Of a stretch of 64,000 bases of DNA, positions 1 through 64,000 are shown piece by piece. Location of the stretch: assembly GCA_010015805.1 (NCBI GenBank), contig ML978121.1, positions 3,224,001 through 3,288,000 on the forward strand. The letters are read 5' to 3'. The position numbers were made by a program, and so were the translations under genes. Each line of letters begins with the position of its first letter. The first letter of the stretch is position 1. Under the pieces are notes generated by a model. It had not been told where the DNA came from and made no database searches. It was given only the letters and a program-made list of their open reading frames with translations. The DNA is from Rhizodiscina lignyota (Eukaryota).

Positions 1-26
1 CGGAACATATAACTTACAATGAGCAG

Positions 27-1032
27 ATGACAGTGGCTCCATGCAGTTCGAGGAAGGCGGTGAGCGTATCCAGGACTTGCGCGTCACACTCGAACGTGTT
101 GCCTACGCCGCGACTCTCTTCGATGAGGACGGCATCTCCGTTCGGTTCATGAACTCTCAGCCACCACAACAGCTCATTGACAACATCCGCAGCGAGCAAC
201 AGATCGCGCAGTTGATGCAGAGCGTCCAGTTCAGAGGCTTGACACCTATGGGTACTGAACTTCGCCGTAAAATCGTCGATCCACTCGTGCTTTCCAAGGC
301 AAGAGCCGGCCAATTGAGGAAGCCCGTCCTCGTAATCATGATCACGGACGGTCAGCCTGGTGGAGAGCCAAAGGACGCCGTCAATGAAACTGTCAAGTAT
401 GCCAGCCGTGAAATGAGCCGCACCCAGTTTGGTCCGAAGGGTATCGCCTTCCAGTTCGCACAAGTTGGCAAGGACAAGGCCGCACAGGCATTCCTTAACA
501 AGCTCGACGAAGATCCGGAGGTTGGAAACTTGATCGACTGTGTCTCGGGTCTGTCTCCCCTTGAAATTTTACATCCAGAAGCATTTAGATTTGGGCACAA
601 TGTTCTGACTTTCTCATAGACTACGAGACCGAGCAAGAAGAGGCCTCACGATCGGCACAGCCTATCGATCTCACGCCCGAACTGTACCTCATGAAACTTC
701 TCCTCGGCGCCGTTGATTCGACTTATGACTCAAAGGATGAGCGCAGAGCTCGTCATGCAGGTGCAGGTGGTGGCGGTGGCTACAGTGCACCCGGCGGATT
801 TGGAGCTCCACCAGGGTACGGCGCCGCGCCCCAGACCGGACAACCAGGCTACGGAGCTCCTCCTCAGAGTCAGGGATATGGCCAACCAGGCTACGGAGCT
901 CCTCCTCAGAGTCAAGGATATGGCCAACAAGGCTACCCGCCGCAAGGTGGCGCAGGGCGTGGTTTTCCGCCGCAACAAGGCTCCTACGCTCCTCAAGGCC
1001 AAGGCTATCCCGGTTCCGGCCGTGGCTACTGA
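27..1032 (+). CDS. von Willebrand factor A (VWA) domain protein with Gly/Pro/Gln/Tyr-rich C-terminal tail; 5' end lies outside the window
   Basis: DSGSM MIDAS-type motif at the exon start, then GLTPMG and VIMITDGQP. Intron 549-619 (GT..CTGAC..TAG) joins to DYETEQEE...LLGAVDSTYD. Stop at 1030-1032. Confidence 0.8.
841..924 (+). repeat. Coding tandem repeat, 2 x 42 bp (QPGYGAPPQSQGYG)
   Basis: caaccaggctacggagctcctcctcagagtcarggatatggc occurs twice with one mismatch. Confidence 0.85.
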
Positions 1033-1399
1033 GAACGTCTGTGCGGCGAGAGCAACAAATGCGGGGATTCGAGGAGATTGAATTTCACACTGGAAATGGC
1101 TTGGAAAGACAAAGTCTCACTGGGTCCTCGACATGGCTGCTACATGACAGAAAGTAGCTGGAGTAGGGTTAGTAGTGAGCTAGGGACACTCTTCTATCTG
1201 GGGCAATGATTTGCAAGACAATTCTTGCGAATCCGGAGTTTTGACTCAAAAAAGAACATGATTTTATGGCAACCTCGATAATTAAACACTTCGGGTAGTT
1301 CAATCAAAATGGTATCACTTAATGCTCTACATTCGCTGTTAATGTGATGACACTCGCTATCACGTCTTGCAACTATTTTTCCTCACCTACGAGTCAGCA

Positions 1400-3169
1400 T
1401 TAAGTCTCTTTATACGCATCCGCGGTTCTCGCTCTTGCTTCCTCTAGCAGATCGTCCAATTCTTCCTTCGGAATTCGAGGCACAAGCCTCACTTTAAAGT
1501 CCCGTGGAATGGCCACCAGTGCCGTCTTGAACTTGTTGTATTCCACATAGTCCGTGTTCGGCGGCTCCGTTTCGCTCGCCTCAATCCGGTACACCGTCAG
1601 TAGACGCACCAACGCCGTGTAGAGCAGGCGATGCGCGATGTAGATGCCCGAGCAGGCGCGCGAGCCAGCGCCAAAGGAGAAGTGCTGGATGCCAGTGGAC
1701 GGCGTTTCCGTGGGCGGGTCGAGAGAGTCGAACCAGCGCTCGGGGTTGAATGTGGATGCGGACGGGCCGAAGTGTGATACATCTTGTAAATGTCAGTGCC
1801 CTGAATTAGGCAGAGTTTGGAGGGGTTGGAGCCATACCATGGTTCGCAGCCTGAGCATTTATCAACACCATCGTCTTCGCCGGAATGATGGCGCCGTCCC
1901 ATTCGACATCCGTGACCGTCTTCCTCGGCAGGCTCATCGCCGATACAGTGTAGAACCTTGCGGCCTCCTTTACGATCGCATTCACATACGGGATCTTCTC
2001 CTCTATGAAGCTCGTGCGCCATGCATCTTTCACATCAGGATAATATCTCTTGATGTCCTCATACGCCTCGTCTTGGAATTTCTGGCCCTCCGTCGTACAC
2101 AAAGATCCAATGCACGATGTCAGAGTACCAGGAATGGTCTCGAATCCACCGCTCACGAGACTTAGACAAATGCTGCTTACTTCCACGCCTGTCAGCTTCG
2201 TCTCTTCATCTTTTAAGATTGCTGCAGAAATGCATGGCTTGTCGGTGCCACGCTTGATCATGTCCCTCACGCGATCTAGCAGCTCGTTCAAGTACTTGTC
2301 GCGCCTATCTCGCAAATTTTTACTGCGTGCCGTCTTCTCGTTGTTCGGCATCCATCGCAGCAGCGGGATATAGTCTTGGTAATTCTCGCTCGCGCTTCGC
2401 AGCAGACTGATCGCAGAACCAACTTCAAGGATCTCGCGGAGCATCTCATCCCAGACACTGTCCATCCTGATTCCATAGCAAAGCGTCAACGTCGTATTCA
2501 GCGCATACCGTTGAAAATACGGCCGAATATTCAACTCCGTGACGCCATCCCCTCCATCGCGCGCAAGATCTCTCAGAATACAGTAGCTCTCGAGATCAAA
2601 CATCGGGAAATACGTCTTGATCGCCGGCCGTCCCAGCGCTTGCCCTGTCGCCTTCCTCTTATTCTTGCAGCTCTCGTCCCACGGGCTGCTTCCAATCGTG
2701 AAGCCCTGCGTACTACTGATAACGCCGTGGAATGTGTAAAGCTTCGGCCGATCGATGATGGCAGACTGATTTCCCCGCTCGGTCAGCATGCGCTTGCAGT
2801 CGTCGAAGGAGTTGACGACCACGGCGCGCGTGTTGCCTAGTCGGATTTGGAAGACGGAGTGCTTGTATTGCTTCCACCATTTTTCGCATACGGTGGCGTG
2901 GTCCTCGCCGAGGGAGAGAAGATGGCCGACGATTGGGAGTGCGCCGGGCGCTTCTGGGAGGTTGTAGATGAAGGGGATGTCGGTGTAGGTAAAATACTAG
3001 AACTTTATAAGTCACAATACTACAGGTTTGAATGTGTTTGGCACGAAGAGATTTGAAGACAGCTTACTCGCCAGAGCGCAATGATCAAGAATGGGAGAAG
3101 GCTGAGAGCGATATAGGTCAATTGAGGACCTGACAGATTGAAAGACTTCAAATCTGATATCTCGGCCAT
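1400..3169 (-). CDS. Cytochrome P450, CYP504-like (phenylacetate hydroxylase family)
   Basis: N-terminal TM exon MAEISDLK...IIALWR; introns at about 3067-2997 and 1837-1783. Contains TFHGVISSTQGFTIGSSPWDESCK, an ExxR motif (KEAAR) and the heme motif FGAGSRACSG. Confidence 0.88.
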
Positions 3170-3540
3170 CCTGAACGACACTTGAAAGTTCCAACTTGAC
3201 CCAATTGACTTGAACGGCTCCTTGCTTCCTCAGAAGAAGCTGAAAGTGAGGTTGAATGACAATTCAAGATATCGGCAATGGTCTACTTATCCTAGCTTGC
3301 GGAAGTCATTATACATAGCGCTAAAGAGGATTGGGTAATTAGATGCGTCAGATAAGCTCCGGCATGGATATCAACGACGTGCAGGTGGGTTGAAGGGAAG
3401 TTTCCCCGTCACGCGTCAAGCGGGGCTGGCGATATCAACGTGCGAAGAATGGAGGACGCGGAGCAGTTCCGGCTTCGAAGCGGAAGCCCGGCATTAGCTT
3501 CACTCGGGCCGATCAGATCAGAAGTCCATACTCATCAGTA

Positions 3541-3683
3541 GATATGAAGTGGCTAAAACGCGAAGAGTACAAAAAGAGCCTACTAAAAATTTGATATAGG
3601 CTTTTAAAGATCTAGAGAAATTAAGCTATACTCTAAATGGTAAATTTATATAGGCCCTTTTCGAGTTTAAGCCACTTCATATC
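3541..3683. mobile_element. MITE-like element with 24-bp terminal inverted repeats and TA flanks
   Basis: TA|GATATGAAGTGGCTAAAACGCGAA ... TTCGAGTTTAAGCCACTTCATATC|TA, 22/24 inverted match. AT-rich interior with no ORF. Confidence 0.7.
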
Positions 3684-3980
3684 TATGGCTTCGATTAGAT
3701 GCCTAGAGACTAGATTATTTAGAAGAGGCTTCCTCTACCAAGAGGGTTTGAATGTCAGGGGGAATTATTGTGGGTGGCAACACAGCAATGGGAAGATTCT
3801 GTAAACAGAACAATATGCTTCGCAGGACTAGTACATGATATATTCAAGCGCATATACAGATATAAAACACGCTGATGATAGATGCAGTATATTCACAGAG
3901 TGCAAAGGAGGTCACAATCATGTCCACTGGCGCATGTCCTTCTCATATCCATCATCTCATCAGGGAGACAAGTGCTGCTC

Positions 3981-5252
3981 TCAAATAGGACGGTCGTCTC
4001 CCAGCCTCTTATCAGTGACATGTCCATCCAAAATCTCACTTGGAACCAAACTGCCCCTGTCGATTAACACCTCCGTTCCCGGATGGTGTCGAAAGACGGT
4101 TGCCTCGCTCAGGTTTGTTCGGTGTCTCGGTCCAGCATCCTTCGGCATATCAGGCTCCTCAGGGTTGGTCTGCTTCATATGTCTCTGAAAGGATTCTTCG
4201 TCTATCCGGCCGGCTTGGTTGCCAACCCAAGATTCCACTGTGCGAAAGCGCGCGATCGACGAGCGGGCAGTGGCGACGCTGTAGCGTTGGTTCGGCACTG
4301 TGTCATTCGTCACTGTCGCGGGGGTCCGAGGGGCCTGCGAGTTTGTCCAGGAGAAACGCGATGTCTCGTGTGGAGGACGGCGAGTGGGGAGGTTTCTCGC
4401 GCCTTTCAGGTATGATGGCAATGATGTCGGGGAATCTGCCTCTTCGTCATCGTATGGTGTGTCTGCATCCGTGACGATGCGCGCATTTGATGGCATTGCA
4501 GGTGATCTTGCGACAGCACTATCAGCAGGACTTTTCCGAATTGGCCAGTTTCCAGCGCCAGAATCAGATGGTCTTCGCTGCTGTGACCTTTGTAAAGATC
4601 GCTGCGAATTTGCCGAATTGTTTCGCGTCAAGGTGGCCGAAGGTCTCGGAGGAAGCGTTGCCAAACCAGTCATCGTCCGCTCGTGGATATCCTGTGCTTG
4701 AAGTGGAATCTTCCGATCCCATTCTGTTCCAGCAGCGCTCCATCGACCCAAAGGTGGTGTAACCTCCCCTATTGTCTTATAACGACTCCGCTTCTTAAAC
4801 ATGCAAGCTTCCGTCAGGCACATCCCTTGTCTCATCCGAATCACTATCCAAACCGCAAATATGACTAGTAATGTTGCTCCTATGAATAAGTCAGCATTGA
4901 GAGAATGTCAGACGCTTCTGCAATTCCTCGAACCTATTGAGCCAACAGCAATCAGCGTGTGTTCTGTACCCTCCGACATCCCACCATATTTCATTCCTGA
5001 GGGACTCGGTCCAAGAGGAGTTGGCTGCAGAGTAACGAAGACAGTTGGTTGCGTTGTGGAAGAAGCTTGTGTCTCTGTCATGGCTGAAGGTAATCGCGGT
5101 TGCAGATATGCTTGGGTAGCTGAGTTGTCCGCGTGTTCTATCGGATTCCTCTTTCGCAACGGGCTACTTCTCAGCAGCGATCGTACGACGTTGGTGTTCA
5201 AGTTGGCATTACGAGTTGCGCGCTGGCGATCAGGCGACCCAACGAGTCGCAT
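3981..5252 (-). CDS. Fungal single-pass membrane protein of unknown function (start at 5252 or 5081)
   Basis: Exon ending LIAVGSIG, intron at about 4933-4880, then ATLLVIFAVWIVIRMR (TM) and a long S/P/R-rich tail containing RFRTVESWV. Confidence 0.6.
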
Positions 5253-6577
5253 TTCGATATTCCATCAAATTCCTTCGCTGTTCTCAAGGAGCGCGGTAAC
5301 GTTCCGACTCTCCAATGTCCCGATTTATTTTCTCCGCTCTTATTGCAGATGGAGAGAGGATGTATGTAGATTAAAAGGCGTTAAAGGCGTTAGGTCGGCT
5401 AGATTTCGTCAAAGAAAAATGAGTGATAATTAGAGACAAACCAACAGGCCAGCTGCAGCTCTGAGGATAAGTAAAAAGACTTGAAAGAAAGGAAGACAGG
5501 CGGAGATGTGGAGGACAATAGAGTGTCAGCTCTGCTGTGCCATTGGGTTTCAGAATGAGCAAAAACCTGTCTCGCACACAGCCAGGCCAAGGCCTCTTTT
5601 AGAGATGAGTGAGTTTTCGGCGCCTCAAAACAAAGAGTCCAGCAAGACCCTGCTCGTCTGAGAGGGACACCACCAACATTAGAAGCGAGCGAAACATGTC
5701 AAGAGGGGCTTCCAATGGCGAAAGGGGCTGAACTTCTGGAGACGCGGCCAGGGACTCGTCGCCAACCTGAAGAAACACTGAGCCCATACGAAAGGGGATG
5801 CATTGCTGCTGAAAGTGGTCTGGCGTAGTCTCGGGTGGGTGAGGCTCAAGCAGTTCGCGTTTCAGGTCCTCCACGGCTGTATGTTTGCGATCGGGGGAAT
5901 GAGAAGGACTCTCAAATACTGGCCGCCACCAGAGCGCAATGCTTTCATAAGTCGATCCTTCAGGCTATCACGAACAATGCCAAATGTTAGACCCGCGAAT
6001 TTGGAATATCTCGTCCATATTGCGAGCGTGTTGCGTTGAAGAGAGATTCTCAAACCGGAAAAGCCTAAATTGAACAATCACGTGCGTGTGAATCACGTGG
6101 CGGGCGCTGGATCTTTCCCAATTTGCTGTAGCTCGTGGCAGGCGTCAAGCCACAATGCTTCGTCTGAACCTCGCAAAGAGTCTACAGAAAGGAAAGCGTT
6201 CGAGCGGATTCCGCTTCTTTCCGCCCAACAACTCGCACCGCCATTCGATGACGAAGTGCGGGAGTACCAGTCGCGATTGGCTGTTGGGGGCTAAGCCACC
6301 GTCTTCTGGAGGCTGTGATCACTCACAGCCTTGGGCCTCTCGGCTGGACCGGCGTTACGGCACATGTTCAGCCCATTTGATCACACACTACGTATGCAGG
6401 TCAGTTAGGTAAGGAAGTACGAGCCAGCTTAGCGGGGTATATATCGCAACATCACTGCGCTGCCATCAGCTCTTTCCTTCTACCATCCTACAACTCAACT
6501 CAAGTTCCATTTAAACTTCGAAGTTCATTCAATCCCGCCACTCTTCGCGACCTCACTTCACTTCAATCACACTCAAA

Positions 6578-7216
6578 ATGTCCGACCCGTACAACCAGTA
6601 TCCCCAAGGCCAGCAGGGCTACGGCGGTTATCCACAGCAACACGGAGGGCAGCAACACGGCCAGCAACAAGGATATAGTGGCTATCCTCCTCAAGACCAG
6701 CAACAGAACTACGGCGGCTACAATCAGCAGCAGGGTCAGTACAGTGCCCCCGCAGCGCCGCAGTACGGGGACAACTACAGCCAGAGCAGCCAGGGCTATC
6801 AGCAGGGAGGTTATGGCCCCCCAGCGGAGGGCGGCTTTCAGCACGGGCAACAGCCATACGGAAGCGACCAAAATCAGCAGCAGCAGTATTCTGGCTACCA
6901 AGACAACCGAGGCTACGGTCAACAATCTCCCCAGGGTCAATTTCCGCAGCAAGGCCCTTATGGACAAGAGCCCAGTTACCCGCAACAGTATGGCTCCACA
7001 GATCCCAACGCACAGGCTGAGGGTGATCGTGGTCTGATGGGTGCTCTTGCCGGTGGCGCCGCTGGTGGATTCGGAGGCCACAAGCTCGGTCACGGCATCA
7101 TCGGAACGATTGCCGGCGCAGTTATGGGCTCAGCACTCGAGGACAAGTTCAAGGACAGGAAGCACAACCAAGATGGCAACAGCCAGGGCGGTAGCTCCTG
7201 GGGTGGCAAGTGGTAG
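6578..7216 (+). CDS. Gln/Gly/Tyr-rich low-complexity protein with C-terminal glycine zipper
   Basis: 212-aa ORF. QGY-rich N-terminus followed by GLMGALAGGAAGGFGGHKLGHGIIGTIAGAVMGS. TATA-like tatatat at about 6438. Confidence 0.85.
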   Translation: MSDPYNQYPQGQQGYGGYPQQHGGQQHGQQQGYSGYPPQDQQQNYGGYNQQQGQYSAPAAPQYGDNYSQSSQGYQQGGYGPPAEGGFQHGQQPYGSDQNQQQQYSGYQDNRGYGQQSPQGQFPQQGPYGQEPSYPQQYGSTDPNAQAEGDRGLMGALAGGAAGGFGGHKLGHGIIGTIAGAVMGSALEDKFKDRKHNQDGNSQGGSSWGGKW

Positions 7217-7859
7217 AGTGGGAGTAGCGAGCGATCGTGAAACTGCCTTTTACGATTCTCCTATTTCGGAAGTGGGATGATGGGCTTGGACTTTAACTCA
7301 CGGTTTCATGCTTGTGTTAATTGATATTGGGCGTATTGCCTTCATTGGCATGGTTTCGGCGTCATTGGTTTGGAGGATCTTCTGGGGTGGCTTTGGGTTG
7401 AGATCGATAAAGGCCCTAATGAAGCGGTCTCAAATGAATCAAGACTATCAATCTACCGTTTAGTCTCTCGCACACTTTCCGTGATATTGAAGCATATCGT
7501 GCTTCATGCCAATGTTTCGCACATATGCCATTCTTCCTTAAACTTAGCCAATCTGTTTCGTTCTGTCAGATACGTACGCTTCGATTCGACGTTATACATG
7601 CAATATACATTTTAACAATTTCCTGAAACGCTATCTTATATGCCCTTAATTGTCACGAAAGCGAGTAACTAACAATGCGTGCAAGTATTATTCATGCTGT
7701 TATTCCTGAACCGCATCTACCAATCGGCTTTGGTTTCATGCAATCTTTGGTTTCATCCACAAAGGGATCTATCTCAAAGGACGAGGGTATCAGTTGTTTC
7801 TATCTATGCAATTCTGCGCAGAGACTTCATTTCATCGAAACCATTTCTATTATATTCGT

Positions 7860-8423
7860 TTATAACTTTGCCTTGTCATCCTCTCCAGCCGCCTTTATCC
7901 TCTCCAAACCCTCCCGCATGCTCTCACCCATGCCCTTGGCACCAGGTTTCATTGTCTGCCTCTCCACGAATACGTGTACGAATTGTCCCACTGCACACAC
8001 CTCCTCCCGCCCTTGCTCGAACACCCCAATCTCGTACGTCACACTGCTCCTGCCGAGCTTGTTGACGCGGAGCGCGAGGTCGACGACAGCGGGGAATGCA
8101 AGCGGCGCGAAGTAGTTGCAGTGGGAGTACACGACAAGGCCGACTTGTGAAGAAGTGGGCGGATGAAGTGAGCAGTGCTGGATCAGATAGGAGTTCACGA
8201 GAGAGTCGAAGAGGAAGTAGTAGATGGAGTTGTTCATGTGGTCGTACATGTCGTTATCGCTCCTACAAGGGGTTTAGCATGCCGTCTTACTGTCTTATGT
8301 GACGATCAAAGGTTGAAGGAGTACATCGTAGATCTAAAAGAATCATTCTTACCATCGTGTCCGGTATTCCAAGAAGAACTTGTAGTCACTCCTCAGGCGC
8401 TTCTTCAGCTCCGCTTGCGCCAT
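7860..8423 (-). CDS. Acyl-CoA thioesterase (4HBT/hotdog fold)
   Basis: MAQAELKKR...YRTRW, intron at about 8352-8263, then SDNDMYDHMNNSIYY...VNKLGRSSVTYEIG. Confidence 0.88.
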
Positions 8424-9073
8424 TGCATTGAATGAACGACGGAACTGAAACTGGCTGGAGTTGCAGAACTGGACACCGGTACGTATCAGTCTACAAACTC
8501 TCCCCCGGAGGCCAGCTCTCGAGGTGAAAATCATTGCATCCGTCGATGATGGACCATAGTGAAGGTGCCTAGCCACCAGTGCCGAGGTATGTGATACCTC
8601 AGGAATGGTCCAAGCTCAAACCTCGAATTCGAAACTTGAAAGCTTTGCTTTCTGAGAATCTACATCATACGCCTAGATATCCTTAATCTTCTTTGTCATC
8701 ATGCAAAGTCTGAGGAAACCGGGTGGACGAAAGCTTGATCGAGCGTACGCTTCATATTGTTCTCGCAACATAACACAGAATCTAATATCTCCATTATCAT
8801 GCTAATAACCATACGCGCCTCTGTCTGCTAAAGGTATATTTTCCAGGCCTTTCGGTCTTTCACACTCTAGAACCAGTTTTCATCCTCATGAATTGTTATA
8901 AACAATGAACAAAGGAGGGGCATTTTCATTCACGTCGTATCCAGAATGTGTCTTTGTGTTTTGTCTGGTTGTTTTGTCGTGCATCATCTCACCCTAGTGG
9001 TAACTACTATTTGTTCCCAAGTCGGGAAATTCATTTCTAGAGTACATTGCGATTATCAAAAGATTCTATTATC

Positions 9074-9706
9074 ATGCAACCTCTTACTCTCCTCACGCTA
9101 GCGGCAGCGACCCTTGCCTCCGCCCTGCCAAACAAGCGGGACACCACCTCCACGTTCGATCCTGGCTACATCTACTATCAGATGAAGCCTGAGGGTGCTG
9201 TCTTCCTCAGTGCCCACGGCGGTACGCTCGCACAGTACCCGCAGTGGTGCGAAACCAACGGCAAGAACTGCGTTATGTTCCACCCGAAGAATCCGGATCC
9301 TCGGATCCTCAAGGACAAGAATCTGTCACTGTTCCTCGAACATGTACATCATACCGGCTATGATCAACCCCGCCTCCACTCTCAGAAGTACAGCAAGCAC
9401 TGTTTGAAGGACCTCAACGCGAAGGCTAAGTGCGAAGTTGAGTATGAGTACGGTTATAATGAAAGCCAGGCCACGTACGACCCCACCAAGGATCAGCTTT
9501 ACGACATCGTCCAGGGCGAAGGATGGGTGATCGGAATCATCGCTTGGGCCGGCAAAACAGTAACCAGCGTCAAGTGCATCGCTGGCGATGGCAACAACTT
9601 GAGGGTCATCACGACTACCGACAAAAATCACCTAAAGAATGCTGCCAAGCTCGACCTCTCAGGAATTGGGTGTAATTGGTATCAGCGAATTCTGAGCCAG
9701 TCTTAG
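9074..9706 (+). CDS. Secreted 210-aa protein with 6 Cys and a Kex2-type KR site, function unknown
   Basis: Signal peptide MQPLTLLTLAAATLASA, short pro-segment LPNKR. Intronless, GC3-rich ORF in AT-richer flanks. Confidence 0.8.
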   Translation: MQPLTLLTLAAATLASALPNKRDTTSTFDPGYIYYQMKPEGAVFLSAHGGTLAQYPQWCETNGKNCVMFHPKNPDPRILKDKNLSLFLEHVHHTGYDQPRLHSQKYSKHCLKDLNAKAKCEVEYEYGYNESQATYDPTKDQLYDIVQGEGWVIGIIAWAGKTVTSVKCIAGDGNNLRVITTTDKNHLKNAAKLDLSGIGCNWYQRILSQS

Positions 9707-10232
9707 AGGGCATTGCACTCATGCTGCAGGCAGGCAATTAGTACAGCATCAAAGAGTTTTTTCAAATATAGATTTCAAATCGATGACCTACTTTTTCTCT
9801 TATATAAACTTGTGAATTATCTTTCTGACAATTTGTTCCGTGGTAAAAGGAGGCGATACTCTTCTTGTTTACCGAACCTCGTGCACCTGCAATATTGCCG
9901 ATAAAATTAAATTGATGCCAGATTTGAATAATTCAAACTTTGATTTACTCAGTTAACAGCTTTCGATCATCTGCAAACTGACGTTGATGGAATTCAAAGG
10001 GGTATCATTCTCCCTTCCGAGCAGTACCATTTTTGGGAAAGTTGAGGCGGATCCGAAGATTTGCCGAAGTCAAGGATATTGGTCTTGCGGGAAGGTTTCC
10101 ATCACTTAAAATTGTCTCTTTGGCATTAAGTCTTCAGCATCTCTCTTCCTGTCATATCTCTCCGAACAACTGGCGCCTTCACCACGCGTGCTTGCCTACT
10201 TGGCGAGCCGTGGGCGCATTCCTCCACACCAA

Positions 10233-11696
10233 ATGGCGCTCACGACCGTTGACCATCAATTTCGTGTCCCCGAGCACGAGACATTCAAACCTCCGCCAGC
10301 AGTAGTGACAACGCCTTGCGACCCATGGCCGCGACCTTACTACCTAGAAAATGATCTTCGCCGGGTGTCTCCATATCATTTCACTTACAACACGTATTGT
10401 AAACAGCGATGGAGAGGACGTGAGATTCTTGACATCTTTTCCAGCGAATTTCGTGATCGTCCATTGGAATACTACGTATGTACGCCACAAGTGCATTATA
10501 TCTTCTTGAAGCTCATAATCTCACAGCTGTAATAGAAAGCCGCAATAGAAAACGGGAGCATCGTCCTTAACGGACAGCCCATTCCTTCTCCTTCCACCAT
10601 CGTAAATAATGGCGATGTCATCTCCCATACGATGCACAGACATGAGCCTCCTGTCACAGCGCAACCTATCGGTATCGTATATGAAGATGACGGTATGATT
10701 GTCATCAACAAGCCCGCTGGAGTGCCTGTACATCCTGCAGGACGATATAACTACAACTCCGTGATTGAGATTATGAGGGCCGACAGAAACAACAGCTTCA
10801 ATCCGCTGCCTTGTAACCGGCTGGACAGGCTAACGAGTGGAATTATGTTTGTGGGGAAAGACAAGAAGGCTGCGGAGGAGATAAGCATACAATTACAGGA
10901 GCGCACGATCAGGAAGGAGTATGTGGCACGGGTCGTAGGCGAGTTCCCGGAAAGCGAAGTAGTATGCGAGAAGCCGATCTTACAGATATCACCCAAACTA
11001 GGACTGAACATGGTGCGAGCGAACGGCAGGGTTGCAAAGACAGTATTCAGGCGACTGGCTTATTATCCTCCGCTCGACAAGAATGGTACGGAAGTCAACG
11101 AAAAAGAGCGAAGGGCTGATGGAGAAATTGGGAAGCAGAGCAACGGCATGGCGTGGAAGAATTTCAAAGGGTACTCCATCGTGCGCTGCCTTCCTCTGAC
11201 AGGCCGCACTCACCAGCTCCGCGTACATCTTCAATTCCTTGGACACCCCATTGCCAACGACCCTATCTACGCCAATCAGCGCGTCTTTGGCCCTGATCTG
11301 GCAGCCGGTTCCGCCGAGTCCGATAATGACGACGACATCATTGCGCGGCTCTCCCGCATGGGCAAGGACGAAGTTGCAGAAGCCGTTGCATATCACGATG
11401 AAATGGTGGACGAATACAATAAGCGGAAAGCGGAGCGGATGACGGGCCAGCTTTGCGAGGTGTGCGATACGCCATTGTACAGTGATCCAGGAGTACATGA
11501 GCTGGGAATATACTTGCATGCGCTCAAGTATGCGTGCGCAGAGGGCAAATGGAGCTATGAAACTCCATTGCCAGACTGGGCTTTGCCACCTCCAGGGAGA
11601 GAAGGGCCGAGGGAGGCCACCGCTGAAAGTGATCCGTTGGCTGCTGATCTTGAGAAGCTGGAGCTCAGCGTTAAAGAGGAAGATAAGAAGAGTTGA
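10233..11696 (+). CDS. RluA-family tRNA pseudouridine synthase (RIB2/PUS9-type)
   Basis: TYCKQRWRGR, INKPAGVPVHP, catalytic NRLDRLTSG, GRTHQLRVH, IYLHA. Intron 10476-10535. Confidence 0.92.
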
Positions 11697-12349
11697 GCTT
11701 CATATCCACTAACTGTGGAGTGTAGTGGAAGCCGAATACGCCGCTATGGTTCCAGGCTGTCGACGACTCTTCCTGTCACGCAAGATATCACCTATGTTCG
11801 TCGAAGGTCGCGTGGAGAAAAGAGTTGATATCCCATGAATCGTGCGAGTGCCCGGCGATGGAAGAGCAGGCGAGCGAAGAGCGCACACATCGGTCGCGAT
11901 ATCTATGCGAGTTTGATATTCTCTATCCTCCATGGAAATGAAGTGATGCCGTACTGTCCATGTCCTGCAGGAAGACATATCGCTCCAGCTGATAGATGAA
12001 GTTGGTATGAAGGTCTGGCGCCATTAGCGTTGAATCAATTGCGGCGCCTGATTGACAAGTAGCACCTAAATTCCACAAAGTCACCTATTACATAGCATTG
12101 AACTGTGTACAAGGAGATCTTATGAATATTCTTTGGTTCATTTATCGTGTGCCATGCGTCCCGGCCCCACCATTGCCCCACCATTATCAGTCTTCGTGCA
12201 CCTATCCTTTAGACCAAGTCCGTCGAATAGCTTTGCCTTTCGCCATTGTGCATTTGTTACTCTCTATTTTATTCAATAAAGCATCAATTTGGCGCCACAA
12301 TTGTCGTACTCTTTCGTAACTTGAGAATATATCTTGCTTTCCATCCATA

Positions 12350-13146
12350 ATGTCGCTCAAGGTGACACGCATGACCGAGGCAGACATTGACGGGGCAATC
12401 GACACAATTCACCAAGCTTTCAAGGGCGACCCATACAATGAGTGGGTATATGATCATTCAAAGGTGAGTATGAATTCCTGTCAAACCATTGATCCCAAAA
12501 TGACTTTGACTTTCGCGAGTGTCTTTTACATCTCTCTCACACTTGATCGCGTGCTCAACGTCAACGTCGCTAATATAGCCAGTTTAATCCAAAACGAAAC
12601 CGCTATTCTCTCCGCCTGCGCTGTCTCTGGGGCATATCCCATGGTCTCTTCTATGTCTGCCGCTCCTCTGATTCTCCAAAGGTTCTGGGAACCGCAATGT
12701 GGATGCCGCCCACACCTCCATCGGAGCCACAATCTTGGTCGCTCTACTTCTCTTCATGGTGGCTTTACTTCAACCAAGTCTACATGAACCTGACCTTTGG
12801 CCGAGGAGGGCTGATCACTAAGCGTTACTGGATCTGGAAAGCCGCGCAAGCCCAGGCGCAAAAGGAACTCTGGACGAGCAAGACGGGTTACTACTTCTGC
12901 AACATTGTGACTGTGTTGCCTGAGGCGCAGGGAAAGGGCGTTGGCAGGGCACTGATGGAGGAGGTGCTGAGGGAGGCAGATGAGAGGGGGATTGACTGCT
13001 ATCTTGAGAGCAGTAGGGATGTGCCGAATGTAGCGATTTATGAGAAGTTTGGGTTCGAGTTGGTGAGGGAGATGGATTGTGATGATGAGGGCGATAAGAT
13101 CAAGCTGTACTGCATGATCCGGAAGCCGAAGGAGGAGCAGCCGTAA
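12350..13146 (+). CDS. GNAT-family N-acetyltransferase
   Basis: Acetyl-CoA motif VLPEAQGKGVGRALM, plus YLESS and YEKFGF. One intron starting at 12463. Confidence 0.88.
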
Positions 13147-13986
13147 GAGCAGAAGGCTCCGAGCAGAGACATGACTTGAGCGAATCGAGTTTTGTATGTG
13201 TTGATACCCGAAACAACCTCTCTAAAGTTTAACTTTGCAACTCTGATAGATGAATGCTGATGGAATTAGCAAAATGACTTGTAGTACAGTTACGGGCCAA
13301 TTTGAGGATGATTCCGACAAAGCCGCCCTCGTAACGGATTGAGCAGTCGTGGGAGGTGACGATGATGTTGAATCTTAGAGGCCAAACTAGTTCTATCACC
13401 GTGAATAGACTCGCAAAGGGCTCAATGGAGGGAAGTAGCAGTTCGGAGGAGCAGGGGAAGTTTAACTGGGATATAATGGTGTTACGACCTTGCCAGTCAT
13501 AGTCACTTCCAGATCTGAAGATATAACAGGGAGACTGGATGATGAGAACTTCTGCATTATAATATGGCTTAAAGATAATTCGAGCCTATGCAGTTACGTT
13601 GCCAGCAAATATTGCGAGAGACTCATGCCCTGAAATCGTGAAGAAAGAAGTTCCACGAATTTGAACATGAATTTGAAAGCCAATGCTATGGAAAAAGCAT
13701 GATGAAACTGAATATTGAAGCCTGAAGCATTTGTCCTGTTACCTTAAGGCAAAGTGTAGATCGTGATCGAAAGGGTCGCATCCTTTCAAGCCACAACACG
13801 ACGTACGATCGTCGGACCTTGAACCAAGCACAAGTATCGCTCGCGTGGATCGTACACTATCCCTTTGACTTCAAAGAGAATCCTCCCCGTCACACAGCTG
13901 AAGGAGGATATATTGAGTGAATTGTCACTCCATCTGCATCATCGATCACACACAATCAATCGCTTCATTCCTGGATTAATTCGAAA

Positions 13987-14463
13987 ATGACCTCTTTCGG
14001 CGGACTCAACATCAACCTTGTGTTGCTGGCGCGAGGCACGGCAACACTCTTGAGCGCCCTTGGTATATTCGGTGGCATCCGCGCAATCACTTCTCCTTCA
14101 GCATTCGCAACAACTTTCGGATTCCCACAATCGACCTCAGCCGTGACATCTGCTGACTCCAACCCCTTCATCATCGTGGCCGGAGGACGCCAAATCGCCG
14201 GAGGCCTTGGTCTGTTGGCCTGCGCCTATTTCAAATGTGATCGAGCACTGGGTCTCCTCATGATGACTGGAGTTGTGGCGGGAGGAATTGATGGATGGGT
14301 GCTTCTCAACTACCTCGATCCTATCAAGAGCAATGACGGCGAAGATCTGAAGCGTGAGAGGGAGCGAGTGGAAAGTCAAAAGGCATCCGGATATGCACAC
14401 TGGGTGTTCAATTCCGTTTATGCTGCGCTGGGTGCGTGGGTCGCGATGAGGCCCGAGGTTTAA
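13987..14463 (+). CDS. Small multi-pass membrane protein (DUF4267-like)
   Basis: 158 aa with several hydrophobic segments; GGRQIAGG, IDGW and HW motifs. Confidence 0.7.
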   Translation: MTSFGGLNINLVLLARGTATLLSALGIFGGIRAITSPSAFATTFGFPQSTSAVTSADSNPFIIVAGGRQIAGGLGLLACAYFKCDRALGLLMMTGVVAGGIDGWVLLNYLDPIKSNDGEDLKRERERVESQKASGYAHWVFNSVYAALGAWVAMRPEV

Positions 14464-14918
14464 AGGCGTTTTGCTCTCTGGATGTACGAATAGGCAATCT
14501 CTTAGGATACCTCCTCTCCAGCGAGTCATTTAAGTTCCATCCGTAGCGGGGTCAAGACGACTTGTCCCCATTCTACGGGTGTTTCAGACCTTTTAATGAA
14601 ATGACAAGCTCTTGCATATTCTGTTCCTTATTAAATCCGAATGTCAGTTCATCACTTCGTCAGTAACGTCTCGTAATATTTTCTATTTTCTAGTCCGACT
14701 CTCATTTCACAATTCCGGATTGATGCCGATGGCGTCGTCCAGGTCCTTGGCAGCAGCAGTCGCAGCCACATAGGGCCGAAACACCGGTGTTAGCGCATTG
14801 TGGGATTCTCAACCTGGGATGCACTATTTCCTATAGGAAGCCCAAGATAAACTGCCCTGTTCCCCAGAATTCATCATGTCTGGCGCTTCGTTTGTTGTCG
14901 CGGAGCATTCGAGGCGGC

Positions 14919-17027
14919 ATGCCATTTCACGGGGTGCTCAACCCCCTGAGCGCGTGTCTCAACGCGCTTTTGATATTCGCGTTTGCTGCCCTTGTGCGGG
15001 GAGCTGTTGACCCAATTGTGATCAAGGTGTGCTAGTTGACCGGTTTTAACAAGCTTCTACTGACGTCTCATAGGGTTCACACTTCTTCTATAAAACCAAT
15101 GGATCCGAGTTTTTCATCCGCGGCGTTGCATATCAAGACAATGGCCATTTCGCCTCCGAGTCAACCCAGATCATCGATCCCTTCGGCGATGGACCGACCT
15201 GCCAGCGCGATATCGCATATTTTCAGAAGCTTGGATTGAATACGGTGCGCGCATATGCGGTTGATGCGTCGCAAGATCACTCGGAGTGCATGCAATATCT
15301 GGCAGATGCTGGAATCTATGTCATCACAGATCTGGGCGGTAACAATCCCATCAGCCAGCAAGACCCTCAATGGAACTACCCGCTGTACGACCAATTTACG
15401 AGCGTTGTTGATGCATTTCAGAACTACACCAATATTCTGGGTTTCTTCGTGGGCAATGAGATTGTGAATACGACAGGCACCTCCAACGCTGCTGCGGCCA
15501 TCAAGGCCGCGACGCGTGACATCAAAGCATATATCAAGAAGAAGAATTATCGGACCATCCCGGTGGGTTACTCGTCGGGTGATGATGCCGATGTGCGGAT
15601 GTTGATAGCAGACTATCTCAACTGTGGAGACCAAGATGACTCGATCGACATGCTCGGAATGAACCTGTATTCCTGGTGCGGAGATTCATCACTCACCGAG
15701 TCGGGCTACGACCAGCGCATAGACGACTTCCAAAACTACTCCATTCCACTTTTCCTGTCTGAATACGGGTGCAATACGCCTTCCCCGCGTAACTTCACTG
15801 AAGTTTCGGCAATCTATGGGAACGAAATGACAAAGGTATTCTCAGGCGGGATTGTCTATCAGTATTATCAAGATGAGGCTGACTTTGGTATTGTCTTTGC
15901 CTTTCCGTCTTAAGGCACGCATTGTTAATAGCTAAACTGCAGGTCTCGTGTCCATTGAGGGCGACTCCGTCTCAACCTCCGCCGACTTCTCCAATCTCTC
16001 CAAGCAACTTGCTAAGGCGACGCCTTCATCGACTGCTATCTCCGCCTACAGTCCCTCGAATTCTCCGCAAAGTTGCCCAGCGACAGGCACTTCTTGGTCC
16101 GCATCGCCCACTCTGCCGCCGATTCCATACGCTCGTCTATGCACTTGCATGATGCAATCACTCACCTGCGTTGTCCCATCCAATCAATCAACGGATCCTT
16201 CAATCGGCCAGTCGCTCTCATACATCTGCCAAACTTCTGCAGATTTGTGCTTAGGTGCAGAGACATCGCCACTGAAAGGCCAGTACGGTGCATATACTGT
16301 ATGCAATTCTTCAGAGCTGGTTTCCTGGGCCTACAACCAGTACTACCTCTCTCAATCGTCGTCTGAAACAGCGTGCAGCAAGGTCGGAGGAGTGATACAG
16401 AGCCCAGTGAAGAATCTAGCATCAGACTGCAGCGACCTGCTGCACCAGGCCGGCGCCGCAGGCACAGGCACCATTACGTCCACACCAACACTTTCGTCTG
16501 CAGCCGCAACGGATGCGAGCTCTGGAGGTAAAGGCAATAGCACTTCAGGCAGTAACTCTCAACCCACGGGAACTTTAACGGGGAGTACTGTCCAAAATAA
16601 TTCATCCGGTCTAAGCACTGGCGCAAAGGCAGGAATAGGGATCGGTGTCGCGGCTGCGGTCATCATCATCGCAGTTCTAGCGTTCCTACTATGGCGACAG
16701 CGTAAGAAGAACGCCGGTACTGCGCCTTCCAAGAGCGAGAAGGATCAAGGCGCGAATGCGAACTTCAAACCTGAGCTGGCTGATACGTCAATACCGCCGA
16801 GGGAGATTGACGGCACGACAGTACAAGGAGCAGGAGCTAATACCCAGGAGTACTACAAGCCCAACATGCTCAACAGTGGACATGTCAATGAGGTGGGCGA
16901 CGGGAATAGATATGAGATGTCGGCGGCGATTACAGATCCTGCTGAACTGGAAGCGCCGCATGGGATGAGTGAGGCACGCATGGTGTCGCCCGTGGCAGGC
17001 CAGAGCGAGAGTCTGTCAAGGCGATGA
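14919..17027 (+). CDS. GH72 beta-1,3-glucanosyltransferase (Gas/Gel type) with X8/CBM43 domain, Ser/Thr stalk, TM helix and cytoplasmic tail
   Basis: Signal peptide, DPIVIK|GSHFF, FFIRGVAYQ, FFVGNE and FLSEYGC (both catalytic Glu present), Cys-rich X8 segment. Introns 15027-15073 and 15888-15942. Confidence 0.92.
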
Positions 17028-17404
17028 GGACCTTCGGTAATGATTGCATCTTAAAGAATGATACCCCCTTCATGAATAATTACTTCTGATTACACTCGTT
17101 ACGAGTTGCCCACACTGCCTGAACCGCTCTTGACACTGCTGTATGCAGAAAGCACAACTTTCCTTTCCTTTAGGTTGCCATTCAAGTGTGACATGTCCAA
17201 AGTCAGAGCGGACCCGGAGAGGACCGAGCTTGGGAGCATCACCGACCGAAGTCTAGGTGCACACCAACCAATTTTCGGTACTCCGCAGGTGCTTCCTGCA
17301 TGATTCCGTCAGTCACGCAGTTGTGTGAAGATCCGTCATACCGATGCAGCGAAAGATACTCGAATTCAATCTTCGGAGCAATTACTTTTCAGCTTACAAA
17401 TGCC

Positions 17405-17929
17405 ATGAAAGTAGATACAGGAGTCTGTCTTGCGTCTGCCCTGCTCTCAATCATATACCTATGTTTGTCAAACGCAGCCTTGTTGCCTCAAGGACCACCT
17501 TCTGCAATACCGGTAGAGAGCTATGATGCTTCTCAGAGCAAGACCAGAGCACCGTCAACAACCAGGAAACGTCGTTGCCACAAGCCGACTCAGGGGCTGG
17601 TTCTCAAGAGCTTCTACACCGTCTTCGATGTTAGCGAGAATTCCATCTCTTGTAAGGCATCAAACATTAAGTTATATACTGGAAATCGGTAATGCTGACT
17701 CTTCTCGTGCTGCAGTGGCGTATATGAAGCCAGATCCTATGCTCCCTCCGCCGCATCGTCGCGGGAGGCTCCCCAAAAGTGATGAGAACTTCCAACTGTT
17801 TAAAAACGATCACATTGTCGATTCTCTCAGTACTGGAGTGCTGTATGTTTCATTCCGCGTTGGATTTGCCAATGCTAATACATTATGCGCAGCTACTTAT
17901 TACTGCTATCAGTTAACATTCTAAACTGA
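17405..17929 (+). CDS. Putative 136-aa three-exon small protein with signal-like N-terminus and hydrophobic C-terminus
   Basis: Exons 17405-17651, 17716-17842 and 17893-17929 total 411 nt in an open frame. Introns GTAAGG..GCTGAC..CAG and GTATGT..GCTAAT..CAG. Confidence 0.55.
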
Positions 17930-18133
17930 GGGTGCCTTTTCTTGAAGGCACCATGTCAAGGCCGTTCAAGGGGTATATTCGACAAATGAAAAGAGTAAGG
18001 TGATTGTGAAGAAGTTCAACTTCAAGCCCGCCCAGCATTCTGGAGAAAGAATCGAAAAACGTGACAGCTCGCCAATCGAGCGATAGTGGTATCACATAAA
18101 ACCAAAGGGCCGATCTCGGAAACAGTAGGAAAA

Positions 18134-20466
18134 TCACATGAACAGCATCCGCGTCGTTCTCTTTTCCATCATGCCCGTTCCCGTACCCGTTCCTAACCCG
18201 CCGCCTCTGAACCTCCCTCCAATGCCCATGTTGTTCGGATCAAGGCCTGCGTTCCGCTGCGCGACTGCCCAGGCATGTCTTTCGCAGTACTGCTTCTCTT
18301 TGACTTCGTAATATTCATCACGCAGGGGCAAATCGCAGACGGTGCAAGTGAAGCAAGTCTTGTGGTATTTCTTGCCCTTGTCCGTCTCCAGATATTGACC
18401 CTCGATCCCGGTGTCGCACGTGCCGCAGAGGGAATTGTTCAGCTGGTGATAGTGGAGCTGGCAATACGGCTGGTCTTTAATGACATAAAAGTCAGAATTC
18501 GGGAAAGGCGAATCGCACGTCGTGCAGGTGAAGCATTCTTTGTGCCAGCGTCCCGTCAAGCGGCCATCAGCAGCTTTGATCGCGCGGCCTATGATTAGTG
18601 CGCCACAACCTCGACATGGTGAGCGGGCAGTGCCGGTAGGTTTCCGGCGAAGGTCTGCAAGTGCCGATATGGGCTCTGTAGCACTTCGGTTTGGTGGGCG
18701 GAATACAGGGTCAGGTTTGGTTCGTGGTGGCGATGCGTTCACGTTGGCTGCGAACGTTGGAATGGTCGGAGATGTGTTCGATGGGCGAAGTGGAGGACGA
18801 CTTGACCCGAATGCTCCATCTGCCATCTGGACGGCCGGGTCGGTAATGACAGACTCATCGATATCTCGGCTTGGTTTTCTGAACGGCGGAGGGGCGTTTC
18901 CGTTCATAGTGCGAGACCTCTCTCGGGACTGCGGCAGCGGTGGCTCAGGGGCCGAAGGAGGCGGGCGGCCTGTCACAGTTCCACTTCTCCCTCTGTTGTG
19001 CGTATAAGGATCGCGCTCGACCGGAGCGGCATTAGAAGCATCGCTCGGTCTCCGAGACCAGCCAGCATCTGAATTTGGAGGGCTTGATCGGCTGCTCTGA
19101 CTTGTATGGGAGCTGAACATCGAGCCGTCAGAACTCGCCGATTCAGTGGGTGAGTGCGCCCCAATGCCTGGGAACTGCTTCTGAATGTCTGGCATAATTG
19201 GTACTGGTGGGGCACCATTGATGCGCCCATCGGTTCTGGAGCGACTGCGGCTTGCTTGGGGTCGAAGCGAAGGAGGTTCCGGCAATGGCGCACTCGGACC
19301 AGCGCCGAGCGTGCTTGGCTCATCGAAATAGGGGTTGGAGGTAGGAGCTCTTGGTAGGGGATCAGTTTGTGACCGCATAGGACTTGGAGGTGGCAGAGCT
19401 GGCTCGTAAGTTCCATCACTCTGTAGCTGCTCCAAGAAACGATCGATCTGTTCAGTCGGTCGCATCGACCGTTGAGCCACCGCGGGTTGTGCTCGTGGCA
19501 GTTCAGGAACAGGTGGCTGGTCGTCGTACGGATTGCTCTTTGAGAGCTCGGAGTATATCGATCCCTGATCTTTTTGAGAATTGGCTGTTGAAGGTCGCCT
19601 GAGGATATCCTGGCCGCTACGATTCCGGATGTCCTTTACGCTCTCGGTCGTCTTGCTTCTTCGATGTCCTGCAGTTGACTCTGTTGAAGTATCGGCCTTA
19701 TTATCCTCAAACGCCCTCCGAGAATCAAATGGTCCAGGCTTGATGGACTTTGCCCGTCGCATGACGCTCTCTCCTGGACTCATGAGAGGCAAGTCCGCCT
19801 TTACGTTGTCATATAATCTTGGATTTCGAGGAGGATTGGGACTCATTGGCTCCCTGGCTCGTGGAGATTTTGTGCTCGCGGTGTCGCGATAAGAATTTGA
19901 TGGAAACGGTGGGAAAGGATTGTCATAACCAAGGGTCATGTCTGGGGATGGAGGGCCATGTGGATTTCGTTTGAATGAGCTGTATGACCTCGCAGCAGGA
20001 GACTTTGGGTCGTGGGAAGGGGTTTGAGGCGAATTAGCATAGTTACTGCTGTAACTGCTCATCGGCGTCGCTTGAGGTGGTTGAAGGAATGGACGGTCTG
20101 TATCAGTCAGTATATTATTCCGAGCCTAATGTATGCAATTGAACTCACTTGCTGCTGCTGCATCTATCCTTGGAGGTGGCATTGATCTTGCAGGCTTTGC
20201 GACGAGTTCGACCTTTGGCGTCGGCGCCGCATTAGCAGTACCAGCCAGGCGATCAAAGAAATTCATTGCAAGTGATTTCTTTGGCAGTGCTAGAAGGTCT
20301 CAAGTCAGCCGAGACCTAGAGATTGTAAAGAGACTTCAGATGGATGCATACATGATGCAGCGTCGCCGCATACATGATCCGCCAGTGCGGTCATGTCAAT
20401 ATCATCTCCGCATGTTGAACATTTTATTGTTGGCAGGGAGCTCTGTGGCCTTCCTGCGAACGCCAT
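18134..20466 (-). CDS. LIM-domain protein (two C-terminal LIM domains, paxillin-like) with N-terminal CxxC..HxC motif
   Basis: Exon 1 MAFAGRPQSSLPTIKCSTCG...DHVC, two short 5' introns, Pro/Ser-rich body, then CRGC..WHKECFTCTTC..CQLH and CGTC..YHKTCFTCTVC..CERH. Confidence 0.88.
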
Positions 20467-22611
20467 ACCTGTGATACCCGCTCACAGGCCGCGCTCTCTA
20501 TGTCGAGAATCGCAATCGCATCGACAGCGATGTGTGCTGTCGTGCGCGGGACGTCGATGTATACAAGCCACCAGAAATTGGGTTCGTGCGGAGCGCAAAT
20601 GACTGACAGGGCGACCACTGGTGGGCAACGCTTTCAGATAGATTATTCGAAAATTGTTCGATGTCAAGGTTGTATCGAGACGCCCGGGTATGAAGGGGTT
20701 GTATTGGTTGGTCTCCAGGCAAATGAACGGATGGACCCTCGTCCACAAAAGCGTCGCAAGGGTAATTCGTTCGTATCGAGACCTTCGAGGCAGATTAAGG
20801 ATTACTTCTGAAATTTGAACGATGGCAAAACGTCAACAGCTGTCAATCGGAGGTGAGAGTGTGCAAGTGGAGTCGCAAGGAAACAAAAGCGCAAGAAGGG
20901 GAGACAGGTGCGATAATGGAGATGCTTCATCCCATGCCGACCTCCCTGCCTAGCATCAAGAACAAAGAAAGCGAAACAGGTAAAGCGTCGCACGGTGCAG
21001 TAGAGGCGTCTTTGGCATGCCTCTTTTGTGTTCGGCTCGTGCTCTTACATGGGATCAATTGGCTCGACGAATTCCCCCACAAACGTTTGTGACTCGCTAG
21101 CTGCATGGCAGAGCGGGCGGCCAGGGTGTGCGTCAGAAAAGAGCCGCTCTCAGACAGATCTCAGACAGCTCCTGTGAAACTTCGTGAGATCTGGCGACCG
21201 TTGTCCAGTGGTACTTGATATATTCCTGTTGCCTGCCGTCTCCGAGTAATTTCACCGTTCTCAGCGCTATATCGCAGCGACAAGCGCTGCGTGAAGGTTT
21301 CGGACCCTGAGGGCTCTATCTTCTGGACCGGCGCCAATCGTCGACAGCGTGCGAACAGACCTCCGAAATTGTCTGCCACCACCGCCCAAACTGTCGGAAC
21401 ATAGTCTCTGCGGCTATTATCAGGAGCTTGACCGCAAGTCTCTGCTACTGAATCGCAGCACAAGGGCCGAGAAATCAGAATCTTGCAAACTGTGTCTCTA
21501 ATTGATGGATTAGCAACTTCAGCTTTGGCCAAACTCGAGTTCAGACCTCAGACACAGAATGTCCCAGGCATCAAACTGACCGGAAACCGTTGGATTGCTT
21601 GTTTGCGATTGTTTCCCGTGCGAGACGTCTCCGAAGCAGTCTTCTTCATGCGTTCCGTCACCGCTTCACCTTGCCCTCGGAAGGTATCGGGAACCGGCCG
21701 TCAAGTTGGCGCCAGCGCTTTTGAAAGATATCGTCCGGTGGCAAATAGAAAGCGCGAAACATCAGAAGCAAACGGCTCCAGGGTTCCTAAATAATCCCGG
21801 CCTTTAGGAATCTTTCGCCATCCTAGTTCAGTTGAGTGATGCTCCGCTGTGCTGTGTGAGAGAATGATGAAGAGAAGCCAATGACGGACGACAAAACCTT
21901 GCTGCTAACTCAATTTCAAGGTATTTGAAAGACTAGATTTTACTTATATGGCAAATTTTAGATTGCTCAAATCAAACAACGTCCTCGTGGAATGTTCATT
22001 ACCGCATAGGCACCGTATATTCTTTGGCGCCCCTAAGAAAACCCTAACCCTAAGGATTGATAGATACAGACCCCATGTCACAGTCGCCAATGCTTCTACA
22101 GACAACAGTACGGCATGCCCCTTGTTCAGGGCTTGTTCATGATAAGCCGCATTCGATCAAGCTCACCTTTGGCGCGTCTTCAGACGCGTTCGAAATGCGC
22201 GTTTTCCGCTCTTATTCGTATTCATCCTTGCGGTCGATCCGGACGCTGGGGTCGACCTCCCCTCTCTAACTCACACACTTGTCCAAAATGGCATTCAAAA
22301 GTGCTCGTCCTTCCATTTAAGGCTAGTCGTTACCAAGTGACCTAGAAGTACAGTACAGGATACTACCGAATTCAGCGGTCTGGAGCTGGAGGGTCTCTCC
22401 CAAGGGGAGGGATCATCCGTGCATGCCACCGGCTATTCCAATGCATACTCCCTCGCATGATATCCTGACTCCACGGGTATGGAAGATGAGAGACTTCTAG
22501 TAGAGGCCGATGAATGTATCTCTCGCCTCGAACTTGGGATTCTTCACCGTTTGCGCTAGTGGTGATGCCGCTGCCTCTTGTTCAACTCTTCGAGATGATG
22601 TTCCTGCCCGT

Positions 22612-24224
22612 TCATCGAACAGCGACTTTGACCTCCAGACCAGTCTGATTGAGAACCCAAGCGTTCTTCACCACCCACTCTTTCGCCGGGTCCGCCAACT
22701 CCAGTCTGAACTTCAACAATATTGCAGCAACGAGCTTATGCAACTCCAGCATAGCAATGTTCTTCCCCAGGCAAGACCTCTTCCCCGCACCAAACTGCAA
22801 CAGGCTGTGATCCATCGTCCGCGACTCCTTCTCCTGCTCGCTCAGCCAGCGGGCCGGATTCCACTGGTCCGCATCGCTACCAAATACACGTGGATCGCGA
22901 TGAAAGACATATGGGTTGATTCCTATGATGGAACCTTTTGGAAGGTACGTGTTCTGCGGGTCCTGGAGGGTGAAGCCCTCAGGTGGGACTACGCGCTCGA
23001 GAGGCAGGGAGAGGGCGGGATTCATACGGAGGCCTTCTTTAATTGCGGCACAGAGGTAAGGGAGAGATTGGGTCTCGTGCCAAGAAGGACACGGAGTGGT
23101 GAGTTTGTTTTGCGCTTTGGCTTCATCGAGTTCGGATACGAGCTCGGAGAGACTTGAGGGGTTGCGCAGGAGGTGGTAGAAGACGGCACGCACGGTTGAT
23201 GCGATAGTGTCAGATCCAGCGTTAATATTCATCTGCTTGTGTTAGAGCCCCGCTCCACGTTAGCATCAGGAGAAAACGACTTACGAAGAGGAATGAAAGG
23301 ATTTGTCTATCTGTCATCGGCTCCTCGGTCTCCTTCCGTATTTGCAGGAAACGCGAGAGGAAGTCAGGGTGAGCATTGCTCTCCACTTTTCCTTGTTGTT
23401 GTTCGGCGAGGCGTTCAGAGAGTAGTTTTTGGCCAAACTGGATTATGGGCGATGCGACTGGTCTCGCAAGATACTTGATGTAAAGAGGATTCTTGCCGAG
23501 CCATTCATCAAGCCATGGTATTTGTCCAAGCACGCTAAAGTATGAGAAGTTGGAGCCAATGGAGCTGAGAATACCTTCGGCATCTTCACCTGTTTCGATG
23601 AATCCAAGGCGTTTCGAGAATGTAAGTTCTCCAATGACATCGAAGGCGTAGAACTGCAGATACTCGCCCAGATTGCATGTCGCTCCGGTTGCCGCAAACC
23701 GCTTCTCCAGCGTATCCAGAAACACGGAAGTAGTCGAATCCACTAACGGTTCGAATTCCACCAGCGTCGATAGAGAATATGCGTGGGCTACCAGCCGCTT
23801 AGTCTTTGAATGCTCAGATTCATCGGTCATTGCAACCAGTGAGGCTGCTCGTTTGCCGTTGACGATGTTTTGAAAGACGCGGTAAAAGTCGGACTTGATG
23901 AAGCCCTTGCCGATAGCATAGATCGATAGGTATCCCGGCCCAGAAACACTGATATTGTCTGGTCCTAGTCGAACGACGTCTCCATACTTTCTCTAAAATG
24001 TATTCATGAGTATGTTATCGGTATATGTATGGACAGGGATAGCTTACATGGAGGTCGAGTTGGACTTCGTGGGCGCGTCGGCCCCACACAAGCCATGCGC
24101 GATAGACATTACTGAACCGCGCAATAAATGGTCCAGGTACCGAGGTTGGGAGAAGGAAATAATTTCTGATTAGAATGATTATTGGGAAGAGCGGCAGAAG
24201 CCAGAGAAGAAGTTGGAGCAGCAT
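22612..24224 (-). CDS. Cytochrome P450 (pisatin demethylase-like group)
   Basis: N-terminal TM, VVRLGPDNIS, FYAFDVIGELTF, AGSDT, KEGLR, heme motif FGAGKRSCLG. Two introns. Confidence 0.9.
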
Positions 24225-25663
24225 GGTTGACGTAACGGGTAAAGCGGACCTCGAGACGCGAGAAAGTACCACCTAAAAGTTCAATGTGGACTTCATGCCC
24301 GTCAAGACCATTTTAAATGAAAATTGAAAGGCTTTCCGGCTATGCGGAATGATCGGGGGCCACAATTTTCTCTCCTGAGATGGATGAATGATGAGCGTGG
24401 AGCTTTCTCAAATTCCATTTTCATTGTGTTATGGGCGAGAGTTGAAGTTAGTATGCGGAAACTTTCCGCGCGCAAAAAGACCACCAAGTGCCACAGAACT
24501 GTCCAGATGATGTCCGTCGGCCATAAACTTCCCGTCGCTCGCTTTTCGCTGGCCAAGTCCGAACTGCCGTTCTGCGTTGGAGATAGAAGAGAAATTGAAA
24601 AATTGTTAATATGTCGATGCGGCCGCAGTCTCGGCGGCCGCAATGCTCACATCAGGGACATTCGACGGCATTGGTAGGATCTCAGTTTGCCCAATTGGTT
24701 ACGTACCCTATCAATCAATCAACCAATCAATCAATAACTAAAAGTACGAAGGTCCATGCGCTATGCCGCATAAAATCTAAGTATTTCCATTGAAATTGGG
24801 TCACGTGACTTTATGTGGCTGTGCGCGGCTGAGCTGTGCGGCTTGTTGCGTGCGCAACCACTGAAATCTGTACGGTCGCAATCTGCGCGCTCCCTGCGCT
24901 CGCGCACCAGCCATAATGAATTCAATATCCTGTTCACGTCGCGTGTCTTATGACGAAGCATATCACGTGACCCCGACTACACGAAGCAACGCGCGTTGTA
25001 TCTAGGACTAGAAACCAGAGCGACCAGACATAGCCTTAGTTCCTTAAGCTACTTCTGAAACAGTAAGCTAGGATTATCCGAACTGGGCATCAGTTTGTGT
25101 CAGGAGGTGATTAGTGCGCCTTAGCGCTCTATCTAACTGTACACTTCTCCTGATGAGCTTCCCTCCTTCATCAACTCGTATTAATTATTCGTGCTCCGAC
25201 ATTTTGCAATACTCTGATCCGCACTTCTTCTACCTCGAAGGATTCAGCGACTAAAAGTTTATCGAATTCCCATCAAAAAGGGGGAGACATCCTATAAGAG
25301 AGCATTTCTAGAGCTCTTGAGAGCATTCTCGATTACTTGAATTATCATGTTGTTAGAGGTCCAAAACGTGCTTGTTGAACGTCGTATTCGTACCCAATTT
25401 CTCCTGTAAGCTGTATTAATCTAAAAATTTAAATAAGGGGCTTCGAAGGTTGACCTTACAAATTTTCTTGCGACAGCCATTAGAAAGAAGCACTCGAATT
25501 AGCCACAAAACGCGAAACTAGACATGGGAAGGATAACTGTAAGAGGAAGGGGGCAGTTTGCCTACCACTCTTTCTATACTATATAAACACGAACAACTTC
25601 CCTTCGAGCATTCAATATCCAATCTGCTACTAGCTTAACTTATGCGACGTATCTACAACCATT

Positions 25664-26206
25664 ATGTTCGGCAAAGCAATCAAATTACTCCCTGCAGTGG
25701 TCTTTATTGGACATGCCACTGCGCAGGTCACCGTTACTTTAATCGACAACCAAAATAACGCTTTACCCGTTTCAGTGAATACTGATGGCTCCAAGGACTC
25801 TTGTTGTAAGGACCCATCTCTATAGTTCTCGAGTTTGGTAAACGCTAACACGCATTGTTAGTCTCCCTTACTGGAGGTGGAGATATGATTCAATCGTTTA
25901 ATGATAATGTCCAAGAAATGCAGATCCCACTTGGGGTTCAATGTGTTGTTTGGCAGTATGTTCATGCTACATTTGAAGCCAGATTCGCTGGAAGTTTGCT
26001 AATGTTCAAAAAGGAATGGAGGTTGCCATGGAGGACATAGCAACCGTATCCAAGGCAATCAACCGCTTGTGGACGTGTGTGCAGGAGCTTTTCCAAATCA
26101 ACCCGATGGCAATATACATTTCGAAAGATGCACTTCGTCGTTTAAGTGCTGCCCTCAAAACGACGGGTGGTGCGCTGGCGGCATTCCGGATTGTAGAGGC
26201 TTTTAA
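25664..26206 (+). CDS. Three-exon small secreted Cys-rich protein (142 aa, 9 Cys), beta/gamma-crystallin-like pattern
   Basis: Exons 25664-25805, 25862-25955 and 26014-26206 total 429 nt in an open frame. Introns GTAAGG..GCTAAC..TAG and GTATGT..GCTAAT..AAG. Signal peptide MFGKAIKLLPAVVFIGHATA; TATA-like TATATAAA at about 25580. Confidence 0.85.
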
Positions 26207-27042
26207 AGAGGTTTCACAAGCCACAAATTAGGTAGATGTGACCGCAGAATCTCGCAAGGAAGCAGGAAGGTGCTGTGACAATATCAGACTCGTTGACAAG
26301 GCTATATGTTACGACAACACGATCTATGCGGCCGCTGTATCGCTCGAAAAGGAAGAATAGTCGAAGGAGGGAGTAAAGGAAGGATTGTATATACCACACT
26401 CATTACTAGATAGATAGGACTTTCATAACTAATTTCATAGCTAACTTCGTTAGCTTAGCAGCCGATATATTTGAGCTATTGCCTACGAGACGTGCCTGCC
26501 TTCTCCAGGACTGGCAATACATATCAGTGTTTACCCGCGCCAGATTAACCCTAACTTGGATCGATTCTACTTGTGGATCGGTTCATAACAAATAATAGCA
26601 GATCATGTTCGTAGAAAGGTCTGCGTCGTCTCGGCGACCATTATAAAGACTAGCTGTTATATGTATAATCCCGTGTTGTGTTCTTATTTACACTAATTGT
26701 TTCAATTCGAACGTAGCCTTGCATTTTGCAAAGCCGGGTCGACGGTGTCTAGAACCGGGAAAGTGACTCGCATCTCTATTTCGCTCATTACTTGTCCGGT
26801 CTCATTCCACATATTCTTTCCACTAATAAAATTCCAAAGTGAAAGAATACATCTCGATGAGTCGCTATGATACATGAAACAATGACAATGTGCCGGAAAG
26901 GGGGGTATCAAAGCGATAGCAATCGTCAGTCCTTTCCAATGAATGCTGCGCTCCCCAAAAACGCCGAAGCCGATACCATAAACAGACCATGGTGCACCAG
27001 TCGGCAAGCTCGTAAACATCGCATAAGATCAACATCAAAGAT

Positions 27043-29109
27043 TCACGTCCAAGGACAATTAACTTCCTCAAATAGCTCCCTGCATCCCTCTAACCACTTA
27101 GACTCAAGAACGTCAGAGATGGTCAGCCTTAGCCCAGCATCCATTTCCAGACAACCCATAACCATCTCCACAATATCCTGTGAGGCCTCCTGGACTGCGG
27201 GTGCGTCGCGGAGCAAGTCGATGTTGTATTCGCCTTTGGAAATGGCCATAACGACTCTCGGTTCGAACGAGTGAGAGAATGGTAGTTCGCCGGTGAGAAG
27301 CGCGTAAGACACCACACCGAAGGCCCAAACGTCTACCGCGGTAGAATAGAGCTGGCCACCTTCATTGATCATCTCCGGTGCAGCGTAATTCAAGCTGCCC
27401 GCGAGGGTAGTGCTCATTACGGAATTGCTCATAGCACTATCGGCATGATCAAGAGGGTCCGGAGATGATCGTCCTTCTTTAGAAGCCCAGTCCGCCATTC
27501 CGAAGTCGCATAAGAGAATATTGCCGCCTTCTGTTGCCGCGTCTGGACGGGACATGTCCAGTAGACAATTTTCGAGCTTGACATCGCGATGGACGACATG
27601 AAGATCCTCGTGCAAATACCGCAAGGCAGAGGCTAGCTGATAGATGTATCGCTTCGCGAGATGCAAGGGAAGGCCAGCTTTTGGGCGAGCGTCAGACTCT
27701 GTACTGTTGCGCTCAGTTGATTTTGCCTGGATCTCTGGCGACGAGGTCAATGATGCTGTGTTCATTCGTGCACGTCGTCGATTTGCTCTGACGAGGTCAA
27801 ACAGTGTCCCTCCAACATTTAGCTGCGTGATACAAAATGTTGCAAATGGAGTGTCGTACACTGCAAGTAACGGCAGTATGTAAGGGTGCTTCAGGTATCG
27901 CCAGATCTCCACTTCGCGCTCAAAGTCGGACTGCAGCTTCTCATTCTCTAGCTCACTCTTCCCATCTATGTTCTTTCGCACTATTTTCACGGCTCGAATG
28001 ACCTTTACATTGTCTTCAAACGTGTGGACCTCCTTGACGACGCTGAAACCGCCCCGGCCGACCTCTTTTCCAATGATATATTGGCTGTGATCCCCAATCT
28101 CCATGCCTTCCGCGTCAGGCTCCTGTGGAGCTGGAGGCCCGGAATCTTCCGTCGCATGTGTTCGACCCCACTGCGAAAGAAATGCGCTAGCTGGAGATAC
28201 AGACGTCATGCTGGATTGTCTGGAGGGGCGACGGCTAGCCTTGCGCAGACTTCCGGTCGACCGTTCCGTACGATAGCTCCGAGTGCGTTGCGAGGCCGAT
28301 CTGTTCGGCCACGATTCGATTGCGTTCTCTTGTGGTGATGTGGTAAAGTCTATAGGATGCGTAGCGCCGACCGGTGACATGAAATATTCGTTGACGGGCT
28401 CAAGTGGCGTCCGCGCTTCGTCTACGCTGGGCGTCGTGGTTGCGGACGTTAATGAAAGTACCTTTTCTTGGTCGAGGAAGTCCGAGTCGTTTGACAGGCC
28501 ATTATCGGGTGTCCGAAGCAGTATATTGCGTACTTCATTGCTCCTTGGGGCTGGCTTATGCGCGCGTTGCTCCAGTTGGTCGCCCATCATCGAAAGCTGT
28601 GCGAATGGCTCCGGTGATTGTCTGATTCGAATACGTTGTCTCATGTAGAGGTCTTGATCAGGCCCGGGTGGAGAACTCGAACGATCGCGTGCAGGAGGTG
28701 TTGGTGTTGACTCGCTGTTGTCTGCCGCTGCAAGCGGCAAACAGAGGCCAGTATCGCTCTTGACATGGGGGTGGAAACTAATGGAGCTTCCACGTGGTCG
28801 GATTGGTCTATCATCCGCTAGGAAAGACGTCGAGCCACGTTGGGCTAAAGATGCCTCTGGGGAGATGAAGACGGCGTCATCGAAATTCGAATCATTCAGG
28901 GCGTTTGATGGGGTCGACCTTCTGGAAGCAGCGCCTGATGGTATGTTGATGGGGGGTGTCCCATCACGGACAGGTCCGCCAGCATCTTCTTGTTCGGCAT
29001 CCCTGACCTCTTCTGCGAGTTGCGCTGTCAGAGGAGAAGGCGGATTTCGATGTGAGGGCTTTGTATCGAGTTTGAGCTTAGCAAAGAGGGCCTCCTGTGG
29101 AGGTGCCAT
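27043..29109 (-). CDS. Ser/Thr protein kinase (CAMK group) with long disordered N-terminus
   Basis: GRGGFSVV, AVK, HRDVKLEN, DFG, YAAPE, DVWAFG. Intronless, 688 aa. Confidence 0.93.
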   Translation of the reverse strand: MAPPQEALFAKLKLDTKPSHRNPPSPLTAQLAEEVRDAEQEDAGGPVRDGTPPINIPSGAASRRSTPSNALNDSNFDDAVFISPEASLAQRGSTSFLADDRPIRPRGSSISFHPHVKSDTGLCLPLAAADNSESTPTPPARDRSSSPPGPDQDLYMRQRIRIRQSPEPFAQLSMMGDQLEQRAHKPAPRSNEVRNILLRTPDNGLSNDSDFLDQEKVLSLTSATTTPSVDEARTPLEPVNEYFMSPVGATHPIDFTTSPQENAIESWPNRSASQRTRSYRTERSTGSLRKASRRPSRQSSMTSVSPASAFLSQWGRTHATEDSGPPAPQEPDAEGMEIGDHSQYIIGKEVGRGGFSVVKEVHTFEDNVKVIRAVKIVRKNIDGKSELENEKLQSDFEREVEIWRYLKHPYILPLLAVYDTPFATFCITQLNVGGTLFDLVRANRRRARMNTASLTSSPEIQAKSTERNSTESDARPKAGLPLHLAKRYIYQLASALRYLHEDLHVVHRDVKLENCLLDMSRPDAATEGGNILLCDFGMADWASKEGRSSPDPLDHADSAMSNSVMSTTLAGSLNYAAPEMINEGGQLYSTAVDVWAFGVVSYALLTGELPFSHSFEPRVVMAISKGEYNIDLLRDAPAVQEASQDIVEMVMGCLEMDAGLRLTISDVLESKWLEGCRELFEEVNCPWT

Positions 29110-30180
29110 TCAACCGCCTTCGATTAGGATAAGATGAGGGCAGAGGATAGCTTGACGTGTGTGCGCTGGTTCGGGCGCGTGTATAAGAATGGTCAGAGGC
29201 GCGTGAGCTTAAAATTTGCGGGACGCGGCCGGATGATGTAGAGCCCTCACCGGGCACCGCCAGGTAGGCGAGTGCCGGCAGACGATACGATCGCCGCGAC
29301 GACTGGATTGGATACGTCTCAGTTGAGATGTTTTTGAATCTGTTGATTGGCGCTGGAGTTGTCGTCGACGTGCGGAGTAGATGCAACGGTTTGTGCTGGT
29401 GGAGTTTGGGGAAGTGAGGTTGCACGCCCCGCCGAGCCTCAAGGAAAATGCTGCTGCCGCGCTGTGGGATATTATGACGACAGGGAACTTTGAAAAATTG
29501 AACCCCACGGCCCCGTGCTTTAGACCCTCCCCGCACTGGTCGCTTTACATCTTCAACACCGAAGTTCCCGATAATTCGAGGAGTCAGGATTTTCGTCTAA
29601 GAGCAATGTGCTAAGAGTGTTACCCTGAATTAGATATGCAGTTAGAGAAATGTACTTGTTCTCAGGAAGATGATGGAGATTATTGCCTGTCCTATCGCAG
29701 TGTTCGCTGTTCGTTATCACCAACGTCCGCCAATAGTACTTATCAGGTCATGTGCGTATAAATAAGTAGACTAGAGCCAGAAGGCAATCGATCGTATTAC
29801 TACCCGGAATAGGTATAGACTTAATACTGAACAGTTCTTGGCAATTTTGGCAACATACGTACTATGCGGTTTACGGCTAGCTCAATATAGTCAGCCGCGT
29901 TGATGGCAGGCACGCTAGTGATGTTTAAATACACGTCCTCCTTGCACTCCCTCCTTAACAACACCCCCCAGACAATTTCACAGAGCGACGTCGTGCTTTT
30001 AGAGCAGTAAATACTTCAATTGATGGTGAAATTATTGTCGTGAGCCTCACTACTTTGTTCCTTGAATTCCAGTTACAGCAGCTGAGCGAAACAGGATTTT
30101 GCAACACGTTATTGCGTCCAGCGTTCAGTTGAATCTCGGCCAAGGACCGGTTCCCGCTGGTTATTGAGAATCAATCACAA

Positions 30181-31278
30181 ATGGCCGACTCAAAGAAGAG
30201 GAATAAGAAGACGAAGATAAAGGAGAGAGAGGCAAATGAGAGTCCACATATGCTCGCTTCTCTCGCAAGCCCGTGCAAGTTTTTGCAACTTCCGCGCGAA
30301 TTGCGCGACATGATCTACACCTGCCTTTTCACCTCAACTCGGCTGGCTTTTGGCAAGAGATATATCAGGCGTATGGGCATAGTGGAACCAGTCACCGTTA
30401 AGCCTGCTCCGAACGCCTTGGCCATACTTCGTACTTGTCGTCAGATCAATGAGGAAGCTGGATCCGTTTGGCTCGGACAAGTTCTATTCAGCTTCGAAAA
30501 TATTGATGCACTGCTTGACAAGTTCTGGCCTTTGCCTCCGACTACGCTTACAAAGATCCGACATGTTCGTACACATGGCGACACCCTGTTCATAATGCTA
30601 CCCGGCGATGATGAAGAAGTTCCTTACCGTGCCGCTTCCGTACTCAAGCTGCTACCATCGCTAAACCTTCACACGCTCACTGTCCTTGGCTCTCTGGGCG
30701 GCCAAGACGGGTATAAAACCCTTGATGGATTCATAAAGCATGGAACGGGATGGAAAGAACTCTATTTCGTCGTGCGGAACTCCGCATTGCTCGGTTTTGC
30801 GAAGAAGCATGTGAATATAGAGGGATGGCCCTGGCATAAGCCCCAGCCAATAACTTGGAATGAAATATTGCTACAGCGCGATGGCGCCAACTCTGGCGCA
30901 AACATCGTCAGCTACCGTTCCACTCGATCTAATTCTCCCGGTTCGGTCATGGATCCGCTCACACGTCAAATCTTCGAGCAAACTGTATCGACTCCAAAAG
31001 ATCTAGAGACCTTTGAGGTCGCAGCAGACGACAATTTATTGACGGCGCAGGAGGGGATGAAGGAAGTACTGTTCATTGCGAAACGTGGCCGTTCTGTAGA
31101 TACCATGGACCGAGACGAGTCTCTGTACGGGTGGCAAGATCTGCGTGGATGGAGCATGACTTGGCCTGAGATTAAGCACAAGTGCATCGACTATCTCTAC
31201 GATTTATCAGAAGACGATGAGGTTATGGTCGACTCTTACAGCAACATCCATGAATACGTCTGGCCCGACCTCCATTAG
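30181..31278 (+). CDS. Fungal protein with N-terminal F-box-like motif
   Basis: FLQLPRELRDMIY...ILRTCRQINEEA in a 365-aa ORF. Confidence 0.75.
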   Translation: MADSKKRNKKTKIKEREANESPHMLASLASPCKFLQLPRELRDMIYTCLFTSTRLAFGKRYIRRMGIVEPVTVKPAPNALAILRTCRQINEEAGSVWLGQVLFSFENIDALLDKFWPLPPTTLTKIRHVRTHGDTLFIMLPGDDEEVPYRAASVLKLLPSLNLHTLTVLGSLGGQDGYKTLDGFIKHGTGWKELYFVVRNSALLGFAKKHVNIEGWPWHKPQPITWNEILLQRDGANSGANIVSYRSTRSNSPGSVMDPLTRQIFEQTVSTPKDLETFEVAADDNLLTAQEGMKEVLFIAKRGRSVDTMDRDESLYGWQDLRGWSMTWPEIKHKCIDYLYDLSEDDEVMVDSYSNIHEYVWPDLH

Positions 31279-31685
31279 TAAAGGGCAGCCCGATGTTACG
31301 AGGCTTGCCAGAGAAAAGCGAAGAAGTTTAGAGAATATCCGATAATAGAAAGCCATACAATTCACCATCAACTCTTTCGCCATCTTTCCTGCTTCTCCTC
31401 TTCTTATCCGCACTTCGTACTTTCTCCATTGTCGCAGTACCGGGCACCGTGTTCTACCGCAGCTCTCGCAAGGATTCCTCTTTGCGTTAGACATCACGTG
31501 CAAGGTTCGAGTAAAGTTATAAAATAAAGGAACTTTCTAGTTTATGTAACGTCCTTGAAGTTCTAGATATGAGTTTATATTCCTCTTGGAACGCCCTTAT
31601 GTACCCTCCTCTCATTTGAATTTCCAAATTCTCAGGCGAAGCACTCATTCCGCTTTTGACAGTGGAAGCGCAGAGCACCACAACA

Positions 31686-32669
31686 ATGCCTTCATCGCCC
31701 GCACTGACAGAAAAAGACTTGCCATCACTAAATGGCCGTGTCTATCTTGTGACGGGTGGATACGCTGGAATTGGCTATGAGCTTGCGAAAATTCTGTATT
31801 CGGCAGGCGGTATGGTTTGGATTGCAGGACGCAGCAGAGACAAAGCAGAAGCCGCCATTGAAGCCATGATGGAGAACAATGATACGTCAAATCATTCTGG
31901 AGAGCAAGCGGATGCAAGGAATGCGCCCGGAGAAGTGAAATTTCTCCACCTAGATCTTGCCGACCTGAGCACCATCAAGGGAGCTGCTCAGGAGTTGCTT
32001 AGCAACTCCTCCCGCCTGGATATCGTATGGCACAACGCTGCCGTTATGGTTCCACCGGATGATACGCCAGCTACGCCTCAAGGGCACGATATCCAGTTGG
32101 CCACGAACGTCCTCGGCCCTTTCTTGCTGCAGCACTTCCTGAACCCACTTACTCTTTCCACGGCAGCTCGCTCAGACGTAAAGAAGAACGACGTACGTGT
32201 CATCTGGCTGACGAGTAATGCGCATACCGGCGCACCGAAACCCGACGGAGTCGACTGGGACAATATCGAACTGACCGGCCACACAGGATTTATCGGACGG
32301 CTAAAGAAGTATAGTCAGAGCAAGGCGATGAACAATATTCTGGCCTACGAGTTTGCGAGACGATATGGCGACAAAGGAATCGCGAGCTTGTCAGTGCATC
32401 CTGGGGCCTTGAGTTCCGGTCTACAGAAGGATCTGCCATGGCTGATAGACAAGATATTCTCCCTGAGGAGACAGCCACCAAAGTTTGGTGCGTACAGCGA
32501 GTTGTTCGCGGGTTTCGTTGATGTTGAGCCTGAGAAGAATGGAGGGTTTGTCGCACCGTTTGGGACCTGGGGCGAATGTGACCCTGCGATCAAAGAAGGG
32601 ATGGAGAAACAAGGCACAGGCAAGCGATTGTGGGAGTTGCTGGAGAGTGAGTTTAAAGAATGGATATGA
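31686..32669 (+). CDS. Short-chain dehydrogenase/reductase (retinol dehydrogenase/WWOX-like)
   Basis: TGGYAGIG, HNAA, YSQSK, VHPG. Confidence 0.9.
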   Translation: MPSSPALTEKDLPSLNGRVYLVTGGYAGIGYELAKILYSAGGMVWIAGRSRDKAEAAIEAMMENNDTSNHSGEQADARNAPGEVKFLHLDLADLSTIKGAAQELLSNSSRLDIVWHNAAVMVPPDDTPATPQGHDIQLATNVLGPFLLQHFLNPLTLSTAARSDVKKNDVRVIWLTSNAHTGAPKPDGVDWDNIELTGHTGFIGRLKKYSQSKAMNNILAYEFARRYGDKGIASLSVHPGALSSGLQKDLPWLIDKIFSLRRQPPKFGAYSELFAGFVDVEPEKNGGFVAPFGTWGECDPAIKEGMEKQGTGKRLWELLESEFKEWI

Positions 32670-33525
32670 GAGCTACTCTAACGTCTTCTCCACTCTACCT
32701 CTAATATTAGAACTCTACGTCATCGACATTATTGTGACTAGAATAGGAAATAGTGAAGTGCATGTGTGTAATTCGAGATGAAATATATTCCTCGGCGGGT
32801 GGGGCGGAAAGTTGATCGGCGCGTGCCGAGACACGCTCCGACGCGTGGAACAGGGGTGGGTCACATCTCACTCCGATGGGAGGGAGAGACAGGTGTCATC
32901 CACCGACAAAACCACTTCTCCATGACGATTTCCGACTCTCTCAACGCTTACCAGACGTGATTCTGCGTCCTCGGAGACTGTTATCTAGAACAGTCACCCA
33001 CTCGCACCTTGACTGGCGTTCCGCTGGACCCTGCATTCGAACACGAAGCGGACGCTACCTCGACCCTGGACATCTTTCCTGCATGAGCTCACACCTCCCA
33101 TCTATCGCGCAATCATCTGATGCCTCCGCATGCAGCCATAGCAGCCTCATCCAGTGCTGCCTTGTCAGCGGCTCAAAGGACACGCTTATCAAGGTCCCCC
33201 GATCCCTGATATCTAATCATTTTTAGCTGCGTATTGCACCTGTGCCACGGTCGGCTGGGGCGGCACCAGTACAAAACCGTTCACGCAGACCTCCACTGGA
33301 CTCCAAGCGTGGATCTTCGACTTTGAGACTCTGGAGAACGTTGCTCAACTCTCAACTTACGACTTTCGAACCTCATTGACAGTATCTTCTCATCTCTCGG
33401 CCTATCTATTGCCAACCTTACCTCGGAGCCCTCAAGATTTGTGCAGATGAGAAATTACTCGACGTTTCTATCCATACGAAGATTAACTGGGCAGGGGCCA
33501 GGGTTGCCGATCCATAGAAGAGAAA

Positions 33526-35555
33526 ATGTCGTGGTTCCTTAAGCTGGTCCATACCAAAGAGACCGCAAATTATCCTGGAGTACTAATTCCTTTGCAACAG
33601 GTTCAGCGGTACCAACCGGTAGACTCTGAACCGGAAGTCAAACCTGACGACGGTGCTGCAGATGATGAAGATGACCAGCCACTGCTCCCGGGTGACACGT
33701 GGGATTTGGGAAGCTTGAAAGCCGAGATTGAGAAAGAGCTGGCGGAATCTGGGAAGGATTCGCCTTATGAAAGTATGTTAGCTCCTTCCATACTCATTTG
33801 GTTAACCTTGTTGACCATTTGTAGGAAAGTCAAGAGTTATAAACAGAGCCATTCAAGATGTGGGGATGGGACGATATCAGTGGGAGCTTTTTACGTTATG
33901 CGGCATGGGTTGGCTAGCAGACAAGTGAGTACCTCTCAACGCCACCCCTCGGACGGTCAAGCTAACTATCAGAAGTCTATGGATGCAGGTAGGTTTGAGG
34001 AAGATATATTTGGTCACGTGTCACTAACAGCAGCTGGAGGGACTGGCGCTAGTTCTACCTCGTCTTGCAGTCGACTTTGGGGTGAGCGAAAATGATGTTC
34101 GTTACACCACTATGATCACTTTCATCGGTCTTTCTATCGGATCGACGTTCTGGGGCATCGCTTCAGATTTGATAGGCCGCCGTCCAGCCTTTAACATGAC
34201 GCTTTTCCTATGCGGTGCTTTTGGATTCGCTGCTGCTTTCGGTCCAAACTGGCCTGGGACAGCAGCTTTGTTTCTTTGTATGGGCCTCGGAGTCGGCGGC
34301 AATCTTCCTGTGGATGGTGCATTGTTTCTCGAATTCTTGCCTTTCGAATCCAACAACCTCCTCACCCTATTGTCCGTTTGGTGGCCGGTCGGACAACTCA
34401 TTGCATCTCTTGGTCCGTTCTTCTGCCAATGGAAAGTACCGTTGCTAACGTGACGTAGTTGCTTGGGCGGTTATTCCACCATTCTCGTGCGATACGAAGC
34501 TCGAATCTTGCGTCTTGACCAATGGCGAACAACCTTGCTGTGCCAGAGAAGACAATCGCGGCTGGCGTTATTTCATCGGCATCCTGGGAATCATGACATT
34601 TTTAATGTTCATCTGTAGATTCTTTCTATTCAGACTCTACGAGTCTCCGAAGCTCCTCCTTTCCCGTGGTCGACAGGACGAGGCAGTGGCCGTTGTGCAT
34701 GGGATTGCTCATCACAATAAAGCAAAGACATGGCTTACCGAAGAAATTCTCAACGCTGTTGGAGGCCACCCAGAAGCCCAATCATTGACTCAGACTGCCG
34801 CGGAGATTGCCAAGAGCAAGACGAACGCACTTTCGTGGCAAGTTATGAAGCCGCTGTTTCAAGGATGGAGACTCGCAGTGACGACTATTCTGATATGGAT
34901 CATTTGGGCGACGTATGTCTTGTCGTCAATTTTCTGCAACCACAACTGACAATCATAGGATCGGAATGGCATACCCATTATTTAATGCATTCTTGCCGCA
35001 GTATCTGGCAAAATCTGGCAAAGATCAGGCTCCTGTATCGACCCAGACCGTCTATCGGAACTATTTCATCACCTCAGCGGCTGGTGTACCCGGAAGTATC
35101 ATAGCTTGCTGGACCGTCGACATCAAGTATGTTGGCCGTAAAGGCACAATGGCTATTTCCACCTTGTTCAGTGCCATTTTCCTGTACTTGTTCACCGCCT
35201 CGACGACCCCGGCATACCAAACGTTCTGTTCTGCCGCGGAGGCATTTTGGCAGGTGAGTGGTGACGCACTTCATCACCCGATTGCACTTTGATGCTGACA
35301 GCTTTCCAGAACATCATGTATGGCGTACTGTATGCATATACGCCCGAAGTATTTCCTGCTCCGAACCGCGGGACAGCCACTGGCATTGCGTCTCTTCTGA
35401 ATCGTATCACCGGCATCTGCGCACCTATCGTTGCTGCGAACAGCGGGATCAAGGATCCTCTCGCTCCAATTCTGGCGGCTGGTGCAATATATCTTGTTTC
35501 ATTTGTAGCCACTGTTTTCTTGCCCATAGAGACAAGAGGGCAGCAGAGTCTTTAA
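33526..35555 (+). CDS. MFS transporter (SV2-like/sugar transporter family)
   Basis: MGRYQWELF, SDLIGRR, GGNLPVDG, LYESPK, YTPEVFP..RGT. About seven introns, including a 13-nt exon at 33976-33988. Confidence 0.9.
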
Positions 35556-36074
35556 GAATTGTACAATAAGGGAAAAGGGCGTTGTGGGTTGAGGTTGTAT
35601 CATAGCTTGCATAGTTTGGCGCTCAATAATCGACGCCGCCGGAGTCTCTAGTCTTGCAAAACATACACTAGTAAAGACATGCATGATCTCCTGCTCTTGT
35701 ACGTATCAGAATTTGGATTGGGTTCGCGCAGGATGCTCCGTGCCGAATCAAACGCTGTGAATGGCTGCGGCCCGAGCCAGGCTGGAGATGCACTTTGCGT
35801 CACTGGGCAGAGCGGCGCTAATCCCAAAGTGGTGCACTAAGCTAGCAACCGGCTCTCGCACGCCTGCACATGGATGCACCACAGCACGCCTCGCAACCAC
35901 TTCGCAACGGCCCTTCAACACATCCTCGTTGTCGAGGCGCGTGATTCCCGCTGCGCCTCATGACAGTCTAATTCGCGTGCAGCACCACAGCCAGCGATAT
36001 TATCGACGTGCCTGTCCGCCTCGTGCTCGTCCAAACATCGCTCTGCTGGCTGCTAAGACAGCTCCCGGCCTGCA

Positions 36075-38158
36075 ATGGCCTTCCTCTGCCAGAGGCTGAT
36101 AGCTTTCTGCTGCGGTGGTACGTCGCCTTTAACCCATCCTTTCGCCTTTGAAGACGAGCTAAGCTGATTACTGTTTCGCCAGGTCGGTCCAAGGACAGCC
36201 TCTATGATCCGATCCTCGCAGACTCTGAACGCGAAGCTGTCAGCGACTTGCTGGGTTACCTTGAAAACGTACATCTCTCCTTCCACCGCAACAACGGCCT
36301 GATTGGTCCACCGCTGACTTCCTCCTACACAGAGGGCAGACACAGACTTCTTCTCCGGACCACCACTGCAAGCTCTGAGCACCCTTGTTTACTCAGAGAA
36401 TATCGACCTCCAGCGGAGCGCAAGCTTGACGTTTGCTGAGATCACCGAACGAGGTATGCAACCTCTGATATACACAGTAAACATAAATCCTATACTAAAA
36501 GCATGCCGCAAAGCAGATGTCCGAGAAGTCGACCGCGAAACCCTCGATCCAATCCTCTTCTTGCTGCAGAACAATGACATCGAAGTGCAACGAGCCGCAA
36601 GCGCTGCGCTGGGCAATCTGGCGGTTAACAGTATGTCTATACTACTGTTCTGTGAAGGTCAATATTTGACATGCTTTAGCCGAGAACAAAGTTAAAATCG
36701 TCGAGCTTGGCGGACTTGGGCCGCTCATCAAGCAAATGAACTCACCTAATGTCGAGGTCCAATGCAACGCGGTAGGATGCATCACAAACCTAGCCACACA
36801 CGAAGAGAACAAAGCAAAGATAGCACGCTCTGGAGCTCTGGCCCCTCTTACAAAGTTGGCGAGGTCAAAGGATATGCGCGTCCAGAGAAATGCTACTGGC
36901 GCCTTATTGAACATGACACATTCAGGTAAGATTAACTTGGACCCCAATATGGTTGGATCAGATACACTGATACAGTCCATGATATCCACAGATGAGAATC
37001 GCCAGCAACTAGTAAATGCCGGTGCCATTCCCGTCCTCGTACAGCTCCTCTCCTCCACCGACGTCGACGTGCAATACTACTGTACAACCGCCCTGTCAAA
37101 CATTGCCGTCGATGCTTCGAACCGTAAAAGACTCGCCAACCAGGAACCACGACTCATACAGTCACTCGTACACCTCATGGAGTCGGATAGCCCAAAAGTA
37201 CAGTGCCAAGCAGCGCTCGCGCTCCGCAATCTTGCGTCGGACGAGAAGTATCAATTAGACATCGTGCGGGCCAGAGGACTCCCACCACTCTTAAAGTTGC
37301 TTAAGAGCACATACCTACCTCTAATCTTAAGCGCTGTTGCGTGCATCAGGAACATTAGCATACATCCCGCCAATGAATCTCCGATCATAGATGCAGGCTT
37401 CCTCAACCCACTTGTGGACCTGCTAGGCGCGACCGAAAACGAAGAAATTCAATGCCATGCGATCTCTACGCTACGGAATCTCGCTGCATCGAGCGACAGG
37501 AACAAGGAGCTGGTACTACAAGCAGGAGCAGTGAGCAAGTGCACGGAGCTCGTACTCCATGTGCCGTTAAGCGTCCAGAGCGAGATGACTGCGGCAATTG
37601 CAGTGTTGGCTTTAAGCGACGAGCTAAAACCGAAGTTGCTAGATTTGGGCGTCTTCGACGTCTTAATTCCTCTCACGGAAAGCGAAAGCGTGGAAGTGCA
37701 GGGGAACAGCGCAGCAGCCTTGGGTAATCTAAGCAGTAAAGGCATGTTTCACTTCCTTCTGCCTTATTGGGTACGGTTTTACTAACCTAGATATTATACT
37801 AGTTGGCGACTACACCCCCTTCCTCAAGAAATGGAATGAGCCCCAAGGCGGCATTTCTGGGTACCTCAGCCGCTTCCTCGCATCCGGCGACGCGACGTTC
37901 CAACATATTGCAATTTGGACACTACTTCAACTACTCGAGAGCGAAGACAAGAGGTTACTTGACGCGATACGGAAGACCGACGATATTGTCAAGATGGTCA
38001 AGATGATTGCAGAGAAGAATATTGACGAAAGTGGGGAGGGAGAAGATGGTGAGGGTGACGATGGTACAGATGGCGGAGAAGGTGAGGTTGTAGGCCTAGC
38101 AAGAAAATGTGCAGAATTGCTTGGAGTTGGAGAAGGGAAAGGGCTTGTCGAGGGTTGA
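36075..38158 (+). CDS. VAC8: Vacuolar armadillo-repeat protein Vac8
   Basis: [61 protein letters not shown]. Multi-exon. Confidence 0.95.
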
Positions 38159-38856
38159 ATTGCCTAAGTGGCGAGCTTTGATGGCATTCTTTCAACACTC
38201 ACCGGTTTACTTCTGGCGTTACTATTGTCTCTTGGTATGGACGGGCACGGCGTTCAAGCGTTTCACTGGTCGCCTCTCAGCACTGATACCGAGCGAGCAT
38301 CCGATGGTTACCTCTTTTTCGAACTTCTTCCCTGTTGTTTTGGCGAGAATGTGAATGGATGAAGGTGGGCAGAGGGAAGAAGCACCGTATTTTCCGTTCT
38401 GCATAATGTGTCGAGCATGGCTTGATTTTCTAGTTCGTCCCAAATACCAGGGATGGGTGGACAGGATCCATTCGGGCATGCTGAGGGACACAGATAGACT
38501 TTTCAATGGAATTACATGAAAATGACTACTGTCATGTGCGTAAGTACAATTTCCATGTGAACTCATAATTATGATGTGTGGTTTTCTACTAAACTCGCCT
38601 AAGTCCGACTTTCTAGCGGAGGAGAGCGAAGTTGAGCGGGGAGTCGGCATTGCATTCCTTAGCCTCTTCCTCTCCCTTTACTCCACCTTTATCAACTGAG
38701 CACCCGCTCTAGATATGCGTAGATTGTACGTGCAAGTCACATGTGCAGCAAATAGGTAGGACGGATTGATTTTTCTCGTCTTGCTCTCATTATTCGTCCT
38801 TCATTCAGAGTCTTGGTACTACCTACGTGCAATCCATCCTCAAGTCAGCAAACATC

Positions 38857-39725
38857 ATGGCGTTCGACTTCAAGGGCAAAGTTTTCGTTGTCTCAGGCGC
38901 TGGTTCTGGGATGGGACTGGCTACCGCGAAACTTTTATACGAATGCGGAGCCAACATTTCAATAGTCGACAATCGGCGCGAGGCCATCGTCGCGGCTCTC
39001 CCCGATATTACGGGCGGTAAAGTCTCGCCGCCTTCTGAGACTAAGGATGCGGTACACGAAGACGACCGCATCATTGCGCTGGAGGTTGATGTTAGCTCTT
39101 CCGCCCAAGTCAATGCGTGGACCGAGGCCACGGTGAAGAAGTTCGGGCGATTGGATGGGGCAGCGAATCTCGCGGGCATCACGTCGGGGAAGAAGAAGGT
39201 TGTTGATATCACGGACGAGGATTGGGATCGAATGATGGTATTTCTCATTTCTCCTCTCAAAGACATATCGCGCCGAACTTCTGACACGGTTTGTAGAGAG
39301 TCAATCTCACCGGGACGTTCTACGCTACCCGCGCACAAGTCAAAGCTATGGAAAGCCTCAAGATGGAAGCTGCTAGCATCGTCAACACATCCTCGATCTA
39401 CGGCATCTCGGGCAAAGAGACGTCGTCGGATTACTCCGCAGCGAAGCACGGTGTTATCGGCATGTCAAGCTCGTGCGCGAAAGAAGTAGGCGAGAATGGT
39501 ATCAGAGTGAACTGTATCGCTCCTGGAATCATCGACACGAGGATGGTTCGCTCGCTGCCGCCGCACTTTCTGGAGTCTCATGCAAGAACGCTCCAGTATG
39601 GTCAGGCGTTGCACAGGATGGCGGAGGCCAAGGAAGTGGCGAATCTGATTGGCTTTCTGCTGAGTGATTTGAGCAGCTTCATAACGGGTGCTACTTATAC
39701 GATTGACGGGGGCCAGATATGTTAA
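38857..39725 (+). CDS. Classical SDR (FabG-like oxidoreductase)
   Basis: SGAGSGMG, NLAG, YSAAK, NCIAPG, IDGG. One intron at about 39238-39296. Confidence 0.9.
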
Positions 39726-40722
39726 GGAAGGACAAACTGCACATGAGGATCCGTGTTCGATATGTCGTCTCGATGAGAGAATATCAGGAATGATTGTGTT
39801 CAGGGTTCAATATGAACCAGTACAGAAGAACTGTGAAATAGGTTAGAGGATGCTTTTGAATATGGTGGTCTACTAAAATGATATATCTGATATGTACAGA
39901 GTAGACCGCAGATGCATTGGACAAGTTCGGGAGTAGCAAAATCCCAGCAGCAAAAATTCGCAGTAAGCTTGAATCTCACACGATGACGAATCCGTCGGTG
40001 ATGTATCTTAAAGGGGTACTCGTAGAGTATGTCGTATTACACATCTCGGAGAGTTGCTGTATGCGAAGTTGTTCGTGCTCTTGATTGTCTCGGGCCGACA
40101 TCTTGTCGAGTGAGAGATTTGATTGCTAGAACTTCACCGACTCAAGAGAGCATTATATGAGAGATTGCCTGAATATTCCGACAAATGATGTGTGATGGAA
40201 ATGCACATGTGTCTCAGGGGGTGAATGATAGTGAAAAGAATCGGAATTTCGGTGGATTACCGCCTCTTTTTGGAATCCAGATACGACACCTCCAGGAAGA
40301 ACTCGAAGGTCTAAATTGTCTCTTGCAATGAACTGACTCTATGAAGGAAATCAATGGCGGAAAGAACTATCTTCATATTTGAGGAATCTTGCTTAAGGTG
40401 GTTCGAAGAACAACATAACAATTCCAAATCCTCGCTGACGGCCGCAAACTCCGAAAACGGCGAGTTGATGCGATGCCCGGAAAGGGTTGCCGCGACAGCG
40501 CTACAAGTGGATTTTCTCAATTGAGGAGATCTCGTAAGCGGGTCCCGAGGCATATAGCTTGGAGATCGTTCGTCTCGCTCGTGTAGGATGTGGGAAGATT
40601 AATAGCTGAGTTGTGAGAGACTCCGCTCGTTCATACAATTCATTCTTCCTGCTTTCATAATCCGTAAAGGTGTCTGTATCCATTATACCCTTATTTGACA
40701 TCTTTGAGCCCTTGAAGTCAAA

Positions 40723-41725
40723 ATGCCGAATTTTCCTGAATTGTTTACGAAGAATGAGGTGCAGATCGGGACGTTTCTCACATTTCCGAGCGTTCACAGG
40801 TGAGCTTTGGACTAATATTAATGACTTGTATGTAGCAATGAACTGAGATACTCTCTTGTAGCGCTCAAGTAATGAGCCAGCTCGGATTCGCATTCCTGAT
40901 AGTTGATGGCGAGCATAACCCCCTTTCGCCGCAAGATTGGACACATATTGTTCACGCAGTTGCGAGTGCTTCTCATGGCCGCGTCGTCCCGCTGGTTCGG
41001 ATTCCAGCACCCGGAGTTGAATATGTAAAGCGATCTACATACCGCGATAGACTCATGTAAGCTAACGCAGGCAGGTAAAATGGGGACTGGACTCTGGTGC
41101 GGCGGGGATTGTTATCCCAATGGTCCAAACGAGGGCAGAAATGGAGTCAGTCGTCAGATATGGAAGATATCCGCCGCTGGGTCAGAGAAGCTTCGGCCCG
41201 TAAGTTCTCTGTTTGGCGTCAAAGAGTCAGCTAAGAGGCATCTACAGTTTCCATGCACAGTTTGCCGATGTGTCAGAGGACGCCAGCATGATGAAGTACT
41301 TCACAAAACAGCAAGTCAACGTTCACAAGACACTTGCTTCGCATTCCGCTGACAGATAACTCAGAGCGAAAGATGTTGCGATAATTCCAATGATTGAGTC
41401 AGCACAAGGGGTGGAGAACTGCGACGAGATCCTCAGCGTAAAAGGAATTTCTGGTGTGTTCGTGGGCAGCTCTGATCTTCGACTCTCTCTCGGCCTGATG
41501 GGCCCTGATGGAACGGAGGAGGTTTTTCTCTCGGCGCTGCAGAAAATTGCAGACACGGGGAAGAAATACGGCCTGCCTGTTGGAGCTTGGGTGCCCCATA
41601 GCGCCGCTGTGGAAAGGAACAAGAAATTCGGGTTTACCTGGTTCAGCGTTGGATCCGACGGTGCTTGCATCGCACAGGGCGGAGCGCAACTTCTGAAAGA
41701 TGCAAGCGCAGCCTCGAAGATATGA
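40723..41725 (+). CDS. HpcH/HpaI-family class II aldolase
   Basis: IVDGEH, LVRIP, LDSGAAGIVIPMV, YPPLGQRSFG, PMIES, VFVGSSDL. Four introns, the last GC-AG (41311-41364). Confidence 0.88.
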
Positions 41726-41904
41726 ACGATGGGTTACAGGGACAAACCAAGTAGAGATGAGTCTTGTTCCTTTGGGGGGGACTCAATAACAAGCGTCTCT
41801 CAATGGATTACAGCTTGCAATCAGCCCATCCAATACCAATTTTACACATGAACGAGAGAATATATATCGACAGTCCTCGATTCAGAAATCTCTACACCTT
41901 ACGC

Positions 41905-42527
41905 TTATATCAATAATTTGCCTATTCTCTTGTGGTGTTCCTCCCATTGTAGCCGATATTCCGCGTCCTCGTCTCCAAGCGTAGATTCGCCGCTGCTAAT
42001 ATTGACCACGGTCTTTCCGGAGTAGACAGCAGTGATTCCGCCATCGGCACTCTTCTTGTCGATTAGATTGAATTCGTCTAGATCAATCACTTCCTTATAG
42101 TAATGATGTTGAAAGGCCTCGTGAAATTTGTCCAGGCTCTCGGCCTCGAAAGCGGCTATGCCATCGAATTCTTTTCCGTTAATTTCTCCGGAAACATGCA
42201 TCTGAAGCTGGTATTCAGTTGAGCTCGATAGAACCAAAGCTAGACACCTACCTGGCGGTACCCTTGAATTCCACAAGCCTCAGCCCAAGGCACGCATAGT
42301 GGACCGTGTACTCCCTAATGGTCATTTACATGAGTCTTCATGAGACTGGACGTAGGTCTTTGTCTGAGATTATTCATCGGATACTCACAGCCCAATATTC
42401 GTAGAACGATTCTCTGGTGAGTTCAGGGTTCCGCCTGATGTCTGCAGGATGCTTAGAATACATGAACTGGGCGCCTTAAGTGACTATCAAAGTACATACA
42501 CATCAAGATGTTCACGTTGGTATGCAT
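41905..42527 (-). CDS. EthD-domain (dimeric alpha/beta barrel) protein
   Basis: Spliced reading IRRNPELTRESFYEYWA|GVHGPL...GYRQ|MH...FDGIAAF...DEFNLID. Three introns. Confidence 0.8.
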
Positions 42528-43389
42528 CCTGCTGCGTCTGAAGAGAGAAGCAAGACGAGAAAGATTTAAGAGAAACAGGTATAGATCCGAATAAAACTAC
42601 AATAATGCAAACGTCTGACAATGTCTCTAGATATCCGAAGACTGAGCAGATGCTTGAGAGACTGAAGAGTTCGATAAGACTACGCCGGGATGAACATATC
42701 CGAAGCTAAGAGCTAGCTGATATGGTCCTGTTGGACGGAAGCTGGTGACTTTACCATTTGAACGTGCCATTCATCTCGGAAGCTGCCATTCTGCAGAGAA
42801 GTGATACTGAATTTTTGACCTATCAGAGTTTTGAAGTTGGCCGAAGTCAGGGGAGGCGGAGAAATCTCATCTCGGTGGCTTTAGCTGTTTTGAGAACCCT
42901 CGCCGCTTATGGAGGACAACACAGAAGCAGAAACGAAAGGCGTATCGTATGCCTTAGAGTACAACCTAGCCGAAAAAAAGAAGGAAATGAATAACAGTAC
43001 AGCAGAACTACATTACCACAACAATAACTTTTTATTTCAAGTGTACGAGCATGCACATACTTGAATTGAATTCTTGAATGCTATCTAAATTTAACTGTAT
43101 TTGGGTAGTGGCTCACATAGCGCTTACTAAAATCTTCTAGCGCCATTCTAATAAACACGAAAACCGCGGTACTGCTCCGTACAGGCAACTCAATTAGGTG
43201 CACCTTTTCGTTTCGCACTTCCTCCCACACTCCACTTCAGAGCCAACACCTGACATTAGGCGTCTCACTTCATACTTTTCTCATATTGCGACCATTGACG
43301 GCTGTTGCCCTTTTGCTCCAGGCAATTCGCAACCTTCAGTCGCAGGCATCACTTTTCAATCTTGAATTTGCGTTCTGACCTAGCGCAGC

Positions 43390-44079
43390 ATGACTTCAGC
43401 GCTATTGCTCCCAGGTGACAGTCTCAAAAGCGATGAACACTCGCCAGGTTCAGGGACTCATAAATACGGAGCGCACTTGTGCGCCTCCATTTGTGGTCCA
43501 GTTCACCGATCACATGGCTCCGCAAAAAGGAAAGCCGCCTCCACAAGCTCCAAAGCTCTGGCTCACTCTTCAATATCAATATCAAGACCGAGGAATGCAC
43601 CTCTCCTCCCCGAAGTCAACAATGCCGTCCTCGCTCGCATAACGCGACTAACACCACGCTCCGCCGCCTGCTCCATCCTCGCCATCTACCCATCTTCGAA
43701 CAACTCCACGTCCACTTCAAATGCCGCTACGCTACCTCCGCCACCGTCCCACGTTGAGCCAATACCTGTACCTCAACAGTCACAGTTCTCCGGACAGATA
43801 CGAGCGCAAGATGTCCGAGCGACTGAGAAGGACAAGGTTGTCATGAGCGAGGCGTTTCGCGTCGGAGACGTTGTGCGGGCGGTTGTCATCAGCTTAGGCG
43901 ACCAAAGAGACTTCTACTTGAGTACGGCAGGCAACGACTATGGCGTGATACTAGCTTGGTCGATGGATGACACGGGAACAATTGGCGGAGGCAGCCTTAT
44001 GGCGCCCTTGTCGTGGCAAACGATGAAGGATCCGGACACAGGGAAGACGGAGAAGAGGAAGGTTGCGAAGCCGTTATGA
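43390..44079 (+). CDS. CSL4: Exosome complex component Csl4
   Basis: IRAQDVRATEKDKV, FRVGDVVRAVVISLGD, YLSTAGNDYGV, EKRKVAKP. Confidence 0.93.
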   Translation: MTSALLLPGDSLKSDEHSPGSGTHKYGAHLCASICGPVHRSHGSAKRKAASTSSKALAHSSISISRPRNAPLLPEVNNAVLARITRLTPRSAACSILAIYPSSNNSTSTSNAATLPPPPSHVEPIPVPQQSQFSGQIRAQDVRATEKDKVVMSEAFRVGDVVRAVVISLGDQRDFYLSTAGNDYGVILAWSMDDTGTIGGGSLMAPLSWQTMKDPDTGKTEKRKVAKPL

Positions 44080-44256
44080 GTCTTGCAAACGATAAGTTTC
44101 TACGATATTACAATCGGGATTCGTCGTTATGGGAAACCGAAATAGTGGCCGGATTGCTTTCAGTGCCAGCAAAGGAGTTTCGGCTTGAAAGTGTACCCAT
44201 AATGACCATTCAAACAAGACGGGCTAGAGTCATTCGAACCGCTCTTCGATCAGCAT

Positions 44257-45867
44257 CTATTCAAGAGCGCCGCTCTCCAATAGTAACATCTCCACCCTTT
44301 CCAAACGGCCGGTACTCCGAAAGCCGTGCCTCCGTCGTTCAAGGGATGCTTTTTTGAAGATACAGTATGCCGTCGCACCGGCTGGAACTACGAAATGACG
44401 TACTGTAATATCCGTGGTTGTAGCGTTGATGTCAACATTTGTGCGAAGAAGATGCTGTAAAGATGCAATTGCATCATCTGAATCTAAATGGAAAGTATCA
44501 GTAGCCCATACGTGCTAACCACAAATTAGCGTCTATTCCATTCAATTTCCTCATATACCCACCAATGCATTCCACCCCCATTTATCAGTGATGCGTGGGT
44601 CAGCACCAGAGTCCAGGAGGAAGGCGATGATTTTCGGTCGGTGAGCAAAGCACATAAGAAGGGTCTCTCCGACGTGACTTCTTTCGTCGACATCGCGGTC
44701 TTTCTCCGAAAGTCGTTGAATAATTTCCAAGACTTGCTGCTCCTCGAATCGAAGTAATAGGTACATCTTGAGGTTTATAACGCACTGTATCGGCGATTCG
44801 CCGCACTTGCAACAATACTGAGTCAGATCGGACATATCGACGAGCATATTTACGGCGTCAAATATGCCTGCAGGTATTGCGTCGTGAAGGAATGTCGTGT
44901 TGCTCTCTTTCATGACGTTGATAATGCCCCCAACTTCCTGAAACACCTTCAGTATTGCAAAGTCTCGGTTTTCAATAGCAATAGCACATGCTAGTCTTTG
45001 CATTTGACGGTTCAGTAGTTTTATTCGACCAGCCAAACTTTCCATTCTCTCTTCTCTGAAGACTACCCGCAAAGTGTTGATTATGCTTAGAGGGAGATCA
45101 AGTTGATCAGTGAAGGGGGCGCTGTGATGCTGGCATAGAGCGTGATAAATCTCGACCAGGCTCTCATGGAAGCCTCTGCGTTCTTTGTCTACACAGGACC
45201 ATATTGGCAAACCTGGGATCAGTTCTGTAAACACCATCCAAGGGATTCTGGGACTCGCGTCATAAGTCTCCAAACAATCCATCAATTCGGCAATTGTGAG
45301 TGACCGGGATAGAGGAAGATTCAACACAGAAGTCCTCTCCTCCAGCGGCAAGGATGTTGAGTTTTCCTTGGAGATTCTGCGGATTTCGAGACCCTCCGTG
45401 AATGCGCTTCCTTTCGAAACAGTCTGGCTGTGATCGACGACTTAAAACGGTTAGGATAGAAGAACACTTCAAGGCCGCAACATCACGTACCACACTTGGA
45501 ATGGCGTTTCAATTCCTTTGATATTCTCTTTTTGTTAAGCGCGACACAGCAAAGCAACACCTCATGACCGTCTCTATCGTCTGCCAGTTTACTCTCTACC
45601 CACTTCCATTCTTGCGGTGAAAGATTCTTCCGCCATCGCCATTTCTTGAAATGGGTTTCGTACTGGTTTTTGCTTCAAGCAAAGATATCTGTTAGCTAGG
45701 ATTCGTATGGATTTTGTTTAAAATTTACAGTAAACCAACCTTGCTCGAAAGTGGTGATCGGATCGCATGATTTGAATCACGTCCCCGAGTTTCCGATCAT
45801 GTTCCATGTACAGCTCCCATATTTGTGGTTTATGGACTTCCCATTCCTCGCTAGAAAGGGAGCCCAT
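44257..45867 (-). CDS. Clr5-domain protein with C-terminal ankyrin-like repeats
   Basis: Exon 1 MGSLSSEEWEVHKPQIWELYM...MRSDHHFRA|SKNQYETHFKKWRWRKN (Clr5 pattern). Three introns. Ankyrin-like GETLLM..FLLDSGADPRITDKWGWNALH; last exon ends LLLESGALE*. Confidence 0.8.
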
Positions 45868-47035
45868 TGTGTAGTTAGTCTTTTTTCTGGATTGCTTTTG
45901 ACGTGGATTTTGTGGAAGAGATCTTTGACCTCAAGTCGTGTGAAGGGCTCTGGTACTGGAGATTTGGGTGAGAAATTGTTCAAATATGTTCGAGGGCTTG
46001 ACAAGGCTGAGATAAAGAAATAAGAATGTGGCGTCTGACATGCGTCGGCCCTCCAATAGCAGATATGATAGTACGTCTCTTAGAATGCTTCTTCCATGGA
46101 GCTTTATTTGTCTAAACGTTGATGAGGCATGGTTGACCGCAATCTTAAGATTTCGACTCTCAAAGCCACATGCATGTCTTCCCCACATTTCCACGCGAGG
46201 CTTAGGATAGATGCCTTATTAGTCCATCGAATCAGTGCCTCGACCCCTAGTTTGCATTGTTGCAAGGGGTTGACGTCTTCTGCTGCAGCATACCCTTTAC
46301 GTACCGAAGCAGCCACAAATCAGCAAAAAGCACAGTACTCAAGGTCGCCACGCCTCTTTGAAAAGCGGAGCTCCATGCTTGGGTCGATTGGACGACTAGA
46401 ATCTTGATGCACGGCAACCAAAATCTTGGTGCAGGAATGTTTCCGCAGAAGGGATAAGGCGGAAAGACTTGACACCAAGGACACTGTGACACGGCTGCCA
46501 AAATCTTACGCTTGAACTCTTAATCTTCTTCACTCCTATTTGCTGTCCGAAATCTTGCCGCGGTTAGCTCAGAATCTTCACGAATCGGACAAGGCCTCGT
46601 ACCGCAAATCCTCCTGAACGCCAATGTCATTAGATATCCAAAATCTGAATGCATATATGCCAAAGCTAGTAGTTCTAAGCCAACTTCGCTAGACTTGCCG
46701 TGCCTGCATAGAATATCCGGATCGCCCCGCCACTCACACCGTCGGTGATATACCTAGAAGTCTCTCTGGAATCAAAAAGTAGAATGCCCAGCCTCGTTGA
46801 ACTTTGTCACCGCTTCTCTGCCTGCACTTTCTCTCTCTCCCTTTTCTTATGATTTTGGATATGGGACATGCTTCCCCTAAGCCGCGCTCCAATTGACTTC
46901 AGTATAAAAGCAAATCTTCCGCATCTGTCATGGCCATCACTTTGTCCCAGACAACCTATTAGCAGCACATCCCCATTTCCAACGCTTTCACCTTTGCGCC
47001 TCCTTATTGCATTCGTCACATATTGTAGTCCTTTC

Positions 47036-47530
47036 ATGGCAGCTATACACTCTTATGCTTCACTGTCGACACTGTCGAACGCTAGCAATAAACCCAATGT
47101 ATGGGGAGACATCATAACCAACACTGTATTCGGCATTTTATCAGCTCTCCTGGCTACAATTACCATCTGGCAAGCTCAGCGGATGTACTATGGGCATGCC
47201 GCAGCACGTCGCCAAGGTGGTATGTCTTGCTCTAAGCAAACGGCCCATGATTTGAGAGGATATCATTTGACCGTTCTGCTTTTCCCAGATCGAGCTGACA
47301 TAGAGCACGACGCCGTCGGAGCTTCTCCGCTGCCGACACCCACCATCCAAGATGCTCAGTCTCAGCCAAATAGCCTGAGCGGTATCGAACTTCAACAAGT
47401 CATGAATGCCAGCGGTCAAGGCAGCGAACAGAATACGCAAGATCAGGTGGCTCGGTCTGACATAGAGGACTACAATGTCCCCACTGGGTCGCCTCCTAGT
47501 CGTGAGACTGCCTCCACCACTGGTCTGTGA
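47036..47530 (+). CDS. Small single-TM hypothetical protein
   Basis: WGDIITNTVFGILSALLATITIWQA TM segment. Probable intron at about 47220-47288. TATAAAA at about 46903. Confidence 0.55.
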   Translation: MAAIHSYASLSTLSNASNKPNVWGDIITNTVFGILSALLATITIWQAQRMYYGHAAARRQGGMSCSKQTAHDLRGYHLTVLLFPDRADIEHDAVGASPLPTPTIQDAQSQPNSLSGIELQQVMNASGQGSEQNTQDQVARSDIEDYNVPTGSPPSRETASTTGL

Positions 47531-47926
47531 ACTTCAGATCCGACCTTGGGTATGTATGTTCCATAAGAACCTGGCCCAGGGTCCGTTCCGTGAACAGATA
47601 TGAAGAGTCTTCACCGACTGAGGACAGTAGCAATCAGTGCTGGGAGCCAGACTTTGACTTCTTCTGGTGCTCCTGGTATACGGATGTTTGGTTTGGTAGT
47701 TCGAAAATGGAAATGAGTCGGTCTGGAATTGGTTTTCTATGTGAAAATCAGCCTTAACTCAAAAGCACTATCGTTCGGGAGAAAAAGATACCGGAGGTTT
47801 CCAATTACGGTCAGCGATAGCATATTGACATTTCCGATGGGAAAGCTGTTTATATACTACTGAAGTCGATAACGCTGTAGTCAACACCCAACATGGGTGA
47901 TCGGCGCAAACCTCGCCGGGTTAAAC

Positions 47927-50900
47927 TCAACCCCATTCCCTCCCATACTCATAAAGTACGACCGCGGCAGCGGTTTGCACATTCAAACTCCTCGTGACTC
48001 CTACCTGCGGAATCTCTACGCAGAGATCACATTCCGCGAGCAGCCAGCCCGGAATGCCTTCCTTCTCGCTTCCAAGAACGAGGACACACTTCTTCGGCAA
48101 GACCTTACTCCCCTCTGATCCATTAGCTCGGGCATCTCCTCTTCCGCTTGGACGTTCGCGTCCTAAGACAATGCTCTTGTCCGTCTGCTCCACGCCCACA
48201 ATCCCATAGCCCAAGCCTCGCTTGGACTGCAACCACTCTCGTACGATCTTCTCGTCGCTCTTCACCTCCTCAATCGGGAGATGCATATGCGAATTGACGC
48301 TGACTCCAAGGAATGCGCGATCTTTCACCACCTCTGCCTTTCCGACAATCAGTGCCTCTGCACCAAAGATCTCCGCGGCACGGGATATGCCGCCCAGGTT
48401 GTGTGCAAACGCGATGTGTGACGCGAAGACGGTAATGGGACGAACGACTCGTTGTGAGGTAGACAGTGACGTGTCGGAGAGATTCAGGATGTTTTGCCAC
48501 GCGCTTGATTTCGTTTGCAGAGGACCAGCGGTTGAAGTAGCTTCAGTCGAGGTCTCTGCCTCCGTGGTTGAAAGGGGACTCGAAACATTTACGGTTGGCT
48601 TTGGATCGCCAAGTGGAATTGCATCTCCTGGCAATGAAAACCTCTCTTGTTCTTGTTTCCAAACTATTTCGAAATCTTCCCGCCGAACAATCGCGTCTTC
48701 CCAAGGTTCGATCCTCAAATAGTGGCCCTCAAACAGGTTTGTCAGCGTCCTGTCATGACGAATATCAAATTTCTCTAGAGCTCGTTGTGGCGGTGGATTC
48801 GTGTATCGATCTAGTGTGCGAATGTAGTCGTTGAGCGCCCTGAATGCAATGTTGCCGGTGAGACTCTGCCAACACTTCCGCTCTGCAACATCCCAGAGCC
48901 CCAAGAAAGACCACTGTGCTTCATGCCGCACAACGATTTTGGGGCTAGCGCACAAGGCAACCATGGCAGTCATTATGCGGAGTCCAAAATCTTCGGGACA
49001 CTCATCCAGTATACAGGCCTGCACTACGATCTTCAGAAGAGCTGCCATAAATTTCGGGTTATCATGATTTGGCGAACAAAGTGGTGTTAAGACTTCCTCC
49101 CGAGAGATCCCATCCTTCTCCAGGAGCGAAAGGCTAATCCACTCCAGGAGGTAGCGAAAACGCGGGAGAGGCTCCATAGAGAGGACTGTCAAGAAGCGCT
49201 TGAAATAGTGGGCAACGTCTGGACTGCGGTGAACGAAACAGCGATGGCAGAGTATTACCATCAGCTGCAATTGGGGCGTCGTCTTCCATTTGCTGACCAT
49301 TGGAACTGGTAACGTTTGTTGCTCCCACGGTTCAAGGAGGCGGTCCAGTACCTGGCGGCCGTACACCCAGTCGTCGGCACGGAGTCGATTAACCATGTCA
49401 AACAGATTCGCGTAGCCCACGCCCTCGCGGTGTCCGTAGTAGTACATGTAGGCGTGATTTGGACGATCTCGTTCAAGGATGGAAGAGACTGCAGCTTCCA
49501 TAAAGAATTCAGGCTTTGGAACCGGAGGTTTGTCTGCAAATGAGACAATGAAGTTTGATATCTGGATTTCCTGGAGAATTGCAAAAGATACACCATACGA
49601 GTAGCGCAAAGCTTTTGTGAGCGAAGCAAGAACGTAGACACGACCATTACAGAGGCCTTGCAACTCAGAAAGAACACGTAATAAAAATGAGTTTAATTCA
49701 GGATGATCTGAAGACGCGGAAATACATTGCGGATGAAAGAACGCTCCAGGTGCTACCAAGAGGACAGGCCTTGGGTAGTCCTGTGTTACGATTGCTTCCC
49801 ATATTGTCGTCAAGGCCTCGAAAATTGTTTCTGCTGGAAGGCCGGTTTCTACATTGAAACTTTTGGTAATCCTTTTTAGTGCTTTGACAAGCCCTGGTCC
49901 ATGAAGCGAGCGGTGACCAGTCGCCTCAACCGTCTCCATTAAATCATGGATGGACGAGACATCCGTTTCTAACGAAGCTTGGAAGTTTGATGAATCTGAT
50001 GATATATCCTGACGAAGCGGTTCTAAGGCACTATTTGGATCTTTAATTTCGTCCGTCCGAGTTAGTGCACACAGTTTCAAGCACTGTGCTTCTTGCAGGG
50101 CTCGCGCGATTGGTGGCAGTCCCGGTATCGATACTATTTTTCTCACAAGTTCGCGTTCTTGGGGACCAAGGGAGATAGGCGCATCATCTATGACGGAACC
50201 AAGACCTTTAAGCAAGCCTTCCAAAAGGTACGGTCCAGAGAAAGAGAATTGCTTGGCACCTGTGTCAACAATGTAATCCAGAATCTGGCGGCACAATAGT
50301 AGTAAAGCGTCCTCATCCTCGCATAAGCAGACTAGCCTGTCAATGAAGGACGAGAGCTTATCACCATGTTCACAGATAACGTGAGCGCCATTTCTCATGA
50401 TGCTAGAGGTGAACAGGGATCCTTGGCATGCCCACGGTAGGAATGACTGTACAAGAAATTCCGACCACACATCCGTCGCTGGATATGTCATTAGATCCCA
50501 GTCCAGGAAGTTGATACCAACGGCCTTTCGCACAGAGTCTTGTATACCACTGCGCAGAGCAGCATCCAATAGAATGATGATCCAGCTTGGATCAACGGCT
50601 CCATAAGGTGTGGCAAGCTCTTTCAACTCAGGGAGGCACTCCTCAACCTGGTTGATATAGCGGTCCAGTACGAGGGTTTGGAATAAGATGCAATATTTTC
50701 CATAAGCATCGAGGAAGTATTCCCGCTGACCATTCCCGGCTGCGAAAGCCATGCGTGGAGTATTGACATCCTGATCAAGTAGTGCCAGCGATCTGCTCAA
50801 GATATACAAGCAATATTTGCGTTGTTCAGCACTGTTTGCTCGGAGGCCTTGTTGGACGAGTTTCCAGTACTTGTCGTCACGAAAGATGTCGCCAGCATCG

Positions 50901-51283
50901 CTGGAATTTGAGAATTGGTGAAGCCATTTGACCCATGCAGCAAATGCAGGCGCGTTCTGTTGCGAGGGGTTGTCGTTCACGGATCCTTGAATCTGTTGCC
51001 AAGCTGATTTGAATGTTGCAGAGGCAGAATTGACATGCCCATCCACCAAGGCCTGACTCGAGAGCTTTTCAACAAGACCTTCGACATCGTTCGTTTCGTT
51101 GTTGGAAGTTTGAGGCATGCTTCCGCATTGGACTCGAGATGGGAGAAATAATTTTTCGCTTCCTCCATGGCGCGTGACGTAGCCCCGGAACTCGGCATAA
51201 CAGATCCGATTGTTTATTTCTAACTGTATCAGGTCTAGCGCTAAATCAACCAACAGCGCTTGCTTTGGGAAATCAATACGCAT
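47927..51283 (-). CDS. TRM3: tRNA (guanosine-18 2'-O)-methyltransferase, SpoU family (Trm3/TARBP1); start codon uncertain
   Basis: 1118-aa ORF with C-terminal SPOUT motifs NLGGISRAAEIFG, GVEQT, LVLGSEKEGIP, IPQVGVTRSLNV. Confidence 0.9.
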   Translation of the reverse strand: MRIDFPKQALLVDLALDLIQLEINNRICYAEFRGYVTRHGGSEKLFLPSRVQCGSMPQTSNNETNDVEGLVEKLSSQALVDGHVNSASATFKSAWQQIQGSVNDNPSQQNAPAFAAWVKWLHQFSNSSDAGDIFRDDKYWKLVQQGLRANSAEQRKYCLYILSRSLALLDQDVNTPRMAFAAGNGQREYFLDAYGKYCILFQTLVLDRYINQVEECLPELKELATPYGAVDPSWIIILLDAALRSGIQDSVRKAVGINFLDWDLMTYPATDVWSEFLVQSFLPWACQGSLFTSSIMRNGAHVICEHGDKLSSFIDRLVCLCEDEDALLLLCRQILDYIVDTGAKQFSFSGPYLLEGLLKGLGSVIDDAPISLGPQERELVRKIVSIPGLPPIARALQEAQCLKLCALTRTDEIKDPNSALEPLRQDISSDSSNFQASLETDVSSIHDLMETVEATGHRSLHGPGLVKALKRITKSFNVETGLPAETIFEALTTIWEAIVTQDYPRPVLLVAPGAFFHPQCISASSDHPELNSFLLRVLSELQGLCNGRVYVLASLTKALRYSYGVSFAILQEIQISNFIVSFADKPPVPKPEFFMEAAVSSILERDRPNHAYMYYYGHREGVGYANLFDMVNRLRADDWVYGRQVLDRLLEPWEQQTLPVPMVSKWKTTPQLQLMVILCHRCFVHRSPDVAHYFKRFLTVLSMEPLPRFRYLLEWISLSLLEKDGISREEVLTPLCSPNHDNPKFMAALLKIVVQACILDECPEDFGLRIMTAMVALCASPKIVVRHEAQWSFLGLWDVAERKCWQSLTGNIAFRALNDYIRTLDRYTNPPPQRALEKFDIRHDRTLTNLFEGHYLRIEPWEDAIVRREDFEIVWKQEQERFSLPGDAIPLGDPKPTVNVSSPLSTTEAETSTEATSTAGPLQTKSSAWQNILNLSDTSLSTSQRVVRPITVFASHIAFAHNLGGISRAAEIFGAEALIVGKAEVVKDRAFLGVSVNSHMHLPIEEVKSDEKIVREWLQSKRGLGYGIVGVEQTDKSIVLGRERPSGRGDARANGSEGSKVLPKKCVLVLGSEKEGIPGWLLAECDLCVEIPQVGVTRSLNVQTAAAVVLYEYGREWG

Positions 51284-51436
51284 CACTTGTGCTTAACACG
51301 CTGCCACGCTGGCAATCGCAATGTCCATGCGACCGCGCTATATCAACATGACCCTGGTTCCTTCCGTCTGATGCATTGTCATCGTCGCCTTCGTTCCAGA
51401 GAAGTTGTACATACCGTCGAAATTTTGCTCGAAGAC

Positions 51437-53524
51437 ATGGCGCTGGATGCACGAGGCTTCCGCGGACTATCATACGATCCTTCCTCCCGTGGAGTGTATG
51501 GATCGACAGCCTCGAGTCCTTCTCTACGTGCTGCTCAACCAGAGGTCTTGCAAGCACCTCCAACCCCACCGCCATCTGGAACAATGGGGGACCAAGACAG
51601 CGCGAATGTGAAGGTGGTGGTGAGAGTTAGGAAGTTTCTGCCCAGAGGTAAGATTAATTCTTAACAATTGCAAAGGCTATCCCAGACTAATTGAGTCACA
51701 GAGGAGAAACGCGGTGCAAAATGTCTTATAAGAATGGATCCGGTCACACAATCAACGACTCTCCTCGCCCCCGATCATGTCGATCCGGCAAATTCACAAA
51801 CAAAGTCCCGTAAAATCGTCGAAGAGAAGTTGTTTACCTTCGACAAATCTTTCTGTTCCTTCGATGAAAGTTCGCCCGACTATGCGCATCAAGAAGATGT
51901 CTATTGCTCCTTCGGCGAAGAGTTCCTCGACCACAACTTCAATGGATATCATACTTGCATTTTCGCATACGGCCAGACTGGCTCTGGCAAATCCTACACA
52001 ATGATGGGAACTCCTGAGCAGCCTGGCCTCATCCCGCGCACTTGCGAGGCAATGTTCAGGCGGATAGATGACGAGGCTGAGGAAAACACAACATACAATG
52101 TGCACGTCTCATACTTCGAAGTGTACAACGAACACGTGCGCGACCTCCTCATGCCGCGAACCGATCCTCCTACCTACCTCAAGATTCGCGAATCTCCTGC
52201 AGATGGCGTGTACGTCCAAGGCCTGACCGACGCGCCGGTCAAGTCGTATGAGGAGATTAGAAACCTCATGAAGATTGGAGATATCAATCGAACAACTGCT
52301 GCGACGAAGATGAACGACACATCCTCTCGCTCACACGCCGTCTTCACAATACATCTGAAGTCGATTCAACATAGTGCAACAACGTCCGACACAATCGAGC
52401 GCTCGTCACGCATGCGCCTCGTTGACCTGGCGGGCTCGGAGCGTGCAAAGGCGACTGAGGCTACCGGACAGCGCCTTGTAGAGGGCGGCAAGATCAACAA
52501 GTCTCTCACGACCCTTGGACGGGTCATCGCTGCGCTTGCGGACCCTCGTCGTCACGGTCGTCCAGGAACTCCAAATAGTCGCGCCGGTACTCCGACAGGC
52601 ACACCGCGCAAGGGAGGAGCAAGTGCAAAGGCGGAGGTGGTGCCGTATCGTGACTCAGTTCTCACATGGCTGCTGAAGGACTCCCTGGGTGGAAACTCGA
52701 AGACAGCAATGGTGGCTTGCATATCACCCTCCGATTACGACGAGACGCTGTCAACGTTGCGATATGCGGACCAGGCCAAGAAGATTCGCACAAGAGCACA
52801 CACCAATCTTACATCCGTCTCGGCGGCTCAGCGAGATGCTCAAATCGCCTCTATGGCTGCGACAATTGCTCAATTGCAGTCTATGATCAACTCTCAAACC
52901 GCACGTCACCGCGAGCAGGAGCGGCACGAAGCTTATGTGAAGGAGAAGCGCGAGAAGACGGAGAGGGAGGAGCAAGAGGCGATGGCAGATTACCAGATGC
53001 AAGTGGAGAAGATGCAGCGGCTTATGGAGGAAGGCAGGACTGTATCAGATGCAAGAATCAGAGCACTTAGTAGGGAGGTGGAAGAGCTCAGAGGTCTGGT
53101 TCCGTCGCTGAGGAGTGAGAACGAGAATTTACGACGCCATCTAGGTCTTGTGCTCGGGGAGCTTAGGAATCCGATTGTGCTGCCGGAACCGATCCCAGAG
53201 GAGAAGGATGTTCCATGCTTGGATGTGCTAAGCGACGAGGACGAAGGTGTCGCAGGGCTAAAGGAGGCTCCATCGGCCCGAGAAAGCCTCGACAACAAAG
53301 AGAATGTGGCGCAAAGTGATTATGGAGAGGGCGACTCCGGTGAGGAGACGGCGGTTGAGGATTCGAGGCTTTCGGATCTCGCATGGGCGCAAGAGCTGCA
53401 GGCGGAGGCAGAGGAATGCTTGAAGGAGCTGGGCATCTTCAAGAGAAAGATTGGAGATGATCGGGCAAGGTTTGGCGCCAGTGGTGCAAGGGAACCATTG
53501 GGAACGATGTCCCTTAATTGGTGA
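51437..53524 (+). CDS. Short kinesin-3-type motor protein (UncB/Nkin3-like)
   Basis: NVKVVVRVR, intron 51648-51700, GQTGSGKS, NDTSSRSH, DLAGSE, VPYRDSVLTWLL, coiled-coil tail. No FHA or PH domain seen. Confidence 0.92.
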
Positions 53525-54020
53525 TTACTCTGGATGAGAACGGCTTGGTGCTGGTGTTTAGGAAGGCATCGCAGAGTGACTGGGAAAAGTCTCATTGGGG
53601 ATGTGACTACGAGGTTTCATTGGAATCAGTGGAAAATTGATGCATTGATGTATCTGATTAAGACTGAGCGACACTGAGCTCCATCAGAGCTTGCGTTACC
53701 GAAAATGCCTATATTATCTAACGACCTTTCTCTACCCTTGCCGGGTCTCCACTTCGCAGCACCAAGCAGCGGCGCTCACTAAGTGAATCCCTCCACGTGG
53801 ATACGGTAGGATGGGGCTCTCGCATGCTTTTCCTGTTTCTATTTCTGCTGTGCCGATCGGCGTCCCAAGAACCGCACAATTGGTGACAATGCATGAAGTA
53901 CCCTTGACCGGCCAACAGGAGTAACCGATATCAAAGCGGCAAAGTTCTGCGCTAAGGCGGGTGTTTCAAAACCTCTTGGCCCTGTGGGGACGGTTTGGTA
54001 CGAGTCCGATCTCGTCTATC

Positions 54021-54560
54021 ATGGCTGAATCAATGCAAGTCGATGCTGGGTCGGAGGATTTCAAAGGGACTGGTCAATGCCTCTGTGGCACTGTCCAATA
54101 CATGATCAGTGGCGAACCAATCTACAGCGTGGTTTGTCACTGCTGCAATTGTCGCAGGTCTACGGGCACATCGTTCGTCACAAATACCATCTTTCTCAAG
54201 AAAGTAAGTACTGCTGCTCGGAATTGCAATCCCGGGCTTTCGCTGGAGACAACACCTCACATTTCGAAGGACCTGAAATGGCAGCAATCGAAAGACGATG
54301 CCCTACGCTGTTTCGAGGACATGCACACAGACTCGGGCACGAAGCTTATGAGGCACTTCTGCCAATTCTGCGGAAGTCCGATATTTGCTACGACTCCACT
54401 ATGGGACGAGATTGTCAGCGTCTTTGCTGGGACGTTGAACGATCAGCAGGCATGGAAACCCATGAAGGAGCAGTATTGTGATTCTAAAGCACCCTGGCTT
54501 CCGGATTTGGGGGTCACAGATCGGACTTGTAGAGGACCAGGCTCGGGAGCTCCACTATGA
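54021..54560 (+). CDS. GFA/CENP-V (Mss4-like) Zn-binding protein
   Basis: GQCLCG, CHCCNCRR, RHFCQFCGS. Probable 66-nt in-frame intron 54204-54269. Confidence 0.88.
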   Translation: MAESMQVDAGSEDFKGTGQCLCGTVQYMISGEPIYSVVCHCCNCRRSTGTSFVTNTIFLKKVSTAARNCNPGLSLETTPHISKDLKWQQSKDDALRCFEDMHTDSGTKLMRHFCQFCGSPIFATTPLWDEIVSVFAGTLNDQQAWKPMKEQYCDSKAPWLPDLGVTDRTCRGPGSGAPL

Positions 54561-54703
54561 AAGACGCGACTTGACGTCGCAATTCATCTACATCCACATC
54601 TATGCCTTTGAGCTGCCAGTCTATACATGCGTGCACAATGCAATCCCAAAGCTGACTCCACTGATGCTGCTCAAAATATGCAAGCCTCCAAGTTCAGGTC
54701 TAG

Positions 54704-56619
54704 CTAATGAACCATTCCCATTCCAATATGCTTCTTGACGAGATTCCAGTACTTGAGACGATATGCTTCGCGCCAGCCCTTACCCCACTTGATCACAGGG
54801 AGAAATACAGCGCTCACAATGAGGCCAATGCAAGCGGCGCTGATGAAGCAGTTCTGCGTTCCAAGGTTGTCGAGCCACGGAGCTATATCACGCACATCAG
54901 ATCAGCCCAGTTCTACAAGTTTTCTTTCAATCGTGTGAGGACTTACTGATACCATAGCCAATTGCGAAAGACATTGTATTACCTGCAGAGGTAGTTAGCT
55001 TTTTCTAATCGAGAATCTGCTGCTCCATTGAATGTGTCTTACGGATTATTATCACGGTTGTCATTCCGTCGCCGCTGATGTCTCTGTAGCTATCAACCAA
55101 GTAGTTGACACTCAGAGTGATTCCACAGGTATTGCAGAAGGCTGTCGTGCACATGGCAACGATTAGACCGAACCAATGGACATGATGTGCCGCACCAACG
55201 CCCCACAAGATCAAGCTTGCGGGAAGAACGACTGTTGTCACCGCAAATAGCCAGAGTCGTTGCTCCGGCTCCATAACGCCGTTGTTCCTTCTGGCAAGTC
55301 GAATAGTGAGCCAATCCGAGAAGAATCCAGTGAAGTAGCTCGCAGCCGTAACTCCAATCATGCACGATACGTAGCTGAGACCGACCATGCTAGGCCTGAA
55401 GTTGTATGGCGGCCCACCGAGAAGAACGGAAGCTGTGGCATTAAGGACGTTGAACCAGATAAGATATGAGCCGTATGAGAAGCCGGCATAAAAGACGACA
55501 GGCCAACTAACAAGCTTCAGCGAAAGGAAGATGCGATATGGCATCCTCTGCGGCCGACTGGCGTCTATAACGGACATCTTCTGCACGAAGCTCTTCTCTT
55601 TCGGGTACAAGTCACCAGGTGCTGTAGACTCTTGCGTCGCGGCGGGTGCTATTTCAGTTTCCTTGTCTTTCTCTGCAGCAGTGGCGGTATCAATAGCGGC
55701 GCCCTTTTCGGCGTCGAGCTGTTCGCTGCTCCGCGTAGGAGACCCATCTTCGACTATGCCTACGGATTTTCGATCATAATTCGTCTCTTCCATAAAGATG
55801 AATAGAAATATGAAGGAGCCTGCGCAGAAGATTGCAGGCCAATAAAACACCCATTTGTAGCCTTGGCCGTCGTTGATAAAGCCACAAATGATGGGCGCGA
55901 AGAAGTTGCTGCCCGCTAACATGAACGAGTATACACCCATGTAGGTTCCGCGTTCATGGGCGAAAAACACTGTGCTAGTGAGTTGCGTGCAACCTTCAAA
56001 ATTGTATCAGGGCTTACCATCAGCGACTGATATCTCTGGTAGCGCCTCAATTGGAGATGCAAAGAAACCACCGAGAACATTCTTAGCGATCCATTGACCA
56101 TTTCCTTTAGCGTGAGCTCCCCAGATCGTGAAGCACATAGTAGCAATTGTGGAGATGAGATACGTCGGCCGCTTGCCGTACTGCAACGCAAAGGGCTGAA
56201 AGAAGAGGAGTCCCCATCCTGCAAGAAGAAACAGATATCCAGTGCCAGCATTGAGATCCGCGATGGTCAATCCTGTACTCTCCGATAGAGGCACGAGTAC
56301 GGAGTAGACGACCGAGTTTGCGATACCTGCGACGGATTTAGTCCTGTTTAACGCAGGTCCTTGCCTCGAATCTCTCACCTGTGAACCAAACGTATACACA
56401 CATGCACGCGAGAGACATATACTTCCTCCTCGGGCTCCAGTTCAGAGGGTCATTTGGATCGTTCGAGGGCGTTGGCACCAAAATGATATCTTGATGCGCT
56501 TTGGAGTGCCTTGCCCTGCTCGTGTGGTCCGTGTCAACCAAATGTACGGTTCCTGGAACGATAGAATCGTCAATATGTCCGTGCAGTATAGCAGCTTGCT
56601 GCTCCAAGTTCGTCGCCAT
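54704..56619 (-). CDS. MFS transporter (DHA1/HOL1-like)
   Basis: [44 protein letters not shown]. Four introns. Confidence 0.9.
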
Positions 56620-58482
56620 CTTGGAATTGTCGATCGGCTTCCCACTCCTCTAACTGAACGACGTGAATGCAGGAGAATTGGAGGTAATCAGCGTGAAATC
56701 GAAATGCGACCAAGTTCTAGAATTGAAATACATATCAACTGCCGATCACCCAGGACCTCGGCGGCGGCGTTTGACGCCATTATACAATCAAAACCAGGCA
56801 TTTTCCGCTTAAACCGTTTCATGCAAGGTTGAAATGCTTCGAGAGGCTTATCTGGCCGGAGATCGACGCACTCGTGGGATTGTTTCACTGTTCGCAGATA
56901 AGGGTGACGGAACTTTGCATCCAAAGTGTGAAAGCGTTGAACAACCCAGGCAATCGCGGAAAGGACCCGCAAATAATATGCCGCTCGGCGTCGCGGGCGG
57001 GTGAGGGGTTGATGCACTGTAACTCAAAACGGACGCTTGCGATACGGTTACGTAGGTTGACTGGATATGGCAAGAGAGGTCAGAGATGGGAAATGTGCGA
57101 TTCGAGTTCTTCGGATATCGTAGTTTGTGGGGTCTCCCATGCGAACGTTTGGACGGTTTCTAACACCGCTAGCGACACTGAGCTTAGTAAGAAAGTCTAA
57201 CGCCTCTTTATACGCTTATCCCAACTACCTCCGCAACTTCGTCCAATTTAACAAGGCGGTGAGTTCGAGTCGATTCCATAATTTCAGTATTTGGAAGTTG
57301 TAAGAGAGCACACTGAAGAGAATTGATCCGGACGTGCGCTTGCTACAAGCCAGGATGGAAGTATTCGAAATGACTGAGCAATGACTGAAAAACCAAAGGA
57401 GGGACGAGCAATCTTGTAATGGCCAGGTGTGAAGTGGACGAGTATCTAAGTAGTGTGGTGCCGTGTACCATTTCCGTCGTTCCACGACCTGCTCAACTTT
57501 GCAATGCGGAGAAGAGACTTGTTGGAAGATACTACAAGTGCTGGGTGGGTCGCACCGAAAGCTAGGTGAAAGTTGCACCTAAACTCGGGTGAGCTTAGCT
57601 TTATCTATGTCCCCAATCCGAGGTAGGGTAGGTACGCAGTCACGAGGGTGACGAAATAGTGGAGTCCCGTGAAGTTTGAATATATGTAGCAGAAGCGAGG
57701 TTTCTTCTTCAACGCTAGCGGGAGCATCTCTGAAAGGTATATTAAATATATACCAGAGTTTATTTATCTATAACACTTTACTTTAGAGTGAATAACCTGC
57801 GTTAATTATTGAGTATATACGTCCTCGCGGTTCTATATGTTACAGCCACGACTCAACTATTTTGTCACCCACTTGAACTTCCACGCGATTATAGAATTGC
57901 TCTATGATAGGATACCACAAATGATTGTGCTGATGGTTGCCTTCTGGGTCAGAGTCGAGAGCTTCGTAAGCATCCAGGATTGCATGCCGCCCGTTCGCTC
58001 GTTTAGAAAGAAAGAAGTAAAAGTCACTCTGGGCGTCTTTCTTCTCTATGGGCAATTTCTGGGCGAAGATGGAAAACCAGATATGCGTATCTCCTTGCGC
58101 TCTGCGTCGAGAGTATATGTCCCACTGTTGGCTGATGTGTCTGAAGATCGTGCAAGTGTTCGTGTTTGCTCTTTGATGCGCTGCTGGCACTTCAACTCAC
58201 GACTGATCGTTTCAGTTCGGGGAGTAATTTTGCTTGCCATCTCTTGAAGTAGCGATGGCATGGGCACTTCAATCGCGGTGGCGTCATCTTCTGAACACGA
58301 AGGGGGTGCGATCTTTTTTTCTTTTCCCTTACGGACATGGAGTGAAGACAAACTAGCATCGTTCAAAAAATGTCGGAGGCAAACTGCGGCCTCAGGGATC
58401 TTTTCGTGAGTAAACTGAAGCTATACTTTATATCTATTTCGTTGGAATTAGGGTTTTATGTGGACGAAATCCTGACTCCAAA

Positions 58483-61400
58483 TCATTGAATATGGACTTT
58501 GGTTTGTACTCCATCCAGAATGATGTGTCGTCTTACCAAAGCGCCCACTCCGACTCTCTCCCAGACTTCGACACCGTCGACAAAAGCAAAAAACACAATA
58601 ATCAAAACGTAACACACACGGCTATCTCCGCGTGTTGGAGACTTGTCCTCTCCAACAATCACGCACTTGAGAAATCGAGGAAGTTTGCGGCCAGGCTCAT
58701 CCAGGAGAATCTTTTCGCTGTGCGGCTCCAGAAGATCGTATGCCGGTGCTTCAATCTCGAGCCCTATCGTCCCCTCACTTCCCTCCATCACCGTTTCATT
58801 AGATCTATCTAGCTTTTTGGCTTTAGCAAACGGTGAAACGATGTCTTCCCGCCACGAAACTCCGCCATAAGGTACGTCCATGTATCGAATGCCGCCGTCG
58901 TACGCCATCCAAGACCAAGAGGGAACTCGCATGCCGTGGAACTCGCCAATGCGCTTTACCCTATCTCCTGTTCGCTGCCAGAGTAGGCAGCGATGCAAGT
59001 AGAGCTCAAAGACGCCATAGCCGCCCGCCGTGCGGAAGGTTTGGCTCAGTCTCGACTCCAGCCCCCTGATTGCGACCGGCCTGTCCGCCGAAAATGAAAG
59101 TGCGAGCTTGGAGTACCGCTCATAGAGGTCCTGATACAGCTCTATTTTCATCCCCTTGACGTATGCATCGACGGAATGAGGGAAGTTCGAGTCCCCGAGA
59201 AAAGATGCTTTCCGGCTTTGATGCTTCAAGTCAGCGCAGCTTGAGGGACTGCAGCTATAGCTGCATTGCAGACACCGGAGTACATACTTTTTGGACTTTG
59301 TCAAAGTTTCGCACCTCACACCCCCTCCACACTCCCAATACGACTGGGTTTCAGTGAAATAGATTGTCCTTCGGGAAAGAGCTCGCTCTTGTAACACCCA
59401 TCCTCTCATATTCAGCTCGCCTTGGTCAACATGGTTATGAAAGTCGTCGATCGATTCGTAAAGATAATACAAAGAGGAGCTGTGAGGGTTTACCAGGGTC
59501 ACACCATGCCTCGCCGGTGGGGCCTTAAGGAAGGAATCGTCGACTCCTCGGGCACAGCTAGCGGCAAGAGTGCAGTATGCCGAGCTGAAGACCTGTTCCA
59601 TAAACTTCGATTCTCGTTCCCAGTCACACGGGTCATTTTGGATGATGCAGAGAGAATCAACCCAGAGGTATCGAACCCCCAGGCTGCGGGTAATGTGGAC
59701 AGCGTCTTGAAATGTCCTGGGGAGAGCGGCGATGCTAATGTTTTTCTTCAGCTCTTCAATGTTGGATTTGTAGGTGCAGAACTTTCGATGCTGTCCTGGC
59801 GGGCCCCATTGATGTGACAAGGCCATGTATTTTATCGGTGTAGTCTGACCGTTAGATTCGCTTGATAGACGGATGACTGCCTGGTCTTCGTCTCCAACAT
59901 CCAGGAGGCGGGTTGGGACAAATCTGAGGTTTTGAGGATAACATTGGTGCATTCTGTCGCAGCTGTGGATCCACTCTGCCAGGATCTTGATATGTGGTGT
60001 ACTACCAGCGGGAGGCAGTATTGGAAATCCGATCTGGGTACTGTGCGAAGACAAAGTTTGGGGTCCTTCGCGAGCATTAGAATTATGACATACCACTCAG
60101 AATGTGTATAACTTGCCTGGCAATGTATAAAGGGAAGCAATTGGTTGACCACGGTTGTCGCCAAAAGTCAAATACGAAGCGACTCTAGAGAACTGGATAG
60201 GATAATCAGGTCCAGGCACACGTTCTTTCATGAGCCTTGACAGCAATCGACAAAGAGCACAGTAGCCAGCCTTCTTGACCAACCCTGCCAGAGTATCAGA
60301 GAATGTCTCCCTCAAATTCCAAAGTCGGAGGCAGCTGCATCGTTGACATAGATCGGAAATCTTCTTAGTCGCTGATGAAATGGCACTCGAATCAAAATGG
60401 TCGAAATATGCATATGCAGCGTCGTGATCGGGAGTATACTCCCAACTGTCGTTCAGCTGCTGGCTGTCAGTTATCGCATTCGCACCAATTGAAGATGCAG
60501 AGCCTTTTGTCCGTACTTACTGGCTAGAAAATATTAGCAAGAGGGTGTCAGGCATTGTACTCAGTGAGCAACAGTTTTAATAATCAGAGAGCTGAAGCTG
60601 GTTCAACCAACGTACCGTCTGCACAACTAGTGTAAGGCAAAGTGTGTAAATCTTAGTCTCAATTTCTCTGACTTACAAACTATCACAGATTAAATGTTAG
60701 CAGATTTGTCTCTAGTGTGTTTGGCTCCGGGGGGCAAAGCTTACCATCTATTAAAAAAAAATGAATTGACGTCTTCGTTATTTGCATTTCCAAGTGCTCT
60801 GACATATGGACTAAGGCTGACCTACGTACTGAAAGATACTCAGTATTTAACAATTCATATGGATGGTAACAAACCTACTTCCTTTCTCCGTGAAAATGAC
60901 GACAGTTAGATATCACGTTGCTGGGCGCGTCATGCTGGAACACTCACATTCTACAACGTACTTTTAGCATAAAGTAATCATTTGTCCACTTCGATACGAA
61001 TTACCGTACCCGATGAGGTTGGCCCAAAGGTACCTTGAGAGTACTGTCCCCTGATCCAGCCGGTGGTCCTGCGGATGGTTTTGCGTCAAAATTCATCCAC
61101 TTGCATTTGCCTGAAGTCACATCGTCAATGATTTTGCGTAGAGTTACTCGCATCCCTCGAGATGTCCAACGGGGTTGAACTGATGGATTGTAGGCCGAGC
61201 TAAATCTTCCTGTGAGTGTCTCTGTGTCTGCCCGGACAATCACATGAGGCGTATCAGCCCCAGTGCCAAGAAGTGGCTCAGAGTTCGGAGGAGGATCAAG
61301 GTTGTTGCCATTTCGCTCAAACACGTAGCCGGGGTCCTCCATGTCGTAGTCCTTAACATTGACCGTCAGAAGCTTTGCAGAAATGAGGTCAATCAAACGT

Positions 61401-62851
61401 CTGATTGCTGAGCTCTCTGGACAGCAATCTTCCTCCTTGATATAGTCTGTCCACCTTTTGACGTCGCCATGAACATCTACGGTCTTGTTGTCTCTGACAT
61501 AGTACGCTTCGAGAGGTCCCGTGAACCGCGCCAAACCTTCTACGCCATATAACAGCCAAATGACGAATTCCAGGTATATGCAGCCCATGGCCCATACGTC
61601 GTACCGCCGTGGTCTTGGCTGCAATGGATTCAATGGATTCGGTGCTGCCTCAGGAGCCAGGTATACCAAAGTTCCGCCGGTGGGATTCGTATGCTTACGC
61701 ATCTCGGTAACGATTTGATGAACAGTAGCGAGTCCGAGATCTGCAACGACAAGGATATCGTTGTTGCTCCCATCTTTGAAACAGAGAATATTTTCCGGTT
61801 TCAGATCACCATGACGACATTTCTTTGTATGATGTAAAAGATCGAGAGCCATAGCCAGGCCATAGAGTTGGTTGAAAACCCACTCGAGATAGCTCTTCTC
61901 CAATCTTGGAGGATCCCCTCTCCACACATTCCGGAGACTACCATTTTCAGCCCATGGAAACACAAAATGGTGAGTTTCGTTCAATCTGTAGTACGCAATT
62001 GTCCTGATCAAGTGCGGATATTCTAACTCTTTCATCAGTTTGAGCATTTCCACTTCCTTTCCAGCTTGGTCGTTAAGCTCTTCCTTATTCATTTGCGGTT
62101 TCAATATCTTGACTGCAACGCGCGGGTGTCCCTCAGATTCGGCTAGATTAAACTGGAAGCCATTAGCTTATCTTTTACCACCATCAATTTACCCCCCCCC
62201 CCCCAAAAGGTTTCATACAATAATATCATGTTGAAGATAATCTCGATGTATCCTGCGTTCCTTCACCTCGCTGAACTGTGTGCTGGCAGTGATGTTATCC
62301 CTGGTATCTACGAATGGGAGGCGAGTGTTCTTAGAAAAACTGTACTCGAATTTCTCTTTCTGGAATACTGGTGCCAAGAATAGGTGTTGATAGCGCATGA
62401 ATTGCTGGCCCCGGCCCGACGTCAATGAATCTAAGCTTAAAGTACCAAGGGGGTCGTTGGTACACTCAGATTCAGCAGTCGAAGTCTGATTTTCCTTGTC
62501 CCATTTCAGGCTAATGGGTAGTGTGCTGTCATCTATTCCTCGTTTGTGGAACCAATGGATCAACTCCAGACTGCATTCAGCCAAGACGATGGTTGCGAAT
62601 ATCTTGGTCGCCTTCCCGCAAATGAACTCCATCAGATCTCCAATCGTTGATTTCTTTTCGCACTGTTCTTTCGACTTGTATGACGCTTTCGATTCGAATG
62701 ACTCTAAGACCTCCTTCACGGCTGGTTCTGACAGGACATCTCGCAAGCTCTTCTCTGGAATGATGCCAGGAGGAGGCAAGAGTCCATCGTCATCACATGA
62801 TGGTTCAAGAATGTCCTGGATCTTGTCTCTCAATCGTTGCATTGGATCCAT
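58483..62851 (-). CDS. Protein kinase-HET domain fusion (about 1216 aa from the first in-frame ATG; frame is open up to about 63058), with a seven-microexon linker
   Basis: Kinase motifs VAVK, HGDLKPEN, DLG, APE, DVWAMG. HET motifs PTRLLDV, YMALSHQWG, LPRTFQDAV, YLWVDSLCIIQ, RGWVLQERALS. Exons 62851-62219, 62152-61010, seven 3-nt exons, 60459-60117, 60065-59288 and 59215-58483 sum to 3651 nt in frame. Confidence 0.82.
60457..61009 (-). other. Array of eight short introns separated by seven 3-nt exons
   Basis: tag|AAT|gtgagt (60950-48), aag|GAA|gtaggt (60881-79), cag|TAC|gtaggt (60828-26), tag|ATG|gtaagc (60747-45), tag|TTT|gtaagt (60679-77), cag|ACG|gtacgt (60618-16), tag|CCA|gtaagt (60523-21). 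Confidence 0.8.
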
Positions 62852-64000
62852 ATCGGAATTGTTAGTGTTCCTACGACTAAATAACGTCGTTGTCGTTGTC
62901 CACGACAGTGATCGGCCGAATACAGTGACTCGTGAGCCGCCGGTGGAATTTCTTCGTAGCCAGGGAAGGCTATTGAGTTCTTGATTCTGCTCTTGTTTGT
63001 CTTCACCATCAACTTCGGAGTGAAAAGGTCGTCCTGGCCTTTGCGTTGTCGGAACCACTTCTTTAACGCCTGCGATCCACGTTTAGTGTGAGACTCTTCA
63101 GGTTTCAGAACAAAGCAGAAGCCATATAGTCTAAGATAAGACGACTGAGGTGTACCTGTAGTTTAGAATAAACTCCATTGTCTCGCTCAGATGGAGGTCC
63201 CATTGTCTTTTGTCAAGAGAACCAAGCGTCTGTGGGTTTCTTGCCAACTCGGGTGGGCCACGTTGACATGTTGTTCTCGACTCATCTTGCTAGGGAGAAG
63301 ATGCAGGAGCTGGGAACAAGGGTGACGGCGAAGCTGCAGCACATGACGAGTGAATGGAGCAAACGAAGCAGTTGAACGATGTCGTTGGTCGTCAACCGAC
63401 TTCTTGGCACTGTCATTCACTGAGGACACAAAACCCAGCTCATCGAAACTCTTGAAACCAATATTGGCCTGGAAGCTCACCGGATCCACATATTTCTGCA
63501 GGCAATTACCACTCCGGGCCCACATTTTCGGTCGGCAAGTCGGTCTCTCATTGATCAAGTTAAGATGTAGATACTTGTGCAAGCAGCCGTTTGCGGCGAA
63601 ATTTAGACCTCGCAGTCACCGGTCAACCGAGTTCGGGCATTGCAGCTAGAATCCTAGTCGAAGGTTAACGCCAGCTACCACATGCACCAGTATTCATAGA
63701 GGGCTCCCCACCAACAGTCATCATACCTGTTCTGTGGCTGGCTGTCACGAAACACTTGACACTTGTCTCGGTTCAGTACATCTTTCGAGACGACCCGTCC
63801 TTCCCGAGAGCTTTTGAGCCGCAAGATACGGACCCTTGTTCTTTCTATTTCACTATTGACCTCCTAGATGGTCTGTTCAAAGCATGCTAAGCATATATGT
63901 GACATTGACTTCATGGTAATACTTTTATGGTCCAATCCTCCCTCAAGGATGTTTCACGATTGGCAATAGATACCGAGATGGAGCTCGACTTGGGAGTGTT

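What the first reader, a model, noticed from the sequence alone, without database searches (positions are those of the whole stretch)
60457..61009. Seven consecutive single-codon (3-nt) exons link a kinase to a HET cell-death domain
Seen in sequence: the 550-bp gap between the kinase and HET ORFs on the minus strand is fully tiled by eight intron-sized units of 59, 66, 50, 78, 65, 58, 92 and 61/64 nt. Each has a consensus-like donor (GTACGG, GTGAGT, GTAGGT x2, GTAAGC, GTAAGT x2, GTACGT), a YAG or AAG acceptor, and in most cases a recognisable branch site. Acceptor and next donor are always exactly 3 nt apart and phase 0. The spliced linker reads ...PHR-N-E-Y-M-F-T-P-(Q)LNDSWEY.... Seven AG-NNN-GT junctions at regular spacing are very unlikely by chance. 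Established: isolated microexons are known in fungi, and arrays of frame-symmetric microexons are known from Schistosoma micro-exon genes. I do not know of a one-codon-per-exon array in a fungal allorecognition gene. Inference: any subset can be skipped without frameshift, giving up to 2^7 linker variants, a possible splicing-based way to diversify or tune an immune-type protein.
Basis: partly seen in the sequence, partly recalled or inferred. Interest (0 to 1): 0.93.

Follow-up and report, generated by a model that had tools for sequence, protein, structure and literature searches.

The report
Conserved array of seven one-codon exons
A fungal gene that joins a kinase to a cell-death (HET) domain spells seven consecutive amino acids with seven separate three-base exons, each flanked by its own small intron; related fungi keep the same layout, so it is a real and very unusual gene structure.

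Summary
On the minus strand, 61009..60457 is tiled by eight intron-like units (59, 66, 50, 78, 65, 58, 92, 61/64 nt). They are separated by seven 3-nt exons, AAT GAA TAC ATG TTT ACG CCA (N-E-Y-M-F-T-P). The chain is unique in the window, and no shuffle gave a chain above 3.

It lies in one intact 12-exon gene (62851..58483) for a 1216-aa N-domain–kinase–HET protein.

Comparison is decisive. Of 80 related metagenome loci, 36 carry chains of 3 to 22 single-codon exons at the same place, all on the gene strand. The codons stay conserved while intron interiors are near random. Codon differences are often synonymous (8 synonymous, 0 nonsynonymous in one trio). Some relatives encode the same peptide in larger exons or with no introns. 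So the codons are almost certainly translated.

No RNA data could be found, so neither splicing nor exon skipping is shown.

Two HET-only relatives show the origin: tandem duplication of an intron-plus-codon unit.

A conserved array in kinase-HET genes turned up in none of my paper searches.

The parts
62219..62851 (-). Exon 1: ATG at 62851, N-terminal domain with no Pfam match
   Evidence: start MDPMQRL; collinear with P0009 and P0002; no Pfam family; homologous to the N-termini of the fused homologues
62153..62218 (-). Intron 1, 66 nt, GTATGA..CAG, phase 0
61010..62152 (-). Exon 2: protein kinase domain and C-terminal tail, ending ...PHR
   Evidence: Pkinase, E 1.2e-23
60951..61009 (-). Array intron 1, 59 nt, GTACGG..TAG; if retained it reads VR then a stop
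60948..60950 (-). Single-codon exon 1, AAT (Asn)
   Evidence: same position is N, D or H in 8 arrays of the window's clade
60882..60947 (-). Array intron 2, 66 nt, GTGAGT..CTAAC..AAG
   Evidence: the acceptor is also AAG in L006
60879..60881 (-). Single-codon exon 2, GAA (Glu)
   Evidence: GAA, GAG or CAG in relatives
60829..60878 (-). Array intron 3, 50 nt, GTAGGT..CAG
60826..60828 (-). Single-codon exon 3, TAC (Tyr)
   Evidence: Tyr in 8 of 8 arrays of the clade (TAT 7, TAC 1) and in most other arrays
60748..60825 (-). Array intron 4, 78 nt, GTAGGT..TAG
60745..60747 (-). Single-codon exon 4, ATG (Met); the variable position
   Evidence: M, R, N or K in relatives, with Arg written CGG or AGA
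60680..60744 (-). Array intron 5, 65 nt, GTAAGC..CTAAC..TAG
60677..60679 (-). Single-codon exon 5, TTT (Phe)
   Evidence: Phe in 8 of 8 (TTT 6, TTC 2)
60619..60676 (-). Array intron 6, 58 nt, GTAAGT..CAG
60616..60618 (-). Single-codon exon 6, ACG (Thr)
   Evidence: ACG, ACC or ACT in 6 of 8
60524..60615 (-). Array intron 7, 92 nt, GTACGT..CTGAC/CTAAT..TAG
60521..60523 (-). Single-codon exon 7, CCA (Pro)
   Evidence: CCA or CCG in 5 of 8; fused to the downstream exon in L002, L008 and L023
60457..60520 (-). Array intron 8, 61 nt (ends 60460, adds Gln) or 64 nt (ends 60457); tandem CAGCAG acceptor
   Evidence: relatives read P|L with no Q, which favours the 64-nt form
60117..60459 (-). Exon 10: (Q)LNDSWEY..., the conserved region N-terminal to HET with CxxC pairs
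60066..60116 (-). GC-AG intron, 51 nt, GCAAGT..CTAAT..AAG, phase 1; it holds the in-frame TGA at 60097-60099
   Evidence: relatives have an intron at the same position
59288..60065 (-). Exon 11: HET domain
   Evidence: HET, E 5.3e-29
59216..59287 (-). Intron, 72 nt, GTATGT..CTGAC..AAG, phase 2
   Evidence: removing it restores TKSKNRKASFLGD, as in P0004
58483..59215 (-). Exon 12: C-terminal region, with the stop codon at 58483-58485

Best explanation
The 553-nt gap is neither a spacer nor a single intron. It is eight ordinary short spliceosomal introns, all in phase 0, separated by seven exons of one codon each.

They belong to one intact 12-exon gene (62851 to 58483, minus strand). Its product is a 1216-aa protein: an N-terminal domain, a protein kinase, a disordered linker, a conserved N-terminal HET-associated region, and the HET domain.

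The seven codons spell N-E-Y-M-F-T-P. This is the first half of a conserved short motif, [N/D]-E-Y-x-F-T-P-L-[N/D]-D-x-W-E-Y. The motif sits at the very end of the disordered linker, just before the ordered region.

Shown here:
- the pattern itself;
- its conservation at the same place in many relatives;
- selection on the triplets as codons;
- relatives that write the same peptide in longer exons or with no intron.

Inferred:
- Each intron is recognised on its own, by the intron definition typical of fungi with short introns. The introns are removed one after another. After each removal the next donor has a normal upstream exon, so a 3-nt exon need not be bound on both sides at once.
- The array began as tandem duplication of an intron-plus-codon unit. 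Two relatives show this directly. Each such duplication adds one residue and never breaks the frame.
- The array is old and has been lost partly or wholly in several lineages.
- Skipping exons would keep the frame and may occur. But the product under selection is the one that includes all seven codons.
For: 1. One gene. The four ORFs (N-domain, kinase, N-terminal HET region, HET) are collinear with single proteins of about 1000-1400 aa in many Pezizomycotina. My 12-exon model gives 3651 nt and 1216 aa with only the terminal stop, aligned end to end with P0004, P0009 and P0002.

2. Not chance (see observation check).

3. Conserved arrays. In 80 metagenome loci fetched with a HET alignment, 36 have chains of 3 or more single-codon exons. 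After removing 7 near-duplicate contigs, 29 are distinct.
- In one search (strict splice patterns) every chain of 3 or more was on the gene strand. None was on the opposite strand of the 562,755 nt scanned.
- All 36 chains end 423-660 nt upstream of the HET match.
- 27 of the 46 loci with kinase homology have such a chain.
- Examples: L001 HEYMFTP, L006 NEYNFTP, L010 DEYKFTP, L020 NEYRFAP, L037 NQYRFTG.

4. The triplets behave as codons.
- Triplet identity between loci is 0.52-0.95 (0.71 or more in 11 of the 12 pairs). Intron interiors are at 0.28-0.61, against 0.20-0.32 for shuffled controls.
- L013, L027 and L056 all read DEYRNA: 8 synonymous and 0 nonsynonymous codon differences.
- L029, L035 and L042 all read ETYT: 6 synonymous and 0 nonsynonymous.
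- Only 16% of single-base changes to the window's codons would be synonymous.
- Arg at position 4 is written CGG or AGA in the arrays, and AGG in L008.

5. Same peptide, fewer introns.
- L002: D|EYKFT|PLDDNWEY, 2 introns.
- L008: LKRNEY|RFT|PLDDNWEY, 3 introns.
- L023: EYEHT|PLNNKWEY.
- L002 is sister to L010, which has the full array (SH-aLRT 99, quick tree).
- Eight loci encode a homologous motif with no intron, such as DYEHPSLDPEEWEF in L074 and ADYTLPPLKDWEF in L014.

6. The introns look ordinary. Of 194 array introns from 26 arrays: GTAAGT 74; acceptors TAG 97, CAG 69, AAG 27, GAG 1; strict CTRAY 148; length 46-132 nt, median 67. Retention would give a stop or a frameshift in 190 of 194, and in all 8 of the window.

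7. Origin.
- L072 is a 68-nt tandem repeat (6.1 copies, 86% matches; a 206-nt super-unit at 94%). Each unit is one intron plus one codon.
- Introns within L072 and L040 resemble each other (z 39 and 22).
- L040 has 22 consecutive single-codon exons.
Against: - No transcript evidence of any kind. No RNA run holds the locus. The one run found is DNA, identical to the window, and probably its source.
- None of the 63 proteins from the all-library search shows the spliced peptide.
- Public gene models of homologues mostly join the flanking exons directly, for example P0009 ...SKDIV|LDDTWEY and P0003 ...KDQE|PLDDNWKY. I cannot tell whether those models rest on RNA.
- In the window's own array the eight introns show no detectable similarity to each other (z 1.1). 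Origin by duplication is therefore inferred from L072 and L040, not shown for this array.
- Some signals are weak: first donor GTACGG, an AAG acceptor on intron 2, and only 4 of 8 strict branch motifs.
- The pairwise codon counts are not phylogenetically independent.
- The tree is a quick search with a midpoint root, so the direction of change (loss rather than gain) is a parsimony inference.
Confidence: 0.82

Rival explanations
1. Combinatorial exon skipping is the purpose of the array. Under it, subsets of the seven codons are left out, giving many linker isoforms that diversify or tune an immune-type protein, as reported for the Tuber nank genes.
For: - All junctions are phase 0, so any skip keeps the frame.
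- Some acceptors are weak: AAG in 27 of 194 introns.
- The last acceptor in the window is a tandem CAGCAG.
- Papers citing Iotti 2012 describe alternative splicing of codon-sized microexons.
- Public models that skip the codons would fit a skip-all isoform.
Against: - The peptide is conserved, with synonymous change.
- Some relatives encode it without introns. This points to selection on the full peptide.
- Array length is a stable 7 in the window's clade, not variable.
- No RNA data.
Confidence: 0.25
2. The whole 553 nt is removed as one long intron. Under this reading the internal AG-NNN-GT sites are relics or splicing intermediates and leave nothing in the mRNA.
For: - Joining 61010 to 60459 or 60456 keeps the frame.
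- Several public homologue models read this way.
- No RNA evidence excludes it.
Against: - It cannot explain amino-acid-level conservation of the triplets beside near-random intron interiors.
- It cannot explain the same peptide sitting in longer exons or intron-free genes.
- Once a triplet is ligated to the upstream exon no new donor forms at that junction (CGG|AAT is not GT), so a triplet cannot be removed afterwards as in recursive splicing. This follows from the sequence itself.
Confidence: 0.08
3. Two separate genes. Under this reading a kinase gene ends at PHRVR-stop (61001-61003) and a HET gene starts inside the gap, for instance at the ATG triplet 60747-60745.
For: - The kinase frame does hit TAA two codons into intron 1.
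- The fourth triplet is ATG in the window and in L001.
Against: - The downstream ORF 60516..60100 has no Met before its conserved start LNDSWEY.
- The ATG is not conserved: AAT, AAG, CGG or AGA elsewhere.
- The fused architecture is conserved in dozens of proteins and loci.
- A start at that ATG would still need three 3-nt exons.
Confidence: 0.03

Closest known systems
Codon-sized (3-nt) microexon arrays of the Tuber melanosporum nank (NACHT-ANK) gene family. Iotti et al. 2012, Fungal Biol 116:261, PubMed id 22289772. The paper is not held; I saw it only as cited in PMC3689799, PMC4986451, PMC10197012 and PMC13449251.
   Same: - Tandem series of 3-nt exons in a filamentous ascomycete.
- The genes belong to the non-self recognition and cell-death repertoire.
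- Every exon is frame-neutral.
   Different: - A different gene family: kinase-HET and HET-only, not NACHT-ANK.
- Here the array is short and fixed (7) in the window's clade, and the peptide is conserved.
- It is shared by loci whose HET regions are only about 35-60% identical to the window's.
- The cited papers describe tens of exons used for diversification in an expanded family of one species.
- Whether the two are historically related could not be tested.
Single 3-nt microexons in animals. Examples: Drosophila homothorax (PMC7392893) and human MAP4K5 (PMC8632122). I saw only the search listing and abstracts.
   Same: One codon forms a complete exon between two canonical introns, and it is conserved.
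   Different: Those are single exons between long introns. Here seven (up to 22 in a relative) stand in a row between 46-132 nt introns.
Schistosoma micro-exon genes (MEGs).
   Same: Runs of very short symmetric exons, so that skipping keeps the frame.
   Different: As recalled, MEG exons are about 6-36 nt and encode secreted parasite proteins. Here each exon is exactly 3 nt, in an intracellular multidomain protein.
Recursive splicing, and spliceosomal twin introns (stwintrons) of Pezizomycotina. PMC6616335 and PMC5587772; abstracts only, in the listing.
   Same: A long intervening stretch is removed in several consecutive spliceosomal steps by closely spaced canonical sites.
   Different: - Recursive sites juxtapose AG|GT and leave nothing behind.
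- Stwintrons have one intron inside a splice signal of another.
- Here the introns are side by side, and each step leaves one codon in the mRNA.
Intron gain by tandem duplication, and introner-like elements of fungi. Recalled; no paper read.
   Same: L072 and L040 show new introns created as copies of a neighbouring intron.
   Different: - The duplicated unit here is a whole intron plus one codon, repeated head to tail like a minisatellite.
- It is not an exonic AGGT segment, and not a dispersed element.

Membership tests
Codon-sized microexon array (Tuber nank type) | Tandem series of 3-nt exons, each between short canonical GT-AG introns | tested here: met
   window; relatives
Codon-sized microexon array (Tuber nank type) | Host gene has the NACHT-ANK (NLR-like) architecture | tested here: not met
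   Pkinase and HET only. No NACHT or ANK match on the four ORFs.
Codon-sized microexon array (Tuber nank type) | Microexons alternatively spliced, shown in cDNA | not testable with these tools
   No RNA holder; the only run is DNA
HET domain proteins (Pfam PF06985) | Match to the HET profile above the curated cut-off | tested here: met
   101.9 bits against a cut-off of 22.5, full profile 1-146
Protein kinase (Pfam PF00069) | Match to the Pkinase profile above the cut-off, and presence of catalytic-loop and activation-loop motifs | tested here: inconclusive
   - 84.2 bits against a cut-off of 31.7, but only profile positions 20-191 of 263.
- the catalytic loop reads HGDLKPEN (HGD, not HRD) and the next motif reads DLG (not DFG). 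Homologues share HGD and read DVG at the second motif.
- Activity cannot be judged from sequence.
Kinase-HET fusion family of Pezizomycotina | N-domain, kinase, N-terminal HET region and HET collinear in one protein | tested here: met
Recursive splicing site | Acceptor AG directly followed by donor GT (a zero-length exon), regenerating a donor after the first step | tested here: not met
   always 3 nt between AG and GT. The junctions formed (such as CGG|AAT) create no GT donor.
Stwintron | An internal intron interrupts the donor, branch or acceptor signal of an outer intron | tested here: not met
   each of the eight units has its own complete donor and acceptor, and the units do not overlap
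Tandem repeat (minisatellite) of intron-plus-codon units | Detectable sequence similarity between successive units | tested here: not met
   - Window: no TRF row; within-array intron similarity z 1.1.
- Met in the relatives L072 (z 39) and L040 (z 22).

The most novel reading that the evidence does not exclude
The array may be an intron-buffered minisatellite. This would be a mechanism in fungal cell-death genes for changing a linker one residue at a time without ever breaking the frame: at the DNA level by gain or loss of intron-plus-codon units, and at the RNA level by skipping.

In kinase-HET proteins it would set the presence and spacing of a Tyr/Thr-Pro motif between the kinase and the death domain. 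Eight consecutive splicing events would then gate whether a full, HET-bearing protein is made, or only a truncated kinase (retention of any intron gives a stop).
Probability: 0.15. Interest if true: 0.9.

Novelty: new variant of a known kind. Interest (0 to 1): 0.8.

Why it matters
**For splicing.** It is a natural, evolutionarily tested case of the smallest possible coding exon, repeated 7 times (up to 22 in a relative). The spliceosome would have to place eight pairs of splice sites 3 nt apart. That makes the order of intron removal, steric limits and fidelity directly testable in a fungus.

**For annotation.** Gene finders cannot see 3-nt exons. Public models of this family appear to skip the codons or misplace them (P0003, P0004, P0009). 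A conserved motif may therefore be missing from database proteins.

**For fungal immunity and cell death.** It marks a conserved Tyr-containing motif in the disordered linker between a kinase and a HET domain as a candidate regulatory site.

**For intron evolution.** The relatives give a clear example of introns multiplying by tandem duplication, and of patchy intron loss between close relatives. L010 has 8 introns where its sister L002 has 2, for the same peptide.

Tried and rejected

- Own genome: not held.
- RNA evidence: no RNA holder listed. The single run X1 is DNA contigs identical to the window, probably its source, and shows no joints.
- Spliced products in protein libraries. The window's N-terminal HET exon, searched among longer proteins, found 2 hits. 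The all-library search found 63. None carries the spliced peptide; most are ORF calls beginning in the last intron.
I used a HET alignment (A2) instead.
- Earlier findings of this scan: nothing relevant.
- Iotti 2012 could not be read.
- The five paper searches found no report of such arrays in kinase-HET or HET genes.

**Structure**
- Two AlphaFold2 models of intron-free relatives were made: L074 ORF (mean pLDDT 72.6) and L014 ORF (75.4).
- Both put the homologous motif in a low-confidence stretch: residues 613-670 in L074 and 395-436 in L014, pLDDT under 50. Ordered structure begins at the W-E-F that follows.
- The models show a disordered context but no docking site.

**Repeats**
- No tandem repeat in the window's array.
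- No similarity among its eight introns.

**Readings considered and dropped**
- Pseudogene, because of the in-frame TGA at 60097-60099. Dropped: the stop lies in a 51-nt GC-AG intron (GCAAGT...AAG, phase 1) at the position where relatives also have an intron, and the resulting protein aligns throughout.
- A HET-only start at an ATG inside intron 7 (reading MPDTLLLIFSS...). Dropped: it needs an acceptor 2-3 nt after the branch site, by my reading.

**Method caveats**
- My general exon/intron path parser was noisy. I rely on it only for L002, L008 and L023. L002 and L008 I also read by eye.
- It gave no path or an unclear one for L049, L004, L058, L044, L046, L074, L075 and L079.
- The linkers of L038, L049, L075 and L079 remain unresolved.
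- The extra first exon 'P' reported for L010 is spurious. The first array intron there is GC-AG, and L010 has 7 single-codon exons.
- The L080 chain contains a TAA triplet and was dropped.
Full report
**1.
Read on the minus strand, the kinase reading frame runs to ...CCT CAT CGG at 61010. A GTACGG donor follows. From there to 60457 the sequence divides without remainder into eight units of 59, 66, 50, 78, 65, 58, 92 and 61 (or 64) nt.

- Donors: GTACGG, GTGAGT, GTAGGT, GTAGGT, GTAAGC, GTAAGT, GTACGT, GTAAGT.
- Acceptors: TAG, AAG, CAG, TAG, TAG, CAG, TAG, CAG.
- Between each acceptor and the next donor lie exactly three bases: AAT GAA TAC ATG TTT ACG CCA.
- By my reading, units 2, 5, 7 and 8 have a strict CTRAY branch motif. 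The other four have one-off variants.
- The last acceptor is a tandem CAGCAG, so the product has or lacks one Gln.

**2. It is not chance.**
AG-NNN-GT occurs 10 times in 61100..60400, against about 2 per 550 nt window-wide. A chain of seven such junctions at intron-like spacing occurs once on the two strands of the window. Every other junction on either strand stands alone. In 300 Markov shuffles of 64 kb the longest chain was 3 or less, whether the window's composition or the gap's own was used.

**3. The gene.**
Pfam finds Pkinase on 61004-62167 and HET on 58486-60096. The four ORFs are collinear with single proteins of about 1000-1400 aa in many named Pezizomycotina (Colletotrichum, Fusarium, Cadophora, Lindgomyces, Pleomassaria and others). 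So the kinase and HET parts must be joined by splicing across the gap.

The ORF downstream of the gap has no Met before its conserved start.

An in-frame TGA at 60097-60099 first suggested a pseudogene. It lies in a 51-nt GC-AG intron (60116..60066; GCAAGT, CTAAT, AAG; phase 1), at the position where relatives also have an intron.

Two further ordinary introns are 62218..62153 and 59287..59216. With them, the 12-exon model gives 3651 nt and 1216 aa with only the terminal stop. It aligns along its whole length with P0004, P0009 and P0002.

The rest of the window looks like ordinary ascomycete chromosome: P450, GH72, kinesin, an armadillo-repeat protein, MFS transporter.

**4. Relatives carry the same array.**
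No fungal genome collection was available. A scan of metagenome contigs with a HET alignment returned 80 loci.

- A blind scan of both strands of all 562,755 nt found chains of three or more single-codon exons only on the gene strand.
- With in-frame stops excluded, 36 of 80 loci have such a chain. That is 29 distinct arrays after removing 7 near-duplicate contigs.
- All chains end 423-660 nt upstream of the HET match.
- 27 of the 46 loci with kinase homology upstream have a chain.
- In the window's clade the arrays read HEYMFTP (L001), NEYNFTP (L006), DEYKFTP (L010), NEYRFVA (L017), NEYRFAP (L020), NQYRFTA (L003) and NQYRFTG (L037).
- More distant clades read DEYRNA, ETYT, NTYTHEN, DSYKHPP and the like. 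Tyr is nearly always present.

**5. The triplets are codons under selection.**
- Between loci, triplet identity is 0.52-0.95, and 0.71 or more in 11 of the 12 pairs. Intron interiors, aligned pairwise, are at 0.28-0.61 against 0.20-0.32 for shuffled controls. Triplet identity often exceeds that of the flanking 150 nt of exon.
- In the eight arrays of the window's clade: Tyr 8 of 8 (TAT 7, TAC 1), Phe 8 of 8 (TTT 6, TTC 2), Thr ACG/ACC/ACT, Pro CCA/CCG. Arg at position 4 is CGG or AGA.
- L013, L027 and L056 differ by 8 synonymous and 0 nonsynonymous codon changes.
- L029, L035 and L042 differ by 6 synonymous and 0 nonsynonymous.
- Only 16% of single-base changes to the window's codons would be synonymous.
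- These pair counts share ancestry and are not independent, but the direction is plain.

**6. Same peptide, fewer or no introns.**
- L002 has GAA TAT AAG TTC ACT as one 15-nt exon between two introns. Asp sits on the upstream exon and Pro on the downstream one.
- L008 has ...AAT GAA TAT, then an intron, AGG TTT ACT, then an intron, CCG CTT GAC....
- L023 has EYEHT followed by PLNNKWEY.
- L002 is sister to L010, which has all eight introns for the same DEYKFTP (SH-aLRT 99).
- Eight loci encode a homologous motif with no intron, for instance DYEHPSLDPEEWEF (L074) and ADYTLPPLKDWEF (L014). Compare the split forms D-S-Y-K-H-P-P|FDDIWE (L067) and Y-L-H-P|LNDDWEF (L064).
- This is what real codons would give. 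It is very hard to explain if the triplets were never in the mRNA.

**7. The introns are ordinary.**
Over 194 array introns from 26 arrays:
- GTAAGT 74, GTGAGT 26;
- acceptors TAG 97, CAG 69, AAG 27, GAG 1;
- strict CTRAY 148, weaker variants 41, none 5;
- length 46-132 nt, median 67.

Retention would give a stop or a frameshift in 190 of 194. In the window all eight do, the first after two codons.

**8. Origin.**
- In L072, a HET-only gene, the array is a 68-nt tandem repeat (6.1 copies, 86% matches; a 206-nt super-unit at 94%). Each unit is one intron plus one codon.
- L040 has 22 consecutive single-codon exons. Its introns share a visible consensus.
- Within-array intron similarity is z 39 (L072) and z 22 (L040). 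For the window it is z 1.1, and for 11 other arrays tested it is -0.3 to 3.3.
- TRF finds nothing in the window's array.
- So duplication of an intron-plus-codon unit is shown in relatives and inferred for the window's array, which would be old.

On a quick tree of 62 rows, arrays occur in all three main kinase-HET clades and in the HET-only pair, and intron-free clades are nested among them. Before the tree I left out 13 near-duplicates and the loci whose HET match starts after query residue 30. Parsimony therefore favours an old array with repeated loss. The tree is a short search with a midpoint root, so this step is inference.

**9. How it most likely works.**
Shown: structure, conservation, coding constraint. 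Inferred from general knowledge of fungal splicing (short introns, intron definition):
- Each intron is recognised on its own.
- Removal is stepwise. Once one intron is out, the adjacent donor or acceptor has a normal-sized exon beside it.
- A ligated triplet cannot be removed later, because the junctions create no GT.

**10. Where the motif sits.**
I made two AlphaFold2 models of intron-free relatives: L074 and L014, which includes the HET core. Both place the homologous residues in a low-confidence stretch (pLDDT under 50). Order begins at the W-E-F that follows.

So the array encodes the end of a disordered linker, a short linear motif with a nearly invariant Tyr and, in the window's clade, Thr-Pro. 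That it is a phosphorylation or docking site for the adjacent kinase is my speculation.

**11. What remains open.**
There is no RNA evidence. No RNA run holds the locus. The only run is DNA identical to the window. No library protein shows the spliced peptide.

Public models of homologues mostly join the flanking exons directly. P0004 reads ...KDITFLTNMLQFLDDNWEY. Set against its close relative L006, this looks like the 3' end of intron 5 plus the Phe triplet read as one exon. That is an inference.

The conservation argues that the full peptide is the selected product.

**12. Known or new.**
Codon-sized microexon arrays in a fungal non-self gene family have been reported once: the Tuber melanosporum nank (NACHT-ANK) genes (Iotti et al. 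2012). I could not read that paper. I saw it only in passages of four citing papers, which describe tens of 3-bp exons, alternatively spliced, as a diversification mechanism.

Five full-text searches found no report of such arrays in kinase-HET or HET genes. One 2024 paper, in its abstract, even states that functional microexons had not been described in filamentous fungi (PMC11121469).

I therefore rate this a new variant of a known kind: a different gene family, a fixed and conserved array, and a peptide under purifying selection. Relatives show both how such arrays grow and how they are lost.

Noticed in passing
window 60066-60116 (minus strand): A 51-nt GC-AG intron (GCAAGT...CTAAT...AAG, phase 1) hides an in-frame TGA. 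A gene finder limited to GT-AG introns would call the gene broken or split it here.
   Followed up: yes
L040 2750-4113: 22 consecutive single-codon exons (RKFDPALSDILDMALPIDSICS) in a HET gene with no kinase homology upstream. Its introns, 51-72 nt, share a visible consensus. The ORF upstream has an HEFGHVLGAEHEH zinc-protease-like motif and looks like a separate gene.
   Followed up: partly
L072 5084-5558: The array is a 68-nt minisatellite (6.1 copies, 86% matches; a 206-nt super-unit at 94%). Each unit is one intron plus one codon (CGT/CTT). Its first triplets, GAG TAT CGT (E-Y-R), match the E-Y-R of the kinase-HET arrays.
   Followed up: partly
L010 about 3955-4016: The first intron of this array is GC-AG (CCT|GCAAGT...TTCAG|GAT). 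Its sister locus L002 has GAT|GTAAGC at the corresponding junction and only 2 of the 8 introns.
   Followed up: partly
P0003, P0004, P0009 (public models of named species): Database proteins of this family appear to lack the microexon-encoded residues or to misplace them. P0003 and P0009 join the flanking exons directly. P0004 seems to read part of an intron plus the Phe triplet as one exon. Likely systematic misannotation.
   Followed up: partly
window 60457-60462 (minus strand): A tandem CAGCAG acceptor at the end of the last array intron would give products with or without one Gln. Relatives have no Gln here.
   Followed up: no
window 62191-62205 (minus strand): A run of about 14 G inside the first intron (62218..62153) of the gene.
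   Followed up: no
window 61600-61650 (kinase exon): The kinase catalytic loop reads HGDLKPEN (HGD, not HRD) and the following motif reads DLG (not DFG). Homologues share HGD and read DVG at the second motif. This may be an atypical kinase or a pseudokinase.
   Followed up: no
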